Of a DNA stretch of 64,000 bases, positions 1 to 64,000 are shown one piece after another. The notes under the pieces were generated by a model. The model had not been told where the DNA came from. It did no database searches and saw only the letters and a list, made by a program, of their open reading frames with translations. Numbering within the stretch: the stretch's first letter is position 1; each line of letters opens with the position of its first letter. The position numbers were made by a program, and so were the translations under genes. The stretch comes from an uncultured Ruminococcus sp. (GTDB lineage: Bacteria > Bacillota > Clostridia > Oscillospirales > CAG-272). The stretch covers positions 6,091 to 70,090 of the forward strand of contig CAYSEF010000004.1 in assembly GCA_964430105.1 (NCBI GenBank), written 5' to 3'.

Positions 1-962
1 AACAGGGAAAGCGTCCTTTGCTCGTTGCTTGTGACGTGTACCGTCCGGCTGCTATAGACCAGCTCAAGGTCGTTGGTGCACAGATCGATGTTCCTGTTTT
101 TGAAATGGGTGCAGGCGATCCCGTCGAAATAGCAAAAGCAGGTCTTGCACACGCTCAGCGATATGGACACGACATGGTGTTTATCGATACTGCAGGACGT
201 CTTCAAATAGATGAAGTCCTTATGGATGAGCTTGAAGCTATTAAACAAGCTACAGAGCCTACTGAGATAATTCTCGTTGTCGATGCTATGACCGGTCAGG
301 AAGCAGTAAACGTCGCTTCTACGTTCAATGACAAGCTTGATATCACGGGTGTGCTTCTCTCAAAGCTTGATGGCGATACTCGTGGCGGTGCAGCACTTTC
401 AACACGTTATGTAACCGGTAAGCCGATTAAATTTATCGGTACGGGCGAAAAGCTTGATGCTATCGAACCGTTCTATCCCGATAGAATGGCATCTCGAATT
501 CTCGGAATGGGCGATGTGCTCACTCTTATCGAAAAGGCTCAGCAGTCGTATGACGAAAAAAAGGCGGCTGAACTTGAAAAGAAAATTCGTGAAAATTCCT
601 TTACATTGACTGACTATCTCGAACAGTTCCGTCAGGTGAAGGGCATGGGCAATCTTGAAGAGCTTGCGGGAATGATCCCCGGAATCAAGCCCGGCGCACT
701 CAAGGATGCAAAAATCGACGAAAAGGCAATGGCACACACCGAAGCAATAATTCTTTCAATGACTGAAGAAGAACGTGAACATCCAAATGTTATAAATGGC
801 TCACGCAGAAAGAGAATTGCGGCAGGAAGTGGTACTTCAGTCGAAGAAGTTAATAAACTGCTCCGTCAGTATGATCAGATGAATAAAATGATCAAACAGC
901 TGACATCACAGTTTACCGGAAAGAAAGCTAAGAAAAAGATGAGACTTCCGTTTGGAATGTAA
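1..962 (+). CDS. ffh: Signal recognition particle protein Ffh, C-terminal part (5' end lies upstream of the window)
   Basis: The frame is open from base 3 ([17 protein letters not shown]...). SRP54 G-domain motifs are present ([17 protein letters not shown]), followed by a Met-rich M domain and a basic tail. rpsP follows, as in the conserved operon. Confidence 0.95.
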
Positions 963-1089
963 TTTCTGAAACGCTCGAGGCTCGTTTGTATTGGTAAAAT
1001 TCAGAGGAAAACTTTTGAAGGCTTTCCTCGTGAAAAAATAAATTAAAAAATAAATTTCATGCGATAATATCGCAATTTTGGAGGAAAAA

Positions 1090-1332
1090 ATGGTTAAGAT
1101 CAGACTTAGAAGAATGGGCGCAAAGAAGGCTCCTTTTTACCGCATCGTTGTTGCAGACTCTCGTTATCCCCGTGACGGTCGTTTCATCGAAGAACTCGGC
1201 TACTACAATCCTATGACTGAACCTGTAGAAGTTAAGGTTGACGCTGAAAAGGTTGCTAAGTGGCTCGCAAACGGTGCACAGCCCACCGATACTGTAAAGG
1301 CTCTCCTCACAAAGAACGGTCTTATTAAGTAA
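1090..1332 (+). CDS. rpsP: 30S ribosomal protein S16
   Basis: The product starts [31 protein letters not shown] lies 4 nt upstream of the ATG at 1090, so the ORF-track TTG at 1078 is probably not the start. Confidence 0.95.
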
Positions 1333-1334
1333 TT

Positions 1335-1601
1335 ATGGACAACAACACAAGCGCAAGCTATCACGATATTGACCTCGCAAAGGTTCTCGGCGATATGGCG
1401 CGCGCGATTGTTGACGACCCTGACTCCGTGAGTGTCACGGAAGAGGAAACCGAATCCGGTATTGTTTTGACTCTCAAGGTAGCAGAAGCGGATATGGGTA
1501 TGATTATCGGCAAGCACGGTAAGATAGCCCGCGCTCTCCGCACCGTCGCAAAAGCCGCGGCAAAAATAGCTGACAAGAAAGTTACTGTAGAAATAAAGTA
1601 A
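1335..1601 (+). CDS. KH domain RNA-binding protein (YlqC/UPF0109 family)
   Basis: 88 aa with a KH core, LKVAEADMGMIIGKHGKIARALRTV, including the GxxG loop. It occupies the conserved position directly after rpsP. Confidence 0.85.
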   Translation: MDNNTSASYHDIDLAKVLGDMARAIVDDPDSVSVTEEETESGIVLTLKVAEADMGMIIGKHGKIARALRTVAKAAAKIADKKVTVEIK

Positions 1602-1609
1602 TTTTTGGA

Positions 1610-1645
1610 ACTGCATTCACGTTATTATGTGAGTGCAGTTTTTTG
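1610..1645 (+). terminator. Intrinsic terminator after the ffh-rpsP-KH operon
   Basis: Stem actgcattcac / gtgagtgcagt (one G-T wobble) followed by TTTTTT. Confidence 0.7.
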
Positions 1646-1718
1646 CGTTTGCTTTATTGTTATCGTAACAAAATTGTGCTATAATATCATGAGATAATAT
1701 GATGGATTGGAGTAATAC

Positions 1719-2267
1719 ATGAATTTTCTAAACGAATTTGAGCTTCATTTGCTTCACATGTTGCATGACGTGTTGTATTGCGAGCTTGCAGACTCATTTT
1801 TTTCACTTATCACCAAGCTGGCTGATGCCGGAGTTTTCTGGATAATTCTGGCGATAGTTCTGTTGTTTTTCAAAAAAACACGCAGAGCAGGGGTGGCTAT
1901 GGCATTCTCGTTGATTTTGGGATTGCTGATTACCAATATTACTATAAAACCGCTCGTTGCACGAATCAGACCGTACGTTGTCGATCCGTCTATTGTATTG
2001 ATAATTCCGCCCGAATCTGAATTTTCTTTCCCGTCGGGACATACATCAACAAGCTTTGAATGTGCATTTGCACTGTTTTGTTATAATAAAAAAGCAGGTG
2101 TTGTGGCTCTCGTGCTTGCTACAATGATCGGTATTTCACGTCTGTATCTAATGGTGCATTATCCGACAGATGTTATTTGCGGAGCTTTATTTGGCGTTGT
2201 GATAGCTATTGTTGCGGTTAAAATTGCAAATTGGGTCGTTGATAAGACAAAAATGCCTGCCGACTGA
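1719..2267 (+). CDS. PAP2 family phosphatase (BcrC/undecaprenyl-diphosphatase-like membrane protein)
   Basis: 182 aa and multi-TM. It carries the acid-phosphatase motifs KPLVARIRP, FPSGHTS and SRLYLMVHYPTDV. A GGAG RBS precedes the ATG. Confidence 0.85.
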   Translation: MNFLNEFELHLLHMLHDVLYCELADSFFSLITKLADAGVFWIILAIVLLFFKKTRRAGVAMAFSLILGLLITNITIKPLVARIRPYVVDPSIVLIIPPESEFSFPSGHTSTSFECAFALFCYNKKAGVVALVLATMIGISRLYLMVHYPTDVICGALFGVVIAIVAVKIANWVVDKTKMPAD

Positions 2268-2324
2268 TAGGCTTCCGTTGGTAAAGCGATGTTAAAAATA
2301 ATTCCGTTGTTTTATAGAAAAAAC

Positions 2325-2362
2325 AAAAAACTCAGATACCTCGAAAGATATCTGAGTTTTTT
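2325..2362. terminator. Bidirectional intrinsic terminator (PAP2 gene on +, tRNA-Pro on -)
   Basis: An A-run, then stem ctcagata / tatctgag, then a T-run. Confidence 0.65.
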
Positions 2363-2364
2363 CA

Positions 2365-2438
2365 TCGGAGTGACTGGATTCGAACCAGCGGCCTCTTGGT
2401 CCCGAACCAAGCACTCTACCGGACTGAGCCACACCCCG
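2365..2438 (-). tRNA. tRNA-Pro (anticodon CGG)
   Basis: The reverse complement reads CGGGGTG TG GCTC AGTCCGGTA GAGT G CTTGG TTCGGGA CCAAG AGGCC GCTGG TTCGAAT CCAGT CACTCCG A. This folds as a 74-nt cloverleaf with anticodon loop TT-CGG-GA. No CCA is encoded. Confidence 0.93.
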
Positions 2439-2505
2439 ATTACCATGACATTATACCACAATATCATGGGGTTGTCAATAGATTTGCGAAAAAAATTGAC
2501 AAAAA

Positions 2506-2967
2506 TTATATAATCATATCAACACCATAGCTGACAAGTATCATTATCAAGCCTGCTGCTGTCACACCGCCAAATATTGCCGGAAGTGCGTTTTTCATAC
2601 GAAGGTCGAACATTGTTGCCACGAGTGCTCCTGTCCATGCACCTGTTCCGGGGAGAGGGATCGCCACAAGCACAAATAAACCGAATGTTTCGTATTTTAC
2701 AAGGATATCTCCCTTGGAGCGTGCACGATTTTCAATTTTTTCGGCAATGTTCTTGAGCCATGTACTCTTTTTCTTCATCCAGGTAAGGACTTTTCGGAGA
2801 AAAAGTATAATAAACGGTACCGGAAGCAGATTTCCGATAATGCTTACAAGAAGTACGGGCAGAAGTGGAAGGTCATTTGCAACTCCCCACGGAACCGAGC
2901 CACGAAGCTCAATAACGGGAAGCATAGCCATTCCGAGAACGGTCAGATATTTCAAAAAAATGCTCAT
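2506..2967 (-). CDS. Small multidrug-export family membrane protein (COG2426 / Sm_multidrug_ex-like)
   Basis: About 153 aa with 4 TM segments and the N-terminal motif LPVIELRGSVPWG. The start is taken at the ATG (MSIFLKYL) rather than the upstream TTG. Confidence 0.65.
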   Translation of the reverse strand: MSIFLKYLTVLGMAMLPVIELRGSVPWGVANDLPLLPVLLVSIIGNLLPVPFIILFLRKVLTWMKKKSTWLKNIAEKIENRARSKGDILVKYETFGLFVLVAIPLPGTGAWTGALVATMFDLRMKNALPAIFGGVTAAGLIMILVSYGVDMII

Positions 2968-3083
2968 ACAATCTTCCAATCGATAAAAATTCTATCCTTG
3001 TATATTATATATGCCTGCAATGGAAGATTCACCATACAAAATGTAAACTTTAAGGCGTAGAACAAAATATATTTTTAATAAAT

Positions 3084-3134
3084 AAAAAAATGACTGCTCG
3101 CATTTCGGAAATTTCTTTCTTAGTGCGGGCAGCC
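3084..3134 (-). terminator. Intrinsic terminator of the PPIase gene; member A of the conserved-loop hairpin family
   Basis: On the minus strand, stem ggctgcccgca / tgcgagcagtc with loop ctaagaaagaaatttccgaaa is followed by a run of T. See findings. Confidence 0.7.
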
Positions 3135-3152
3135 ACATGAATTTTATTCGGT

Positions 3153-4601
3153 TTACGCGTTGATTTCGTAGATTACATCTGCGTTGAAGTTTATATTTGC
3201 TGCATTTTCGGTAACGAGTGCAGTATAGTCTGCATTTTTCATAGCTTTTTCAGCATTAGATTCCCATGCAGAACCTTCGCCTTCACCAAGGTATTCCATA
3301 ATGTGCCAACCGAAGGTGGTTTCTACAACCTCTCTGTCGTTTACGGAACGAGAATCATCAAACAGCCATGCGTTGAATTCATTTGTCATTTCGCCGATGC
3401 ATACGTTTTCATAAACGCCTGCGGTGGAAATAGAGCCTTCGTCGTAGCTGTATTCATTAACGAGTTCAGCAAACTTTTCGTCGGTGAATCCATCAGCTTC
3501 AAGTTCAGCGAATACTTCATCAGCAGTTGTGCTGTCGGAGTAAACTTCATTTGAGAAAAGAATATGACGTACATTGCGGGTAGCTGTTTCATCACGATAG
3601 GAAGGCTTTACAAGGTAATATACCGCGTAAGTTGTATCACCTTCAACACCGGGCATATAAGTTTCACCTGCGGAAGCAGAGAACGCCCAGTCGGAGATAG
3701 ATGCGATGGAGGAAGCTGTGATGTGTCTCTGATAGCAGGATGCAACAGCTTCTTCGATTGTTTCATCGTCTGCACCTGTTGTGGTGAGATAATCCTTTAC
3801 AAGAGAGAGGAATTCGTCTTCGCTTGTAGCAGCAGCGAGCTTTTCAGCTTCTGACATAGCAGTAGCAGATGCGCCGGTAGTTTCGCCTATAGGATTTCCG
3901 CTTGCGTCCTTTTCCATGAAGTCAGCGGCTGCTGTTGTGAATACGAGGTAATCAACACCATCGAAATCAGCGGAATGCTCAGAATAATAAGCTTCCTTTT
4001 CGTCGATAGTGTAGGTGAGAGAGTCGTTGTACTGAGTAGAATAAAGGGAAGCGAGTGCAGTGAGCTCAAGGCAATTTCTAACGTCTTTTTCGTTCATGCC
4101 GATTCCCATAGCAACTGTGAGATACTGGTCGAGAGAGTAGCCGTAGCTGTCTGCAACCACCTTGAGAGAATTGATTGTTGCATCAATGTCAGTCTGGTCG
4201 ATATCTGCAACGGTAACACCTGCGGTGTGTGCAGCTTCACAGAGTGCGAGAATTTCGGTTACATAATCCATGGTAACTGCTGCGAAATAATCGAACCATG
4301 TGCCGTTTTCGATGTAGCTGCATTTCTGAGCCTTCAGTGAAACGCTTGTGTCTACGCCAAGATAGCTTATATAGGATGCGTAAGACTGGTAATTGGTGTT
4401 GAAGTAATAAGCCATCATAGTGCCTGTTACTTCATAATTTTCAGTTTCCGCTGCAGTTTTGCTACGGAGGATAAAACCACTGTCATCAAGACGTGTATAG
4501 ACGTTAAGACCTATTACAAGAGCCGCAACGAGAATAACACAAACTGTGATAATCAGAGATTTGGTTTTGCTGTTCTGTACAGCCTGATTTTCCTTACCCA
4601 T
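3153..4601 (-). CDS. Membrane-anchored peptidylprolyl isomerase (PpiC/parvulin type, PrsA/SurA-like)
   Basis: It has an N-terminal TM anchor (SLIITVCVILVAALVIGL) and a C-terminal parvulin domain (RHILF...FGWHIMEY). AAAGGAG lies upstream of the ATG at 4601. Confidence 0.75.
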   Translation of the reverse strand: MGKENQAVQNSKTKSLIITVCVILVAALVIGLNVYTRLDDSGFILRSKTAAETENYEVTGTMMAYYFNTNYQSYASYISYLGVDTSVSLKAQKCSYIENGTWFDYFAAVTMDYVTEILALCEAAHTAGVTVADIDQTDIDATINSLKVVADSYGYSLDQYLTVAMGIGMNEKDVRNCLELTALASLYSTQYNDSLTYTIDEKEAYYSEHSADFDGVDYLVFTTAAADFMEKDASGNPIGETTGASATAMSEAEKLAAATSEDEFLSLVKDYLTTTGADDETIEEAVASCYQRHITASSIASISDWAFSASAGETYMPGVEGDTTYAVYYLVKPSYRDETATRNVRHILFSNEVYSDSTTADEVFAELEADGFTDEKFAELVNEYSYDEGSISTAGVYENVCIGEMTNEFNAWLFDDSRSVNDREVVETTFGWHIMEYLGEGEGSAWESNAEKAMKNADYTALVTENAANINFNADVIYEINA

Positions 4602-4860
4602 TGTAGGATAAACTCCTTTCAAATTTGCAAATTTGCATATTCTTATGCTTGATCATCGGAAAAACCGATAAAATATCAAATCATCATGCTATTATATCAC
4701 AAAAACCAACGGAATGCAATTATTATTTTTAAATTGTAAGAAAACTGTGCCAAGATTCAGAAAAACAACACATTGAAACGTGAAAAAAAGCATCAAAAGC
4801 AATATAATTGCACGAATTTCAAAAAAATCAAAATAATTATAATTTTTTTTGAAAAAACAC

Positions 4861-4889
4861 TTGACAAATAAGAAAAGGTGTGGTATTAT
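4861..4889 (+). promoter_or_regulatory. Sigma-A type promoter for tRNA-Arg
   Basis: TTGACA, 17-nt spacer, TATTAT, with TGG immediately upstream of the -10 (extended -10). It lies about 30 nt before the tRNA. Confidence 0.6.
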
Positions 4890-4920
4890 ATATAGGCAGT
4901 CAGCGAGAAGCTGATGCGAT

Positions 4921-4996
4921 GCGCTACTAGCTCAGTGGATAGAGTGCCCGGCTACGAACCGGTAGGTCGCAGGTTCGAATCCTGCGTGGCGCGCCA
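4921..4996 (+). tRNA. tRNA-Arg (anticodon ACG), CCA encoded
   Basis: GCGCTAC TA GCTC AGTGGATA GAGT G CCCGG CTACGAA CCGGT AGGTC GCAGG TTCGAAT CCTGC GTGGCGC G CCA. The layout closely parallels bacterial tRNA-Arg(ACG). Confidence 0.92.
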
Positions 4997-4999
4997 TAA

Positions 5000-5034
5000 A
5001 ACCCGTGGGAATGTTAGTTTTCACGGGTTTTTTG
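5000..5034 (+). terminator. Intrinsic terminator after tRNA-Arg
   Basis: Stem aacccgtg / cacgggtt followed by TTTTT. Confidence 0.75.
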
Positions 5035-5511
5035 TTGCTTTTTTGTGCTTTCGTCTGTCATCACTATACAGCATATGCTACGGCATCATCTGCATCATAT
5101 GTTAATGTTCTCAAAAGAGTACACACCTTCATATTTTCGGTGATATTTTCAATCAGATAGGAACTGATTTGGGCAATGTGTGCTTCATTGAGAGTTATCC
5201 GAGTGACGCTGGATCTTCTCACCGGTCGGCAAATCTTCACGACTTCTTTGGGGAATCACATACCACTCGGGAATCGTAGGTGAGTAGACCTTTCTGCGGT
5301 TTTACCACTAAAAAATATAATTTTGCGTTTTTTATCTGATACTATTAAAGCTGTACGGCAAAAAAGCACACATCAATCTACGTATATTTCTCTGTCGTAA
5401 ATGCATATGATTAAAGTTTAATATTAAGTTGTGTAAAAATTACAATAGTAATTCGCATATAAACATAGAATAAGTGTAAAAATATTAAATAATAAAATTA
5501 CGAGAAAACTA

Positions 5512-5540
5512 TTTACAAATTGTGTGCGTGGTGGTATAAT
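5512..5540 (+). promoter_or_regulatory. Sigma-A type promoter for the URO-D family gene
   Basis: TTTACA, 17-nt spacer, TATAAT. Confidence 0.55.
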
Positions 5541-5611
5541 GGTGATGACAGAGGGATGTTGAGAATTCGAATCCCAAAAAACATAAAAATCATGTACAGG
5601 AGTAGATTGAT

Positions 5612-6556
5612 ATGACTAAGAAAGAACGTGTGCTGAAAATTTTAGCTGGTCAGCCGGTTGATAGACCTGCAACTTGTTTCTGGAGACATTATGGAAACAT
5701 CGGTCCCGAAAAGACTATTGAAGCTCATCTTAATTTCCTTGAAGCTACCGATATGGATATCCTCAAGATGATGTGCGATGAATTCTTTACATATCCTATC
5801 GGTGATGCAAAGACTCCGGAAGATTTCATGAAGCTCAGACCCGGCGGTAAAGATTCTCCGTGGGTAAAAGGTCAGGTAGAACGTGCTACTCAGATCAACG
5901 AAGCTCTTAAGGGCGAAATCGTTACATTCTATAACGCATTTTCTCCATACTCCAAGATGAAGCATACTATCGGTGACAGACAGAGTATGCAGCTTCTCCG
6001 CGAAAATGAAGAGGTTGCTCGTCATTTCATGGATGTAATTGCTGAAGATACCTGCTATATGGTTGAAGGTATGCTTAAGGAAAGTGGAACTACAGGTATG
6101 ATGCTTCCTGTTCAGGGTGCTGAAGAAGGTCGTTTCACTGCTGAAGAATATGCAAACCTTATCGCTCCTTATGAAATCAGAGTTATCGAAACTGCTGAAA
6201 AGTATTCCGAAAATAATATGCTTCATATGTGCGGTTGGGACGGATTTGCAAACCACCTCGAATGGTGGGATTACAACACCAAGCTCATTAGCTGGGCTGC
6301 ATTCGTTGAAAATCTTACCCCGGCTCAGGCTAAGGCAAAGTATCCCGGCCATGTAATGGTAGGTGGCTTCGATAACAGAGACGGTACACTCCTGCCTTCC
6401 GGTACAAAGGAAGATATTCAGGCGTATACTAAGGAAATCGTTGCAACAGCAGGTAAGGAAAACCTCATTATTGGTGCTGACTGCTCACTTCCCGGAAATA
6501 TGGATCCTGTAAGAATCAAGTGGATCGTAGAAGCACTCGACGAGATCGCTGACTAA
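5612..6556 (+). CDS. Uroporphyrinogen decarboxylase (URO-D) family protein, MtaA/MtbA-like fold; substrate unknown
   Basis: 314 aa. The N-terminus MTKKERVLKILAGQPVDRPATCFW is typical of the URO-D/methyltransferase family. An AGGAG RBS is present. Confidence 0.65.
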   Translation: MTKKERVLKILAGQPVDRPATCFWRHYGNIGPEKTIEAHLNFLEATDMDILKMMCDEFFTYPIGDAKTPEDFMKLRPGGKDSPWVKGQVERATQINEALKGEIVTFYNAFSPYSKMKHTIGDRQSMQLLRENEEVARHFMDVIAEDTCYMVEGMLKESGTTGMMLPVQGAEEGRFTAEEYANLIAPYEIRVIETAEKYSENNMLHMCGWDGFANHLEWWDYNTKLISWAAFVENLTPAQAKAKYPGHVMVGGFDNRDGTLLPSGTKEDIQAYTKEIVATAGKENLIIGADCSLPGNMDPVRIKWIVEALDEIAD

Positions 6557-6570
6557 TAACAAAATAAATA

Positions 6571-6627
6571 AAAAATGGCTGTTACATTTTGAAAATCACT
6601 ATTTCAAATGCAACAGCCTCTTTTTTT
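6571..6627. terminator. Bidirectional intrinsic terminator between the convergent URO-D family and DUF362 genes
   Basis: A 17-18 bp stem, ggctgttacattttgaaa / tttcaaatgcaacagcc, is flanked by an A-run and a T-run. Confidence 0.75.
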
Positions 6628-6638
6628 ATTACTTTTTA

Positions 6639-7736
6639 TTACATTACTGTAACTAATTCATAATCCTGTGTGCCAAGGCCGACCTTTTCGAGACAGTCAA
6701 GCTGAATGAAAGGATTCTTGCCGTGGAGCTGTTCAAAGAGGTGACCGTGACCGGAGAGTTCCATGCCTGCGGGTACGCCTTCCTTGATGAGGTTTTCCAT
6801 CTTGATAGAATCAATAGATGCGCGCTCGATAGCTACGATGTCGTCAGATGCCATGATACCTATATCCGGTACGAGGGAAGGTGTAGTCATACCCCAGCAG
6901 TCGCAGAGCGCAGTGATCTGTGTCAGTACATTGATATAGAATACATTGCCGGGAGCGAAGGTGTCAACTACAGCCTTAGTGCAAACTGCCATGCCCATCT
7001 GGAAATCAGCATAGTCGTGTGAATCGAGAGTGATAGCACCTACAGGACATACCTTCATGCAATGCTGGCAAAGAGTGCAGTGATGGAAGTTTACACTGTA
7101 GTCGCCCTTGTTGTTAGGTTCGCTGAAGGAGTTTGCGTGGTGGTTGCAGGCAGTAATGCACTTGCCACAGTGGATGCACTTTTCCTTATCCCATACAATT
7201 CCGCCTTCGAGTCCGTGAATTTCGCCACGAGTTCTGTCAGTTACACAGCCCATTGCGATATTCTTACAAGCACCACCGAATGCACAGCAGCCATGACCCT
7301 TAACGTGAGAGAAGTCGATGAGAAAATCAGCATCGTGGATAAGGCCTGCAACGTCGATATGGCGAAGTGACTTGTATTCTACTTCTTTGGTGTAGAAATA
7401 TTTACCAAAATAGCCACAGTCATCGAGAACGGGACATCCGAGGTTGGAGTCAGTGTATCCACGTTCTTCAGGGTGACGACCGTAAACATAGTGGTCAGTT
7501 ATAAAGCATTCACCACCGGATTCCTTAATGAAGGAAACAAGCTTGCGAACAAAAATCGGTGGGATAGTGGAATATGTAACGCCACTGCCGACGTGCATCT
7601 TGATAGCGACCTTTTTACCTTTGACTTTTTCAGCAAGACCTGATTTTTTCAGCATACGGCTGAATTTTTCGGGAAGAGTCTGAGTTGCTTCATAGCGTGA
7701 GTACGCCATTGGTGCGAATAAAACTTTACTTGCCAT
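6639..7736 (-). CDS. DUF362 domain protein with an inserted 2x[4Fe-4S] ferredoxin domain
   Basis: Two CxxCxxCxxxCP-type motifs are present (CIHCGKCITACN and CTLCQHCMKVCPVGAI). The N-terminus is DUF362-like (KKVAIKMHVG). GGAGGA lies 7 nt before the ATG at 7736. Confidence 0.7.
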   Translation of the reverse strand: MASKVLFAPMAYSRYEATQTLPEKFSRMLKKSGLAEKVKGKKVAIKMHVGSGVTYSTIPPIFVRKLVSFIKESGGECFITDHYVYGRHPEERGYTDSNLGCPVLDDCGYFGKYFYTKEVEYKSLRHIDVAGLIHDADFLIDFSHVKGHGCCAFGGACKNIAMGCVTDRTRGEIHGLEGGIVWDKEKCIHCGKCITACNHHANSFSEPNNKGDYSVNFHHCTLCQHCMKVCPVGAITLDSHDYADFQMGMAVCTKAVVDTFAPGNVFYINVLTQITALCDCWGMTTPSLVPDIGIMASDDIVAIERASIDSIKMENLIKEGVPAGMELSGHGHLFEQLHGKNPFIQLDCLEKVGLGTQDYELVTVM

Positions 7737-7829
7737 GATTTTATCCTCCATGAGTATAATATTCGATGTAAATTATATCACAATTTTCTTGTTTTGTCAG
7801 TGTTTATTTTGTGAATTATCTATTTTTAA

Positions 7830-7884
7830 TAAAAAATGAGGCTACTCGCATTTCGGGAATTTCTTTCCTGATGTGAGTAGCCTC
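7830..7884 (-). terminator. Intrinsic terminator of the SBP lipoprotein gene; member B of the conserved-loop hairpin family
   Basis: A 14-bp stem, gaggctactcacat / atgcgagtagcctc (minus strand, one wobble), is followed by a run of T. The loop is nearly identical to hairpin A. Confidence 0.75.
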
Positions 7885-7920
7885 AATTCAATTTAGTTTA
7901 TTTGAGATGTTCTGATCGTT

Positions 7921-9468
7921 TTAGTGATCAAGAGCTTCGATGTTTTCTACGAGTCTTTCGAGAGACTTAACAGTAACCTTCTGTGTACTCTTGAGAGTAG
8001 AAGCAGGGCTGGTACCATCTGCACCGTTGAGCTTACGGAAAATCTTAATAAGGTCACCGAGAGATGCGGAGTAAACATAACCGAAGTCAAAACGAATGTC
8101 GGACATGATCTGGTCAAGCATCTGAGAAACAACGTTATCACGCGCATACTTCTGCTTGAGAGCAACTTCATAATATGCAGGAGTTACACTGCGGTAGGAT
8201 TCAACGCACATTGCTTCAAGGAATGCACCGCAGATATCGACTCTGTCATTTGAAGTGATCGGGAGAGCAAATACGGAAAGACCGTTGTGGGTGAATCCGC
8301 TGTAGTCAGCCTGATCTTCGTTGAGCTTAGGCAGAGGAATGATACCGTAGTCTGCTTCCATATCACGGAGAGTTTCGGTTGCGCTGAGGAATGTGGGGTA
8401 GAACATTGCGTTGTTAGCCATAAACTTTGCCGGAGGTTCAGCGTCAACAGTGGTGTTGTAAACGTTGTTGCCACTCCAAAGAAGCTTGTTCATAGCTTCG
8501 CAGAATGCGAAAGTGCGTTCACCATTGATAACGAGTTCCGGAACACCGTCGGAGTTCTTCTTTACAAGCTCAACGCCGGCAGCGCCTGTGAAGCCATCGT
8601 GTGTACCGGAGTCTGTACCACCTGTGAGAACCATACCGTGGAAGTCGTTGATATCATTGGTCTGGTTACCGTTTGTATCGTTATAGAGAGATGCGCAGTA
8701 TTCAGAGAGCAAATCGAGGGTCCATTTTCCTTCGTTAACGATCTGATACAGATCCTGACCGTTGTAATACTGAGCATAGAGGTCCTTGTTGTAGTACATA
8801 ACGTATGCACCACGGATCATTGACTGAGAAAGTTCACCTACAGCAAAGTAAACCTTACCGTCGATTTCAAGCTCATCTGTGAAGGACTGATTCCACCACG
8901 GCTGTTCCCAGTCGATGTACTGATTGTCATAAAGATTGAGAAGTGAACCTTCGATAATGATAGGTGTGGTCTGGCTCATGTGGTTAGCGAACAAATCGAA
9001 ATCCTTTGTTCCGGCTGTAACTGCTGTACGAACCTGACCAAGAACTCCGCCACCCTGATGCTGTGTATCGGTAGTCTGAATAGTGCCGATTTCAATACCA
9101 AGACGTTCTTCAACGAGAGCATTTCTCTGGTATACTGCGGAAACAACTACATCAGCGTTGTCTTCTTCAGCATAGATTTCGAGGATCATGTTGGAGTCGC
9201 CACCTCTATGTAAAACGGTAACGGTATCTCCATCGAATTTAAGGTCTGCGGGGAGGTTGTCTTTTGCGTTCAAACGCGGGTCATCTGAGGTTTCATCGTC
9301 TGTGACAGTAGCATCATTTGATCCTGCAACCGTCTCATCAGAGGAATTAGAGGTATCGGGTGTGTTAGTTTTTGAACCGGAGGTTTCATTGTCTGCTGCA
9401 TTGCTGCAAGCTGTGGGGAATACACATAGCATAGCAAGCAGAAGTGCCAATAGTCTTTTTGCCTTCAT
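7921..9468 (-). CDS. Extracellular solute-binding lipoprotein (ABC-type SBP family 1-like); no cognate permease nearby
   Basis: The start is taken at MKAKRLLALLLAMLCVFPTAC (lipobox FPTAC), with AAAGGAG upstream. An S/T/D-rich linker follows, then an SBP-like body. Confidence 0.7.
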   Translation of the reverse strand: MKAKRLLALLLAMLCVFPTACSNAADNETSGSKTNTPDTSNSSDETVAGSNDATVTDDETSDDPRLNAKDNLPADLKFDGDTVTVLHRGGDSNMILEIYAEEDNADVVVSAVYQRNALVEERLGIEIGTIQTTDTQHQGGGVLGQVRTAVTAGTKDFDLFANHMSQTTPIIIEGSLLNLYDNQYIDWEQPWWNQSFTDELEIDGKVYFAVGELSQSMIRGAYVMYYNKDLYAQYYNGQDLYQIVNEGKWTLDLLSEYCASLYNDTNGNQTNDINDFHGMVLTGGTDSGTHDGFTGAAGVELVKKNSDGVPELVINGERTFAFCEAMNKLLWSGNNVYNTTVDAEPPAKFMANNAMFYPTFLSATETLRDMEADYGIIPLPKLNEDQADYSGFTHNGLSVFALPITSNDRVDICGAFLEAMCVESYRSVTPAYYEVALKQKYARDNVVSQMLDQIMSDIRFDFGYVYSASLGDLIKIFRKLNGADGTSPASTLKSTQKVTVKSLERLVENIEALDH

Positions 9469-9766
9469 GCGGGGGCTCCTTTCAATGATACATAATTTAT
9501 CAGAATTTTCTGCATTCCTTATTATATCAAATTTGAAGTGCACTGTCAAGAAATAACCAATAGTTAGTTATAAAGTTTGTTTGCTTTCATAAAAAAGATA
9601 TTGCGTTTATGTCAAAATATTACAATAAGCGATTTGAGCGTAGTGCTGTAAAATGCGAATTTGTTTATATTTACTATAATTTATTGTTGGTTATAGATTT
9701 GTCAAATAGTCCAATTATAAATTGCGACGAATTCGTTAAAAATTTTAATATAAATCTGCACACTTC

Positions 9767-9795
9767 TTGACATATCGTCAAAAAACTGCTATACT
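9767..9795 (+). promoter_or_regulatory. Sigma-A type promoter for the Gfo/Idh/MocA gene
   Basis: TTGACA, 17-nt spacer, TATACT. Confidence 0.55.
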
Positions 9796-9878
9796 ATTTT
9801 TGATTTTATGGATAATTACGGCGACACTGCCGATACATAACGAAATAATTCAAATTTTATTCAATGGGGGAAATGATT

Positions 9879-10865
9879 ATGGTAAAAGTAGCAATGCTCT
9901 CCAAGTGGCACGTTCATGCCGGTGGATACGCAGGACAGCTCAAGCACAGCGGAAAGGTTGATATCGTAGCTGTTTGGGACGATAATACAGCTCGTGGCGA
10001 AGCATGGGCTAAGGAGCTTGGTTGCGAATTTATAGCTGATCTTGATACACTTCTTGCAAGAGATGATATCGAAGCTGTTATTTGCGACACACCTACTACC
10101 GATCACCACGATATTCTTATCAAGGCCGCTAAGGCAGGCAAGCATATCTTTACAGAAAAGGCTCTCTGCCCGACAGTTGCTGAATGCCTTGACGTAAAGA
10201 AGGCTATCGAAGAAGCCGGTGTTATATTCACTATCAGCTATCCTCAGAGAGGCCGTCCGTGCGTCCAGTTCGCTAAGAAGATGATCGAAGAAGGCGCATT
10301 CGGTAAGATTACTCTCGTTCGTTCTCGTGATGCTCATAACGGTGTATCAGGCAACTGGCTTCCTGACTACTGGTTCGATAAGGATGCTGCCGCAGGTGGT
10401 GCTATGATGGACCTTGGCTGCCACCCGATGTATCTTCTCGCACACTTCCTCGGTAAGCCTAAGAGAGTTACCGGTCTGTTCACTGCTCCTTACGGCAAGC
10501 CTGTTGACGAAAACGCTGTAGCTATTGCTGAATTTGCTGACGGTGCTATTGGTATAGCTGAAACCGGCTTCGTTTCTGTAGGTTCTCCTCAGACTATCGA
10601 AATTTACGGTACAGAAGGCTCTATGATCGCACACGGTGAGGATGTACAGTTCCAGTCAAAGAAGCTCGCAGGTGTTGTAAACGGATTTATCAAGCCTGAC
10701 CTTCCGAATTGGACAGAATCTCCTCTTATGCAGTTCATCAACGCTGTTGAAAAGGGAACAGGTTCACCGAAGTATCTCGGTATTGACGATGCTATCGCAC
10801 TTACAGAGCTTCTCGAAAATGCATATAAGGGCGACGAATCTAACACTATAGTAACTGTTGACTAA
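9879..10865 (+). CDS. Gfo/Idh/MocA family NAD(P)-dependent oxidoreductase
   Basis: The N-terminal Rossmann module is MVKVAMLSKWHVHAGGYA...AVWD, with EKAL and DLGCH motifs. The start is set at the ATG at 9879, after GGGGGA. Confidence 0.85.
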   Translation: MVKVAMLSKWHVHAGGYAGQLKHSGKVDIVAVWDDNTARGEAWAKELGCEFIADLDTLLARDDIEAVICDTPTTDHHDILIKAAKAGKHIFTEKALCPTVAECLDVKKAIEEAGVIFTISYPQRGRPCVQFAKKMIEEGAFGKITLVRSRDAHNGVSGNWLPDYWFDKDAAAGGAMMDLGCHPMYLLAHFLGKPKRVTGLFTAPYGKPVDENAVAIAEFADGAIGIAETGFVSVGSPQTIEIYGTEGSMIAHGEDVQFQSKKLAGVVNGFIKPDLPNWTESPLMQFINAVEKGTGSPKYLGIDDAIALTELLENAYKGDESNTIVTVD

Positions 10866-10989
10866 GGCAAGACAGCCTATACAAAACTGCCTGCTGTATG
10901 GGTTTCACCTGTGCAGTGGGCAATTTTATTTTGATAAATATTAGACTGTTAATGTCGTAAATTTCAAAGCTGTACCAAGGAGAAATTAA

Positions 10990-11502
10990 ATGATTTTTGA
11001 AAAAACACTTCTTCCAAACGAAATGTTCGATAATTTCGAGTGCGTTACTGCGGAGCATTTGCATGAGCTGGGAATATCGTATATTTTTTGCGATATTGAT
11101 AATACCCTCGCAACATACGATGATCCAACGCCACCTGAGAAGGTAGTGAAATGGTGCAGGCGAATGAATGAGTGTGGTATAACAGTTTCTTTTGTGTCAA
11201 ATAATGACGAGGAGCGTGTCGCACTGTTCAATAAATCCTTTGGATATACCGCATATTCTAAGGCACATAAACCTCTTATCGGTAAATTAAAACGTGCTAT
11301 GGCTGATGTCGGTGCGAAAAAGGAAAATTCTGCACTCCTCGGAGATCAGCTTTTGACAGATGCGGCAGCGGGAAATCGTGCAGGGCTTCATGTAATAATA
11401 GTTCCTCCGATCAAGGATAAGCTGACGTTTTTCTTCAGATTCAAGAGGTGGATCGAAGTGCCATACGTCAAGAAATTCAAGAAGATCAACGATGTAAAAT
11501 AA
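10990..11502 (+). CDS. YqeG family HAD-IIIA phosphatase
   Basis: 170 aa with motifs FCDIDNTL and LLGDQLLTDAAAGNRAGLHVIIVPPI. Confidence 0.85.
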   Translation: MIFEKTLLPNEMFDNFECVTAEHLHELGISYIFCDIDNTLATYDDPTPPEKVVKWCRRMNECGITVSFVSNNDEERVALFNKSFGYTAYSKAHKPLIGKLKRAMADVGAKKENSALLGDQLLTDAAAGNRAGLHVIIVPPIKDKLTFFFRFKRWIEVPYVKKFKKINDVK

Positions 11503-11586
11503 ATGACTACATAAAAAATCTTGCATTTTATAAGTTTTTTTATGTAGTATCTGAAATACTAACTTTAGAAAAGAAGGTATACAAAA

Positions 11587-12663
11587 ATGACAAAAATGGA
11601 ATACCGCTATAATACTCTCCGTGCTAAGATGCGTGAGAGGGGAATTGACGCAGTTTATGTTAATTCCGCAGAAAATCATCTCTATATGTCAGGCTTTGAT
11701 AATCCGGATGGCTGGATGTTTATAACTCTTGAAAAGTCGTATCTTTTTGCAGATTTCCGTTATATTGAAGCAGCTAAAGCAGAAGCAACCGAGCTTTGTG
11801 AAGTTTGCCTGCCGAATAAGCCAACTATTCAGGAGATAGTTCGTGATTTTAATATTAAGACCATAGGCTATGAGGACAGACGACTCACCTGTGCTTCTCT
11901 TGATTCAATTAAGCACTCACTTGACGGAATGGGTGTTGAATATGCTCCGATAGGCGGTATTTTTACTGAAATACGCTCTTATAAATCACCTGATGAGGTT
12001 GAAAATATTCTTGCGGCTCAAAAAATTGCAGAAGGTGCTTTTGAGCATATACTGAAAACCATCACCTATGATATGACCGAAACTGAGGTTGCAGCTGAGC
12101 TTGAATACTACATGAAGAAAAACGGAAGTGATAAGCCGTCGTTTGATACTATAGCAGTGTCCGGTAGCGCATCCTCCAGACCTCATGGCGTTCCGAGAAA
12201 GGTAAAGCTTGAAAAAGGCTTCCTTACAATGGACTATGGTGCAATGGTAAACGGCTATCATTCTGATATGACTCGTACTATTGTTATCGGCAAGGCTGAC
12301 GATGATATGAAAAAGCTCTATAATACGGTACTTACTGCACAGCTTGCAGCTATTGAAGCTATCACTGAGGGCGTAAAAAATGCCGATATGGATAAGGTAG
12401 CACGAGATATCATCTATGGTGCAGGATACGAAGGTTGCTTCGGCCATAGCCTTGGTCATGGAGTTGGTCTTGAAATACATGAAGCTCCAAACCTTTCACC
12501 CAGCTCAGGCGATCTGACCTTGAAGGTAGGACAGATTGTTACAGTTGAGCCAGGTATCTATATTGAAGGAAAATACGGTTGCCGTATCGAGGATATGGTG
12601 CTCATCGAAGAAGGCGGTAAGAGAAATCTTACAAATTGTCCGAAGGAACTCATTGAGGTATAA
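11587..12663 (+). CDS. Xaa-Pro aminopeptidase/dipeptidase (peptidase M24B)
   Basis: 358 aa with a creatinase-like N domain and M24 metal ligands (DYGAMVNGYHSDMTRT, HSLGHGVGLEIHEAP, EPGIY, RIED). Confidence 0.9.
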   Translation: MTKMEYRYNTLRAKMRERGIDAVYVNSAENHLYMSGFDNPDGWMFITLEKSYLFADFRYIEAAKAEATELCEVCLPNKPTIQEIVRDFNIKTIGYEDRRLTCASLDSIKHSLDGMGVEYAPIGGIFTEIRSYKSPDEVENILAAQKIAEGAFEHILKTITYDMTETEVAAELEYYMKKNGSDKPSFDTIAVSGSASSRPHGVPRKVKLEKGFLTMDYGAMVNGYHSDMTRTIVIGKADDDMKKLYNTVLTAQLAAIEAITEGVKNADMDKVARDIIYGAGYEGCFGHSLGHGVGLEIHEAPNLSPSSGDLTLKVGQIVTVEPGIYIEGKYGCRIEDMVLIEEGGKRNLTNCPKELIEV

Positions 12664-12694
12664 TTCCTGCTCAGCGTGAATTGAATAGTATAAA

Positions 12695-12742
12695 AATCCC
12701 ACAGGACTTACTTTAAGCGTACAGCTCCTGCGGGATTTTTTC
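12695..12742. terminator. Intrinsic terminator between two convergent genes
   Basis: Stem aatccc-a-cagga / tcctg-c-gggatt followed by TTTTTT. Confidence 0.55.
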
Positions 12743-12773
12743 TGTATTTTCTTTTGTATATCGCAAGCTACTT

Positions 12774-13325
12774 CTATGCACATTTACTGCTATTCAAACA
12801 GCTTCTGAGCTCGCAAAGCTTTCCACTGAATAAAGGCGTTAATTCTTCAATTTCAAGAAAATCAGTCGGGTGCATCAGCGTTGGCTGCTTAGGGAGTGCA
12901 ACTATTTCACAGTCGTTTAGTAATTTCGCTACAAACTGAGAACAAAAGAAGTGCTTTGGAATTTCAAAGGGTATATTAAATTTACATAACAGCAGTCCGA
13001 CTATGCTGTATTTATATTTATGTGAATTAGAGAACATATTGTATAGCTTAGTTTTCAGAGCAAAATATTCGCTTTCCGTGATACTTAGTGTAAGAACCAT
13101 ACAGGGAATGTTCTGTTGATTTTTGTAAAATCCACGATCTATATGCTCCTCAACCAAACCGGCAGGAAGTGGCAAAGATGCATATTTTCTCGCAAATGAA
13201 TACATTGAATTTATATTATCATTAAACGCTATTGATACATGAGTATAGGTTTCGCCTGTGAAATGGTGTATCAATCGTGACATAATGCTCGTTGATTGTG
13301 TTAGAATTATGTAAATATTCTTCAT
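12774..13325 (-). CDS. Hypothetical protein, possibly a permuted papain-fold (YiiX/YaeF, LRAT-like) amidase
   Basis: 183 aa. A His motif (GETYTHVSIAF) precedes a Cys motif (FFCSQFVAKLL), which is the permuted order seen in C92/NlpC-P60-like families. Confidence 0.45.
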   Translation of the reverse strand: MKNIYIILTQSTSIMSRLIHHFTGETYTHVSIAFNDNINSMYSFARKYASLPLPAGLVEEHIDRGFYKNQQNIPCMVLTLSITESEYFALKTKLYNMFSNSHKYKYSIVGLLLCKFNIPFEIPKHFFCSQFVAKLLNDCEIVALPKQPTLMHPTDFLEIEELTPLFSGKLCELRSCLNSSKCA

Positions 13326-13487
13326 TTTTTGCTCGCTTTGCTTGAAATTGACCTAAAAACCATGGTTTATTTGCTGATAGTATTATACACCACTTGATTT
13401 TTTCAGTCAATTAAGAGAAAATTAAAGATACCAATGTGAAAAATTAAAATTTCATTAAAATAACTGCGAGAAATTTGTCGAAACCTA

Positions 13488-13516
13488 TTGCAATTTTATT
13501 CATAACGTGTTAAAAT
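13488..13516 (+). promoter_or_regulatory. Sigma-A type promoter for the glycine riboswitch / symporter transcript
   Basis: TTGCAA, 17-nt spacer, TAAAAT, with TGT immediately upstream (extended -10). Confidence 0.55.
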
Positions 13517-13589
13517 ACATTCAGTATTTGACCGTGCGACATGATGTTGTCAGAAAAGATGTGCATTTTTTGCGTAGCTTGACTGATAG

Positions 13590-13686
13590 CGGATCGCACT
13601 CCGGAGAATCTCATGTTAAAATGAGTGCCGAAGGGGCAAGGAGAGCTGTGTGTTCTCTAATCTCTCAGGCGAAAGGACGGAGCGGT
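13590..13686 (+). promoter_or_regulatory. Glycine riboswitch, single aptamer
   Basis: The conserved blocks are CTCCGGAGAA, GTGCCGAAGGGGCAA and AATCTCTCAGGCGAAAGGACGGAG. P1 forms between cgca-ctccg and cggagcg. It sits upstream of an AGCS-family symporter, which is a classic context. Confidence 0.85.
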
Positions 13687-13730
13687 ATATCATATTTTAT
13701 ACAGCTTATAACGTCATTTGTTTTCTTCGG

Positions 13731-13759
13731 AACAGTCGATTAACTCGATTGTTTTTTTT
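13731..13759 (+). terminator. Terminator hairpin (expression platform of the glycine riboswitch)
   Basis: Stem aacagtcga / tcgattgtt, then TTTTTT, immediately before the RBS of the symporter. Confidence 0.7.
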
Positions 13760-13777
13760 ATTTTATTGGAGGAACTT

Positions 13778-15178
13778 ATGGATACTTTATCTCAGATCGT
13801 AAAAACGATCAACACCTATCTGTCGGACTACATTCTTATTTTTCTCTTGATCGGTTGCGGATTGTTCTTCACTATCAAGACAAGATTTGTTCAGGTTCGC
13901 TGCTTTGGAGAGGGAATGAAGGCTATGTTCGGTAACTTCTCGCTCAAAGGTAAAAAACATAGTAGCGGTATGTCGTCATTCCAGGCTCTTGCTACAGCTA
14001 TTGCTGCACAGGTCGGTACGGGTAATATCGTCGGTGCCTGCGGTGCTATACTTACAGGTGGTCCCGGTGCTATTTTCTGGATGTGGATTATTGCGTTCTT
14101 TGGTATGGCAACGATTTATGCCGAAGCTGTACTTGCTCAGGAAACAAGAGTAGTTCAGGATGACGGAACAGTAGTCGGTGGCCCCGTTTACTATATCACA
14201 AAGGCTTTCAAGGGAAAACTTGGTAAGTTCTTTGCAGGACTCTTTGCTTTCTCTATTATAATCGCACTTGGATGTATCGGTGCAATGGTGCAGTCAAACT
14301 CTATCGGCTCTACAATGCATACAGCTTTTGGTATTCCTTCATGGGTTGTAGGTCTTGTAATTGCTTTGATATCCGGATTTATTTTTATCGGAAATGTTCA
14401 GCGTCTTGCATCTGTTACAGAAAAAATCGTTCCCATAATGGCACTGATATATATTGTAGGCTGTCTGGTTCTCCTTATCTGCCGTATTCAGTATATACCC
14501 GAAACCTTCGCCCTTATTTTCAAGTATGCGTTTAAGCCTAATGCAATCATAGGTGGTGGCTTAGGTTATGCACTCAAAACAGCGATTTCACAGGGTGCAA
14601 AAAGAGGCTTGTTCTCAAATGAAGCAGGTATGGGTTCTACACCTCATGCACACGCTATTGCAAATGTAAAAAAGCCTCATGATCAGGGCGTTATTGCAAT
14701 GATGGGTGTGTTTGTTGATACATTTGTTGTATTGAATCTCACTGCTCTTACTGTTATCTCCACTCTTTATGCAGGCGATGGTATTCTTGCAGGTGGTGCA
14801 GTAGAAGGTGTTGGCGGTGATAATATGGCACAGCTTGCATTCTCGTCAGTTTTCGGTGAAACATTCGGTAATGCGTTCGTAGCAATATGCTTGTTGTTCT
14901 TCGCTTTCTCCACGATACTCGGATGGAATCTGTTTGCAAAGATAAATGTGGAATACCTGTTTGGTAAAAAGTCTGTTACAGTTCTTTCTGTAGTTGCTGT
15001 TATCTTTGTATTCCTCGGCTCTATTCTCAAAAATGATTTCGTGTGGGATCTCATGGATATGTTTAACCAGCTTATGGTTATTCCTAACGTACCTTCGCTT
15101 ATAGCTTTGTCAGGCATAGTAGCGACATCAGCTGCTGCCGGTGCAAAGATGTATAAGGATAGCAAGAAAAATAAATAA
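13778..15178 (+). CDS. Alanine/glycine:cation (sodium) symporter, AGCS family
   Basis: About 466 aa and multi-TM. The N-terminus is MDTLSQIVKTINTYLSDYILIFLL, and the motif FQALATAIAAQVGTGNIVG is present. GGAGGA lies before the ATG at 13778, so the ORF-track start at 13718 overlaps the terminator. Confidence 0.9.
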   Translation: MDTLSQIVKTINTYLSDYILIFLLIGCGLFFTIKTRFVQVRCFGEGMKAMFGNFSLKGKKHSSGMSSFQALATAIAAQVGTGNIVGACGAILTGGPGAIFWMWIIAFFGMATIYAEAVLAQETRVVQDDGTVVGGPVYYITKAFKGKLGKFFAGLFAFSIIIALGCIGAMVQSNSIGSTMHTAFGIPSWVVGLVIALISGFIFIGNVQRLASVTEKIVPIMALIYIVGCLVLLICRIQYIPETFALIFKYAFKPNAIIGGGLGYALKTAISQGAKRGLFSNEAGMGSTPHAHAIANVKKPHDQGVIAMMGVFVDTFVVLNLTALTVISTLYAGDGILAGGAVEGVGGDNMAQLAFSSVFGETFGNAFVAICLLFFAFSTILGWNLFAKINVEYLFGKKSVTVLSVVAVIFVFLGSILKNDFVWDLMDMFNQLMVIPNVPSLIALSGIVATSAAAGAKMYKDSKKNK

Positions 15179-15185
15179 ATAAATC

Positions 15186-15234
15186 GGCTGTCGTGTTCTC
15201 ATTACAAACCTTGAGAATACGACAGCCTTTTTTT
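15186..15234. terminator. Bidirectional terminator between the symporter and the holin-like gene
   Basis: A 15-bp stem, ggctgtcgtgttctc / gagaatacgacagcc, then TTTTTTT. Confidence 0.75.
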
Positions 15235-15445
15235 ACTTGTTTTCTGATTTCAGCCTTGCATAAGCCGCATCAATTTCAGCTTCACCGAAAATATATGATA
15301 TCACTGAAATAGCTGACGTTACTACACCTGCTATCTGTGCATAGTCATTTTCTTCAATTCCGAATGCCGCAGCAATGCCTACTGCAAGTCCACATAGTGC
15401 CACCCATAGCTTGCGTGAGGCTAACTTTTTAAGAAATGTTTTCAT
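15233..15445 (-). CDS. Holin-like small membrane protein (two TM segments)
   Basis: 70 aa with TM1 LWVALCGLAVGIAAAFGI, TM2 IAGVVTSAISVISYIFG, and a charged C-terminus. Its start overlaps the stop of the M23 gene (ATGA). Confidence 0.55.
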   Translation of the reverse strand: MKTFLKKLASRKLWVALCGLAVGIAAAFGIEENDYAQIAGVVTSAISVISYIFGEAEIDAAYARLKSENK

Positions 15446-16077
15446 ATTTTCTCTCCTTTAATTAAATTTAATATAAGATCATATAGACGAAACAAAAATA
15501 CAACAGCTTCTTCGCGTGTACATGACGAACTAAGCTTAAAATTGCCGTGTTCATCGCCTTTGAGTATACCGTTTTCGTGTGCCCACTTGACTGCATTTTC
15601 TGCCCATTCATGCAGTGCAGAAGAATTGCATGGTTGAATATGCTCATATCCCGTTATGTTTGGAATTCCGAGATATTCGGCGGCGTTTATTTGCTTGTCA
15701 TTGCGACGAACTTCAAAATGCAGATGTGAACCGGTCGATTTGCCACTTGAGCCTTCTACAGCTATAAGCTGACCGTCAGATATTCTTTCTCCAACCTCTA
15801 CCAATCGCTTTGCAAGATGACAGTAGTATACTATCTCTCCTCCGTCAGCTTGAATTGCTATGTAATTTCCCCATTCTGAAGTCCTGTCATTTTTATCCGA
15901 AACAATGCGTGAACGAATTACTGTGCCTGAGCTGACACTGAAAACAGCTTTATCCTCTCCGACAAGATCCAGACCACCGTGCCATGCTCCGGCTTCGTTT
16001 GTTATCGGATCAATACGATATCCATAACAGCTCGTTATTTTGAAAAAACCTTTGTAAGGGTAATTTGTTCGGCTCAT
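15442..16077 (-). CDS. M23 family metallopeptidase with a C-terminal SLH-like cell-wall-binding repeat (endolysin/autolysin-like)
   Basis: LytM motifs are present (WHGGLDL and GSSGKSTGSHLHFEV). The C-terminal segment AENAVKWAHENGILKGDEHGNFKLSSSCTREEAVVFLFRL resembles an SLH repeat. Confidence 0.8.
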   Translation of the reverse strand: MSRTNYPYKGFFKITSCYGYRIDPITNEAGAWHGGLDLVGEDKAVFSVSSGTVIRSRIVSDKNDRTSEWGNYIAIQADGGEIVYYCHLAKRLVEVGERISDGQLIAVEGSSGKSTGSHLHFEVRRNDKQINAAEYLGIPNITGYEHIQPCNSSALHEWAENAVKWAHENGILKGDEHGNFKLSSSCTREEAVVFLFRLYDLILNLIKGEKI

Positions 16078-16433
16078 TATTCCTCCTTCGTGATTTGCTG
16101 TTCGGCTGAATGTGTTTGCAGGTTGAGCGTCGCTTCATATAACGCAGTTGCAACGTCATTTCCGCCCAGTGCGTGATATGCACCGTACATTCTTCTCAGC
16201 GATTCTTTGGCGTATACAGGGCAGTAGCCTTCATTGGTGTATCGCTCATGATAAGAAATTATCTGCGCCCGAAGCAGACATTGTACTCCTGTACTGATTG
16301 CTTTGTCGTGCTGTTTTTTCATGCGGATATATGTTCCTATCCCTGATACTGTCCCACCTAATATAAACGGAATTGCCCATTCGATAATATTTTTTATAAT
16401 CAAAATAACCTCCTTTCCGCACATTTTCACCAA
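16077..16433 (-). CDS. Hypothetical N-terminally membrane-anchored protein, first gene of the lysis-like cassette
   Basis: It has one TM segment (IIEWAIPFILGGTVSGIGTYI). Its stop overlaps the M23 start (TAATG). AAGGAGG precedes the in-frame TTG at 16403, so the true start may be 16403 rather than 16433. Confidence 0.5.
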   Translation of the reverse strand: MVKMCGKEVILIIKNIIEWAIPFILGGTVSGIGTYIRMKKQHDKAISTGVQCLLRAQIISYHERYTNEGYCPVYAKESLRRMYGAYHALGGNDVATALYEATLNLQTHSAEQQITKEE

Positions 16434-16464
16434 AGTCAGTATAACATAAGCGGAGAATTATTTC

Positions 16465-16489
16465 GTCCCGAATTTGTCCCGGAAAATTT
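16465..16489. repeat. Adjacent direct repeat GTCCCGAATTT / GTCCCGGAAAATTT in a divergent promoter region
   Basis: Read directly from the sequence. It lies between the lysis-like cassette and the zinc-ribbon gene. Confidence 0.4.
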
Positions 16490-16516
16490 GCTTTGAAAAA
16501 GTATATCTTAAATAAC

Positions 16517-16545
16517 TTGCATCACTATAAAAACTGTGATATAAT
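16517..16545 (+). promoter_or_regulatory. Sigma-A type promoter for the zinc-ribbon membrane protein gene
   Basis: TTGCAT, 17-nt spacer, TATAAT, preceded by TGA (extended -10). Confidence 0.55.
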
Positions 16546-16577
16546 GTAGAAAAGAAAACAAAAAATGGGGTGTTTGT

Positions 16578-17159
16578 GTGGCATATTGTTGTAATTGCGG
16601 TGTTGAAATTCCCGAAAGTGATCGAACAAGACTTTGCGACAGATGTAAAAAAATACTTCTGCCGTTTGTAAAATTTATGGATGCATCAACTTCATCGGGC
16701 GTGAAACGGCTTATTTCAAATGAACAGAATCTTCGCAATGCCGGAGTGACCGACAGTGGTATGGATTATCTTCTGAAGGTCTGTGAACTGCATGATAAAA
16801 AGAAAATGCAGGAGCGAAAAGAGCGTGAAGCTGCGAAAATGACTGCTGAATCAGAGCCGATTCAAAAAGAACAGCATATCGATACGAACGAAAATTACTC
16901 AGAAACCGAGCTTCCAATGGATGAACCGCTTGACTTCATTCGTGAATCCTATGGAGGATTTCTTCCTGCTGCACAAATTATTCTTATAATTGCAGGAGTC
17001 GCCTTTGGAGCATGGTGCGTGTATGAAATTGTTTTGCTAAAGGAATTTGATGTGGCTTCCCTTGCCGGTGGAATTGTATCGTTTGCATCTGCATATGTGG
17101 CAAATATTGCAAAAAAGATAGCACATGACATCAATGAGATTAAAAAACGATATAGATAA
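16578..17159 (+). CDS. Hypothetical zinc-ribbon protein with a C-terminal two-TM anchor
   Basis: The N-terminus has CCNCG-x13-CDRC. A charged coiled-coil-like middle follows, then TM segments IILIIAGVAFGAWCVYEIVLL and LAGGIVSFASAYVANI. The start codon is GTG. Confidence 0.5.
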   Translation: MAYCCNCGVEIPESDRTRLCDRCKKILLPFVKFMDASTSSGVKRLISNEQNLRNAGVTDSGMDYLLKVCELHDKKKMQERKEREAAKMTAESEPIQKEQHIDTNENYSETELPMDEPLDFIRESYGGFLPAAQIILIIAGVAFGAWCVYEIVLLKEFDVASLAGGIVSFASAYVANIAKKIAHDINEIKKRYR

Positions 17160-17293
17160 ATAAAAAAAGCGGTGTGTAATGCATCGCTTTCTTTGTTTAT
17201 ACAATAGAAATAAAAAGGTAATAAAAAAGACATAAATATCCCTTTTGAAAGTTTTGTTCAGTACACGTTTTATCGGGCTTTTTTACATTTTTC

Positions 17294-17322
17294 TTGTAAA
17301 TTGCGCATATATGGTGTATAAT
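17294..17322 (+). promoter_or_regulatory. Sigma-A type promoter for the CAT-family gene
   Basis: TTGTAA, 17-nt spacer, TATAAT. The leader is short, with no leader peptide. Confidence 0.5.
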
Positions 17323-17361
17323 ATAACCAAGTTTATTATTACATCATTACGGAGAAATATT

Positions 17362-18045
17362 ATGAGTGCATATGGCGAACACAGACTTATCGACAAGGAA
17401 ACATGGCATAGATACGAGCATTTTCGCCATTTTTATGATGAAGCACCATGCGTTATATCACTTTGCGATGACATTGATGTGACTGAACTCAAGAATGCTT
17501 GCCACGATACAGAAAATTCATTCTATTTGGCAATGCTTTATGCTGTGTCGTTCGTTGTCAATTCGCATGAAGAATTTCGTTTGACTGCTGTGGATTCACC
17601 GGAATTTCCTGTGGTTATGCCGGCACTTTGGGATGCAGTCAATCCCGTACACAACGTCTTTCACGAGGATACCGAAACATATACGAGTATTTTTACTCTT
17701 TGGGATAATGATTATGAAACATTTGTAAAGTACGCACGGGAAGATATCGCAAAAGCAAAAAATCTCCGTGTGATGAGTATTCCATGTGGTAATAATACAT
17801 TTGAAGCATCGTGTGTTCCGTGGAGACATTTTACGCAAGTAGGAGTGCAGATAGAAGCATTCGGATTGTCGCCCGTAATAGCGTGGGGTGGATTTAAGAC
17901 GGATGGTGAACGGATAAAAATGCCTTTGTCGATACAAATACATCATGCGGCAGCCGACGGATATCATCTTGCACGATTTTTGAATGAAGTTGAAGAAATA
18001 GCGACGAAGCTTGCGAAGGATATGATCGTGCATAAAAATCGCTGA
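17362..18045 (+). CDS. Chloramphenicol O-acetyltransferase family protein (type A CAT-like)
   Basis: 227 aa from the ATG at 17362. N-terminal IDKETWHRYEHFRHF and C-terminal catalytic motif IHHAAADGYHLARF (compare HHAVCDGxH) are present. The ORF-track start at 17245 adds a non-homologous extension. Confidence 0.75.
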   Translation: MSAYGEHRLIDKETWHRYEHFRHFYDEAPCVISLCDDIDVTELKNACHDTENSFYLAMLYAVSFVVNSHEEFRLTAVDSPEFPVVMPALWDAVNPVHNVFHEDTETYTSIFTLWDNDYETFVKYAREDIAKAKNLRVMSIPCGNNTFEASCVPWRHFTQVGVQIEAFGLSPVIAWGGFKTDGERIKMPLSIQIHHAAADGYHLARFLNEVEEIATKLAKDMIVHKNR

Positions 18046-18067
18046 AAATCAAACTAAGGAGCAAAAA

Positions 18068-18991
18068 ATGGCAGAAATAACCTATGATATAGCAATAATT
18101 GGCGGTGGCCCTGCGGGATATACATCAGCACTTTACGCAGGTAGAGCCGGATATAAAGCAGTAGTGTTTGAAAAAGCATCGCCCGGTGGCCAGATGGGTA
18201 TTACTTCATCTATTGAAAATTACCCCGGATACGAGGCTGTAGAGGGATTTGAGCTTGCTATGAAAATGCAGGCTCAGGCAGAAAAATTTGGTGCGAATAT
18301 CGTTTATGAAGCGGTAACATCACTTGAACTCGATGACAAAAATAAGATAGTTCGCACAGATTCCACTGAATTTGCTGTGAAAGCTGTTGTTTTGGCAATG
18401 GGAGCGAAACCCAGACTTCTCGGTGTGCAAGGCGAGCGTGAATATAGTGGACGTGGTGTTTCTTATTGTGCCACATGCGATGGAATGTTCTTCCGTGGTA
18501 AAACAGTGGTTGTAAACGGAGGCGGTGACACTGCGTTTGAGGATGCGCTGTATTTGTCAAATATATGCTCTAAGGTGATTTTAGTGCATCGCAGAGATTC
18601 CTATCGTGCAGCACCTTCACAGGTTAAGAAAGCCGAAGCAAGAGAGAATATCGAATTCATCAAGAATGCAAATATAAGTGAAGTAATTGGCGATGGCAAG
18701 TTCGTTACAGCAGTAAAATTGACTGATGTTAATACAGGAGCTGAAACTACAGTTGATTGTAGTGGAATTTTTGTTGCTGTAGGAAGAATTCCCGAGACAT
18801 CGCTTGTTCAGGGAAAGCTTGATCTTGACAACAGTGGGTATGTTGTTGCAGATGAAAGTACAAAGACATCTGTTGAAGGAGTTTTTGCGGCAGGAGACGT
18901 GCGTACAAAAGCACTCAGACAGATAGTGACAGCTTGTGCTGACGGTGCTATGGCGATACACTTTGCGGAAGAAATTTTAGACAGGATGTGA
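18068..18991 (+). CDS. trxB: Thioredoxin-disulfide reductase
   Basis: 307 aa with the FAD motif IIGGGPAGYTSA, the redox centre CATCDG, and the NADPH motif VVNGGGDTA. Confidence 0.92.
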   Translation: MAEITYDIAIIGGGPAGYTSALYAGRAGYKAVVFEKASPGGQMGITSSIENYPGYEAVEGFELAMKMQAQAEKFGANIVYEAVTSLELDDKNKIVRTDSTEFAVKAVVLAMGAKPRLLGVQGEREYSGRGVSYCATCDGMFFRGKTVVVNGGGDTAFEDALYLSNICSKVILVHRRDSYRAAPSQVKKAEARENIEFIKNANISEVIGDGKFVTAVKLTDVNTGAETTVDCSGIFVAVGRIPETSLVQGKLDLDNSGYVVADESTKTSVEGVFAAGDVRTKALRQIVTACADGAMAIHFAEEILDRM

Positions 18992-18995
18992 ATAT

Positions 18996-20903
18996 ATGAA
19001 ACACGGATTTATCAAACTTGCGGCGGCTGTCCCTGAAATAACAGTTGCATCACCAATTAAAAATGCAGAAGCTATATGTGCACTTATTGATAAAGCGTAT
19101 GAGGCGGGTGTAGCAGTCTTGACCTTCCCTGAGCTTTCGGTGACAGGTTATACTTGTGGTGATCTTTTCTTTACAGATTCGCTGAACAAAAACACGATTT
19201 CAGCACTTGATATAATTAAAAACCATACTCTCGGAAAGAAAATGCTGACATTTGTTGGCGCTCCGATAAGATATAACGGAAAGCTGTATAATTGTGCAGT
19301 TGCGATGTCTGACGGTGAAATTCTTGCGGTTGTGCCAAAAACAAACATTCCAAACTATGCTGAATTTTATGAAGTGCGCTGGTTCACTCCGTTTGATAAA
19401 AAGGATGTGTTTACGCTTGAGCTTTGCGGTGATACTGTGATGATATCGGATATCGCATTGTTTGAATGCTCGGAAATGCCGGAGTTGAAGGTTGGATGCG
19501 AGATTTGCGAGGATTTGTGGGTAGCAGATTCACCGTCAAATAAGCTTGCCGAAATGGGTGCAAATGTCATTGTGAATTTGTCTGCCTCTAATGAGGTTGT
19601 CGGTAAGGATGAATACAGACGAAATTTATTGAAGGTTGCGTCAGGTAAGCTGGTTTCAGCTTATGTTTACGCTGATGCAGGTATGGATGAATCCACAACT
19701 GACACAGTTTTCTCAGGACATTCGATGATTGCATATAACGGTGCAATAATTGCGGAAAATCCTCCGTTTGGCGGAAATGATTTAATAACAGCAGTAGTTG
19801 ATATTCAGCATCTCGAACATGACAGAATGAGAATGAACACATTTACAAGAAAAAATGATGAGGGAACTGTTTGTTATTTCTCACTGGATGAGCGTGAAAC
19901 TGATATTTCCGGAATAATTGAACCAAGACCGTTTATTCCAAGTGGCGATTCGGACAAAAAAGCAGTTTGCGGACGAATTCTCGATATTCAGGCGTATGGC
20001 TTGGCGAAGCGTATTAAAGCTGCTCATGCAAAGGGATGTGTTGTTGCATTATCCGGAGGACTTGACTCAACTCTTGCGCTTATCGTAACTGTTCGTGCGA
20101 TGGATATATTAAAGCGAGATCACAGTGAAATTACAACGGTAACAATGCCGTGCTTTGGAACGACTAATCGTACAAGATCTAATGCGGAATCACTGGCTCT
20201 GGCGTTTGGAACGTCTTTTAGATGTATAGATATAAAAGAAGCGGTTGATATTCACTTTAGAGATATCGGCCATGACCCCGAAAATCTTTCTGTAGTCTAT
20301 GAAAATGCACAGGCAAGAGAACGTACACAGATTATCATGGATATTGCCAATGCTGACGGTTCTCTTGTTATCGGAACAGGAGATTTGTCTGAGCTTGCAC
20401 TTGGTTGGGCAACGTACAATGGCGACCATATGTCAAACTATGGCGTAAATGGTGGTATTCCAAAAACTCTTGTACGACATATTGTTGCATATTATGCTGA
20501 TATTTGTGACGCTGATGGAAAGCATGAGCTGGCTGAGGTGTTCCGTGATGTACTTGCTACTCCGGTGAGTCCGGAATTACTTCCAGCTAAGGATGGCGAA
20601 ATCGCACAGAAAACCGAGGATATCGTAGGCCCGTATGATTTGCATGATTTCTTCCTTTACCATTTTGTGCGCTGGGGAGAAAGTGCCGATAAGATTTTCA
20701 GAGAGGCTAAAGCTACGTTTGCAGGTGAATTTGACGATGAAACTATCAAAAAATGGCTAAATACTTTCATGCGCAGATTCTATATTCAGCAATTTAAGAG
20801 AAGTGCTTTGCCGGATGGTCCGAAGGTAGGTTCAGTTGCACTTTCACCGAGAGGAGATTGGAGAATGCCCTCTGATGCAAGCGGTTGGGAAGAAATAAAA
20901 TAA
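18996..20903 (+). CDS. nadE: Glutamine-dependent NAD(+) synthetase
   Basis: 635 aa with an N-terminal CN-hydrolase domain (FPELSVTGYTCGDLF, EICEDLW) and a C-terminal synthetase with the SGGLDS P-loop. Confidence 0.9.
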   Translation: MKHGFIKLAAAVPEITVASPIKNAEAICALIDKAYEAGVAVLTFPELSVTGYTCGDLFFTDSLNKNTISALDIIKNHTLGKKMLTFVGAPIRYNGKLYNCAVAMSDGEILAVVPKTNIPNYAEFYEVRWFTPFDKKDVFTLELCGDTVMISDIALFECSEMPELKVGCEICEDLWVADSPSNKLAEMGANVIVNLSASNEVVGKDEYRRNLLKVASGKLVSAYVYADAGMDESTTDTVFSGHSMIAYNGAIIAENPPFGGNDLITAVVDIQHLEHDRMRMNTFTRKNDEGTVCYFSLDERETDISGIIEPRPFIPSGDSDKKAVCGRILDIQAYGLAKRIKAAHAKGCVVALSGGLDSTLALIVTVRAMDILKRDHSEITTVTMPCFGTTNRTRSNAESLALAFGTSFRCIDIKEAVDIHFRDIGHDPENLSVVYENAQARERTQIIMDIANADGSLVIGTGDLSELALGWATYNGDHMSNYGVNGGIPKTLVRHIVAYYADICDADGKHELAEVFRDVLATPVSPELLPAKDGEIAQKTEDIVGPYDLHDFFLYHFVRWGESADKIFREAKATFAGEFDDETIKKWLNTFMRRFYIQQFKRSALPDGPKVGSVALSPRGDWRMPSDASGWEEIK

Positions 20904-20930
20904 ACAATAAATACATTATAGGAGAATCAC

Positions 20931-21620
20931 ATGAAACTGGGAATTATTGCCGCTATGAATAAAGAAGCGGAACTTATATTTGCTGCTATGACCGAAGTAA
21001 AAAAAGAGGTGTGTGGCAGTATCGAATTTATGATAGGTAAAATCGGTGCTACCGATGTAATTTGTGCTGTATGCGGAATTGGCAAGGTTTTTGCCGCAAT
21101 GTGTGCACAAACAATGATCGTAAAGTATGCGCCGGATGCTGTTATCAATACAGGAGTTGGCGGAACTCTCACACATAAGCTCACTATTGGTGATGTAGCG
21201 ATATCTACAGATGTAGTTCAGCATGATATGGATACATCCGCACTTGGTGACCCAATCGGACTAATTTCCGGTATAAATGTCGTACATATCGATGCTGACG
21301 AAAAGCTTCGCGAAGCTGTGCAGAAAATTGCCAATGAAGCAGGAATGAATACAGTCTGCGGAACTATCGCATCAGGAGATAAATTTGTTGCAGATGCGAA
21401 GTTAAAGGAATATATAACTGAAAATTTCGGTGGAATAGCGTGTGAAATGGAGGGCGCAGCTGTAGGTCAGGTATGCTATGTCAATAAAACACCGTTCCTC
21501 GTTATCCGTGCAATTTCAGACGATGCAGACGGAGGAGCTTGCGATGATTATCCTGCATTCGCAAAGAAATCAGCAGAAAACTCAGCGATGATTGTAATTA
21601 AATTAGCAGAAACTTTGTAA
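20931..21620 (+). CDS. mtnN: 5'-methylthioadenosine/S-adenosylhomocysteine nucleosidase
   Basis: 229 aa with motifs MKLGIIAAMNKEAE, GIGKV, CEMEGAAVGQVC and VIRAISD. Confidence 0.88.
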   Translation: MKLGIIAAMNKEAELIFAAMTEVKKEVCGSIEFMIGKIGATDVICAVCGIGKVFAAMCAQTMIVKYAPDAVINTGVGGTLTHKLTIGDVAISTDVVQHDMDTSALGDPIGLISGINVVHIDADEKLREAVQKIANEAGMNTVCGTIASGDKFVADAKLKEYITENFGGIACEMEGAAVGQVCYVNKTPFLVIRAISDDADGGACDDYPAFAKKSAENSAMIVIKLAETL

Positions 21621-21677
21621 AAGCGTTGAAATCGTACCTAATACAAAATTCGTATCTACGGGAAAGGAATTGTTCAA

Positions 21678-23534
21678 ATGGAGAAATTCAAACTGTTCAC
21701 AACATCAGAGCTGAAACCGTCTGGTTGGCTAAAACGCCAGCTTGAAATTCAAGCGGATGGTCTGTCAGGAAATCTCGATAAGATATGGCCCGACATCCGT
21801 GATAGCAAATGGATAGGTGGAAACTGCGAGGGCTGGGAGAGAGTACCATATTGGCTCGATGGCTTTATTCCGATGGCGTATATGCTTGAAGATGATGACA
21901 AGATTACACGCGCCAAGAAATACATAGATGCTATAATCGCAGGTCAAAAGGAAGATGGTTGGCTTTGCCCTTGTACAGATGAAGAACGTCCGGGCTATGA
22001 TATGTGGGCATTGTTTCTCATCGATAAGGTGCTAATGCTTTATTACGATTGTTCAGGTGACGAAAGAATTCCCGATATCGTATATAAGAGCCTTAAAAAT
22101 CTCGATGAACATATTAAAAAATATCCAATATTCTCTTGGGCGCACTCAAGATGGTTTGAATGTTTGATTCCGATATTCCGTATTTATGACATATATAAGG
22201 AAGATTGGCTACTTGAGCTTGCACGACTTCTGCGTAAACAGGGTATGAATTATGAAGAAATATATTCTGATTGGAAGTATAAGCTTCCCGAAGATAAGTG
22301 GCAGTGGGAATCACACGTCGTAAATCAGGCTATGGCAATCAAGGAAGGCGGTCTTGCATCTCTGCTTGATTGCGACGAAGCTGACGATTCATTCTCTGAG
22401 TTTATGCTTGAACAGCTATTTACATATCATGGTACAGCTGTTGGACATTTTACAGGAGACGAGTGTTTGTCAGGTCTTGAGCCTATTCACGGAACAGAAT
22501 TGTGCGGTGTAACCGAAGCGATGTATTCGTATGAGGTTTTGTATTCGCTCACAGGAAATCCGATTTGGGTAGATCGTCTTGAAAAGCTTGCTTATAATGC
22601 TTTGCCTGCAACGATAACTCCCGATATGTGGGCACATCAGTATGACCAAATGACAAATCAGATCGCTTGCGTGAGATTTGACGAAAATAAAAAAATATTC
22701 CGCACGAATAATCATGAATCGCATCTCTACGGACTTGAACCGAATTATGGTTGCTGTACTGCTAACTTTAACCAGGGATGGCCGAAATTCGCCGGTTCTG
22801 TTTTCATGAAGTCAAATGATGGTGTTGTTGTTGCGGCAATCGCACCGTCTGTATTGAATACTGAAATTGGTGGAGCAAATATAAAAATCGAATCAGATAC
22901 TTTATATCCGTTCGGTGACAGAGTTAATTATATAGTTACAGCTGAAAAAGAAACCGAATTTGCACTTACCTTGCGTATTCCGTCATGTGTAAAATCTGCT
23001 GCTATTGATGGCGAAGAAGTTGAAGCAGGTACTCTCGTTACGATAAAACGCAAATGGAGCGGTACTTCGATAATTACAGTGAAATTTGTGTACGAAACAA
23101 AATTTATCGAGCGTCCTACAGGTCTGTTCTCACTTGAACGTGGCCCACTTGTTTATGCTTTGCAGATAGGCGAGGAATGGACAAAATATGAATACGAGAG
23201 AGATGGAGTCGTTCGTAAATTCCCATATTGCGATTATGAGGTTCGTCCGACTACAGAATGGCAGTATGCTGTAGAAGGCAATGCTGATGAAATAGTTGTG
23301 AACGAAACAGGCGTTGTAGGAGAATTGCCTTTCGCACCTGAGAGTGCACCGATAACGCTTGATGTACCCGTTTATCGTATCAACTGGGGCTATGAGCCGG
23401 GATATAAAATGCTTGCCGGCAGACGTCCGCTGTCAAAAATGCCAATTTCACCCAAGCATAACGTAAAGTTTATTCCATATGGATGCACAAATATCAGACT
23501 TACTGAGCTTCCAAAGGTTGAAATAACTGAATAA
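21678..23534 (+). CDS. Glycoside hydrolase, GH127/DUF1680-like (beta-L-arabinofuranosidase family)
   Basis: 618 aa. The N-terminus LKPSGWLKRQLEIQADGLSGNLDKIW and Cys-rich motifs (YGCCTANFNQGWPKF) are as in the DUF1680 family. No signal peptide is visible. Confidence 0.6.
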   Translation: MEKFKLFTTSELKPSGWLKRQLEIQADGLSGNLDKIWPDIRDSKWIGGNCEGWERVPYWLDGFIPMAYMLEDDDKITRAKKYIDAIIAGQKEDGWLCPCTDEERPGYDMWALFLIDKVLMLYYDCSGDERIPDIVYKSLKNLDEHIKKYPIFSWAHSRWFECLIPIFRIYDIYKEDWLLELARLLRKQGMNYEEIYSDWKYKLPEDKWQWESHVVNQAMAIKEGGLASLLDCDEADDSFSEFMLEQLFTYHGTAVGHFTGDECLSGLEPIHGTELCGVTEAMYSYEVLYSLTGNPIWVDRLEKLAYNALPATITPDMWAHQYDQMTNQIACVRFDENKKIFRTNNHESHLYGLEPNYGCCTANFNQGWPKFAGSVFMKSNDGVVVAAIAPSVLNTEIGGANIKIESDTLYPFGDRVNYIVTAEKETEFALTLRIPSCVKSAAIDGEEVEAGTLVTIKRKWSGTSIITVKFVYETKFIERPTGLFSLERGPLVYALQIGEEWTKYEYERDGVVRKFPYCDYEVRPTTEWQYAVEGNADEIVVNETGVVGELPFAPESAPITLDVPVYRINWGYEPGYKMLAGRRPLSKMPISPKHNVKFIPYGCTNIRLTELPKVEITE

Positions 23535-23586
23535 AAAAAGGACTGTAGCGTTTCGGGAATTTTCAAATGCTACAGTCCCATTTTTA
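23533..23586. terminator. Bidirectional terminator; member C of the conserved-loop hairpin family
   Basis: An A-run, stem ggactgtagcgt / atgctacagtcc with loop ttcgggaattttcaa, then a T-run. Confidence 0.75.
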
Positions 23587-23604
23587 TAACCGAAAAATAG
23601 CTGA

Positions 23605-24639
23605 TCAAACGCTTTCTTCGTGTGTTTTATCGATATTATCGCTTACAGAGGCAAGATTTTCCTCACAAAATTTCAATAGATCAGAAATCGGCACATCTTT
23701 TCCAAAATCAAAGTATATCTCGTGTCGCATATCGTGGTACATTGTGGTTTTTACGTTTGTAAATCCTATGTCCGTGAAGAATTTTGCGTCCCATAATATC
23801 GCTTTGTCACCACCTGCTATCGGATCAAATTCTCCTGCGGTAATGAGTATCGGAAGATTTGGACATTCCATATCCCAACTTGAAGGACGGTATGTATCAC
23901 GCACAAGCCGCAGCAGATTTTCGTATGCGTTCAAGGTCTTTTGATGATTGCATATAGGATCACTGGCGAAGCTTACACGATTATCGATATCATTTGAAAG
24001 CCATAGAAATTGCCCGTCAGAATCAGGTTCTTTGCGAAAATGACGGTTGTATCGATTGAATGCGTATTTGTTAAGTAGCTTTGGCTTCCAGTCCTCACCG
24101 CCAATCAATGACAGAATATTTAAGCCAAGAAGTCCGACTGATACAAAGATTTCTCTATGTGGAAGTCCGCTCAAAATAACGCCGGAAAGATTTTTTGCAC
24201 GTCTTGAGGTGTATATTGAAGCTATCAGCGCACCCATCGAAAAGCCCATAAGATAACGTGGCAGAGATAAAGCAGAGCTGATTTCAACATTGTCGAGAAG
24301 CTCAAAATTTTCAGGCTTACTTGCTATAGAGGCGTATACAATATCGATGTCATCGCATAAAATATTATAGCTGTAGCCAAAATCGCCAAAATATCCAAGC
24401 TCTTCACGAGATTTCACAGTGTTTCCATGTCCACGAAGATCGTGAATCAGTGCAATTCCACCGAAGCTTGTGATTTTTTCAAGTAAATTGAGATATCTTT
24501 CCTTGCGCTCCGATATTCCGTGAATGATTTGAATGACAAATTTTGGTTCAGTTTCGGGGCGAGCGCAAAGAACAGACAGTGCGACGGGTTCACTTTTGGG
24601 AGAGCTTTGTCTTTTAATAAAATATTCGTGTAAAATCAT
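23605..24639 (-). CDS. Alpha/beta hydrolase (lysophospholipase / monoacylglycerol lipase-like)
   Basis: 344 aa with oxyanion motif IIHGISERKERY, nucleophile elbow GFSMGA, and a C-terminal DMRHE. Confidence 0.7.
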   Translation of the reverse strand: MILHEYFIKRQSSPKSEPVALSVLCARPETEPKFVIQIIHGISERKERYLNLLEKITSFGGIALIHDLRGHGNTVKSREELGYFGDFGYSYNILCDDIDIVYASIASKPENFELLDNVEISSALSLPRYLMGFSMGALIASIYTSRRAKNLSGVILSGLPHREIFVSVGLLGLNILSLIGGEDWKPKLLNKYAFNRYNRHFRKEPDSDGQFLWLSNDIDNRVSFASDPICNHQKTLNAYENLLRLVRDTYRPSSWDMECPNLPILITAGEFDPIAGGDKAILWDAKFFTDIGFTNVKTTMYHDMRHEIYFDFGKDVPISDLLKFCEENLASVSDNIDKTHEESV

Positions 24640-24805
24640 GCTGGATTTCCTTATATTAACATTTTTGATTGAGAGTATCTACGTTCATCACACCTTCATG
24701 ATACCACAAAATACCTTGATTTGCAAGCATAACCGATCATTTGAGCGTGTTTACAGATTTTTAAGCAAACGTCAAAAAAATGTATTGAAATAAGTTTGGA
24801 ATATC

Positions 24806-24834
24806 TTGACATTGCAGAATTTGTGGTGTATAAT
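24806..24834 (+). promoter_or_regulatory. Consensus sigma-A promoter for the secreted Ig-like protein gene
   Basis: TTGACA, 17-nt spacer, TATAAT (perfect hexamers). Confidence 0.65.
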
Positions 24835-24875
24835 GACGATGTATAAGAGTATTTATCCAAAAAGGGAGGCTGAAT

Positions 24876-26222
24876 ATGAAAGCTAATTTGAAGAAGATTT
24901 CTGTTCTTCTTGCGGCTCTTACAGTTGCGTCTGCTATGACAACAGCTGTTTCCGCAGGTGGCATTGCTATTTTTAAGGATGATAGAGGAAATAGTGCTAA
25001 GGGTATTTGCGCTGTTTGCGGTTCTGTTATAGACAAGTGCGAAGACACTGAAAAGGCTGAAAAAACACCGGCTGAAAAGAAGGTTTTCGCAACAAGCAAG
25101 ACAAACGGAAATGTTTCCGAGTTTATTTGGAACGACGGAAGCACAAAAATCGTTTCCTCTGCTGAAGCTAACAGAAAGCCTGAGATTAATAAGAAACCCG
25201 ATTTTAAGAAGCCTGTAAACCAATATCATGGATATGATATTATTGGCGGTAAGTATTATACTACAGAAAATGTTAAGAAAGAGCTTGCAAAATATTTCGA
25301 TGAGAATTCTTATGATCTTTATTTCCAAAAGGGAAATGAAAGAACCTTCTGCAATGGTGCTTACTACTATTCAACTGACACAGATGTAGTATACTATAAT
25401 TATAAGACCGGAAAGCTTGTTGCAAATTCGGTTGGCTCCGCTGAGGTTTATGTATACACAACCGGCGGTATTCCGTTCTTCCGTATCGATGTAACCGTTG
25501 ACAATAAGATATATGCGAAGAATAAGCCTGTACTCGAAGTTATCCCCGAGGACTGGAATCTTTCAGTTGGAGATAAGACTACATTCAAGGTTACAGCTTC
25601 CGATGGAAAGACTTACGATGATATCGTGCTGACTATCAAGGAAGGCGCAGATAATGCAAAGCTCGGTGCACAGTCCGGAATTCTCACAGCTGAGGCAAAC
25701 GGCCCTGTTGTAGTTCAGGCATACAGTAAGTCAAACAGCGATATTTACGGTGATGCTCTCATTTATATCGGAAACTATACCGGTGCTGTTACAGATGGCG
25801 GATGGAAAATTTTTGATGGTGGTATCAAGGTTGATAGTTGGAAATACGATATTTTCGATTATGAACGTCCGTGTCATGTAAATGGCTGGATAAAGGATGC
25901 AGAAGGAATTTTCGTTCCTGTTATAAAGTTTGAAGATGCAACTGTATATGATAAAAATGGTTCCTACGAAACAACTATAGTAACCGGTGGCTCAGTTTCT
26001 ATCGCTGATCTTCTCAAGGATGCGTATGGTGATAAGGATGCTGTTGCTGCAATCATTAAGAAGTACAATCTTAGCAAGTACGGTATCAAGACAGAAAAGG
26101 ATTGCTACAACTACATCGATTATCTTGACTATATTGTAAAGAAAAATGACTACAAGATTTACGCTGATATCGATATGAAGGATATCATTCTCGGACAGCT
26201 TATAAAGGATCTTATCGGTTAA
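24876..26222 (+). CDS. Secreted hypothetical protein with Ig-like (BIG2-type) repeats
   Basis: It has a signal peptide (MKANLKKISVLLAALTVASAMTTAVSA/GG). BIG2-like segments are present (VGSAEVYVYTTGG; LSVGDKTTFKVTASDG...GILTAEANGPVVVQAY). An AGGGAGG RBS precedes the start. Confidence 0.55.
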   Translation: MKANLKKISVLLAALTVASAMTTAVSAGGIAIFKDDRGNSAKGICAVCGSVIDKCEDTEKAEKTPAEKKVFATSKTNGNVSEFIWNDGSTKIVSSAEANRKPEINKKPDFKKPVNQYHGYDIIGGKYYTTENVKKELAKYFDENSYDLYFQKGNERTFCNGAYYYSTDTDVVYYNYKTGKLVANSVGSAEVYVYTTGGIPFFRIDVTVDNKIYAKNKPVLEVIPEDWNLSVGDKTTFKVTASDGKTYDDIVLTIKEGADNAKLGAQSGILTAEANGPVVVQAYSKSNSDIYGDALIYIGNYTGAVTDGGWKIFDGGIKVDSWKYDIFDYERPCHVNGWIKDAEGIFVPVIKFEDATVYDKNGSYETTIVTGGSVSIADLLKDAYGDKDAVAAIIKKYNLSKYGIKTEKDCYNYIDYLDYIVKKNDYKIYADIDMKDIILGQLIKDLIG

Positions 26223-26234
26223 TTTTTGGTTATT

Positions 26235-26286
26235 AAAAAGCGTATATCCGTTGATAAATGAAAATCACGGATATACGCTTTTTTTA
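26235..26286. terminator. Bidirectional terminator (secreted protein gene on +, coaD on -)
   Basis: A 12-bp stem, agcgtatatccg / cggatatacgct, flanked by an A-run and a T-run. Confidence 0.75.
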
Positions 26287-26775
26287 TTTTTTGTTATAGA
26301 TTTCTTTTATCAGATCACGGCAAGCATCCGGAACAGCATCACCAAGTTCGCAGTTGTATTTCAGCAAGTCACGGACATAGGTAGAGCTTATTGCGGAAGT
26401 TTCGGGCGATGTAGGAAGAATTATCGTTTCAAGCTCGGGATCGAACCGCTTCATTATGAGTGCGATATGCGTTTCGTAATCAAAATCTGTAGCTGATCTT
26501 GCGCCACGGACGATAAATTTTGCACCAAGCTCGTGTGCAATATCTACAGTCAAACCGCCATAGAGAACTGCCGATACGTTGTCGCAGGGGAGAGCTTCGA
26601 TGGTTTTTTGTACGAATGTAAGTCGATCTGTCGGATGGAATGCTCCGTTAGCTTTTTCGGTATTTGCGACTATTACAACGTAAACCTTGTCAAAAATTTT
26701 TGCGGCTCGTGTTATGAGATCGGCATGACCTGATGTTATGGGGTCAAAGCTGCCTGTGATGATAGCGGTGCGCAT
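26284..26775 (-). CDS. coaD: Pantetheine-phosphate adenylyltransferase
   Basis: 163 aa with motifs MRTAIITGSFDPITSGHADLI and ISSTYVRD. Confidence 0.92.
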   Translation of the reverse strand: MRTAIITGSFDPITSGHADLITRAAKIFDKVYVVIVANTEKANGAFHPTDRLTFVQKTIEALPCDNVSAVLYGGLTVDIAHELGAKFIVRGARSATDFDYETHIALIMKRFDPELETIILPTSPETSAISSTYVRDLLKYNCELGDAVPDACRDLIKEIYNKK

Positions 26776-26777
26776 AG

Positions 26778-27413
26778 TTACTCTTCCTCAGATTTTGCAG
26801 GGGTGAGAAGCGTTATTCTTGTTCTGCCGTAGAGATTTGATTTTACAACTTCGTAACGCTTTGCAAGCTCCTCATCATCACCAAAAACGTCTTTCATTAC
26901 ATATTTGGAATTGATTTCGGGGTCTTTGCGTACTCTTGAAGCCTTTATCGGGATATCACAGTTGGTTTCACATACGATATAAGCACCTTTTGCGCAGAGA
27001 TTACCTTTGTCTATAAGCTTGAGCGCATTAGGAAGCATTTCTGTATTGTAAGGAGGATCCAAGAATATGATATCGAAGGTCTTGCGATTAGCTGCACCAC
27101 GAATAAATGTAGTATAATCTGTGGGGGTTACACGGCATTTTTCAAACAGGTGAGTCTTTTTTGCGTTTTCGATAATTATATTAACAGCGTCATGAGATTG
27201 ATCGATAATAGTAGCATGAGCTGCACCTCGTGAAAGAGCTTCAAGAGCAAGCTGACCGCTTCCACCGAACAGATCGAGTACGGTTCTTCCTTCGATATCG
27301 AACTGTATCATTGAAAACAGAGCTTCCTTAACGCGGTCTGAGGTGGGGCGTGTAACTTCCCCTTCGAGTGCGGCAAGAGTAGTTCCGCGTGCGGTTCCGG
27401 TTATGATTCTCAT
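26778..27413 (-). CDS. rsmD: 16S rRNA (guanine966-N2)-methyltransferase RsmD
   Basis: 211 aa with motifs MRIITGTARG, LDLFGGSGQLALEALSRGA and IFLDPPY. It lies directly upstream of coaD, as is widely conserved. Confidence 0.85.
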   Translation of the reverse strand: MRIITGTARGTTLAALEGEVTRPTSDRVKEALFSMIQFDIEGRTVLDLFGGSGQLALEALSRGAAHATIIDQSHDAVNIIIENAKKTHLFEKCRVTPTDYTTFIRGAANRKTFDIIFLDPPYNTEMLPNALKLIDKGNLCAKGAYIVCETNCDIPIKASRVRKDPEINSKYVMKDVFGDDEELAKRYEVVKSNLYGRTRITLLTPAKSEEE

Positions 27414-27476
27414 GTGTTTAGAATTCCTTTCGGGAAAATTTGGATTTAGACTGGTGCTGACAAAAAAAGTACAGCA

Positions 27477-29360
27477 TTATTTAGGCATATGCAAATGTCG
27501 CCAAACAGCCTCGGCATCTTTTTCACTTATGCCAACAACCTCACGAAGTTCTGCTTCGCTGGCGGCTTTTACTTTAGCAAATGATTTGAAGTGATCTGTA
27601 ATTGCTTTTGCTTTTGCGGGGCCTATGCCTTTTATATCTTCCAGAGAAGACTTTTTCAGCGTTTTTCTTTTTGCATTAGTCATTCGGCTGACTGTGTAAC
27701 GGTGAACTTCTTCCTGTATTCCGTATATCAGGCGGAAAACATCGGCCTGACGTGCGATATTCAATTCTCCGTCTTCGTCAGTCAATGTACGAGTTTTATG
27801 GTGTTCATCCTTGACCATTCCGAAGCAAGGTATATCGAAGCCTTTTTCGCGTAAAAGCTGTTTTATAACAGAAACATGACCCTTACCGCCATCAAGCAGG
27901 AGAAGATCCGGGTAGGCGTTCATTGAATCGTTCTCGCCCTTACCAATGTGATCAAGTCGGCGTGATATAGCTTCCGTCATCGCTGCATAGTCATCTTGAG
28001 TATCTTTCGATTTGATTTTGAAAGTACGATATTCACTCTTTTTCAGCTTACCATCGATTGCAACGACCATTCCCGCTGTTATATGCTCATCTCCAAGGTT
28101 AGAGATATCGTACGCTTCGATACGTTCCGGCAAAACTTCAAGACAAAGCAGGGAAGCCAGCGTTGCAAGAGTGCGTTCGTCATTTTTGTCACGCTTAGCC
28201 GAATTTTCAGAATGTATAGCAGCATCGGAAACTGCCATATCACAAAGATATTTTGACGCACCTTTTTTCGGTGTGCGAACAGTTACTTTATGTTCGGCAC
28301 GTTCGGTGAAGTAATCTGATAAAAGAAGTCTGTCGTGCTCGGGAATTTCAAAAGAAAGCAGTATTTCGCCCGGAATATATTCTCTCGATTGATATAAGGA
28401 CATCAAGAATGCCGAGAGGGTAGAATCGCCTTCGTCATCATCCGAATCTATTGTGATTTCGTCACCGCCGAAAAGAAAGTGTTCACTGTCTGCGATATAA
28501 CCGCTTCTGATATAGAAAACGGTAGCACAATCACGGAATTTAACCTCATCACCCTCGAAACCGGTCAAATGAAGACCGATAACATCACATTCTACATCGG
28601 GAGAGCCAACTGCTTTTTGTCTTTCACCAAGCTTACGCAGAGCTTCGATTCCATCTCGATATCTTGCGGCAGCTTCAAATTCAAGCTCATCAGAGGCACG
28701 AAGCATTTTTTCCGTAAGATCATGAATAACGTCACGGGTACCGCCGCGCAAAATTTCGGCAGCTCTTTCTATTGCGTCACGATATTCGGCAGGATCGACT
28801 TCGCCCGTGCAAACGCCCATACAACGTCCGATTTGATAATATACGCAAGGGCGATCCTTACCAATATCATCAGGGAAAGTTTTTTTGCACGTTGGAATTT
28901 TCAAAGTTCTTTCAAGCTGGGCTATCGCACCGTAAACCGTAGAGGTTGACGAGTATGGCCCAAAGTAAAGCGAACCGTCAGGAAGTCGTTTGCGTGTCAT
29001 AGTAATACGAGGCCAAGGTGATTTTACATTTATTCGAATATAAGGGTACGATTTTGCATCCTTTAGACGAATATTATACTTTGGAGTGTATTGCTTGATA
29101 AGACTGTTTTCGAGCGCAAGAGCCTCCATTTCGGTGTCGCAGGTGATAAAGCGAAAATCATGTACAGACGCAGCCATTTTTGTGGTTTTAGGGTCATGTG
29201 CGCCATGAAAATATTGTGAAACACGATCTCTGAGCGAACGTGATTTACCAACATAAATGACTTTACCGCTTTCATTTTGCATGATATATACGCCCGGAGT
29301 TCTCGGAAGTGCGGCAGATTTCTCACGCAAATGCTCTATATTTTTTGATATTTCTGGCAT
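27477..29360 (-). CDS. uvrC: Excinuclease ABC subunit C
   Basis: 627 aa with an N-terminal GIY-YIG domain (PGVYIMQNESGKVIYVGKSRSLRDRVSQY), a UVR domain, an endonuclease V-like domain, and a C-terminal HhH2. Confidence 0.95.
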   Translation of the reverse strand: MPEISKNIEHLREKSAALPRTPGVYIMQNESGKVIYVGKSRSLRDRVSQYFHGAHDPKTTKMAASVHDFRFITCDTEMEALALENSLIKQYTPKYNIRLKDAKSYPYIRINVKSPWPRITMTRKRLPDGSLYFGPYSSTSTVYGAIAQLERTLKIPTCKKTFPDDIGKDRPCVYYQIGRCMGVCTGEVDPAEYRDAIERAAEILRGGTRDVIHDLTEKMLRASDELEFEAAARYRDGIEALRKLGERQKAVGSPDVECDVIGLHLTGFEGDEVKFRDCATVFYIRSGYIADSEHFLFGGDEITIDSDDDEGDSTLSAFLMSLYQSREYIPGEILLSFEIPEHDRLLLSDYFTERAEHKVTVRTPKKGASKYLCDMAVSDAAIHSENSAKRDKNDERTLATLASLLCLEVLPERIEAYDISNLGDEHITAGMVVAIDGKLKKSEYRTFKIKSKDTQDDYAAMTEAISRRLDHIGKGENDSMNAYPDLLLLDGGKGHVSVIKQLLREKGFDIPCFGMVKDEHHKTRTLTDEDGELNIARQADVFRLIYGIQEEVHRYTVSRMTNAKRKTLKKSSLEDIKGIGPAKAKAITDHFKSFAKVKAASEAELREVVGISEKDAEAVWRHLHMPK

Positions 29361-29470
29361 AGGTACGAATGGTTTTGAAAAAATGGAATATACGTTGATT
29401 TCTTATAAACAAACGAGCGAGGGTGTTTGGTCACCTTCGCTCGGGTCGTTTTGGTATGTTTGTCGATTAC

Positions 29471-29734
29471 TTATTCAGCAAATCCTGTGTCGATGAGGGA
29501 AACAAGACCGTCAAGTGCATCGGCTTCATCAGCACCATCTGCAATGAGAGTAATTGTCATGCCCTTAACAATGCCAAGAGAAAGCACACCGAGAAGGCTC
29601 TTTGCGTTAACTCTGCGGTCGTCCTTTTCTACCCAAATGGAGCTCTTATAGGAGTTTGCCTTCTGGATAAAGAATGTAGCCGGTCTAGCATGGAGACCTA
29701 CATTATTTTTAATTGTAACATCACGTGAAATCAT
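29471..29734 (-). CDS. ptsH: Phosphocarrier protein HPr
   Basis: 87 aa from the ATG at 29734 (GGGAG RBS). It has the His-15 motif GLHARPA and the Ser-46 motif NAKSLLGVLSLG. The longer ORF-track start is upstream of the RBS. Confidence 0.9.
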   Translation of the reverse strand: MISRDVTIKNNVGLHARPATFFIQKANSYKSSIWVEKDDRRVNAKSLLGVLSLGIVKGMTITLIADGADEADALDGLVSLIDTGFAE

Positions 29735-29879
29735 ATCATACGCTCCCAAATTTGAAATATATAAAATATCTTGTAAACTGAGGCAGATTTCCACGCGTAC
29801 GGTACGGAGAGTCTCCAAATGTATCGCCACGGAAATCACTTTTCTTCCAAAAAATGACTACACCTCTGTATTTACCAAT

Positions 29880-29908
29880 ATTATAACAAAATTCTACGGT
29901 TAAATCAA
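29880..29908 (-). promoter_or_regulatory. Sigma-A type promoter for ptsH, predicting a 5' UTR of about 138 nt
   Basis: On the minus strand: TTGATT, 17-nt spacer, TATAAT, with TGT upstream (extended -10). Confidence 0.5.
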
Positions 29909-30003
29909 TAGCTTTTGTGTATTTTTTGACCGGCAAAATGCACAACAAATCACTCTAAAATAACACTAAGATTGATGAAAATGCAGATATGCCGTCGTAG
30001 ATA

Positions 30004-33000
30004 TTAAAGTTTGTTTACCGTAATGGTAACATTTTCACCGTTTATATCCCAATCCTTGGTATATCCTTCTGCTGCTTCAAAGGTAAGCACATCACAGAGA
30101 ACTGTAGCCTTAAATTCATCGGAATTTTCGGAGAGAATGGAGGTGAGCTTTTCACTGCCTGTCATAGAAACAGAAATATGGTCAGTTACGACAAAATCAG
30201 CTTCTTTACGCATAGTTTGAACCTTGGAAATCAATTCACGGACAAAGCCCTCGCAAATGAGTTCTTCGGTAAGGTTGGTATCGAGTGCAGCTGCGATTCC
30301 GTTGTCTGCGATGGAGAAATAGCCTTCCTTCTGCTTTACTTCGATAAGAAGATCGCCTTCTGCGAGATCAACGGGAGAGCCATCGAAATCAAAATGGAGC
30401 ACACCGTTAGATTTCAGCTCTTCCATAGCCTTGTTTCCGTCGAATGCATCGTTCTGGAGAGTAGAACGAATCTGACCGAGGAGTTTGCCATACTTAGGGC
30501 CGACAGTCTTGAGGTTTGGCTTGAATGAATAGGAAGAAAGTGCAGACATATCGTCAACGAACTTAACAGCCTTAACATTCAGCTCATCACGAATGATATC
30601 GGAATAGAACGAATCAAGCACATTTTCGCACTTAACATAAAGAGCGTTCAAAGGCTGACGGTTCTTGATGTTTGCACCGTTTCTGGCAGCACGACCAAGA
30701 ACAACGATGTCAACAACAGTCTTCATGTTTGCTTCAAGTTCCTTGTCAATCATTGTGGAATCAACTTCGGGGAAGGAGCAAAGATGAACTGATATAGGTG
30801 CGTTTTTATCAACAGAGCAAACGAGATTTCTGTAAATATCATCAGCCATGAACGGGATCATCGGAGCGGCTGTTTTTGAGATAGTTACAAGTGCAGTGTA
30901 AAGGGTCATATATGCTGCAATCTTGTCGTCAGTCAATTCAGTACCCCAATAACGCTCACGGCAACGACGAACGTACCAGTTGGAAAGCTCGTCTACACAT
31001 TCGTAAAGAGCCTTTGCAGCTTCCGGAATGTGGTAATTTGCAAGGTGATTGTCAACAGCACCGACAGTAGTATTCAGTACGGAAAGGATGTACTTATCCA
31101 TAACTGAAAGCGCACAATCCTTAAGGTTGTACTTTGTAGGATCGAACTCATCGATATCAGCGTAAAGAACGTAGAACGCATAGGTATTCCAAAGAGTACC
31201 GAGGAATTTACGCTGACCTTCCTGAACTGCCTTGCCACTGAATCTTGAAGGGAGCCACGGTGCACTTCCGGTGTAGAAATACCAACGAATAGCATCTGCA
31301 CCATAGGTTTCGAGTGCATCAAACGGATCGACTGCATTACCCTTGGATTTAGACATTTTCTGACCGTTTTCATCCTGAACGTGACCGAGAACTATTACAT
31401 TCTTATACGGTGCGCAGTCAAAGAGAAGGGTGGAAATAGCCATAAGAGAGTAGAACCAACCACGAGTCTGGTCAACTGCTTCGGAAATGAAGTCTGCGGG
31501 GAACTGAGCCTTAAACAGGTCTTCATTTTCAAAAGGATAATGGTGCTGTGCGAATGGCATAGAGCCGGAGTCGAACCAGCAGTCGATAACTTCGGGAACA
31601 CGGTGCATTTCGCCACCACATTCGGGACACTTGAGTGTTACAGCATCGATATAAGGACGGTGAAGTTCAATATCGTCAGGGCAGTTAGAGGACATTTCCT
31701 TCAGTTCGGCGATAGAACCGATAGAATGGCGGTGACCACATTCGCATTCCCAAATATTGAGAGGAGTACCCCAATAACGGTTACGGGAGATAGCCCAGTC
31801 CTGAACATTTTCAAGCCAGTCACCAAAGCGTCCCTTACCAATAGATTCGGGGATCCAGTTAACGGTATTATTGTTTCTGATGAGGTTTTCACGAACATCA
31901 GTCATCTTGATATACCATGATTCACGCGCATAGTAAATCAGAGGAGTGTCACATCTCCAGCAATGCGGATATTCATGCTCAAACTTAGGTGCTTCAAAGA
32001 GCTTGTCTTCCTTTTCGAGGTCAGCAAGTACCAACGGATCGGCTTTTTTTACAAAAATTCCCGCATAAGGAGTTTCCTTTGTGAGATTACCGGAGCCATC
32101 AACGAACTGAACGAACGGAAGATCGTATTTTCTGCCAACCTTAGCGTCATCTTCACCGAATGCAGGTGCGATATGAACGATACCGGTACCATCGCTCATG
32201 GTAACATAACGGTCGCAGGTTACGAAATGAGCTTTTTTCTTCTGCTTTTCAGCTGCTTCACCTGCACAGGCAAAGAGCGGTACATATTCCTTGTATTCGA
32301 GCTCAGAACCCTTGTATTCTTCGAGAATTTCGTAAGCAGGGGTGTCTTCGGTTTTAAGCTTTCCGAGAACTGTGTCAAGAAGAGCTTTAGCCATATAGTA
32401 TGTCTTGCCATCATTAGCGGCAACCTTGCAGTAGATTTCATCGGGATTTACGCAAAGTGCGAGGTTGGAGGGCAGAGTCCACGGAGTTGTAGTCCATGCA
32501 AGGAAGTATGCATCTTCGTCAACGCATTTGAAACGCACGATAGCAGAGCGTTCCTTGACAGTCTTATAACCCTGAGCAACTTCCTGAGCTGACAGAGGAG
32601 TACCACAACGAGGGCAATATGGAACAATCTTAAAGCCCTTGTAGAGCAGTCCCTTATCCCAAATCTGCTTGAGCGCCCACCATTCGGATTCAATAAAGTT
32701 ATTGTCATAGGTTACATAAGGGTCGTCCATGTCAGCCCAGAAGCCAACAGTGCCGGAGAAATCCTCCCACATTCCCTTATATTTCCAAACAGATTCCTTG
32801 CACTGGTTGATAAACGGTTCAAGACCGTATTCTTCGATCTGCTCCTTACCGTCGAGGCCGAGCTTCTTTTCAACTTCGATCTCAACCGGAAGTCCATGTG
32901 TATCCCAGCCGGCTTTACGCGGAACATCGCATCCCTTCATCCAATGGTAACGTGGGATCATATCCTTGATAACTCTTGTGAGAACATGACCGATGTGAGG

Positions 33001-33159
33001 CTTACCGTTAGCAGTCGGTGGGCCATCATAGAATGTGTATCCGGGTTTATCCGCGTTTTGAGCAAGCTGCTTTCTGAAAATCTCATTTTCATTCCAGAAT
33101 TTGAGCGTTTCACGTTCGCGGTCTACAAAATTCAAGTTGGTATTGACCTTGTTGTACAT
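30004..33159 (-). CDS. ileS: Isoleucine--tRNA ligase, type 2 (eukaryote-like) form
   Basis: 1051 aa with the HIGH region PPTANGKPHIGH and the KMSKS motif KMSKSKGN. The long C-terminal extension lacks the type-1 zinc-finger tail. A GGAGGA RBS is present. Confidence 0.95.
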   Translation of the reverse strand: MYNKVNTNLNFVDRERETLKFWNENEIFRKQLAQNADKPGYTFYDGPPTANGKPHIGHVLTRVIKDMIPRYHWMKGCDVPRKAGWDTHGLPVEIEVEKKLGLDGKEQIEEYGLEPFINQCKESVWKYKGMWEDFSGTVGFWADMDDPYVTYDNNFIESEWWALKQIWDKGLLYKGFKIVPYCPRCGTPLSAQEVAQGYKTVKERSAIVRFKCVDEDAYFLAWTTTPWTLPSNLALCVNPDEIYCKVAANDGKTYYMAKALLDTVLGKLKTEDTPAYEILEEYKGSELEYKEYVPLFACAGEAAEKQKKKAHFVTCDRYVTMSDGTGIVHIAPAFGEDDAKVGRKYDLPFVQFVDGSGNLTKETPYAGIFVKKADPLVLADLEKEDKLFEAPKFEHEYPHCWRCDTPLIYYARESWYIKMTDVRENLIRNNNTVNWIPESIGKGRFGDWLENVQDWAISRNRYWGTPLNIWECECGHRHSIGSIAELKEMSSNCPDDIELHRPYIDAVTLKCPECGGEMHRVPEVIDCWFDSGSMPFAQHHYPFENEDLFKAQFPADFISEAVDQTRGWFYSLMAISTLLFDCAPYKNVIVLGHVQDENGQKMSKSKGNAVDPFDALETYGADAIRWYFYTGSAPWLPSRFSGKAVQEGQRKFLGTLWNTYAFYVLYADIDEFDPTKYNLKDCALSVMDKYILSVLNTTVGAVDNHLANYHIPEAAKALYECVDELSNWYVRRCRERYWGTELTDDKIAAYMTLYTALVTISKTAAPMIPFMADDIYRNLVCSVDKNAPISVHLCSFPEVDSTMIDKELEANMKTVVDIVVLGRAARNGANIKNRQPLNALYVKCENVLDSFYSDIIRDELNVKAVKFVDDMSALSSYSFKPNLKTVGPKYGKLLGQIRSTLQNDAFDGNKAMEELKSNGVLHFDFDGSPVDLAEGDLLIEVKQKEGYFSIADNGIAAALDTNLTEELICEGFVRELISKVQTMRKEADFVVTDHISVSMTGSEKLTSILSENSDEFKATVLCDVLTFEAAEGYTKDWDINGENVTITVNKL

Positions 33160-33262
33160 GAATTCCTCCGTGTGATTTTTATAATGATATTGTATTACTT
33201 ATTAGTTGAATCGGTGCGGTGTTGAAATTTAGATAATCACTTCAAATAATTTTCCCAATAAC

Positions 33263-33520
33263 AAAAAAATCCCGGATAGTCCGGGAAAATTTCGACAAAA
33301 AATTGACAAAATTTGTTTATACCACTCGCACCTACGATACGTTTTCTCTATAACGGGAGAAACTCCGGCAGAAGCTAAAGATCAATAATGATCCGATCAC
33401 CCTGCGGCTCGGGAGTGATTTTCGAGTGCTGTATAGTATCGGCATTACACCAACCGCCGACTCTCTGAGACTATACTGAGGTTTTCCTCACACCTACTCT
33501 TTCCGTCATCGCCTTTGAAT
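33263..33520 (-). promoter_or_regulatory. T-box leader (Ile specifier) controlling ileS
   Basis: On the minus strand: a stem I platform (CAGAGAGTCGGCGGTTGGTGTAATGCCG), the specifier context GAAA-AUC-A, a T-box-like GCGAGUGGUAU with a UGGU bulge (pairs with ACCA), and the terminator cccggacuauccggg followed by U7. Confidence 0.78.
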
Positions 33521-33537
33521 ATTTTCATACATATTGT

Positions 33538-33566
33538 ATTATATATGAGAAATCACTAATTGTCAA
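33538..33566 (-). promoter_or_regulatory. Consensus sigma-A promoter for the T-box/ileS transcript
   Basis: On the minus strand: TTGACA, 17-nt spacer, TATAAT. Confidence 0.65.
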
Positions 33567-33651
33567 TGGGGAATATGACAAAAACCATTGATTTCTTTTG
33601 TTTGTTATGTTAACATTATTACATAAATGCCGAGTGCAATTTTACTCCCAC

Positions 33652-33680
33652 TTGATTTGTTCATTTTGGTGAGGTATAAT
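33652..33680 (+). promoter_or_regulatory. Sigma-A type promoter for the HAD-PHP-deoC-deoD-CARF operon
   Basis: TTGATT, 17-nt spacer, TATAAT. Confidence 0.6.
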
Positions 33681-33732
33681 ATAATTGTAGAATCTTTGAA
33701 ATTGTAAGCAATGTCTGAAAGGAGAGCTCGTT

Positions 33733-34404
33733 ATGTGCAAAATCGTCGATAGCGTTATATTTGATCTTGACGGAACCTTGTGGGATGCTACCACTGTTAC
33801 TGCTGAAACATGGGTCGAAATATTGCACCGTCACCGGAATATTACACCTGCACATTCGCTTGATCCTGAAAGCATAAAAAAATATATGGGTCTGACAAAT
33901 GAAGAATTGGCTGAAATATTCTTTCCGACATTGCCGTTTGATGAAGCATTTTCCTTGATGCAGGAGAGCTGTGAGCTTGAAAACCTTTGGCTTCCTAAGC
34001 ATGGAGGTGTGCTTTATCCAAATGTGGAAAAAACGCTTGATAGACTCTATTCTGAAAATATTCGTATGTTTATTGTGAGTAATTGTCAAGACGGGTATAT
34101 TGAGTCGTTTCTTGAAGCACATAAAATGTATACTCGAATAGAGGATTGGGAATGCTCGGGACGCAGTGGTAAAGCAAAATCTGCAAATATCGCTGATATC
34201 ATAAAACGAAATTCGCTTGATTTTCCAATATATGTCGGTGATACCGTTAGTGATTCTGTTGGCGCAAGAGGTGCCGGAATTCCGTTTGTGTATTGTAAAT
34301 ATGGCTTTGGCGAGAATTACGGCAGAGGAAAAACCGACGATTACGATATGGCGATCGACGATATATCAGAGCTTTCTGAATTGATCAATACAGAACATAA
34401 ATAA
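33733..34404 (+). CDS. HAD-IA family hydrolase (phosphatase; substrate unknown)
   Basis: 223 aa with motif I FDLDGTLWD, motif II VSNC, and motif IV VGDTVSD. An AAAGGAG RBS is present. Confidence 0.8.
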   Translation: MCKIVDSVIFDLDGTLWDATTVTAETWVEILHRHRNITPAHSLDPESIKKYMGLTNEELAEIFFPTLPFDEAFSLMQESCELENLWLPKHGGVLYPNVEKTLDRLYSENIRMFIVSNCQDGYIESFLEAHKMYTRIEDWECSGRSGKAKSANIADIIKRNSLDFPIYVGDTVSDSVGARGAGIPFVYCKYGFGENYGRGKTDDYDMAIDDISELSELINTEHK

Positions 34405-34413
34405 AGGTAAAAA

Positions 34414-35229
34414 ATGCAGAAATCTAATTTTCATACACATACTGTATACTCCGACGGCGATGATACCGTTCGTGAGATGATAGAAACAGCGATAAATAAA
34501 GGCTTTAATGCGATTGGCTTTTCTGACCACAGCTTTGCAAAATCTGAGCTTGATTATTGCATGAAAGCAGAGGAGCAGCGGAAAAATTACGATGAAATCC
34601 AAAAGCTTTCCGAAGAATATCGTGAAAAAATAGCTGTGTATGCCGGCGTTGAGCTTGATGGAGAGTCAGAACGTCCGGAATACCTTGATTTTGAGTATGA
34701 TTTTATAATTTCATCGGTGCATGAAATAGTACGTCATGGTGTCAGTATGCCGATAGATGCAAGTGCAGAGTTGCAAATTAAGCTTGTAAATGAGCTGTTC
34801 AGTGGTGACTGGGAAGAATTTGCAAAGGTGTATTATCACGCTTTGGTAAATCATGTAAACAGAAATAAGACCGATATCGTCGGGCATTTTGACCTTATCA
34901 CAAAATACAGCTTGATGAACGAAAATGAAAGATATATCAAATATGCTATTGAAGCCGTACATGAGATATCAAAAACCTGCCGTACTTTTGAATTGAATAC
35001 AGGTGCTATGGCGAGAGGGTACAGAACTTCTCCGTATCCGGCAGGATTTATTATTGACGAAATCAAATCATGCGGTGGCAGGATGATAATTACCTCTGAT
35101 TGTCACTGTAGAGAAAAGCTTGACTGTTGGTTTGATGAAGCTGAAAAACTGCTGTCAACACACGGATTCACAAAAATCGAACACGCAGTTCTAAACGAAA
35201 AAATACGAAATATAGAAATATGGCAATAA
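34414..35229 (+). CDS. PHP-domain phosphoesterase (histidinol-phosphatase HisJ family-like)
   Basis: 271 aa with motifs FHTHTVYSDG, GFSDHS, SVHE and GHFD. Confidence 0.8.
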   Translation: MQKSNFHTHTVYSDGDDTVREMIETAINKGFNAIGFSDHSFAKSELDYCMKAEEQRKNYDEIQKLSEEYREKIAVYAGVELDGESERPEYLDFEYDFIISSVHEIVRHGVSMPIDASAELQIKLVNELFSGDWEEFAKVYYHALVNHVNRNKTDIVGHFDLITKYSLMNENERYIKYAIEAVHEISKTCRTFELNTGAMARGYRTSPYPAGFIIDEIKSCGGRMIITSDCHCREKLDCWFDEAEKLLSTHGFTKIEHAVLNEKIRNIEIWQ

Positions 35230-35244
35230 TTATTGAGGTAAAAT

Positions 35245-35922
35245 ATGGAAATTAAAGATATATTGGCTAAAGTAGATCATACATTGCTGTCAGTTGATGC
35301 TACATGGGAGCAGATAAGGGCAGTTCTTGAGGATGCAATTTTTCTGAGATGTGCTTCTGCTTGTATTCCACCGTCATTTGTGCATAAATCAGCTGATTAT
35401 GTTGAAGGAATGGTAAAAATATGCACAGTTATAGGCTTTCCGAATGGCTATAACACCACAAGAGCGAAGGTTTATGAGGCTGTCGAGGCAGTAACAGACG
35501 GTGCTGATGAGATCGACATGGTGATAAATATCGGATGGCTTAAATCCGAAAGATACGACGATATTCTGACTGAAATCAAAGCGATAAAAAAAGCTATAAC
35601 TGAGGTTAATCCAAAGGCTGTATTGAAGGTAATTGTTGAAACGTGCCTTTTAACTGACGCTGAAAAGATAAAAATGTGTGATATCGTTTCGGAATCCGGA
35701 GCGGAATATATCAAAACCTCTACAGGCTTTTCAACAGCAGGTGCAACCGTTCACGATATCGAGCTGATGGCAAAGCACGTTAAAAACGGAGTAAAGATAA
35801 AGGCTGCCGGTGGAATATCATCACTTGAGGATGCACAAAAATTTATCGAGCTTGGCGCTGACAGACTCGGATGTAGCCGTATAGTAAAAATAGTCAAGGA
35901 GCAAGCTGAAACAATTAAATAA
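35245..35922 (+). CDS. deoC: Deoxyribose-phosphate aldolase
   Basis: 225 aa with DHTLL, the Schiff-base lysine context YIKTSTGFS, and KAAGGI. Confidence 0.92.
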
Positions 35923-35942
35923 ACTGAACCGGAGGAGATAAT

Positions 35943-36662
35943 ATGCCAACACCACACAACAGCGCAAATATAGGTGATATTGCGAAAACTGTACTAATGC
36001 CCGGGGATCCGCTGAGAGCAAAATTTGTTGCGGAGAATTTCCTCACAAATGCAAAGCTTGTCAATAATGTGCGTGGAATCGGTGGATATACGGGAGAATA
36101 CAAGGGACATTTGGTTTCTGTAATGGCAAGTGGAATGGGTATTCCGTCTATGGGAATATACTCCTATGAGCTGTATAATTTCTATAAAGTTGATAATATC
36201 ATACGAATTGGTTCTGCAGGTGCGATACAGCCACATATCCATGTCAGAGATATAGTTTTTGGTATGGGTGCTTGTACAAATTCAAATTATGCGTCACAAT
36301 ACGGACTTCATGGTACTTATTCAGCTATAGCCTCGTATAAGCTTCTTTCTGCCGGCGTTTCAGCAGCGGAAAAAATAGGTGCGAATTATCATGTAGGCAA
36401 TCTTCTTTCGTCAGACACCTTCTACAATGACGATGCAAATGAAGCAAATTCCGCATGGCAGAAAATGGGTGTAATGGCGATAGAAATGGAAGCGGCGGGA
36501 CTCTATATGAATGCGGCAAGAGCAGGGAAAAACGCACTTGCTATATGTACTATATCCGACCATATTTTAACAGGTGAAGAAACATCGGCAGAGGAAAGAC
36601 AGACTACATTTACGACAATGATGGAAGTAGCGCTTGAAACAGCAGCGACGATGGATGAATAA
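35943..36662 (+). CDS. deoD: Purine-nucleoside phosphorylase, DeoD type
   Basis: 239 aa with motifs MPTPHNSA, LMPGDPLRAKF, GMGIPSMGIYSYEL and MEAAGLY. Confidence 0.92.
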   Translation: MPTPHNSANIGDIAKTVLMPGDPLRAKFVAENFLTNAKLVNNVRGIGGYTGEYKGHLVSVMASGMGIPSMGIYSYELYNFYKVDNIIRIGSAGAIQPHIHVRDIVFGMGACTNSNYASQYGLHGTYSAIASYKLLSAGVSAAEKIGANYHVGNLLSSDTFYNDDANEANSAWQKMGVMAIEMEAAGLYMNAARAGKNALAICTISDHILTGEETSAEERQTTFTTMMEVALETAATMDE

Positions 36663-36720
36663 GATTCATTTGCAAATTTCAGCATATCCTACGAAATAAA
36701 ATCTCCCATAGGAGGTAACG

Positions 36721-38004
36721 ATGACCCTCATTGAATTGTATGACAGAACTCCTGTCGAAAATATAATAACTTCCTTAGCTCTCAAGCCCGAAAAAGTTAT
36801 TTTTATAGGCTCGGAATCACGCAAGATCAGACGTGCACTGCCATTGTATCAACAGATATTTGACAGACGCGGACTGAAAATCGAAACAGCAATACGAAGC
36901 GTAGCAAAAAATGACCTTGAATCGATTACCGATGTTTTGTACGATATACTTGAGGAGGACAGTGCAGAGGAGCAGTTCGTTGTTGATATTTCAGGTGGCG
37001 ATGAAAGCACTCTTGTTGCAGTAGGAATGATCCTCGGCAGTATAAGACACGAAAAATCAAACGATGTAAAGAATAAAAAATTATACGCTTTCCGTATAAA
37101 TGTAGTGAGCAGACGAGGAACATTGTTTGAAATACTGGAATCGAACGATGGCAGGATAAAAATAGACCGTTCTGTTTATGATTTTTCGTACAATACACAG
37201 GTGTATCTCACTGTAGAGGAAAATATTATTCTTCACGGTGGCAGGATTCTTGCGAAAGGTGTAAATTTCAAGCGCAGTGATCCGGTTTCCGAGGATATTG
37301 AGGCTATGTGGAATATATGCCGTCGTGATTGTACGATGTGGAATGCTAAAATCGGTACGCTTTCCGGAGCTGTCAGCAAATTTTCCGACAGTGCTCACCT
37401 TTTTATGTTGCCGGAAATGGCTTTTGGTGACGGAAAAAAAGATGTTGACATTGATTTGTGGAATTCTTTTGTTAATGCCGGACTTGTGTGCATAGACGAA
37501 AAGCGAACAGGTGACGGAATAATAGTATTCACATATAAAAACAAAATAGTCGAGGAATGTCTTAATAAATCCGGATCGGTTTTGGAATATTTGACATATA
37601 AAGCAGGACTTGATGAATCTGAAAACGGTGAGAGTGTGTTCAATGATGCTGAGCTAAGTGTTGTCATAGACTGGGACAATGAACCAAACGGTACATCAAA
37701 TGAAATCGACTGCATATTCATGCATGGAATGGTGCCGGTGTTCGTGTCGTGCAAAAATGGCGATGTAAAAACGGATGAGCTGTATAAGCTTGAAGCAGTT
37801 TCGGAAAAATTTGGCAGTGGATATGCAAAGACCGCACTTGTTTCTACAGTGTATTTTGATCCCGAATCAAGCTCTTATGATGGAATAAGGGCAACGGAAA
37901 CGCTGAAAAACCGTGCTGATGATATGCAGATACGAATGCTTATGAAGGTTCACACAATGACATCGGATAGACTGGGCAGCGACCTTGCGAAGCTGGTTCA
38001 GTAA
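36721..38004 (+). CDS. CARF-like sensor domain fused to a Card1/Can2-like (DUF1887-type) PD-(D/E)xK nuclease-fold domain
   Basis: 427 aa. The N-terminus has a Rossmann-like FVVDISGGDESTLVAVGM loop. The C-terminus has GSVLEYLTY, NEID-x12-SCK and ELYKLE, matching the Card1-type endonuclease fold but with Ser in place of the acidic residue of ExK. An AGGAGG RBS is present. The call is motif-level only. Confidence 0.6.
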   Translation: MTLIELYDRTPVENIITSLALKPEKVIFIGSESRKIRRALPLYQQIFDRRGLKIETAIRSVAKNDLESITDVLYDILEEDSAEEQFVVDISGGDESTLVAVGMILGSIRHEKSNDVKNKKLYAFRINVVSRRGTLFEILESNDGRIKIDRSVYDFSYNTQVYLTVEENIILHGGRILAKGVNFKRSDPVSEDIEAMWNICRRDCTMWNAKIGTLSGAVSKFSDSAHLFMLPEMAFGDGKKDVDIDLWNSFVNAGLVCIDEKRTGDGIIVFTYKNKIVEECLNKSGSVLEYLTYKAGLDESENGESVFNDAELSVVIDWDNEPNGTSNEIDCIFMHGMVPVFVSCKNGDVKTDELYKLEAVSEKFGSGYAKTALVSTVYFDPESSSYDGIRATETLKNRADDMQIRMLMKVHTMTSDRLGSDLAKLVQ

Positions 38005-38013
38005 TAATAAAAT

Positions 38014-38070
38014 AAGGCTGTAGTATTGACGGCAAGTTATCTTGTCGCAAAATATTACAGCCTTGTTTTG
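38014..38070. terminator. Bidirectional terminator shared by the CARF-nuclease gene and the convergent CYTH gene
   Basis: A 14-bp stem, aaggctgtagtatt / aatattacagcctt, encloses a small inner hairpin. A T-rich run follows on the + strand. Confidence 0.7.
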
Positions 38071-38580
38071 TTATTTGAATTTTTTTGTTTTAGCCATAGA
38101 CTTGTTTGAAAATTCCCTTGTGCCGGTCAGCTCCTTTATCACATCGATCCACTCAGGAAGTGCGAATTTTTCATCAGCATCCGAAAGCTCCACTTCAAGA
38201 ACAGCTTTACCTGAAAGTGCCTCACCGCCTATCTCATACGGATACACGTCTATCTCAATAATATGCTCACAAAATGGAAACGCATATCTAACTTTTTCAA
38301 GCTCAGATATACATTCGTGCATGAGCTTGTCGTATTCTGTGGCAGAAATTTCGTATTCGTCCTCTTGCCTGCTTATTTTGCTTCCTAAAATCGGGTGTTT
38401 TTCGGTGTAGATATAAGATATTGTTTTGTTTTCTTCGATTTTTCTGATACGTCGCTCGGTTTTTCCTTTGTATTCCAAATATGTCTGCACCATTTTTCTG
38501 ATGCGAATTCCGTTTTGCGACGTTAGAATTTTTTCGTCGGGCAATCCTATAAGAAATTTTCTCTCAGTCTCGGTAGCCAT
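38071..38580 (-). CDS. CYTH domain protein (triphosphate tunnel metalloenzyme: triphosphatase or class IV adenylate cyclase-like)
   Basis: 169 aa starting MATETERKFL, which is the ExExK signature. Further alternating acidic/basic beta-strand residues are present (RIRK, EYEI, LEVEL). Confidence 0.75.
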   Translation of the reverse strand: MATETERKFLIGLPDEKILTSQNGIRIRKMVQTYLEYKGKTERRIRKIEENKTISYIYTEKHPILGSKISRQEDEYEISATEYDKLMHECISELEKVRYAFPFCEHIIEIDVYPYEIGGEALSGKAVLEVELSDADEKFALPEWIDVIKELTGTREFSNKSMAKTKKFK

Positions 38581-38603
38581 AATTCTCCTATCTGCGGGAT
38601 AAA

Positions 38604-38825
38604 TTATTCTTTGTGCTTGCCGTGTAGTGTAGCGAGAAGCTCGTCACGGGTCTTTGCATTTGTGAAAAGTACTCCGGCTTGTTCACTTGTAGTCATTTCG
38701 GTAAGTGGGCTTACGCTTACACGGCTTTCTCCCGTCATATCAAAAAAAGATTCTGCTGTGTTTTTCTCAGATACTTTTTTGTCCTCATTACGAAGCAGAC
38801 GTGGTTTGTTTGGGTTGTAATTCAT
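38604..38825 (-). CDS. Hypothetical 73-aa protein, co-transcribed with the CYTH gene
   Basis: GGAGGA lies 7 nt before the ATG at 38825 (MNYNPNKPRLL...). I recognise no domain. The longer ORF-track start at 38939 lacks an RBS. Confidence 0.5.
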   Translation of the reverse strand: MNYNPNKPRLLRNEDKKVSEKNTAESFFDMTGESRVSVSPLTEMTTSEQAGVLFTNAKTRDELLATLHGKHKE

Positions 38826-38959
38826 CTTTGATTCCTCCAAAAAAAGATTATTTCTAATCTCTCCCGAAATCATGCCGATTATACACACGCCATTCGTAAT
38901 TTTTTGTTTTATTGTAAAACAACTCCTGCGATTTGTCAATATCCATATTTGAAGCTGTC

Positions 38960-38987
38960 ACATTCTGTCGCTTTGTGGCATAAGATA
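38960..38987 (+). promoter_or_regulatory. Possible mother-cell sigma (SigK/SigE-like) promoter for the tiny Cys/Gly-rich peptide gene
   Basis: AC, 17-nt spacer, CATAAGATA, which fits AC-N16-17-CATAnnnTA. It lies about 30 nt upstream of the start codon. Confidence 0.3.
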
Positions 38988-39017
38988 TAACATATCAAAG
39001 GAAAGGAGGAAAACAGA

Positions 39018-39182
39018 ATGTGCTGTGGAAATAATGGCAACCGAACTACTTTGCTGATTGCACTGGTTGTTGCATTCTTTATTATCAATGGCACCGGCGG
39101 AACCGATTATAACAATGGCTGTGGCTGCACAAATAACCGTGACTACGACAATCAAACCGGTGGCTGCGGATGTACAAGATGA
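39018..39182 (+). CDS. Tiny Cys/Gly-rich membrane peptide, YjcZ-family sporulation-protein-like (54 aa; absent from the ORF track)
   Basis: AAAGGAGGA lies 7 nt upstream of the ATG. The product is MCCGNNGNRTTLLIALVVAFFIINGTGGTDYNNGCGCTNNRDYDNQTGGCGCTR, with a central TM helix flanked by C/G/N-rich ends. A strong terminator follows. Confidence 0.65.
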   Translation: MCCGNNGNRTTLLIALVVAFFIINGTGGTDYNNGCGCTNNRDYDNQTGGCGCTR

Positions 39183-39203
39183 ACTGAATAGCTGAATGAA
39201 AAA

Positions 39204-39258
39204 CTGCTCCCTCGGAAATTTCTAAAAGAAAGAGATTTCTGCGATGGAGCAGCTTTTT
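39204..39258. terminator. Bidirectional terminator; diverged member D of the conserved-loop hairpin family
   Basis: Stem ctgctcc / ggagcag, then CTTTTTT. The interior contains TCGGAAATTTCT, the same 12-mer as in hairpin A. Confidence 0.7.
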
Positions 39259-39278
39259 TGTTAAATTATATCAGCATA

Positions 39279-41681
39279 TTATTCATGCTCTGCAAGCCAG
39301 ATGCTGACTCTCGACTGAATTATATCAGCTGTAGATTCAGCACTGCGTGTGCCTGCCTGGAATGCGGAAATTTCTTCGTTAACAATAGAGGTGATTTCAT
39401 CAGAAATAGTGGATACTATCGGTGAACCAACCTTATTGTCAATGAAATCCTTTAATTCTGCACTATCTTCCTTGGTGAAGTATGTGCGTATGCCCGGCGC
39501 GTACATTTCATCAGTGTTGGGATATTCGGGATCGTAAGGGCTCCATGATGCGCCACCTGAGTAGTAGAACTCAAATTCGTATGTATAAAATTCCTCAATC
39601 ATTTTGTCGTACATTGATTTGAGTATCGGTAAAGAGCCGTACATACCTTTGAAACCACCATAATTCTCGTCATATTCAGGTGCAGAGAGATACTTGATGA
39701 AATCCCATGCTTCTTCAGGATATTCTGTTGACGATGATATTATATACGTCTGATCAGCGTTTAATTTTGAACCCAATTCACCTTCTTTGGAAGTAGGATA
39801 TCCGATAACAGTGAAATCCTTTGTTTTAAAGGCTGTTTCAAGCTGTATCCAATTTGCGGGCTCGTAAATGTATTCCGAATTAAGTGCGATCTCGCCATTG
39901 TGATAGCGGAGATAACGGGTTTGGTAATAATCGTCAGGACGAGAACTATAGTCTATCTCTTTAGGGAGAGTTGCTATATACTCAAGATATTTGATAAATT
40001 CAGGTGAATCAAAGTGAGCAGTGTTTGTTTCGGAATCGATAAATGCACCGTAACCACTTTCACGGAAAAGAGTGTATGCTACATTTGACTGTGAAGCATC
40101 CTCGATTAGCTCAACGCCATTCGGAAGATTCATCGCAAAATCGAGCATTTCCGAGAATGTCCATGATTCACGATCGCCGAGTAATTCTTTAGTACCGATC
40201 AAAGTAGATATGGAATATTCTCTTGTAAGCCCCCAAAGCTTGCCGTCATCATCAAAAGTACGCTTTATTGAGCCGAAAAGATCATCGCGTGTGATAGTAT
40301 CATCCTTGTCGATGAAGCTGTAGAGATCGATGTAAAGATCATTTTCGAGTACAGTGCTTACCACGGGTGAATCGTATGATTCTATTATGATGTCGGGACT
40401 ATAGCGACCTAATGCAATATCAGTGGAAAGCTTTTTACGACCTGCGAAGTAATCCTCGTTTGTTGAATAAACGCTGTAATCAGTTACAATAACACGAGAT
40501 TCAGGATGTGTCTTGTTGTATTCAACTATGAGAGAGGGTATGTTATTGTATAGCGTATTAGAGGAAGCGATTTCTATTACTTTTACATTTGAAAGGTCGA
40601 TATCGTCAGCTTTTTTGTACAGAGCCAATTGTTCTCTGTATGTGTTTGAGTCGCGTTCACTAACGAGCAGAGTTTCGCTGTCTATGACCTTTAAGATATC
40701 AAAGTAATTATCTGTAACATCGGAATTGGAGTAATTCATGATAAGCTCAGATGAATTTTCTGTTTCACCGGCAGAAGCATCCGAAAGATTCATGCCATAA
40801 AGACCGACATCATCAGTGTAATAGATGTCATAATCTTCACCAAAGGAAATGTTATAAATTCTGTCAAGACCTTCTATAGGAGTGCCGAAGGATTTTGTTT
40901 GCTTGTCAATAGAGCAGAAGCCACGTCCGTTTTCAAAATATCCCGAAGCATAAACTACGCCGTCAGGAGAAGAGGTGAGAGTATCTATCCAGCTTTGTGA
41001 AAATACCGAGAAGCTTTTTACGAAGTTTTGGTCAAGCACCAGTACCTCTTCATCCGCATTAACATAGATATAACCGTCATTATCGACAGCAATGTTATCT
41101 ATGTAGAACCAACGGCTGTCGTCAGATTGTGAGAACAGAGGCTGAAGGTTGTCCGATTTTGTTATAGAGCCATCGGTGAGGTTATATTTAACTATGCAAT
41201 ACGATTCGCTGTTGCCTACAGGATCATACGAATTGCTTAAATAAATGAAATAATCGTTCCAAAATACACCGGCATTTATATAACTGTTTTCTTCACCCTC
41301 ATTCTCGAACTTTTTATCCTCAAGTATAGTTCCGTCTGAGGAGAGGGTTACAAGATGATCTTCTGAAATATAATCAACGAAATTACCTTCATCATCGACA
41401 ACCTCGTGACCGTATGTTGCGAAGCAGGTGATATTTCCTGTTTCTTTATCGTAAATCGGCGTAATTTGCGATGAAATATAGTAATCCTCCGGAAGGGGCA
41501 TATATGTGCCACGGAAAATATGCGTGAGAAGCTGTGGCTTTTCCACAACATCACTGCTTTGAGAAATATTTTCACCTGTGACAGGATCGGTTTCAGAGGA
41601 TTTTTCATTAGAACATGAAGCAAGCGGTAAAGCGAGCATCAGAAGTGAAAGGATAAGAGAGAGCGTTTTTCTTTTAGTCAT
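39279..41681 (-). CDS. Large lipoprotein: unknown N-terminal domain fused to a C-terminal ABC-type solute-binding-protein-like domain
   Basis: 800 aa with the lipobox LALPLASC. The C-terminal half is SBP family 1-like. No permease or ATPase partner is adjacent. Confidence 0.6.
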   Translation of the reverse strand: MTKRKTLSLILSLLMLALPLASCSNEKSSETDPVTGENISQSSDVVEKPQLLTHIFRGTYMPLPEDYYISSQITPIYDKETGNITCFATYGHEVVDDEGNFVDYISEDHLVTLSSDGTILEDKKFENEGEENSYINAGVFWNDYFIYLSNSYDPVGNSESYCIVKYNLTDGSITKSDNLQPLFSQSDDSRWFYIDNIAVDNDGYIYVNADEEVLVLDQNFVKSFSVFSQSWIDTLTSSPDGVVYASGYFENGRGFCSIDKQTKSFGTPIEGLDRIYNISFGEDYDIYYTDDVGLYGMNLSDASAGETENSSELIMNYSNSDVTDNYFDILKVIDSETLLVSERDSNTYREQLALYKKADDIDLSNVKVIEIASSNTLYNNIPSLIVEYNKTHPESRVIVTDYSVYSTNEDYFAGRKKLSTDIALGRYSPDIIIESYDSPVVSTVLENDLYIDLYSFIDKDDTITRDDLFGSIKRTFDDDGKLWGLTREYSISTLIGTKELLGDRESWTFSEMLDFAMNLPNGVELIEDASQSNVAYTLFRESGYGAFIDSETNTAHFDSPEFIKYLEYIATLPKEIDYSSRPDDYYQTRYLRYHNGEIALNSEYIYEPANWIQLETAFKTKDFTVIGYPTSKEGELGSKLNADQTYIISSSTEYPEEAWDFIKYLSAPEYDENYGGFKGMYGSLPILKSMYDKMIEEFYTYEFEFYYSGGASWSPYDPEYPNTDEMYAPGIRTYFTKEDSAELKDFIDNKVGSPIVSTISDEITSIVNEEISAFQAGTRSAESTADIIQSRVSIWLAEHE

Positions 41682-41783
41682 AAGTACCCCCGAAATGAAA
41701 AATGGAATTACAATATATATTGTAATTCCATTTTGTGAACTGCGTTTGAATATTAGATTAGATTTTGATTAGAAAATAAACGC

Positions 41784-42392
41784 TTACTCTTGAATGACAG
41801 CTTCAAGTGCCAGTTTAATACCGTCAGTCATTACAGCTTGCGGAAGTGTCAGCACTCGACCGATTTTATTTTCCATTGCCGCAATTTCGTATGACAGCGG
41901 AAGATGGATAAATCCGGCAGGAATTTCTAATTGCTTGCAATGATGAATAACACGATACATGAGGTTATTGCAGACATATGTGCCGGCAGTGAACGATATT
42001 TGTGCAGGAACAGCGTTACTTTTCAGCTTATTCACTATCTTGTTGACGGGAAGTGTTGAAAAATAAGCGTCGGGTGCATCTTTGATAATCGGCTCAAGCT
42101 CAAATATCTGTCCCGCATTATCAGGAGAAGTGCTGTGCTTGACATTTACTGCGGTATATTCCGGAGTTATCATTCCACGACCTTCCGCTTGTCCAAGACA
42201 CACAACGGCTGATGGCGACGACAGTGCTATGTTTTCACGGAGGATATCGGCGCATCGGTCGAAAACGACGGGCAGAACGAGCTTGATTATCGTGTGACCA
42301 TCTATTGTGTTCGGCAATGCTTCAAGAGTATCAAGCGAAGAATTGTGTGAGCTTCCCCCGAAGGGTTCAAAGGCTGTTACAATGATATTCAT
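41784..42392 (-). CDS. pcp: Pyroglutamyl-peptidase I
   Basis: 202 aa with MNIIVTAFEPFGG, the catalytic Cys context AGTYVCNNLMY, and the His context GFIHLP. Confidence 0.88.
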   Translation of the reverse strand: MNIIVTAFEPFGGSSHNSSLDTLEALPNTIDGHTIIKLVLPVVFDRCADILRENIALSSPSAVVCLGQAEGRGMITPEYTAVNVKHSTSPDNAGQIFELEPIIKDAPDAYFSTLPVNKIVNKLKSNAVPAQISFTAGTYVCNNLMYRVIHHCKQLEIPAGFIHLPLSYEIAAMENKIGRVLTLPQAVMTDGIKLALEAVIQE

Positions 42393-42406
42393 GCAATAGT
42401 AGCTCC

Positions 42407-44242
42407 TTATGCGTTTTGATCGGCAGCAAATACAGCAGCAGTAGCTTCAAGCTCATACTGTCTGGTGTAAAGACTGTGGTAATAGCCGTGCTTTTTCATC
42501 AATTCGTCATGTGTTCCTGATTCGATTATTTTGCCATCACGAACCACAAGTATAATATCGGAATTACGAACCGTAGAAAGTCTGTGCGCTATCATGAACG
42601 AAGTACGACCTTCTATCACCTTGCCAATAGCATTTTGAATTAGCTGTTCGGTAAAGGTGTCGATCGATGAGGTCGCTTCATCGAGAACAAGTATCTTAGG
42701 GTCGCAGAGAATAGCACGAGCGAAGGATATAAGCTGTTTTTCACCTGTTGAGAGAAGGTCGCCACCCTCACCAACCTCGGTATCAAGACCTTTTTCGCTT
42801 TTTTCAACGATATTATCGGCAGAAACGAGCTTTAGTGCTTCCATTATTTCTTCATCGGTTGCATCGGGAGAACCGTATTTCAGGTTATCGCGTATTGTTC
42901 CCGAGAAGAGATGTGGAGTTTGCAGAACATATCCGATATTTGAATGTAGCCAGAGCTGAGAGCGTTCTCTTGCATCTCGACCATCGATGAGCAGTCTGCC
43001 TGATGTCGGTTCAAAGAATCGGCAAACCAGGTTTACCAGTGTTGATTTTCCTGCGCCGGTTTCACCTACAATAGCTACATTTGTACCGTGCGGAATTTTG
43101 AGATTAAAGTTTTCGAGAATGTACTCGTCACCGTCAGGATACTTGAACGAAACATTGTCAAATTCGATATCTCCATGAATATCCTCCCAGTTTTCACGTT
43201 TTGGAGAGAACATATCACCGTATTTTTCGATGACTTCGGGAGAATCTGCAACATCGGATTCAGTTTCGAGCAGTCCTGTGAGACGTTCGATATTTACCTG
43301 AATCATGATTAGGTTAGAGAGCGCATTAACGATCCAGCGAATAGGATTCATGATACCGAGTGAGTATGACATGAACATAGACAAAGTACCGACTGTCATA
43401 ACCTGTTCTGTTGTAAGATCACCACCAAGCTTTAGTACAAGTGCCATAGCAATGTACGAAGCTATTGTGAGTGAGGTCCAAAGAATACCGCGGTAACGTG
43501 ATTCACTTACAGATACACGCTTCATTCCTGCAGTTTTGTCTTTGAATTCATCATACATTTTGTCTTCAGCCACAAGAGTTTTGATCGTCTTTGCACCTGT
43601 GATACCTTCATTGAATGTACCTGTGATTTTTGAGTTCATTTCACGGATGCTTCTGTTCGCAGCGGTCAGCTTCTTCTGCATGAAAACAACGATGAGTGTT
43701 ACTATCGGGATAACTACAAGCACAAGCAATGTCAGCTTTACGTTTGTACGGAACATAACTGCAAGCGCACCTATCATGTAAGTGCCGTTCCAGATACAGT
43801 CAAGCAGATACCATGATACAAGAGTTCCGATACGGCTTGTGTCACTCATTACACGAGAGTGGATGTATCCGACAGAGTTTCTGTTGAAATATGAGAATGA
43901 AAGAGTTTGAAGATGATCGAACGATTTTTGCTTGAGGTCACGTCCGATATACATTTCCACTCGAGTGGAGAGGTATGTACTTACGGTATCGAATAAAATT
44001 TTAGTAATGAGCAGGAGAACATAGACAATAGCGAAGGTGACGATAGTGTCGAGCGTTTCGCCTGCTATATAGTGATTGATAGCATATTCTTGACATTTCG
44101 GAAAGATTATATCGATTACAGAACCGCCGGCCGCCAGGATTATCATAATCAACATGGTTAAACGATACGGCTTTAGATACGGTATTATCTTCGGAATTCC
44201 GAAAAATTTGAGATGCGTAGTTTTGGTGGTATTTTCTTCCAT
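42407..44242 (-). CDS. ABC transporter ATP-binding/permease protein (type I exporter half-transporter)
   Basis: 611 aa with a 6-TM domain, Walker A GETGAGKST, signature LSTGEKQ, and Walker B ILVLDEATS. Confidence 0.9.
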   Translation of the reverse strand: MEENTTKTTHLKFFGIPKIIPYLKPYRLTMLIMIILAAGGSVIDIIFPKCQEYAINHYIAGETLDTIVTFAIVYVLLLITKILFDTVSTYLSTRVEMYIGRDLKQKSFDHLQTLSFSYFNRNSVGYIHSRVMSDTSRIGTLVSWYLLDCIWNGTYMIGALAVMFRTNVKLTLLVLVVIPIVTLIVVFMQKKLTAANRSIREMNSKITGTFNEGITGAKTIKTLVAEDKMYDEFKDKTAGMKRVSVSESRYRGILWTSLTIASYIAMALVLKLGGDLTTEQVMTVGTLSMFMSYSLGIMNPIRWIVNALSNLIMIQVNIERLTGLLETESDVADSPEVIEKYGDMFSPKRENWEDIHGDIEFDNVSFKYPDGDEYILENFNLKIPHGTNVAIVGETGAGKSTLVNLVCRFFEPTSGRLLIDGRDARERSQLWLHSNIGYVLQTPHLFSGTIRDNLKYGSPDATDEEIMEALKLVSADNIVEKSEKGLDTEVGEGGDLLSTGEKQLISFARAILCDPKILVLDEATSSIDTFTEQLIQNAIGKVIEGRTSFMIAHRLSTVRNSDIILVVRDGKIIESGTHDELMKKHGYYHSLYTRQYELEATAAVFAADQNA

Positions 44243-46065
44243 TACGCATTCACCTCGCTTTCAGTGGAGTCAATGCCTGTTTGGATGTCGTTGATTTTCT
44301 TATAAATTCCGTTTTGTTTGATAAGCGAGTCGTGATTTCCTTCCTCAACGATATGACCGCCCGACATTACAATGATATTGTCAGCAGACATGAGGGTCTG
44401 AATTCTGTGAGATATCAGAATAACTGTGGAATCAGCTGTTTTTTCACGCAGAGCCTTACGGATTTTTGCATCGGTTTCGCTGTCAACTGCTGATAAGCTG
44501 TCGTCGAAAATCATTACAGGAGTATTCTGTGTGAGAAGACGTGCTATTGCAGTACGCTGTTTCTGACCACCTGATAAAGTTACGCCTCGTTCGCCTACCA
44601 TTGTATCATAACCGAGGGTAAAGTTTTCAATAGTTTCGTCAAGTGAAGCCGCCTGAGCCGCACGCTTGATTTCATCCTCGTGCTTGGTGGGGTCATCGAA
44701 TATTACACCGATATTATCACGCAGTGTACGGCTGAATAAAAACGGTTCCTGCAATACGATACCGATATTCTTTCTCAAGCTTGACGATTTTATTTTGCGG
44801 ATATCTTGACCGGATATAGTTATCGTTCCATTACCTTCCGGAAGATCATAAAGCTTGCAAAGAAGTGAAACGAGAGTCGATTTTCCGCTTCCTGTCATAC
44901 CGAGAATACCGACTGTTGAGCCTTTCGGGATAGTAAGATTTATATCGTGGAGAATTTCTGTTGAATTATCGTAACCGAAGGATACATGATCGAATACGAT
45001 ATCACCGGAGGGATCGCAGTCTACTGCACCATCGACATCTGATTCCTCAGCAGAGTTAATGATTTCTTCGATTCGTCCGATGGCAATTCCGGCTTTACTC
45101 ATTTCGGAGATAACACGTCCGAGTGAACGAACAGGCCATGTCAGCATCGAATTATAGGAGATTATAGCAATAAAATCACCTACAGTCATTTTACCCTGAA
45201 CACAGAATACAGTGCCGAGTATCAGCACGATCATAGACTGAAGTGCAGACAGAAGATCGCCTGAGGACCAGAACAAAGACATGAGAAAACCGAGCTTTAC
45301 CCATGAATCAGCATAAATATTGTTCTGCTTTGTGTATTTATCAACCTCGTATTTTTCACGTCCGAACGCACGAACGACACGAACACCGGTCAAATTTTCT
45401 TGAACGATAGACGAAAGTTTTCCTTCATCTTCGTCGCATTTGAGGAATCCGTTACCGATTTTTCCATGAAATATTGCCGAATACGCAACGATTATCGGGA
45501 TGGAAGCAAGTGCGATAGTAGCGAGTGTAGAGTTGATAGAATACATGAAGAAAAGCGAAAGGACGATAAGCATCACAGTGCTGATGATAGACGTAAGCTG
45601 TTCGGATAAGAAAGCCTTTACAGTTTCAACGTCGGATGTGCAGCGCTGGATAATATCGCCGGTTTGATTCTTCATATACCATGAGAACGGCAGATGCTCG
45701 ATATGTCTGAAAAGACGATTGCGCATATTCTCAACGAGAGTTTCCGAGCCTTTGCGGTTAAATACGGATTCACCATATTTACAAAGACCCATAAGAAGCG
45801 CCATAACAAGTATAGCTCCTGCAACAAACCAAAGATGCGAACGCAGATAAGAGGTTCCACCGATGGAATCGATAAATGTGTTTACAAAAGCAGGGAGAGA
45901 AGATGGTTCGCCACCAAGAACTGAGTCTACGGTAAAGCTGATTATCTTCGGGCAGATCAGCTCACATAGTGAAGCGAGCATTGAGGAGATGATACACAGA
46001 ACAAAAAAGTGCTTGCATCCCCTAAGAAAAGATAAAGAGAGAGAGATTTTTGAGTTTTTCTTCAT
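44242..46065 (-). CDS. ABC transporter ATP-binding/permease protein (partner half-transporter)
   Basis: 607 aa with Walker A GMTGSGKST, signature LSGGQKQ, and Walker B VMIFDDSLS. Its stop overlaps the downstream start (TAATG). Confidence 0.9.
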   Translation of the reverse strand: MKKNSKISLSLSFLRGCKHFFVLCIISSMLASLCELICPKIISFTVDSVLGGEPSSLPAFVNTFIDSIGGTSYLRSHLWFVAGAILVMALLMGLCKYGESVFNRKGSETLVENMRNRLFRHIEHLPFSWYMKNQTGDIIQRCTSDVETVKAFLSEQLTSIISTVMLIVLSLFFMYSINSTLATIALASIPIIVAYSAIFHGKIGNGFLKCDEDEGKLSSIVQENLTGVRVVRAFGREKYEVDKYTKQNNIYADSWVKLGFLMSLFWSSGDLLSALQSMIVLILGTVFCVQGKMTVGDFIAIISYNSMLTWPVRSLGRVISEMSKAGIAIGRIEEIINSAEESDVDGAVDCDPSGDIVFDHVSFGYDNSTEILHDINLTIPKGSTVGILGMTGSGKSTLVSLLCKLYDLPEGNGTITISGQDIRKIKSSSLRKNIGIVLQEPFLFSRTLRDNIGVIFDDPTKHEDEIKRAAQAASLDETIENFTLGYDTMVGERGVTLSGGQKQRTAIARLLTQNTPVMIFDDSLSAVDSETDAKIRKALREKTADSTVILISHRIQTLMSADNIIVMSGGHIVEEGNHDSLIKQNGIYKKINDIQTGIDSTESEVNA

Positions 46066-46185
46066 AAAAAATTACATAGGTGTCGTGCCGCCGTGGAGTG
46101 GTGACAGCGGTGTGGGTTGATTCTTTTTACGAGAAATGCGGCAAGAGAAATCACAGGCTATCTCTGTACCGCAAAGACCAAAGCC

Positions 46186-46214
46186 ATTATAACATTAAAT
46201 TAAATAGGAAGCAA
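46186..46214 (-). promoter_or_regulatory. Sigma-A type promoter for the ABC exporter operon
   Basis: On the minus strand: TTGCTT, 17-nt spacer, TATAAT, with TGT upstream. Confidence 0.5.
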
Positions 46215-46283
46215 GAGAGGTGTATTATCTGTAATATAATTGTAATATTATCGCAGTACTGTGTAGATTTAACATCAAATCAC

Positions 46284-46312
46284 TTGACAAAACGATGTTT
46301 ATAAGTCATAAT
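46284..46312 (+). promoter_or_regulatory. Sigma-A type promoter for the M16 peptidase gene
   Basis: TTGACA, 17-nt spacer, CATAAT. Confidence 0.55.
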
Positions 46313-46389
46313 AGAGTATAGTTGTGCCTATATCAACTTTACAGAAGATCAATATTGAAAGATGTAATATAAAACGAAAGGATCATATT

Positions 46390-49347
46390 ATGGCAAAAAA
46401 TGTAAAGAGCAGTGCAGAGCTTGTAAATAACCCTGCATATGAGCTTATGTATGAGGAATACCTCGATGATATAAAATCCGCAGGTATCGTGTACCGTCAT
46501 AAGAAGTCGGGAGCGAGAGTTTGTGTTATTTCAAATGACGATCAGAACAAAATGTTCTGTGCTGCATTCCGTACTCCTCCGGAAAATTCGACAGGTGTTC
46601 CGCATATCATAGAGCACTCTGTTCTCAACGGTTCTAAGAATTTCCCTTCTCGTGATCCGTTTATGCAGCTTATCAAAGGCTCACTCAATACGTTCCTTAA
46701 CGCAATGACATATCCTGATAAAACACTGTACCCCGTAGCTTCCTGCAATGATAAGGATTTTATGAACCTTATGAATGTATATATGGACGCTGTGTTCTAT
46801 CCGAATATCTATAAGTATCCACAGATATTCAGTCAGGAAGGTTGGCATTACGAGCTTGAAAACGCTGACGATGAGCTTATTATCAATGGCGTTGTATATT
46901 CTGAAATGAAGGGTGCTATGTCCTCTCCCGACAGTGCTATTTGGCACGCGATAGGAAAATATATGTTCCCCGATACTACATATGGCGTAAATTCCGGTGG
47001 TGATCCGGCGGTTATCCCTGAGCTTACATATGAGCAGTTTATCGACTTCCATTCCAGACTGTATCATCCGTCGAACTCATATATCTTTATTTACGGCGAC
47101 TGTGACATGGATGAACGCCTTGATTGGATGGATAAGAATTATCTCTCTAACTTCGATGTAATCGAGCCTAAGTCCGATATTTCACGTCAGAAGCATATCG
47201 GAAAGGCTGAACCCGTTCGCATTACAGATAAATATTCTGTTGGCATAAATGATGAAACAGAAGGCAAGGCATATCTCGCATTCTCCGTTCTGGGTGGTTC
47301 TAACCTTGATGTTCTTGAATGCAGAGCATGGTCTGTGCTGTCAAGTGTGCTTCTCAATTCCGATTCCGCACCTATTAAGAAAGCTCTCCGTGATGCAGGA
47401 ATAGGCGAAAATATCTATGGTGGATATGATTCTCACGCTATCGAGGATTCCTTCTCCATTGTCGCTAAAAATGCGAAAGCAGAAGATATCGATAAGTTCT
47501 ATAACATTATCATGGACACACTTAAAAAGCAGGTTGAGGAAGGAATAAGCGAAAAAGCTTTGCTTGCCTGCATCAACAGACGTGAATTCAGCTATCGTGA
47601 GGCTGATTACGGCGGAGAACCGAGAGGACTTGACTATGCGGCTGATATGCTCCAGTCATGGCTCTATGACGATAGTGCTGCTTTCTCATATATGCACGTG
47701 CTTGAAGATTATGCTGAACTCAAGAAGCGTATCGGCACAGGCTACTACGAAAACCTCATCAAGAAGTATATTTTTGAAACAGATCACTCTGTTCTGATTA
47801 CAATGCTTCCCGAACCCGGTCTTATCGATAAAAATAACGAGGCACTCAAGAAGAAGCTCGCTGATTATAAGGCATCTCTTTCTGCTGAAGAAATCGAAAA
47901 GATCATCGCTGATACAAAAGCATTGCGTGAATATCAGAGCCATGAGCCTACTCCCGAGGAGCTGAACTGCATCCCGTCCTTGAAGCGTACAGATATTCCT
48001 CGTGAAACAGTTCCGTTCTATAATGAAGAAAGAACTGTTGGCGGCGTAAAGACTGTATATCACGATATCGAAACAAATGGTATCACATATGCAAATATTT
48101 ACTTCGATTACGGCAAGCTTCCGCATGAATATGATCCTTATGTTTCAATTCTTAGCGATATAGTTGGCAGAGTAGATACTAAGGCACATACATTTGAAGA
48201 GCTTGATATCGATATGAAGCTGAATGTTGGTTCTTTGGGCTTCTGGTATACAAGCTTCGTTAAGCCGGGTACATTTGATGATTATAGACCGATGTTTGCG
48301 GCAGGAGTACGTGCACTTTCAAATCAGCTTGATTATGCTATGACAACTGTTGCTGAAATACTCACTGCAACAAAGCTTGAAGATACAGCACGTATTCGCA
48401 CTATCCTTACCGAAGTAAGAAACGGCAAGAAGCAGGGTATTATAAACAACGGTAATTCATGGGCTGCATCCAGAGCACGTTCGTATTTCTCAAAGCATGA
48501 AGTTTATAATCAGCATATGGGCGGAATCGACTTCTATCTCTGGCTGTGTGATCTGCTTGATAATTGGGATGAAAAGGCAACCGAGGTTACCGAAAATCTT
48601 AAGAAGGTTACAAATTATATATTCAATCCCGCAAATATCATTGTAAGCTTGGCGGCAGATGAAGCAGGCTATAAGGCATTTGAGCTTGCTCTCCCGAAGC
48701 TTACAGCAGAGCTTGATAAGCTGACACACGAATCTCTTGGCGAAGCAGAGGAATATGTTCCCGTTAAGAAGAATGAGGGTGTACTTATCCCTTCACAGGT
48801 ACAGTATGTTGCAAGAGTAGGTAATCTCGCATTTGATGATCTCACCTATTCCGGTGTATATCAGGTAGTAAAGACTGCCGTTAATACCGACTACCTCTAT
48901 CAGCAGGTAAGAGTTAAGGGCGGTGCTTACGGTGTAGGCTGTGGCTTTGGTAATGTGTCCGGAAATGTACAGTTCACATCGTATCGTGACCCTAAGCTGG
49001 CAGAAACCGACGAAGTTTATAAGGGAACAGGCGATTTCGTTCGTAACGTAAAGTTTGACGAGGCTGAACTCACAAAGTATATTGTCGGTACATTCTCAGC
49101 ATACGAAAGACCTATATCGAACTACGGAAAAGCAAGCCGTTCGTTTGACGCATATATCACCGGAAGAACATATGAGGATGTGCTGAAGGAACGTGCTGAA
49201 ATGCTTGATATCACAGAAGAACAGTTCCGTGCGACAGCTGACACATTCGATAAAATCTGTGCGCAGGGATATATCTGTACAGTAGGTAATGAAACAAAGC
49301 TTACCGAAAATAAGGATATGTTCGATAATCTTGTAGAGATAAAATAA
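46390..49347 (+). CDS. Insulinase family (M16C, PreP-like) metallopeptidase
   Basis: About 985 aa from the ATG at 46390. The inverted zinc motif HIIEHSVLNGS (HxxEH) and the downstream EMKGAMS are present. Confidence 0.88.
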   Translation: MAKNVKSSAELVNNPAYELMYEEYLDDIKSAGIVYRHKKSGARVCVISNDDQNKMFCAAFRTPPENSTGVPHIIEHSVLNGSKNFPSRDPFMQLIKGSLNTFLNAMTYPDKTLYPVASCNDKDFMNLMNVYMDAVFYPNIYKYPQIFSQEGWHYELENADDELIINGVVYSEMKGAMSSPDSAIWHAIGKYMFPDTTYGVNSGGDPAVIPELTYEQFIDFHSRLYHPSNSYIFIYGDCDMDERLDWMDKNYLSNFDVIEPKSDISRQKHIGKAEPVRITDKYSVGINDETEGKAYLAFSVLGGSNLDVLECRAWSVLSSVLLNSDSAPIKKALRDAGIGENIYGGYDSHAIEDSFSIVAKNAKAEDIDKFYNIIMDTLKKQVEEGISEKALLACINRREFSYREADYGGEPRGLDYAADMLQSWLYDDSAAFSYMHVLEDYAELKKRIGTGYYENLIKKYIFETDHSVLITMLPEPGLIDKNNEALKKKLADYKASLSAEEIEKIIADTKALREYQSHEPTPEELNCIPSLKRTDIPRETVPFYNEERTVGGVKTVYHDIETNGITYANIYFDYGKLPHEYDPYVSILSDIVGRVDTKAHTFEELDIDMKLNVGSLGFWYTSFVKPGTFDDYRPMFAAGVRALSNQLDYAMTTVAEILTATKLEDTARIRTILTEVRNGKKQGIINNGNSWAASRARSYFSKHEVYNQHMGGIDFYLWLCDLLDNWDEKATEVTENLKKVTNYIFNPANIIVSLAADEAGYKAFELALPKLTAELDKLTHESLGEAEEYVPVKKNEGVLIPSQVQYVARVGNLAFDDLTYSGVYQVVKTAVNTDYLYQQVRVKGGAYGVGCGFGNVSGNVQFTSYRDPKLAETDEVYKGTGDFVRNVKFDEAELTKYIVGTFSAYERPISNYGKASRSFDAYITGRTYEDVLKERAEMLDITEEQFRATADTFDKICAQGYICTVGNETKLTENKDMFDNLVEIK

Positions 49348-49363
49348 GTATAATGCAAACAAA

Positions 49364-49405
49364 ATGGGTGAATATCCGGAAAAATCGGATACCACCCGTT
49401 TTTTG
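49364..49405 (+). terminator. Intrinsic terminator after the M16 peptidase gene
   Basis: Composite stem gggtg-aa-tatccg / cggata-c-caccc followed by GTTTTTT. Confidence 0.7.
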
Positions 49406-49522
49406 TTGTTGAATATGATACCTTTGAATTATTGCCAATGCGATATTTTCTGAAACTGCTGTAATTTGAAGGAATCGCAGAAAAACATAATATTTTATTA
49501 TCGAAAAAACGATATTCACCGC

Positions 49523-49551
49523 TTGTCAATCTAACTCGAATATGCTATAAT
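49523..49551 (+). promoter_or_regulatory. Sigma-A type promoter for pyrE
   Basis: TTGTCA, 17-nt spacer, TATAAT, with TGC upstream (extended -10). Confidence 0.55.
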
Positions 49552-49590
49552 CATTGTGTAAAATAATATTATTATAAAAGGAGCATCATC

Positions 49591-50265
49591 ATGGAAGCAT
49601 ACAAGGCTGAATTTATTGAATTTATGGTACGTTCCGGCGTACTTCGCTTTGGAGAATTCAAGACAAAAAGCGGACGACTCTCCCCTTATTTTGTAAACAC
49701 AGGTAATTATCGTACCGGTGCACAGCTTTCAAAGCTTGGCGAATATTATTCTGATTGCATTATGGATGCAACAGGTGGAGATTTTGATGTAATGTTTGGC
49801 CCTGCATACAAGGGAATTCCGCTTGCCGCAACAGCTGCCGCTACTCTTTACACAAAATACGGTGTTGATAAGCCGTACTGCTTTGACAGAAAAGAAGCAA
49901 AGGATCATGGCGAGGGTGGCGTTTTCGTTGGTGCAAAGCTCGAAGACGGAAATAAAGTTCTCATTATTGAAGATGTTATCACAGCCGGTACAGCTGTACG
50001 TGAAACCCTTCCGAAGCTTCTTGGCGCAGCAAAGGTTGAGGTCAAGGACATGATTATTTCCGTAAACCGTATGGAGGTTGGCCCGTCAGGTAAGACTGCT
50101 ATTGATGATATCAAGGATGAATTTGGTATAACAGTTCATGCTATCGTAACAGTACGCGATATTATCGAGCATATGCATGGTCGTGAGATCGACGGACAGG
50201 TGCTTCTGACTGACGAAATTCGTGAAAAGATGGAAGCATACATGAAGCAGTATTGCGTTATGTAA
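49591..50265 (+). CDS. pyrE: Orotate phosphoribosyltransferase
   Basis: 224 aa with FGEFKTKSGRLSPYF and the PRPP motif VLIIEDVITAGTA. Confidence 0.9.
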   Translation: MEAYKAEFIEFMVRSGVLRFGEFKTKSGRLSPYFVNTGNYRTGAQLSKLGEYYSDCIMDATGGDFDVMFGPAYKGIPLAATAAATLYTKYGVDKPYCFDRKEAKDHGEGGVFVGAKLEDGNKVLIIEDVITAGTAVRETLPKLLGAAKVEVKDMIISVNRMEVGPSGKTAIDDIKDEFGITVHAIVTVRDIIEHMHGREIDGQVLLTDEIREKMEAYMKQYCVM

Positions 50266-50513
50266 TTTTCGTAAATTGCAAAGTGATACTATAGATATAA
50301 TAAAAAATAAAGGGCGTGTTGCATTACATTTAAGAATGTAATTTGAAACACGTCCTTTTTTTATAGCATGAGTATAGCTGTACTTTTTCTCCTTTAGCGA
50401 GGAGAAAAAATGCCAAAAAGAGTAACTTTTTCGATGTCCTGAGCGTTTTGAACTCTACCAACTTTTAGAAAAACCTATCAAAGCTTTTATACTTGCGACA
50501 GCTACTTTTTTTA

Positions 50514-52778
50514 TTAAAGCTTCGTTACAGTACAGCCAAGTGCTTTTGCTGCATCGGCTTCATCACGTCTGCAAGTGAAGATAAGATACTGTCCGTTGTC
50601 AAGCTGTCTGAAAATATTTTGTATTCTTGTTCCGTCAATGTGAGCAAAGCTTTCATCGAGTATGATAGTAGGTGATTCATTGCGGAATACTTCATTTGCC
50701 AGCGAAATTCTCAGCGCAATATATACAATATCGGCAGTACCTCGTGACAAATGCTCTGAATTTAGTATGTCATTACCGGACGCAAGACTTGCATTCCAGT
50801 TGCCATCAATTATCAGACGGTCATGAGAAGCTCCATTCGAGTTAGGATTCGTGAACACTTCAGAAAGCATAGCAGAGGCCTTGCTTGAAATTCTCGGGAT
50901 AACATTTGACCTCATTGATTCTCCGGCTTTTTCGAGTGCTTTTCCGGCAAGCTCCAGTGCATCATGGCGCAATGTCAGCTCATCTATTCTTTCGTCAAGT
51001 GCGGAAACCATCGTTGAAAGCTCTGCCGGAGTTCGGTTGAGTTTGCCCAGCTCCATAAGCTTTTCTTCAAGCACGCTTTTTCTTTTCAGTGCAGATTTCA
51101 GTGCATTTTCTGTGAAGTCACGTTCTTGTATGGCTTTTTTTACGCCTTCCGAATCGAGTGAGAGGGCGATTTTTCCATAAGGCTTTTCAGCCGCAGAATA
51201 TGCTTCAAGCTCAGCCTGTTTTATATCTATTCCGTCAAGCTGTTCTTCGAGTGCTTCAAGTCGTCCTCGATAGTGTATGATTTGCGATTTCATTGACTGT
51301 CGCTTGTCTGCAATGCCGTCGGAAATTGCATGGAGCTGTTTGATGGTTCGGTAAATATCGCCTGTTTTAGTAAGATGTGCGGATTCGGCAAGCTCAGCTA
51401 TGCGTTGTTCTGCCGCATCAAATCGAAGCTTGGCTGTTTCAAGTGAAGCGATCATCTGCTCACGTTCGAGTGCCATTGTTCTGCTATGGTCGAGAATACT
51501 CATTTTCTCCTGCACTGCATCTTCGATGTCGTCAGCTGATTCAGCATCCCATTCATCAAGCATAGAATCGAGAGTTTTCTGTGTTTTTGTATGCTTGATC
51601 ATGAATATAACGCCGATAGTCACAAGAATCAATGTCATCATCAGCGGGAAAATGTATGTATCAGTGTTGAAAAGGTACAGCATGAACGAAGCGCACATAC
51701 CGATAAGTCCCGATACGAGAAGTGCGATAGCGACAGAAAATTGTGTTTTTGAGGAAGAATTTATGTGTTGTATTTCCTCGATTATGCTGTCAGGATCAGG
51801 AAGATCGTCGGTTGCTCCGTCAAAATCTGTGATTTTTTCATCATAGAGGGCACATTCCTCATCGTAGGCACGAATATCACGCTCCGATTCGAGAAGCGAT
51901 TCTTCAAAGCCCTCACCGAGAGGAGAATTATTTAAGTCTGATAAGGATTTTTCCAGCTTTTCAATCTGAGCTTTTGTATGCTCCGCCGAAGATATCCTGC
52001 GACCTATCACTATTTTGTCGAGTGCCGAGAAAATTCCATCGTAACGCTCGCTTGCTTCTTCAAGCTCGGCAATTCGCTTTTTTATGTCATCAAGTGATGT
52101 GCTGACGGATAGAATTTCTGCTGTTTTTTCAGATGCCGGACGTATTTCTGCTGAAAGAGAAGCTCTTTTCGCTTTGAGTTCGCTTATCTCACCGCCGTTT
52201 TTGTTTTTGTGAAGCAGTTCACGACGTGTATTGTCAAGCTTGGCAAGTGCACGTTTTATATCCACATTTTCGTCAGCTGAAGTAAGCAGATTTTCTACAG
52301 CACTGCCTGATTTCGCCTGACCAACAGCTGAAAGCTCCGGCTTTGCTACAGAGGCTTGAGATAAAAAGCAGGTATTCACAAAAACATCAACCGGTACGCC
52401 AAAGAAATATTCGCCGGGCTCCTGACCGGTTATAACATCCCCCGTGGCTTGATTGATTATGCGAATCCTTTCTCGAGGAGATGAACCGTCAGATGTAATA
52501 AGAGCACGTTCAAGTCTGTAGAGAGTTCCGTCTTCTGCTTCGACCATGATGTATCCGGCGGCTTGTCCTGTCGTAGTATTTATGTAGCGCTGTCGTTCTG
52601 AAGGTAAATTTTTCGTTGTTTTGGATGAAAGTCCGTAAAAGATAAATTTGATGAACATCGCCATAGATGACTTACCGGATTCATTGACACCTTCGATGAC
52701 ATTCACGCCGTTTGAAAGCTCAATATCACGATCACGCAGTCCGCCAAAGGATACTATATGTAGCGATTTCAGTATCAT
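50514..52778 (-). CDS. SMC/Rad50-like AAA ATPase with a membrane hairpin at the coiled-coil apex (YhaN-like)
   Basis: 754 aa. The N-terminus has Walker A (GVNESGKSS). The C-terminus has a signature/Walker B region (IILDESFAHID). The long coiled coil is interrupted by two TM helices (VAIALLVSGLIGMCASFMLYLF and IFPLMMTLILVTIGVIFMI). Confidence 0.7.
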   Translation of the reverse strand: MILKSLHIVSFGGLRDRDIELSNGVNVIEGVNESGKSSMAMFIKFIFYGLSSKTTKNLPSERQRYINTTTGQAAGYIMVEAEDGTLYRLERALITSDGSSPRERIRIINQATGDVITGQEPGEYFFGVPVDVFVNTCFLSQASVAKPELSAVGQAKSGSAVENLLTSADENVDIKRALAKLDNTRRELLHKNKNGGEISELKAKRASLSAEIRPASEKTAEILSVSTSLDDIKKRIAELEEASERYDGIFSALDKIVIGRRISSAEHTKAQIEKLEKSLSDLNNSPLGEGFEESLLESERDIRAYDEECALYDEKITDFDGATDDLPDPDSIIEEIQHINSSSKTQFSVAIALLVSGLIGMCASFMLYLFNTDTYIFPLMMTLILVTIGVIFMIKHTKTQKTLDSMLDEWDAESADDIEDAVQEKMSILDHSRTMALEREQMIASLETAKLRFDAAEQRIAELAESAHLTKTGDIYRTIKQLHAISDGIADKRQSMKSQIIHYRGRLEALEEQLDGIDIKQAELEAYSAAEKPYGKIALSLDSEGVKKAIQERDFTENALKSALKRKSVLEEKLMELGKLNRTPAELSTMVSALDERIDELTLRHDALELAGKALEKAGESMRSNVIPRISSKASAMLSEVFTNPNSNGASHDRLIIDGNWNASLASGNDILNSEHLSRGTADIVYIALRISLANEVFRNESPTIILDESFAHIDGTRIQNIFRQLDNGQYLIFTCRRDEADAAKALGCTVTKL

Positions 52779-52793
52779 ATCGTTTCCTCCACT

Positions 52794-53915
52794 TTAGAAT
52801 GAGTTTTCGCCTGAAAGAGCTGAGAAGGCATATCGCAGTGCACGAAGACCGATCTCACGGGTTCTTTCATCGTCGGATTCGAGAGAAGCCTTAAGCTGTC
52901 TGTACACTTCGCCACGAATAGTTACATCAGTTTCAAGTGAAGCGAGATCAAGCTCCGGTTTTGTTGCGTCGGTTATTTTCAGCAAAAACAGTCCATCGCT
53001 GTCAGCTTCCAGTGCTTCTGTGTCGATAAACAGTGACGGATCGACAAAGCCTGTCAGCTTAAGCGATAATAAAGTGTCCTCTCCAAGCTTGTTTTCGCGG
53101 ATATAAGCAGAAATCGCCTCGGAAATATCGTTCATCGAGTAAATATCGTGCAGTGCAAGCTCACCCTTCTCGTAACGTCGCTTTGAGAATCGAACTCGCT
53201 TTATGGTTATGTCGGAACGACCGTTATTCTTGTCAATTTCTACCATGCAAGCACCCTTTGGGCCACATTCGTCAAAACCACGAGGCTCAAGGCATCCCGA
53301 ATAACACCATCTGCCATCAGGACCGGGGGCGGGAGGATTATGTATATGTCCGAGTGCAGTGTAATCAGCGCCGAAGGATATAAGCTGTTCGGCTGTGATA
53401 GGACAGTCGGTGTTATATGCTTTAACTCCGAGCATATCACTGTGACAAACCAGAAGATTCAAACGATTTTTGTCTGAAATTTCCAATCCGTCTATAGGAA
53501 CCTCGGTCATATTTGAAGAAGTAAAGCCAAATCCATAGACTGTTAAATTAAGCTCATCAATATCGACTGATGTTAATTTATCGTCAGTAAAGATGTGTAC
53601 ATTTTTGGGGAAGATATTCTTTCGCCAAACGCTTTTTTGAGTTGCAGGGTCGTGATTTCCGGGAGCGATGAAAACAGGCTTGCCGAAATTTTCAAATTCT
53701 CGACATAGCATCAAGATAGTTTCGCGTGTTACATTTTCATCGTCAAACAGGTCACCTGCAATCAGAATTAGGTCGGCAGAATTCATTTTTGCATATGTCA
53801 TCATTGAAGTAAAAGCGGCACGAAGCTCATTTCGGCGAATCTCCGCATGACGTGAATCAAGTGACGAAAACGGTGAATCGAGATGCACGTCCGCTGTGTG
53901 CAGGATCTTGATCAT
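52794..53915 (-). CDS. Metallophosphoesterase, SbcD/Mre11-like DNA repair exonuclease (YhaO-like)
   Basis: Motifs ILHTADVHLD, GDLFD, GNHD and GHIH are present. The start is probably MIKILHTAD at 53915; the ORF-track GTG at 53951 has no RBS. Confidence 0.8.
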   Translation of the reverse strand: MIKILHTADVHLDSPFSSLDSRHAEIRRNELRAAFTSMMTYAKMNSADLILIAGDLFDDENVTRETILMLCREFENFGKPVFIAPGNHDPATQKSVWRKNIFPKNVHIFTDDKLTSVDIDELNLTVYGFGFTSSNMTEVPIDGLEISDKNRLNLLVCHSDMLGVKAYNTDCPITAEQLISFGADYTALGHIHNPPAPGPDGRWCYSGCLEPRGFDECGPKGACMVEIDKNNGRSDITIKRVRFSKRRYEKGELALHDIYSMNDISEAISAYIRENKLGEDTLLSLKLTGFVDPSLFIDTEALEADSDGLFLLKITDATKPELDLASLETDVTIRGEVYRQLKASLESDDERTREIGLRALRYAFSALSGENSF

Positions 53916-54141
53916 TTGGGCAAAAATACTCCATTTTATTGATTTTATCACATTATATCATAAAGCGACGAAGTGTGCAATAAGATTTACGAAAACTGAG
54001 CAGGGTGCATTTTTCGTTGAAACAAGCTTTTTTAAGCAGAAGTAAATCGACCATTTCTTTTTATTAGATATTGCAAAACCCGTGCGGAATATGTTATAAT
54101 ATACCTTGGATTCATATCCTTATTGTTGGTGGTGATAATAA

Positions 54142-55422
54142 TTGAAGAAATCGAAAATGATACTTCTAATGGCAATGATGCTTATGCTAACGTCATGTGT
54201 AGCACTGCGCGAATCTGCTGATACTTTACAGAATAACACTGCTGACAAAACGGAAACCGATATGCCTCATGGAAATTACGCAAAGGCTTCCGAATTCGAG
54301 AGAAAAACATCCGATAAGGCTGTGGTTGACGAAACAATGTCGCCCATCGAGTCGGTAGAGCTGAGCGATCCGTATGCAGGAGTGGAAATATCGTTTCTTG
54401 CAACAGGAGATAACCTTATTCATCCGAATATTTACACCGATGCCTATTACAGAAGAACGGATGAAAAAGAGTACGATTTTCTTCCGATGTACGAAAATGT
54501 CGCAGATGCTGTCAGAGAAGCCGATATAGCTTTTATCAATCAAGAAACTGTTATGGCGGGTGAGGGCTACTACAATTCCGGCTATCCATGCTTCAACTCA
54601 CCACAACAGCTTGGAGTGGACCTTGTTGAGCTTGGCTTTGATGTCATAGGAATGGCAAATAATCATATGCTCGATATGGGCGTGAAGGGCTTGTCGCAAA
54701 CAATGGATTTTTGGGATCAACAGCCTGTAACTACTATCGGTGCATATCGTGATGAGGAGGATGCCAAAAATATTCGTGTTATCGAAGAAGAAGGCGTGAA
54801 AATAGCGCTTCTGTCATATACCTATGGCACGAATGGTATTGTTAAGCCTGCCTCATCACCTATAGTTATTCCGTATATTGATGATTCGCTGATAGTTTCC
54901 GACCTTGCTGTGGCAGAGGAAATTGCGGATTTTACTATAGTTTCGATTCACTGGGGTATAGAGAATACACAAACTCCCAGTGATGAACAGTATCGCCTTG
55001 CAAAGCTTATAGCTGATAATGGCGCTGATATTATCCTTGGACATCACTCACACACCATACAGCCGATAGAATGGGTAACTGCTGAGGATGGACGTGAGGT
55101 TCTTTGCATATACTCTCTCGGAAACCTTGTGTCTGGAATGGCGGCTCCTGTCAATCAGGTGGGTGGATTTTTGACCTTCGATATTGAGAGTGATGGCGAG
55201 GGTGGATTGAAAGTGGAGGATGTGCTGTTTACACCTACTGTATTTTATTATGGTATGGATTGGTATTCTACAAAGCTCTACTATCTCAAGGACTATACGT
55301 CAGATATAGCTTCTACACATGGCGTTCAGATATCCGGTTATACTCTGACTCCCGAAAAAGCAAAGGAATTTGTGACGGGCACGATTTCAGCGGAATTTCT
55401 TCCGGAATATTTGAAACCTTAA
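54142..55422 (+). CDS. CapA family (PGA_cap metallophosphatase-like) lipoprotein
   Basis: 426 aa with a TTG start after GGTGGTG and the lipobox MLTSC. Motifs ATGDNLIH, NNHMLD and GHHSH are present. Confidence 0.75.
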   Translation: MKKSKMILLMAMMLMLTSCVALRESADTLQNNTADKTETDMPHGNYAKASEFERKTSDKAVVDETMSPIESVELSDPYAGVEISFLATGDNLIHPNIYTDAYYRRTDEKEYDFLPMYENVADAVREADIAFINQETVMAGEGYYNSGYPCFNSPQQLGVDLVELGFDVIGMANNHMLDMGVKGLSQTMDFWDQQPVTTIGAYRDEEDAKNIRVIEEEGVKIALLSYTYGTNGIVKPASSPIVIPYIDDSLIVSDLAVAEEIADFTIVSIHWGIENTQTPSDEQYRLAKLIADNGADIILGHHSHTIQPIEWVTAEDGREVLCIYSLGNLVSGMAAPVNQVGGFLTFDIESDGEGGLKVEDVLFTPTVFYYGMDWYSTKLYYLKDYTSDIASTHGVQISGYTLTPEKAKEFVTGTISAEFLPEYLKP

Positions 55423-55509
55423 ACTTAAAACAGAAAAGTAAAATGGTGATATGGCTAAGCATCACCTATGCAATAAATTAAACAGACGAAATTAACGAAA
55501 GGACCGATC

Positions 55510-55890
55510 ATGGCTAAATATCGTAAAAATAAGATAGATGGTGCATTCGTTGAAGAATGTGCACAGATCATTCGCGAGGTAAAAGACCCTCGTGTTTCAA
55601 GCGTAATGCTTACTGTAATGAACGCTGATGTTTCAGCAGATTTGAAATTTGCAAAAATCTACTATTCCGTTTTCGGAGAATGTGATGAAAAAGAGCTTGC
55701 AAGAGGCTTGAGATCAGCGGCACCGTTTGTACGTTCACAGCTTGCACAAAGACTTAATATGCGCATTACTCCTGAGCTTACATTCATTCGTGATGATGGC
55801 GTTGAACATGGAGCTAAGATATCTGCTATTCTTAAAACAATCGAATCCGATTTGACCGATGAAAGCGACGAGGAGGATGACGATGAATAA
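55510..55890 (+). CDS. rbfA: Ribosome-binding factor A (with an acidic C-terminal tail)
   Basis: 126 aa with motifs IIREVKDPRV, AKIYYSV and RITPELTF. The tail is DESDEEDDDE. Confidence 0.9.
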   Translation: MAKYRKNKIDGAFVEECAQIIREVKDPRVSSVMLTVMNADVSADLKFAKIYYSVFGECDEKELARGLRSAAPFVRSQLAQRLNMRITPELTFIRDDGVEHGAKISAILKTIESDLTDESDEEDDDE

Positions 55891-56992
55891 CGAGCAAAAT
55901 ATCGAAGCCACAGAAGCTGTTGAATGTTCGGAAGTTGAGTGCCGTGCAGTCGAATATTCGACAACTGATATAGCATCTGTCGCAAAACGTATCTGCGAGG
56001 CTGATAACACTCTCATTCTGACTCATGTGAATCCTGACGGCGACTGCATTGGCTCAGCTTTTGCGTTAAGAGAGCTTATAAAAGCTATGGGTAAGTCTGC
56101 GAAGGTAATAAATCCCAGCGTTTTGCCGAAAAGACTTCGTTTCCTTTGCGGAGATCAGCTTTCGGATGACTGCGATACTCTTGCACTTGCCGAAGGTGAG
56201 CTTGATTCGTTTGATCTTATCCTTTCGATTGACGTAGCATCTCCTATGCAGCTTGGTGATAACGAATACCTTATTCCTAAGATAGCCCTCATGATAGACC
56301 ACCACGGAATGGGTGAACCGTTTGCAGAGAATTATATAGATCCTGTGGCTTCTGCTGCAGGAGAAATCGTTTATTCCCTGTATAAAGAGCTGAAAAATAT
56401 GGGAAAGCTCGAGAAGTGTCCTGAAGCTGCCAGAAGAATGTACGCTGCGATAGTTTCAGATACGGGAAGCTTTAAGTTCTCGAATACAACACCGACAACT
56501 CATATTATCGCTTCTGAACTGCTTGATGAGATAAATACGGCTGACGATGGCGGAATGGATACAGCTGACGTTTGCCGTTCACTTTTCGGCCAGCGTACAT
56601 TGAAGGAATTGACTGCACAGATGCTTGCTATACAGAATCTGCGTTTCTATGAAGAAGGCTCACTCGGTGCAGTTATTTTCACTCAACAGATGCTTGCGGA
56701 TGCGGGACTTACTGAGGATGAAATAGGCAATGTTGTAGATACTCCCAGAGGAGTGGAGGGTGTGCTTGTCGGTATATCTTTAAGACAGCTTGCTTCTGAC
56801 CCGACTCAGTATAAAGTATCATCAAGAGCTAACGCTGAAATCGATTGCTCGGCTGTATGTGCGTCTTTCGGTGGTGGTGGACACATTCGTGCTGCCGGAT
56901 GTACAATCACTGCAGAAACTCCTGACGAAGCACTGAATATGATGGCAGAAGCATTCGGTGAAGCAGTAAGACAATATAAACAAAGGGTATAA
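55883..56992 (+). CDS. DHH/DHHA1 family phosphoesterase (NrnA-like oligoribonuclease/pAp phosphatase)
   Basis: Motifs HVNPDGDCIGS, DHH (IDHHG) and GGGH are present. The ATG at 55883 follows GAGGAGGA and overlaps the rbfA stop. Confidence 0.8.
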   Translation: MNNEQNIEATEAVECSEVECRAVEYSTTDIASVAKRICEADNTLILTHVNPDGDCIGSAFALRELIKAMGKSAKVINPSVLPKRLRFLCGDQLSDDCDTLALAEGELDSFDLILSIDVASPMQLGDNEYLIPKIALMIDHHGMGEPFAENYIDPVASAAGEIVYSLYKELKNMGKLEKCPEAARRMYAAIVSDTGSFKFSNTTPTTHIIASELLDEINTADDGGMDTADVCRSLFGQRTLKELTAQMLAIQNLRFYEEGSLGAVIFTQQMLADAGLTEDEIGNVVDTPRGVEGVLVGISLRQLASDPTQYKVSSRANAEIDCSAVCASFGGGGHIRAAGCTITAETPDEALNMMAEAFGEAVRQYKQRV

Positions 56993-56994
56993 TT

Positions 56995-57930
56995 ATGGCA
57001 AAAAATAAACCCGATACAGTTTCGGGCGTTCTTATAATTAACAAACACGCCGGAGTTACATCACATCGTATTATCTCCGCTTGTCGAAAGCTTTACGACA
57101 CAAGTAAGGTTGGTCATACAGGCACTCTCGATCCTATGGCGACGGGAGTTCTGCCTGTGCTGATCGGACGTGCTGCAAAAGCGTCTGATTATCTTATGAT
57201 GCACGATAAGGAATATGTCTGTGAAATGAAGCTCGGGCTTACCACAGATACAGAGGATATAACGGGCGAAGTGCTTACAGAATCAAGCGATATTCCCGAT
57301 GAAGAAACAGTTCTTGCGGCTTGTCGTTCGTTTGTAGGAAAGATTTCACAGATCCCACCTATGTATTCTGCAATTAAGATAGGCGGACGTAAGCTTGTCG
57401 ATATTGCGAGAGAGGGCGGAGAGGTCGAGAGAAAGCCTCGAGAAGTCGAGATATATGAGCTTGAGCCTGAGAAAATATCAGAGGATACTTACAAAATGCG
57501 TGTGGCTTGCTCAAAGGGTACATATATCCGTACACTTTGCTCCGATATTGGTAAAAAACTCGGATGCGGTGCTGTAATGTCATCTCTCGTGCGTACAAAA
57601 ACAGGTCAGTTCACTCTTGATGATTCCGTAACAGTGGAACAGCTTGATAATATGACATTTGAAGAAAGACTAAAGCTTCCAAAGCCGGTTGAATCACTGT
57701 TTGAGGAGCTTCCTTCTGTGATTCTTCCCGATTATTATGCTAAGCTCCTTCGTGGCGGATGCGATCTTTATCAGAAAAAGCTCAAATGCTCCTTTGATGA
57801 CGGAACACTTGTGAAAATATATCATAGAGGTGAGTTTATTGCTCTCGGACGTGCTTATACAGTGAACGATGTTCCGGTGATAAGACAGGAAAAGCTCTTT
57901 GTGATAGAACCACAGAAACAGAGTGAATAA
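56995..57930 (+). CDS. truB: tRNA pseudouridine(55) synthase
   Basis: 311 aa with GHTGTLDPMATGVLPVLIG (catalytic Asp) and a C-terminal PUA-like region. Confidence 0.92.
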   Translation: MAKNKPDTVSGVLIINKHAGVTSHRIISACRKLYDTSKVGHTGTLDPMATGVLPVLIGRAAKASDYLMMHDKEYVCEMKLGLTTDTEDITGEVLTESSDIPDEETVLAACRSFVGKISQIPPMYSAIKIGGRKLVDIAREGGEVERKPREVEIYELEPEKISEDTYKMRVACSKGTYIRTLCSDIGKKLGCGAVMSSLVRTKTGQFTLDDSVTVEQLDNMTFEERLKLPKPVESLFEELPSVILPDYYAKLLRGGCDLYQKKLKCSFDDGTLVKIYHRGEFIALGRAYTVNDVPVIRQEKLFVIEPQKQSE

Positions 57931-58069
57931 AGCTGATTTTATGCCGTTTCACTCAATATCGTGAGTTGCGTTTTGCACGTTAACGAATTGTAAATATTCC
58001 CGCGATTTTCCCAAAAGACTGCGGAATTATGATATAATAATAAAATCACAGAATCAGTGATGGGAAATT

Positions 58070-59371
58070 ATGAAATTATCCGAAACCTTTGATAAACGCT
58101 ATCTTACCAGAGTTGGATTGTATGCTTTGTCGGCACTTCTTGCCCTTGGTTCGATAGTTTATGTTGCGTATCATGTGGTAGATCGTTTTTCGCCCGGTCT
58201 TGAGCTTATCGATGCTATCCCTACTACAGTGACAAAAACTATTACTGCCGATGCGTATATACTGCGCAACGAAGAACCGCTATATACTGTCAATACTTCT
58301 TCCGGAAGCGTTGCTCCTGCTGTGTCTGATGGTGAACGTGTTTCTGCTTATTCAAAAATCGTCGATGTTTATTCAAATGCGTCACCTGACGTGGAAAAGC
58401 GTATGGCGGAAATAGATGAGCAGATCACTCTCCTTGAAAAAAATCGCTCAGATAACCGTTCTGTTCAGTCTACCGCCGGTATTGATGCTGAAATATACGA
58501 TATGGTATTTTCAATACGTTCGCATTGTGCTGCGGGTGATTATGCAGATGCACTTTCACTGCGTACAAGCCTTCTTGTTGATATCAAGAAACGTGCGATA
58601 CTTACAGGCGAAATTACAGACTACAGCGCTCAGATTAATTTACTGCGGAATGAAAAAAATGAACTCCGCTCGACTCTCGGTACAAATCTTGAAACAGTAT
58701 ATTCGCCGTCGTCCGGTTATTATTTTTCGGAATACGACGGATATGGAGAAATTTTTTCCTCAGATAAAATCGATACGATGACGTATGATGATTTTATTTC
58801 TATGACGGGAAGTGAACCTGCATATTCGCGTGGTCTTTCGATAGGTACAATGGTGCACGATTTTAACTGGTATATCGCTTGCCCTATGCCTAAAGCCGAA
58901 GCCGCTTCACTTATCGAGCTTTATAACTGTAATGTTCTGTTTGAATATAGTGGTATCGATCTCGATATGAAGCTTTACAGAGTTATCGCACAGACTCCGG
59001 GAGATAATGCTGTGGTGATATTCAAGTGCGAAAAAATGCCCCAGGGCTTTGACTATACCCGTATGCAACCGGTACAGATTTCTGCTGTCGAATATACAGG
59101 GTATAAGATACCTCTCTCTGCTGTGCGTGTAGTAGGTGGATATGAGGGCGTGTACGTTCTCGATGAAGTTACGCTTGAATTCCGCAGAATAAACATAATC
59201 TACGAAAACAACGGTACTGTTATCTGCACCGGAAAAGATATTTCGACATCTGCCGACAGCGAAGCCATAGATGGAAGTGCTTCTGATGACGAGATTTTTC
59301 CGTGGATAATGCAGAATGATGTTATCGTGGTCAGCGGTACTGAACTTTATAGTGGAAAGGTGATAAGCTGA
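58070..59371 (+). CDS. HlyD-like (membrane-fusion/biotinyl-lipoyl-like) membrane-anchored protein
   Basis: 433 aa with an N-terminal TM segment (VGLYALSALLALGSIVYVAY), a coiled-coil segment, and beta-barrel-like ends. It resembles proteins often annotated as HlyD family next to ylmE in Clostridia. Confidence 0.45.
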   Translation: MKLSETFDKRYLTRVGLYALSALLALGSIVYVAYHVVDRFSPGLELIDAIPTTVTKTITADAYILRNEEPLYTVNTSSGSVAPAVSDGERVSAYSKIVDVYSNASPDVEKRMAEIDEQITLLEKNRSDNRSVQSTAGIDAEIYDMVFSIRSHCAAGDYADALSLRTSLLVDIKKRAILTGEITDYSAQINLLRNEKNELRSTLGTNLETVYSPSSGYYFSEYDGYGEIFSSDKIDTMTYDDFISMTGSEPAYSRGLSIGTMVHDFNWYIACPMPKAEAASLIELYNCNVLFEYSGIDLDMKLYRVIAQTPGDNAVVIFKCEKMPQGFDYTRMQPVQISAVEYTGYKIPLSAVRVVGGYEGVYVLDEVTLEFRRINIIYENNGTVICTGKDISTSADSEAIDGSASDDEIFPWIMQNDVIVVSGTELYSGKVIS

Positions 59372-59372
59372 T

Positions 59373-60086
59373 ATGACTGAAGAAAGAAAAATCGAGCTTA
59401 GAGATAACTATCTGAGGGTTCTCGAAAATGTAGAAGCTGCAAAGGCCAGACGTGGTTTCGGCGGTGAGGTACAGTTGCTTGCGGCGACTAAAACAGTTCC
59501 TGCAGAGGATGTAAGATTCCTTGTCGAAAACTATGGACTTAAGCTTTGCGGTGAAAATCATGCACAGGAATTTGTTGCGAAATTTGATGAGATCACAGAA
59601 GCAGGTGCAAGAATGGATTTCATCGGCCACCTTCAAACAAATAAGGTAAAGTATATCGCAGGTCGAGCAGGACTTATTCATTCACTCGATTCGGTAAGAC
59701 TTGCGGCTGAAATTGATAAACAGTGCGCAAAGCTTGGTAAGAAACAGGATGTTCTTGTCGAGATAAATATCGGCTCCGAGGAGTCAAAAACAGGTGTTGC
59801 ACCTACGGAAGTCGAAGAATTTTTGGAGAAAATTTCCGTATTTGAGCGAATCAATGTGCGTGGAATGATGACTATGGCTCCAAAATGCGAAGAAAATGAC
59901 GAATTTCGCAAATATTTTAAAGAATCTTATAGAATATTCCTTGACTTTTTCGCAAAAAAAACGCATAATATAGGAGAGGCTGTTTTGTCTATGGGTATGA
60001 GCGACAGCTACGAATGCGCTATCGAGGAAGGCTCGAACATCGTGCGCGTCGGAAGTGCAATATTTGGCTCAAGAATCTACAAGTGA
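59373..60086 (+). CDS. YggS/YlmE family pyridoxal-phosphate homeostasis protein
   Basis: 237 aa with LLAATKTV (PLP lysine), HFIGHLQTNK and MGMSDSYE. Confidence 0.9.
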   Translation: MTEERKIELRDNYLRVLENVEAAKARRGFGGEVQLLAATKTVPAEDVRFLVENYGLKLCGENHAQEFVAKFDEITEAGARMDFIGHLQTNKVKYIAGRAGLIHSLDSVRLAAEIDKQCAKLGKKQDVLVEINIGSEESKTGVAPTEVEEFLEKISVFERINVRGMMTMAPKCEENDEFRKYFKESYRIFLDFFAKKTHNIGEAVLSMGMSDSYECAIEEGSNIVRVGSAIFGSRIYK

Positions 60087-60175
60087 CGAGAAAAACAGAC
60101 TCAACTTTAATATATTATATTTTATTCTAAATTAGTAATTATCCTGCCCCCAAAAAGGCAGAATGGAGGATTTAT

Positions 60176-60724
60176 ATGGGACTTATGGATCGAATCAAGA
60201 AAGTAACCGGTACTAACGAAGGCTATGACGAGGCTTACGAAGACGATTACTATGATGGATTTGACAGCTATGACGATGGTGTTGTTGACGAAGGCGATAT
60301 GAACACCTATGGTGCAGCAGCAGGTCAGACACAGAATATGAATACACAGATGGGTGGCATGAATACTGCTCCTATGGGCGGTGGTATCAGCCTTTCCGGT
60401 TCAAATATCAAGATGCAGGTAGTTCGCCCCCGTACATACGATAGCGATACTACTACTCAGATCGCAAATCACCTTCTGAATAAGTGCACTGTTATTCTTA
60501 ACCTTGAGAATACAAACCGCGAAACCTCTCGTCGCCTTATCGACTTCCTTACAGGTGTTGCATACTCTATCGGTGGCAACCTCAAGCAGATCGGCACAAA
60601 CAACTATGTCATCACTCCTTCTAATGTTGACGTTGAAAATGCACAGATCAAGCAGAACCGCCGTCCTGAACCTCAGCCTGAACAGAAGGAATCCACAGCG
60701 GACGATTTCAGCGATTTTAACTGA
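60176..60724 (+). CDS. sepF: Cell division protein SepF
   Basis: 182 aa with a low-complexity N-terminus and a conserved C-terminal domain (VVRPRTYDSDTTTQIANHLLNKCTVILNLE...DFLTGVAYSIGG). Confidence 0.85.
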   Translation: MGLMDRIKKVTGTNEGYDEAYEDDYYDGFDSYDDGVVDEGDMNTYGAAAGQTQNMNTQMGGMNTAPMGGGISLSGSNIKMQVVRPRTYDSDTTTQIANHLLNKCTVILNLENTNRETSRRLIDFLTGVAYSIGGNLKQIGTNNYVITPSNVDVENAQIKQNRRPEPQPEQKESTADDFSDFN

Positions 60725-60928
60725 GATAGACTGATATCTAAGTGAATATAGAAATGATTCTCGAAATCTGTAAAGGCTTCGGGTGTTGTTTCTATACCCA
60801 AAATTAAATTCAGTCGAATATTTTATTAAAATCCGATATATCATTAATTGAGCTATGCCTGGCTGAACAGTACGGTGTAGCTCGGGTTTTTTATAAACCT
60901 AACCACATCCTTATGGAGGATTGTTTCC

Positions 60929-61195
60929 TTGTACCAAATCCTTTATGTTGTCGCTACAACGGTCAGATTCCTGATAGTGGTAATTCAGTTTCTTATGTTG
61001 GCTCGTGCTATTATAAGCTGGTTGCCGGTAGATGAAGATAACCCGATAGTTTCTTTTTTGTACGCTGTGACTGAACCCGTTGTTGCGCCCGTACGCACAT
61101 TGATCGAGAGATTTGGCTGGTTTGAAGGACTTCCGATAGATATGTCGTTTATGATAACCTTCATGCTTCTTTCGATACTCGAAATGTTTTTGTAA
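60929..61195 (+). CDS. YggT family membrane protein
   Basis: 88 aa with a TTG start 8 nt after GGAGGA. The motif ILMLARAIISWLP is present, and the protein has two TM segments. Confidence 0.8.
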   Translation: MYQILYVVATTVRFLIVVIQFLMLARAIISWLPVDEDNPIVSFLYAVTEPVVAPVRTLIERFGWFEGLPIDMSFMITFMLLSILEMFL

Positions 61196-61273
61196 GCTCC
61201 GTATTTTGATATGTGGCTTTGCTTGCTCATGCTTAATTGAGCTTATGCATCGCTGATTTGTTGCAACAGAATT

Positions 61274-62113
61274 ATGAAAAACACTGACAATATGCTGCTC
61301 TCCCGTGCAGTAGAGCTGTTTCATGAGTCGGAATATGCTATTGCTGTTACCGATTTCCTCTCGCCGGGAGAAAAACTAAATGTATATAACGAATTAATCG
61401 CCCGTGTCGGAAGCGGAATTTCCAGATGCTTTTTCTGGGGCGGATGCCGTGGTGCTGAAAGGTGTGCCGCGGTTTTTTTGCCTGAATGGTATCTTCCCGA
61501 AAATGCTCCGCTTCATAAAATGCCGATCGATGAAGATAGAACGACCGCCTTTGCCGAGCATCTTATCGAAACTCCGGATATAGCGGAGGAATTGCAGATA
61601 ACTGCACTGCGCATAAGAGGAAGCGGATTCCGTGAACTTGGTCATAGAGATTTTATGGGTGGCCTTCTTTCTCTTGGAATAGATCGTTCCGTTGTCGGAG
61701 ATATCGCAGTTATTTCCGAATCTGAGGCACTGGTGTTTGTGAAATCGAAAATCGCACCGTTTATTTGTGATGAACTTACTAAAATTGGCAGAGATGGTGT
61801 AAAAACAGAAATAGCGGATATTTCACCCGATTTCATTATTCCCAGACGATATGAGGATATTTCTATAGTTGTGTCATCACCGCGTCTGGACGGAGTAGTC
61901 AAGGCGATAACGGGAAAATCACGAGAAACAGCCGCAGATATGGTTAGAGCAGGGCTTGTTGAGCTTTCCTATAATGCGACTGATAACGTGTCACATTCCG
62001 TGAATGAGGGCGATATACTGTCTATCCGTGGCTTTGGTAAATATGTTGTAGGAAAAACAACAGGACAAACCAAAAGCGGAAGAGTAAGAATCGGACTGAA
62101 AAAATATTTGTAA
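61274..62113 (+). CDS. YlmH-like RNA-binding protein (S4 domain)
   Basis: 279 aa with the C-terminal S4-like segment RLDGVVKAITGKSRETAADMVRAGLVELSYN. Synteny with sepF-yggT-divIVA supports the call. The start codon is uncertain. Confidence 0.75.
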   Translation: MKNTDNMLLSRAVELFHESEYAIAVTDFLSPGEKLNVYNELIARVGSGISRCFFWGGCRGAERCAAVFLPEWYLPENAPLHKMPIDEDRTTAFAEHLIETPDIAEELQITALRIRGSGFRELGHRDFMGGLLSLGIDRSVVGDIAVISESEALVFVKSKIAPFICDELTKIGRDGVKTEIADISPDFIIPRRYEDISIVVSSPRLDGVVKAITGKSRETAADMVRAGLVELSYNATDNVSHSVNEGDILSIRGFGKYVVGKTTGQTKSGRVRIGLKKYL

Positions 62114-62194
62114 ATATCTTAAATAATTGACAATACCGCATGAGTAATTGTAAGGAGCGTTTGTTGGCACTTACATCACACCCGGAGGAAAATC

Positions 62195-63142
62195 ATGACA
62201 AAGGATTTCAGAAAAAAGACGTTCACAAAACTCCTGCGTGGATATTCGCCCGATGAGGTTGACGAGTATCTTGCAAAAATCAATGAGGAATATCGTCTGC
62301 TCGAAAGAAAAAACAGCGATTCCGAACGCAAATTGGCTCTTGCTCTAAAGAAGCTGGACGAAATGAGAATGCTTTCAGCTGAACGTGAATCTGCTGAAAA
62401 CGAAAATAATAACGCCAGAAATACCGCTGAAAGTATCCTTGCAGAAGCTACTTTGCAGGCGGAGGCTATCCTGAGTGCCGCAAAAAATGAAGCTGAAGGC
62501 ATTTACAGAGCTGCTTCCGATATGTATGATGAAGTATCTTCCTTCCGTGATTCTCTCTTTGAGCTTTACAATAATCATATCGTTTCTGTGGAAAGCATAG
62601 CTGAATCTGCAAAGCTTTACATAGATAAAATTGACGGCACATATTCGTCAGCTACAGGTGAAGTCGTAACACATGACGCAGAAGATGCTGATGATATCGA
62701 AGATGATGATATCGAAGAATTTTCCCACGAAGATGATGAGGATGCACTTGTCGATGAAGAACAGCTTCATATTGATTGGAAAAACCGAAGTGTATTGCAA
62801 TCCGACGATTCAAGTCACGAATACGATAATCTGCCTGAAACCCGTGTACTCGATTTGAATTTGCTCATTAACGAGGACGAAGAATACGCTGATGAAGCTG
62901 ATAATGAAAGCTCTCTTTATGATGATTCGGGTGATTTTGAGGAGCAGGATGACGATGTCGAAAATGATTTCAAAGAAATGGATTCATTTTTTAAGCCCGG
63001 CAGAGATTTATCTCTCACAGATGAATTTGACATAGTTTTTGCAGACTCAAACAGCCAAAAGAATATCGACGAAATACGCCGTCAGCCGATTGTAAAGCCC
63101 AATACACCCTCAGAAGACAGAAAAAAACAGAAGAAATTCTAA
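62195..63142 (+). CDS. divIVA: DivIVA domain protein with a long acidic C-terminal extension
   Basis: The N-terminus has FRKKTFTKLLRGYSPDEVDEYL (DivIVA lipid-binding motif) and a coiled coil. A D/E-rich tail of about 150 aa follows. Confidence 0.8.
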   Translation: MTKDFRKKTFTKLLRGYSPDEVDEYLAKINEEYRLLERKNSDSERKLALALKKLDEMRMLSAERESAENENNNARNTAESILAEATLQAEAILSAAKNEAEGIYRAASDMYDEVSSFRDSLFELYNNHIVSVESIAESAKLYIDKIDGTYSSATGEVVTHDAEDADDIEDDDIEEFSHEDDEDALVDEEQLHIDWKNRSVLQSDDSSHEYDNLPETRVLDLNLLINEDEEYADEADNESSLYDDSGDFEEQDDDVENDFKEMDSFFKPGRDLSLTDEFDIVFADSNSQKNIDEIRRQPIVKPNTPSEDRKKQKKF

Positions 63143-63234
63143 ACGATATAATAATACAGAGAATTCCGTGGTGAGTAAAGCTCTTCACGGACATTTCTGT
63201 TGTAAAATTTCTTTTCGTATAAAGGTAACTACCA

Positions 63235-63750
63235 ATGATATTTTGTATAATAATAACCGTTCTTGCCATAGTGATAGATCAGGCTTCAAAGCTCATTGTG
63301 GCAGCAAATCTTCCTCAAATAGGTTCTTTGCCGATAATTGAAAATATATTGCACTTCACCTATGTTGAAAATCGTGGTGCTGCATTTGGTATGCTTGCAG
63401 ATCATAGATGGGTGTTTATGCTTCTTTCTATAGCAGGTATTTTAGCAATGGCTGTATGGCTCGTAGTTCAGAAACCAGAATCACGCATAACTCAGTGTGC
63501 AATATCCCTTATTATCGGTGGGGGAATAGGCAATATGATCGATAGAGTACGTCTGGAGTATGTTATTGATTTTATTGATTGCAGATTTATTGATTTTTAT
63601 GTATTTAATATTGCTGATTCGTGCGTTTGCGTTGGATGTGCGCTGTTTATGCTTGCTGTAATTATGGAAGAAGTTAAGGAAAGCAGAGCAAAAAAACTCG
63701 CTGAAAACACAGCAGAATCGAATAATAACGGAGAAACCGGCAATGAATAA
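63235..63750 (+). CDS. lspA: Lipoprotein signal peptidase (signal peptidase II)
   Basis: 171 aa with motifs YVENRGAAFG, GGGIGNMIDR and FNIADS. Confidence 0.92.
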   Translation: MIFCIIITVLAIVIDQASKLIVAANLPQIGSLPIIENILHFTYVENRGAAFGMLADHRWVFMLLSIAGILAMAVWLVVQKPESRITQCAISLIIGGGIGNMIDRVRLEYVIDFIDCRFIDFYVFNIADSCVCVGCALFMLAVIMEEVKESRAKKLAENTAESNNNGETGNE

Positions 63751-64000
63751 TGATATCATGCGTGAAGTCGAGGATGTTTTGTCATTTAAGGCTGAAGAGG
63801 CCGGTGTACGTCTTGATGCATTTGTTGCACAGTCGGCAGAAATTTCGCGTTCGCAGGCACAACGTCTTATCGAAGCAGGCTCTGTTACGGTTGACGGAAA
63901 AATTGCGGCTAAAAACTGCAAGCTGCGCTGTGGTGACATGGTAGAGATAGTCTTGCCTGAAAACGAAGATTGCGAAGCGTTGCCCGAAAATATTCCGCTT
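63743..64000 (+). CDS. rluD: RluA/RluD family pseudouridine synthase, N-terminal S4 domain only (3' end beyond the window)
   Basis: The frame starting at the ATG at 63743 reads MNNDIMREVEDVLSFKAEEAGVRLDAFVAQSAEISRSQAQRLIEAGSVTVDGK... and is open to the window end. It overlaps the lspA stop by 8 nt. Confidence 0.8.
   Translation, partial: MNNDIMREVEDVLSFKAEEAGVRLDAFVAQSAEISRSQAQRLIEAGSVTVDGKIAAKNCKLRCGDMVEIVLPENEDCEALPENIPL

Follow-up and report, generated by a model that had tools for sequence, protein, structure and literature searches.

A CARF–PD-(D/E)xK protein of the Can2/Card1 fold with an acidic CARF loop, encoded downstream of deoD without a neighbouring CRISPR-Cas locus

Gene arrangement at the locus

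The window, that is, the whole 64-kb stretch of DNA that was analysed, carries a gene for a protein with a CARF domain and a PD-(D/E)xK nuclease domain directly downstream of deoD (Table 1). The four genes before it are separated by gaps of 9, 15 and 20 nt, and no riboswitch or leader was found 5' of the operon at the Rfam gathering threshold. Scans for terminators and promoters and RNA folding found neither element in the gap between deoD and the CARF gene, and the RNA of this gap is unstructured (fold z = -0.66). Downstream of the CARF gene, the hairpin shared with the convergent gene folds at -39.4 kcal/mol (z = -12.2) on the plus strand and at -23.4 kcal/mol (z = -6.9) on the minus strand. 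The five genes thus show the features expected of an operon: they are co-directional, have short gaps and no internal terminator, and end at a terminator. An earlier note on this DNA had described the gap, the gene's own AGGAGG and the lack of a hairpin in the gap, all of which we found as described. It had also placed the CARF gene fifth and last in a HAD-PHP-deoC-deoD operon; from the unstructured gap, the short spacing and the strong 3' terminator, co-transcription as the last gene of this unit is indeed probable.

Table 1. Features of the CARF gene and its surroundings (positions in the window)
Feature	Position	Strand	Remarks
Promoter-like element	33652-33680		TTGATT-17-TATAAT, before the HAD gene
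Upstream genes of putative transcription unit	33733-36662	+	HAD-PHP-DeoC-DeoD; Pfam/NCBIfam matches
HAD phosphatase (HAD_2)	33733-34404	+	
HisJ-family PHP phosphoesterase	34414-35229	+	
DeoC	35245-35922	+	
DeoD/PNP (PNP_UDP_1)	35943-36662	+	
deoD-CARF intergenic gap	36663-36720	+	58 nt, from deoD stop (36662) to ATG (36721)
Shine-Dalgarno AGGAGG	36705-36710	+	10 nt upstream of the CARF ATG, read from sequence
CARF-PD-(D/E)xK gene, SxK/acidic-loop clade	36721-38004	+	Can2/Card1 fold, 427 aa, ATG start
CARF (Rossmann) domain	36721-37185	+	about aa 1-155; strand/helix pattern in the AF2 model
PD-(D/E)xK nuclease domain	37561-38001	+	about aa 281-427; PF09002 on aa 284-376, invariant columns
Bidirectional intrinsic terminator	38014-38076	.	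long hairpin AAGGCTGTAGTATT...AATATTACAGCCTT and T-run, common to the convergent CYTH gene
CYTH/TTM (NeuTTM-like triphosphatase) gene, convergent	38071-38580	-	PDB 2FBL/3TYP match, full length, E = 4e-4

The convergent gene encodes a CYTH-like protein with an N-terminal ExExK motif. A syntenic neighbour in the window clade, it sits beside the CARF gene at about 11 of the 29 loci there and at one distant locus (L053); any functional link would be putative.

The product has the Can2/Card1 fold

Profile searches and structure comparison, both of which the earlier note had suggested as checks on its two-module CARF plus Card1/Can2-type nuclease architecture, upheld it. The Pfam family Card1_endonuc (PF09002) matched the window protein with 30.1 bits (gathering cut-off 26.4, E = 4.1e-7), the PADLOC model CARF4--CARF_PDDEXK matched with E = 6.4e-21, and the CARF plus nuclease Csx1 model of PADLOC covered aa 6-381 in a single stretch. 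Further PADLOC models (CARF1, CARF3 and CARF4) matched aa 1-115; the CARF4 profiles presumably derive from the 2020 CARF classification. The NCBIfam Csa3 match stayed below its cut-off, as did Pfam Csa3_N on a homologue (P0027).

AlphaFold2 gave a model with pLDDT 90.4 and pTM 0.89, for which Foldseek found full-length matches to VC1899 (1XMX), Can2 (7BDV and 8BAO), Cdn1 (9U49), Card1 (6XL1), TbrCan2 (8Q3Y) and Can1 (6SCE). The model aligns over the CARF domains of 1XMX, 7BDV and 6XL1, and the nuclease domain can be aligned to those of 8BAO and VC1899. The best structural match was the orphan VC1899 of Vibrio cholerae (E = 2e-20, TM 0.66/0.74), the founding DUF1887/PF09002 member, which likewise combines CARF and PD-(D/E)xK domains without type III CRISPR association and has the LYKLE helix motif in common with the window protein, although the two are only about 16% identical. 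The cA4/cA6-activated type III ancillary nucleases SthCan2 (7BDV), TresuCard1 (6XL1), Dysgonamonadaceae Can2 (8BAO) and Cdn1 (9U49) matched over the full length with E = 1e-16 to 1e-17 at 13-16% identity. They share PF09002, the conserved E...ExD...K catalytic residues and the helix Lys with the window protein. All motifs lie exactly where the earlier note had placed them: F86-M103 is FVVDISGGDESTLVAVGM, G285-Y293 is GSVLEYLTY, N327-D330 is NEID, F341-K345 is FVSCK, and E353-E358 is ELYKLE. The protein is a true member of the Can2/Card1 fold (DUF1887, CARF4), and selection maintains its gene.

A serine is fixed at the ExK position of the nuclease site

The nuclease motifs of the window protein are E289, N327-E328-x-D330, S343-x-K345 and E353-x-x-K356, and across the family E289, E328, D330, S343, K345, E353 and K356 are invariant. 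E289, E328, D330 and K345, corresponding to the catalytic acids and Lys of Can2/Card1, did not vary in 29 diverse members. Among 267 members, NExD is found in 266 and SxK in at least 251, giving the clade the signature E...N-E-x-D...S-x-K...E-L-Y-K. The Glu of the E-C-K (ExK) motif of Can2/Card1 is absent and replaced by Ser343; VC1899 differs in keeping ECK.

The earlier note had seen this Ser correctly and had supposed that catalysis might be lost. The second point does not hold up, for S343 is fixed throughout the family, which numbers at least 674 clusters at 50% identity, and an active enzyme also has Ser here. TbrCan2 of Thermoanaerobacter brockii (clade 1; 8Q3Y-8Q44) has an E-ExD-SxTTS-K motif in which Ser356 takes part in outer-sphere Mn2+ coordination (PMC10783487), and with the same Glu-to-Ser change it is a robust cA4- and Mn2+-dependent ssDNase/RNase (PMC10783487). 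Because this active protein carries the identical replacement, Ser343 does not exclude activity, and the Ser in SCK is no sign of decay. Both proteins keep the E-ExD acids. TbrCan2 differs in that the Lys of its SxTTS motif has moved to the following helix, whereas the window family has SxK in place together with the helix K356; it also has a canonical NxTGGTK loop and is located in a type III-D locus.

The ligand loop of the CARF domain is acidic

The conserved pocket residues of the window CARF domain are E5, N14, D89, S91, G92, G93, D94 and E95. The loop reads DISGGDE in place of the canonical NxTGGTK, and the HMMER alignment to Can2 8BAO sets viDisGGdes of the window protein against VNISGGTKS. 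Across the clade the loop is D-x-S/T-G-G-D/E-D/E, with the acid-acid pair in nearly all of the 267 members, and S/T91-G92-G93 of the phosphate-binding loop is kept in the family. Judged by these alignments, the acidic CARF loop is the conserved new feature of the clade.

The Thr and Lys of NxTGGTK contact the ribose and phosphate of cA4 (PMC10783487), and K99 and T42 have been reported as conserved cA4 contacts (PMC7969007). The earlier note had called the window loop comparable to the canonical ligand loop; this does not stand, as acidic residues occupy exactly the positions of the Thr and Lys that contact cA4. Because the phosphate-holding Thr and Lys are swapped for acids, the ligand is probably not cyclic tetra-adenylate, and the loop argues for another ligand. 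This agrees with the earlier proposal that loss of K/R after strand 4 marks a different ligand (PMC4012209). VC1899, the characterised orphan, has an acidic pocket and does not bind or respond to cA4 (PMC7969007). Its pocket is acidic or hydrophobic, and that of the window protein appears similar in its residues, although VC1899 has Arg at the loop Lys position where the window clade has Glu/Asp.

The clade is large, chromosomal and under strong purifying selection

Searches with the window protein gave 237 matches in a database clustered at 90% and relatives from 525 species-representative genomes; the cluster count given above refers to E <= 1e-30. Nearly all sampled carriers are gut or rumen Clostridia, and the clade is almost confined to Oscillospirales and other such Clostridia. 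About 42 columns are invariant among members that are only 35% identical, and these columns cluster at the pocket and the active site. Against the nearest orthologue, dN/dS was about 0.05, a rough value from the closest pair only, since synonymous sites are saturated against more distant orthologues; dN was 0.114, compared with 0.097 for DeoC and 0.066 for DeoD. A mobile-element origin was considered and rejected, as IMG/VR, the INPHARED phages and the PLSDB plasmids contained no relatives. Inheritance looks vertical and stable, in housekeeping contexts, with dN similar to that of DeoC. These results show that the clade is large, chromosomal and under strong purifying selection.

VC1899 is essentially inactive in vitro and has been proposed to be a relic 'cast adrift' (PMC7969007). 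The window protein might be read in the same way, as a degenerate, functionless relic of a CRISPR accessory nuclease, given its orphan status, its non-canonical loop and its non-canonical ExK position. We consider this hardly credible: the invariant columns cluster at the pocket and the active site, hundreds of clusters share the fixed motifs, dN/dS is low, and the gene has an intact reading frame, a strong ribosome-binding site and a strong terminator.

No CRISPR-Cas or cyclase partner was found at the sampled loci

CARF nucleases are textbook accessories of type III CRISPR systems. The 64-kb window contained no tandem or spaced repeats and no match to the Rfam CRISPR-DR family, and none of its fifty ORFs matched Cas, CD-NTase or SMODS families. 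Neither the window nor the loci L001-L086, the first 86 of the relatives, contained a CRISPR array in scans by TRF, spaced repeats and k-mers. The same scans picked up only two 3-copy coding repeats. Among the relatives, cas genes were absent within +/-10 kb at all of about 97 loci examined (about 91 distinct). Annotation of 11 contexts yielded no Cas Pfam family, and neither Cas nor cyclase families turned up among the 90 immediate neighbours of distant members. The CARF gene is flanked by the DeoD and CYTH/TTM-like genes, with no adjacent mCpol or cyclase gene by the 2023 PADLOC release, which may lack mCpol models. The statement of the earlier note that the window holds no CRISPR-Cas partner was borne out, for cas genes, CRISPR arrays and cyclases alike.

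These searches covered 64 kb of the window genome and +/-10 kb around the relatives, which would leave room for a stray effector activated in trans by a cyclic oligonucleotide from a generator encoded elsewhere (Cas10, a CBASS CD-NTase or mCpol). Two points favour such an effector: proteins of the CARF4/Can2 fold that have been characterised respond to cA4 or cA6, and the S/T-G-G part of the phosphate-binding loop is retained. It is distinctly unlikely in our view: the replacement of Thr and Lys by Asp/Glu is clade-wide, VC1899 with its similarly acidic pocket is unresponsive to cA4, and the stable inheritance in housekeeping contexts also speaks against it. The lack of CRISPR linkage at any sampled locus further separates the window clade from canonical Can2, which is typically found inside type III loci (PMC7969007).

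A different type of neighbour was found in the sister half of the family. There the CARF gene occurs in same-strand arrays with genes for RyR-domain proteins, for U714 (a TM-Rossmann-RyR protein), for TIR-TPR proteins and for a soluble double-AAA/M41 protease. Of 57 distant loci, about 17-18 (about 30%) have at least one such partner, with gaps of 12-260 nt, and these loci are spread over that half of the tree. At L053 the order is CYTH-CARF-RyR-adenine deaminase. A recent result is that RyR-domain proteins bind or cleave 2'/3' cADPR (PMC13232231), and the family could accordingly belong to a conflict or defence module with ADPR-type (TIR) signalling. Its pocket would then recognise a nucleotide made by TIR proteins or a related one, and the window copy would be an effector acting on its own. 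This appears very unlikely. No such partner was detected by tblastn in the 64-kb window and none was seen at the loci of its own clade, the partners are absent from most distant loci, and co-location in variable islands is no proof of a common pathway; ADPR-type signals are also anionic, so that the acidic loop would be left unexplained.

The deoD linkage is confined to the window clade

We found deoD directly upstream of the CARF gene in 19 of the 29 informative loci of the window clade. The gap between the orthologous genes measures 9-136 nt; L169 and L170 instead show a 4-nt overlap (ATGA). L169 has rearranged flanks, yet the deoC-deoD-CARF trio is kept with translational coupling, so that a true functional connection with the deo genes is conceivable in the window clade. 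At the 59 distant loci (at most 41% identity), in contrast, no deo genes were found nearby, and the immediate neighbours are heterogeneous (IspE, MatE, YgjV and dehydrogenases). Linkage across the whole protein family was thus not seen: deoD recurs in the clade itself and not at distant loci, and the CYTH gene behaves similarly.

A second link to PHP genes was also considered and dropped, since the gene of about 290 aa that overlaps the CARF start at seven distant loci encodes the IspE kinase (TIGR00154, E = 7e-69). A weak PHP-like gene lies beyond IspE at distant loci; we treat it as local synteny.

The earlier note had proposed a CARF sensor wired into nucleoside catabolism. In this reading the ligand would be a metabolite of the nucleoside type, for example (deoxy)adenosine, adenine or a sugar phosphate, and the protein would act as a regulator or as a nuclease that feeds or controls salvage. 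The probable co-transcription, the frequent adjacency to deoD, the overlapping genes and persistent trio described above and the adenine deaminase gene at L053 all point this way, and an acidic pocket without Lys would accommodate a nucleoside with little or no charge more readily than a cyclic oligoadenylate (cOA), which is a polyanion. However, the pocket residues are identical family-wide, including at the distant loci that lack deo genes. A close relative (L089; IleS 90% and DeoD 78% identical) has the same operon without the CARF gene, and no CARF gene was found in about 57 other deoC-deoD loci. Even at window-clade loci, insertions often separate the two genes (L004, L007, L023, L029 and L030), and among relatives this close (IleS 81-92% identical) adjacency would be expected by common descent alone. 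Wiring into nucleoside catabolism is therefore improbable. The position behind deoD is a local, lineage-specific arrangement and no family rule, and unless there is proof to the contrary, the tidy operon is best regarded as a chance of synteny within this lineage.

A stand-alone ligand-gated nuclease as the preferred explanation

On balance, the protein is probably a stand-alone, ligand-gated, metal-dependent nuclease of a non-CRISPR Can2/Card1 clade, with a putative ligand other than cA4 and a role that may lie in defence or stress response. By analogy with solved relatives it would be a homodimer, in which a small ligand lodged between the paired CARF domains would reposition the two nuclease domains. 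This movement would switch the nuclease, which would depend on divalent metal and would cleave ssDNA or RNA or nick DNA. In the window lineage, the CARF gene would have been inserted behind deoD and be read through from the HAD-PHP-deoC-deoD promoter, which would tie its expression to that operon. Because VC1899, the closest characterised orphan, shows essentially no activity in vitro, the members of the clade could instead be binders without catalytic activity, even though their site is conserved.

CARF proteins outside CRISPR-Cas are not in themselves new. PF09002 genes without CRISPR linkage were noted in 2014 (PMC4012209), RtcR-like CARF families without K/R after strand 4 have been predicted to bind other ligands (PMC4012209), and Panoptes type II, with mCpol and CARF-TM, is a CRISPR-independent CARF effector system (PMC13577387). 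Panoptes and RtcR resemble the window protein as CARF sensors that work outside CRISPR-Cas; they differ in their effector domains (a TM pore and a sigma-54 activator), and Panoptes has an adjacent cyclase gene, of which there is none next to the window gene. The remark of the earlier note that it knew of no such sensor being described is overtaken by these cases and VC1899. Its observation itself held, and its interpretation held for the architecture, the missing CRISPR-Cas partner in the window, the Ser and the probable operon, and was not supported for lost catalysis, nucleoside wiring and novelty.

What sets the clade apart is the combination of hundreds of clusters, no CRISPR link at any locus examined, strong purifying selection and two cA4-holding residues turned into acids; VC1899, by comparison, was read as a degenerate relic. 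A further-reaching reading, which we regard as unlikely, is that these are widespread, vertically inherited ligand-gated nucleases that have wholly departed from cyclic-oligoadenylate signalling, their acidic pocket sensing another small molecule. The neighbours suggest as candidates a nucleoside or purine metabolite (from the deoD operon and the adenine deaminase gene) or a TIR/ADPR-derived signal (from RyR, TIR and U714). If true, gut Clostridia would use a new axis of CARF signalling, one that links metabolic or immune nucleotides with nuclease activity. Identification of the ligand would extend CARF signalling past cyclic oligoadenylates and explain the role of VC1899-type orphans.

In the preferred explanation of a ligand-gated nuclease, the metals would be held by E328 and D330, with S343 in an outer-sphere role as in TbrCan2 and with K345 and K356 as catalytic residues. 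The clade represents a second, independent Ser-for-Glu PD-(D/E)xK active site after TbrCan2, a useful case when annotating nucleases that automated rules call dead. In Cfr10I and NgoMIV, the function of the ExK Glu is taken by a Glu on the following helix, and E353 might substitute for the lost Glu in a similar manner. The sequence pattern fits this migrated-glutamate idea partly: VC1899 has ECK with Thr on the helix, and the window clade has SCK with Glu353, whereas 8BAO has both acids.

Fold and active site of the CARF protein

The CARF protein matched Pfam PF09002 (Card1-like endonuclease) above the gathering score and the CARF4--CARF_PDDEXK models of PADLOC (best E = 6.4e-21), with a single CARF + nuclease model spanning aa 6-381 in one stretch. 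Using 29 family members as input, we obtained an AlphaFold2 model (pLDDT 90.4, pTM 0.89) and found by Foldseek that its full chain aligned to all solved Can2-type proteins: VC1899 (1XMX, E = 2e-20), SthCan2 (7BDV), Cdn1 (9U49), Card1 (6XL1/6WXW), Can2 (8BAO) and TbrCan2 (8Q3Y-8Q44), and more weakly to Can1 (6SCE). Profile, PADLOC and structural matches agree, and the assignment as a CARF protein with a Card1/Can2-type nuclease, proposed in the earlier note, is secure; every motif cited there was found in its place in the ORF translation and alignment. By structure, the protein belongs to the Can2/Card1/DUF1887 family.

The 29-member alignment (identity down to 35%) contained 42 invariant columns, concentrated in two sites: the CARF pocket (E5, N14, D89, G92, G93) and the nuclease site (E289, N327, E328, D330, P339, F341, S343, C344, K345, N346, G347, E353-L357). 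At the (D/E)xK position stands a Ser, and the earlier note suggested that catalysis may therefore be altered or lost. This view is weakened, since the family has fixed this Ser along with all its other catalytic residues and TbrCan2 is active with Ser. Clade-1 TbrCan2 (active-site motif E-ExD-SxTTS-K) is a robust cA4- and Mn2+-dependent ssDNase/RNase, in which Ser356, at the position of Card1 Glu308 and SthCan2 Glu291, acts in outer-sphere metal coordination (Jungfer et al., PMC10783487); the window protein has this same replacement of the ExK Glu. E328 and D330 are the counterparts of the ExD pair, which was mutated to inactivate SthCan2 and VC1899 (Zhu et al., PMC7969007), the in-strand K345 is kept in the family, and the helix K356 is invariant with the spacing of TbrCan2 K369. 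Taken with the TbrCan2 precedent, these residues make nuclease activity likely.

The CARF loop is, in the alignments, the main departure from the characterised relatives. HMMER aligned the family loop "viDisGGdes" to "VNISGGTKS" in 8BAO, a bona fide Can2, and to "NASCGLRH" in VC1899. The Thr and Lys positions of NxTGGTK are occupied by Asp94 and Glu95 in the window protein and are acidic in nearly all members. In TbrCan2, the NxTGGTK residues bind cA4 through its riboses and phosphates (PMC10783487), and in SthCan2 and Can1 the Lys (K99) belongs to a set of four conserved contacts with cA4; VC1899 has an acidic or hydrophobic pocket and is not regulated by cA4 (PMC7969007). For CARF families without K/R after strand 4, other ligands have been argued (Makarova et al. 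2014, PMC4012209). A pocket that is conserved and polar or acidic speaks for a ligand other than cA4.

Absence of CRISPR linkage in the sampled regions

The results showed no CRISPR arrays or Rfam CRISPR-DR families within the 64-kb window and no Cas, CD-NTase or SMODS matches among its 50 ORFs, which bears out the claim that the gene has no CRISPR-Cas partner there. The window is a core chromosomal region (Ffh, TruB, LspA, SepF, IleS, UvrC, SMC). Around relatives, no arrays were found in the first 86 loci, no cas genes in 11 Pfam-annotated contexts, and no Cas families among the 90 genes immediately flanking distant members; no family members came from IMG/VR or from collections of phages and plasmids. 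These negatives cover the window and the surroundings of relatives; a signal generator farther off in the genome may exist but is the less likely reading.

Compared with the characterised cA4-activated enzymes, the window protein thus lacks two defining features, the NxTGGTK loop and, at the loci sampled, type III linkage; it most resembles VC1899, which is known as an orphan. The suggestion that such a CARF sensor had not been described fails, because this orphan and the CRISPR-independent CARF effector Panoptes II (PMC13577387) were already documented.

Probable operon architecture in the window

Four genes, encoding a HAD_2 phosphatase, a HisJ-family PHP phosphoesterase, DeoC and a PNP_UDP_1 purine nucleoside phosphorylase, lie 5' of the CARF gene, with 9, 15 and 20 nt between one and the next. 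The CARF gene begins 58 nt after the deoD stop, with AGGAGG 10 nt 5' of its ATG. We found no promoter-like or terminator-like site in this gap, whose folding was no better than that of shuffled sequence (z = -0.66). Immediately 3' of the CARF-gene stop codon is a long perfect hairpin with a U-run (-39.4 kcal/mol, z = -12.2), which folds on the opposite strand too and is therefore a bidirectional terminator common to the convergent gene. Short gaps, an uninterrupted deoD-CARF junction and the terminal hairpin indicate that the operon layout of the earlier note is correct, as far as sequence tells. The best-supported mechanism, which we favour by a little, is a stand-alone, metal-dependent nuclease that would be gated by a trigger other than cA4 and expressed by read-through from the deo operon.

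The convergent gene encodes a CYTH/TTM protein that bears the N-terminal ExExK signature and whose full length aligned with NeuTTM triphosphatase (2FBL/3TYP, E = 4e-4). The small ORF directly behind it is kept in relatives (77-78 aa in loci L001 and L167, 41% identity). Elsewhere in the window, a second PNP_UDP_1-type phosphorylase is probably the gene adjoining coaD/rsmD/uvrC, as in locus L004.

Coordinates of features in the window and in sampled loci
Feature	Sequence	Position	Strand	Details
CARF gene	window	36721-38004	+	ATG start; 427 aa
Small ORF behind CYTH gene	window	38604-38939	-	~77 aa from internal ATG; no Pfam match
Glycine riboswitch aptamer	window	13591-13690	+	63 bits; directly 5' of ORF 13718-15178
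ORF	window	13718-15178		may be the candidate for the Na+/alanine symporter family match among window ORFs
Second PNP_UDP_1-type phosphorylase	window	about 24876-26222	+	Pfam E = 5.9e-48; PADLOC "PN-superfamily effector", E = 7e-13
tRNA gene	window	2365-2438	-	
tRNA gene	window	4921-4993	+	
Stretch with ADP-ribosylglycohydrolase gene (PF03747) preceding HAD-PHP	L001	2618-5484		stop overlaps HAD start
Stretch with the genes 3' of DeoD	L089	6712-12708		four ORFs
First ORF of these	L089	6967-8112		381 aa; lipoprotein-type signal sequence
Three further ORFs	L089			507, 388, 321 aa
Partner array	L046	10001-21182		
Partner array	L055	3254-10796		
Partner array	L058	1295-6829		
Partner array	L074	6091-11254		
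Partner array	L078	10001-17187		
Partner array	L080	6976-11239		
Partner array	L085	10001-13363		
CYTH-like, CARF, RyR, adenine deaminase genes	L053	2416-7225		one strand, in this order

Linkage to deoD among relatives

Loci with at least 42% CARF identity belong to close relatives, as their IleS is 81-92% identical. In 19 of 29 such informative, non-redundant loci, deoD lies directly 5' of the CARF gene, the distance ranging between a gap of 136 nt and an overlap of 4 nt; in five others insertions have placed it 0.9-8.7 kb away, and in five no deoD was seen. In loci L169 and L170, the CARF start codon overlaps the end of deoD (ATGA), and deoC, deoD and the CARF gene have stayed together in a rearranged context, which is the best evidence for a genuine transcription unit.

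No deo genes were found nearby in any of the 59 loci with 41% identity or less, whose immediate neighbours are mixed (IspE 7, MatE 6, YgjV 4, others). Locus L089 (IleS 90%, DeoD 78%) carries HAD-PHP-DeoC-DeoD, and the CARF gene is absent from this operon; DeoD is followed by a 250-nt promoter-bearing gap and then the ORF with the signal sequence. The three further ORFs have sizes like those of an ABC ATPase and two permeases, and from signal sequence and ORF sizes we read the set as a putative BMP-family nucleoside uptake system, an example of a functionally coherent deoD neighbour in the window's lineage. About 57 other deoC-deoD loci with downstream room had no CARF gene downstream.

A neighbour-joining tree split the family in two: the half with the window protein (loop D-x-S-G-G), in which deoD-linked loci dominate beside a MatE-linked subgroup, and the other half (D-[LI]-T-G-G). 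On the simplest reading, the CARF gene would have been inserted behind deoD in one lineage and inherited there since. Of the proposal that a CARF sensor is wired into nucleoside catabolism, what stands is probable co-transcription with the deo genes; a functional tie across the whole family is not supported, given the distant loci, L089 and the deoC-deoD loci without a CARF gene.

In L001, the locus of a 62%-identical relative, an opposite-strand GH2 gene splits the operon before deoC; in locus L005, an ADP_ribosyl_GH gene lies 8 kb from the CARF gene.

Family size and conservation

A sequence search found 237 relatives in a 90% clustered database; when 1.84 billion representatives were searched with a profile, 674 clusters at 50% identity matched with E <= 1e-30. 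By pattern scan, 525 species-representative genomes encode a relative; the 80 loci returned were nearly all from Oscillospirales MAGs of guts and rumens, the exceptions being a few from Lachnospiraceae and one from an isolate, Brotonthovivens ammoniilytica. Of the 267 sequences retrieved, at least 251 have SxK, 266 have NExD, and nearly all have the loop D-x-[ST]-G-G-[DE]-[DE]. Against the nearest orthologue (84% identical), dN/dS was ~0.05 with synonymous sites near saturation, and dN was 0.114, comparable to 0.097 for DeoC. By these measures the CARF gene is a maintained, functional gene; a relic is contradicted by the invariant columns, fixed motifs and low dN/dS. The large, conserved acidic-loop SxK clade seems undescribed as such, the 2020 CARF classification lying outside this comparison.

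Partner genes in the sister clade

Same-strand arrays that include the CARF gene, with gaps of 12-260 nt, occur in about 30% of D-[LI]-T-G-G loci (those tabulated and ~10 more loci). The partners, in varying combinations, are U714, a membrane protein of 580-920 aa that combines a Rossmann core (GxGxxG) with an RyR domain at its C-terminus; a separate RyR-domain protein (93-114 aa; PF02026, E = 4.5e-38); TIR_2-Sel1-TPR proteins (700-1470 aa); and a soluble AAA_2-AAA-Peptidase_M41 protein of about 1150 aa. A 2026 preprint shows that RyR-domain proteins of phages can bind the 2'/3' cADPR signals of Thoeris or cleave them (PMC13232231). For part of the family the arrays hint at a setting in conflict systems, and they may be an undescribed conflict module. 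None of these partners was found in the window or its clade, so the arrays bear only indirectly on the window gene. At L053, the only distant locus echoing the window's CYTH and purine-metabolism theme, the adenine deaminase matched Adenine_deam_C (E = 2.5e-64).
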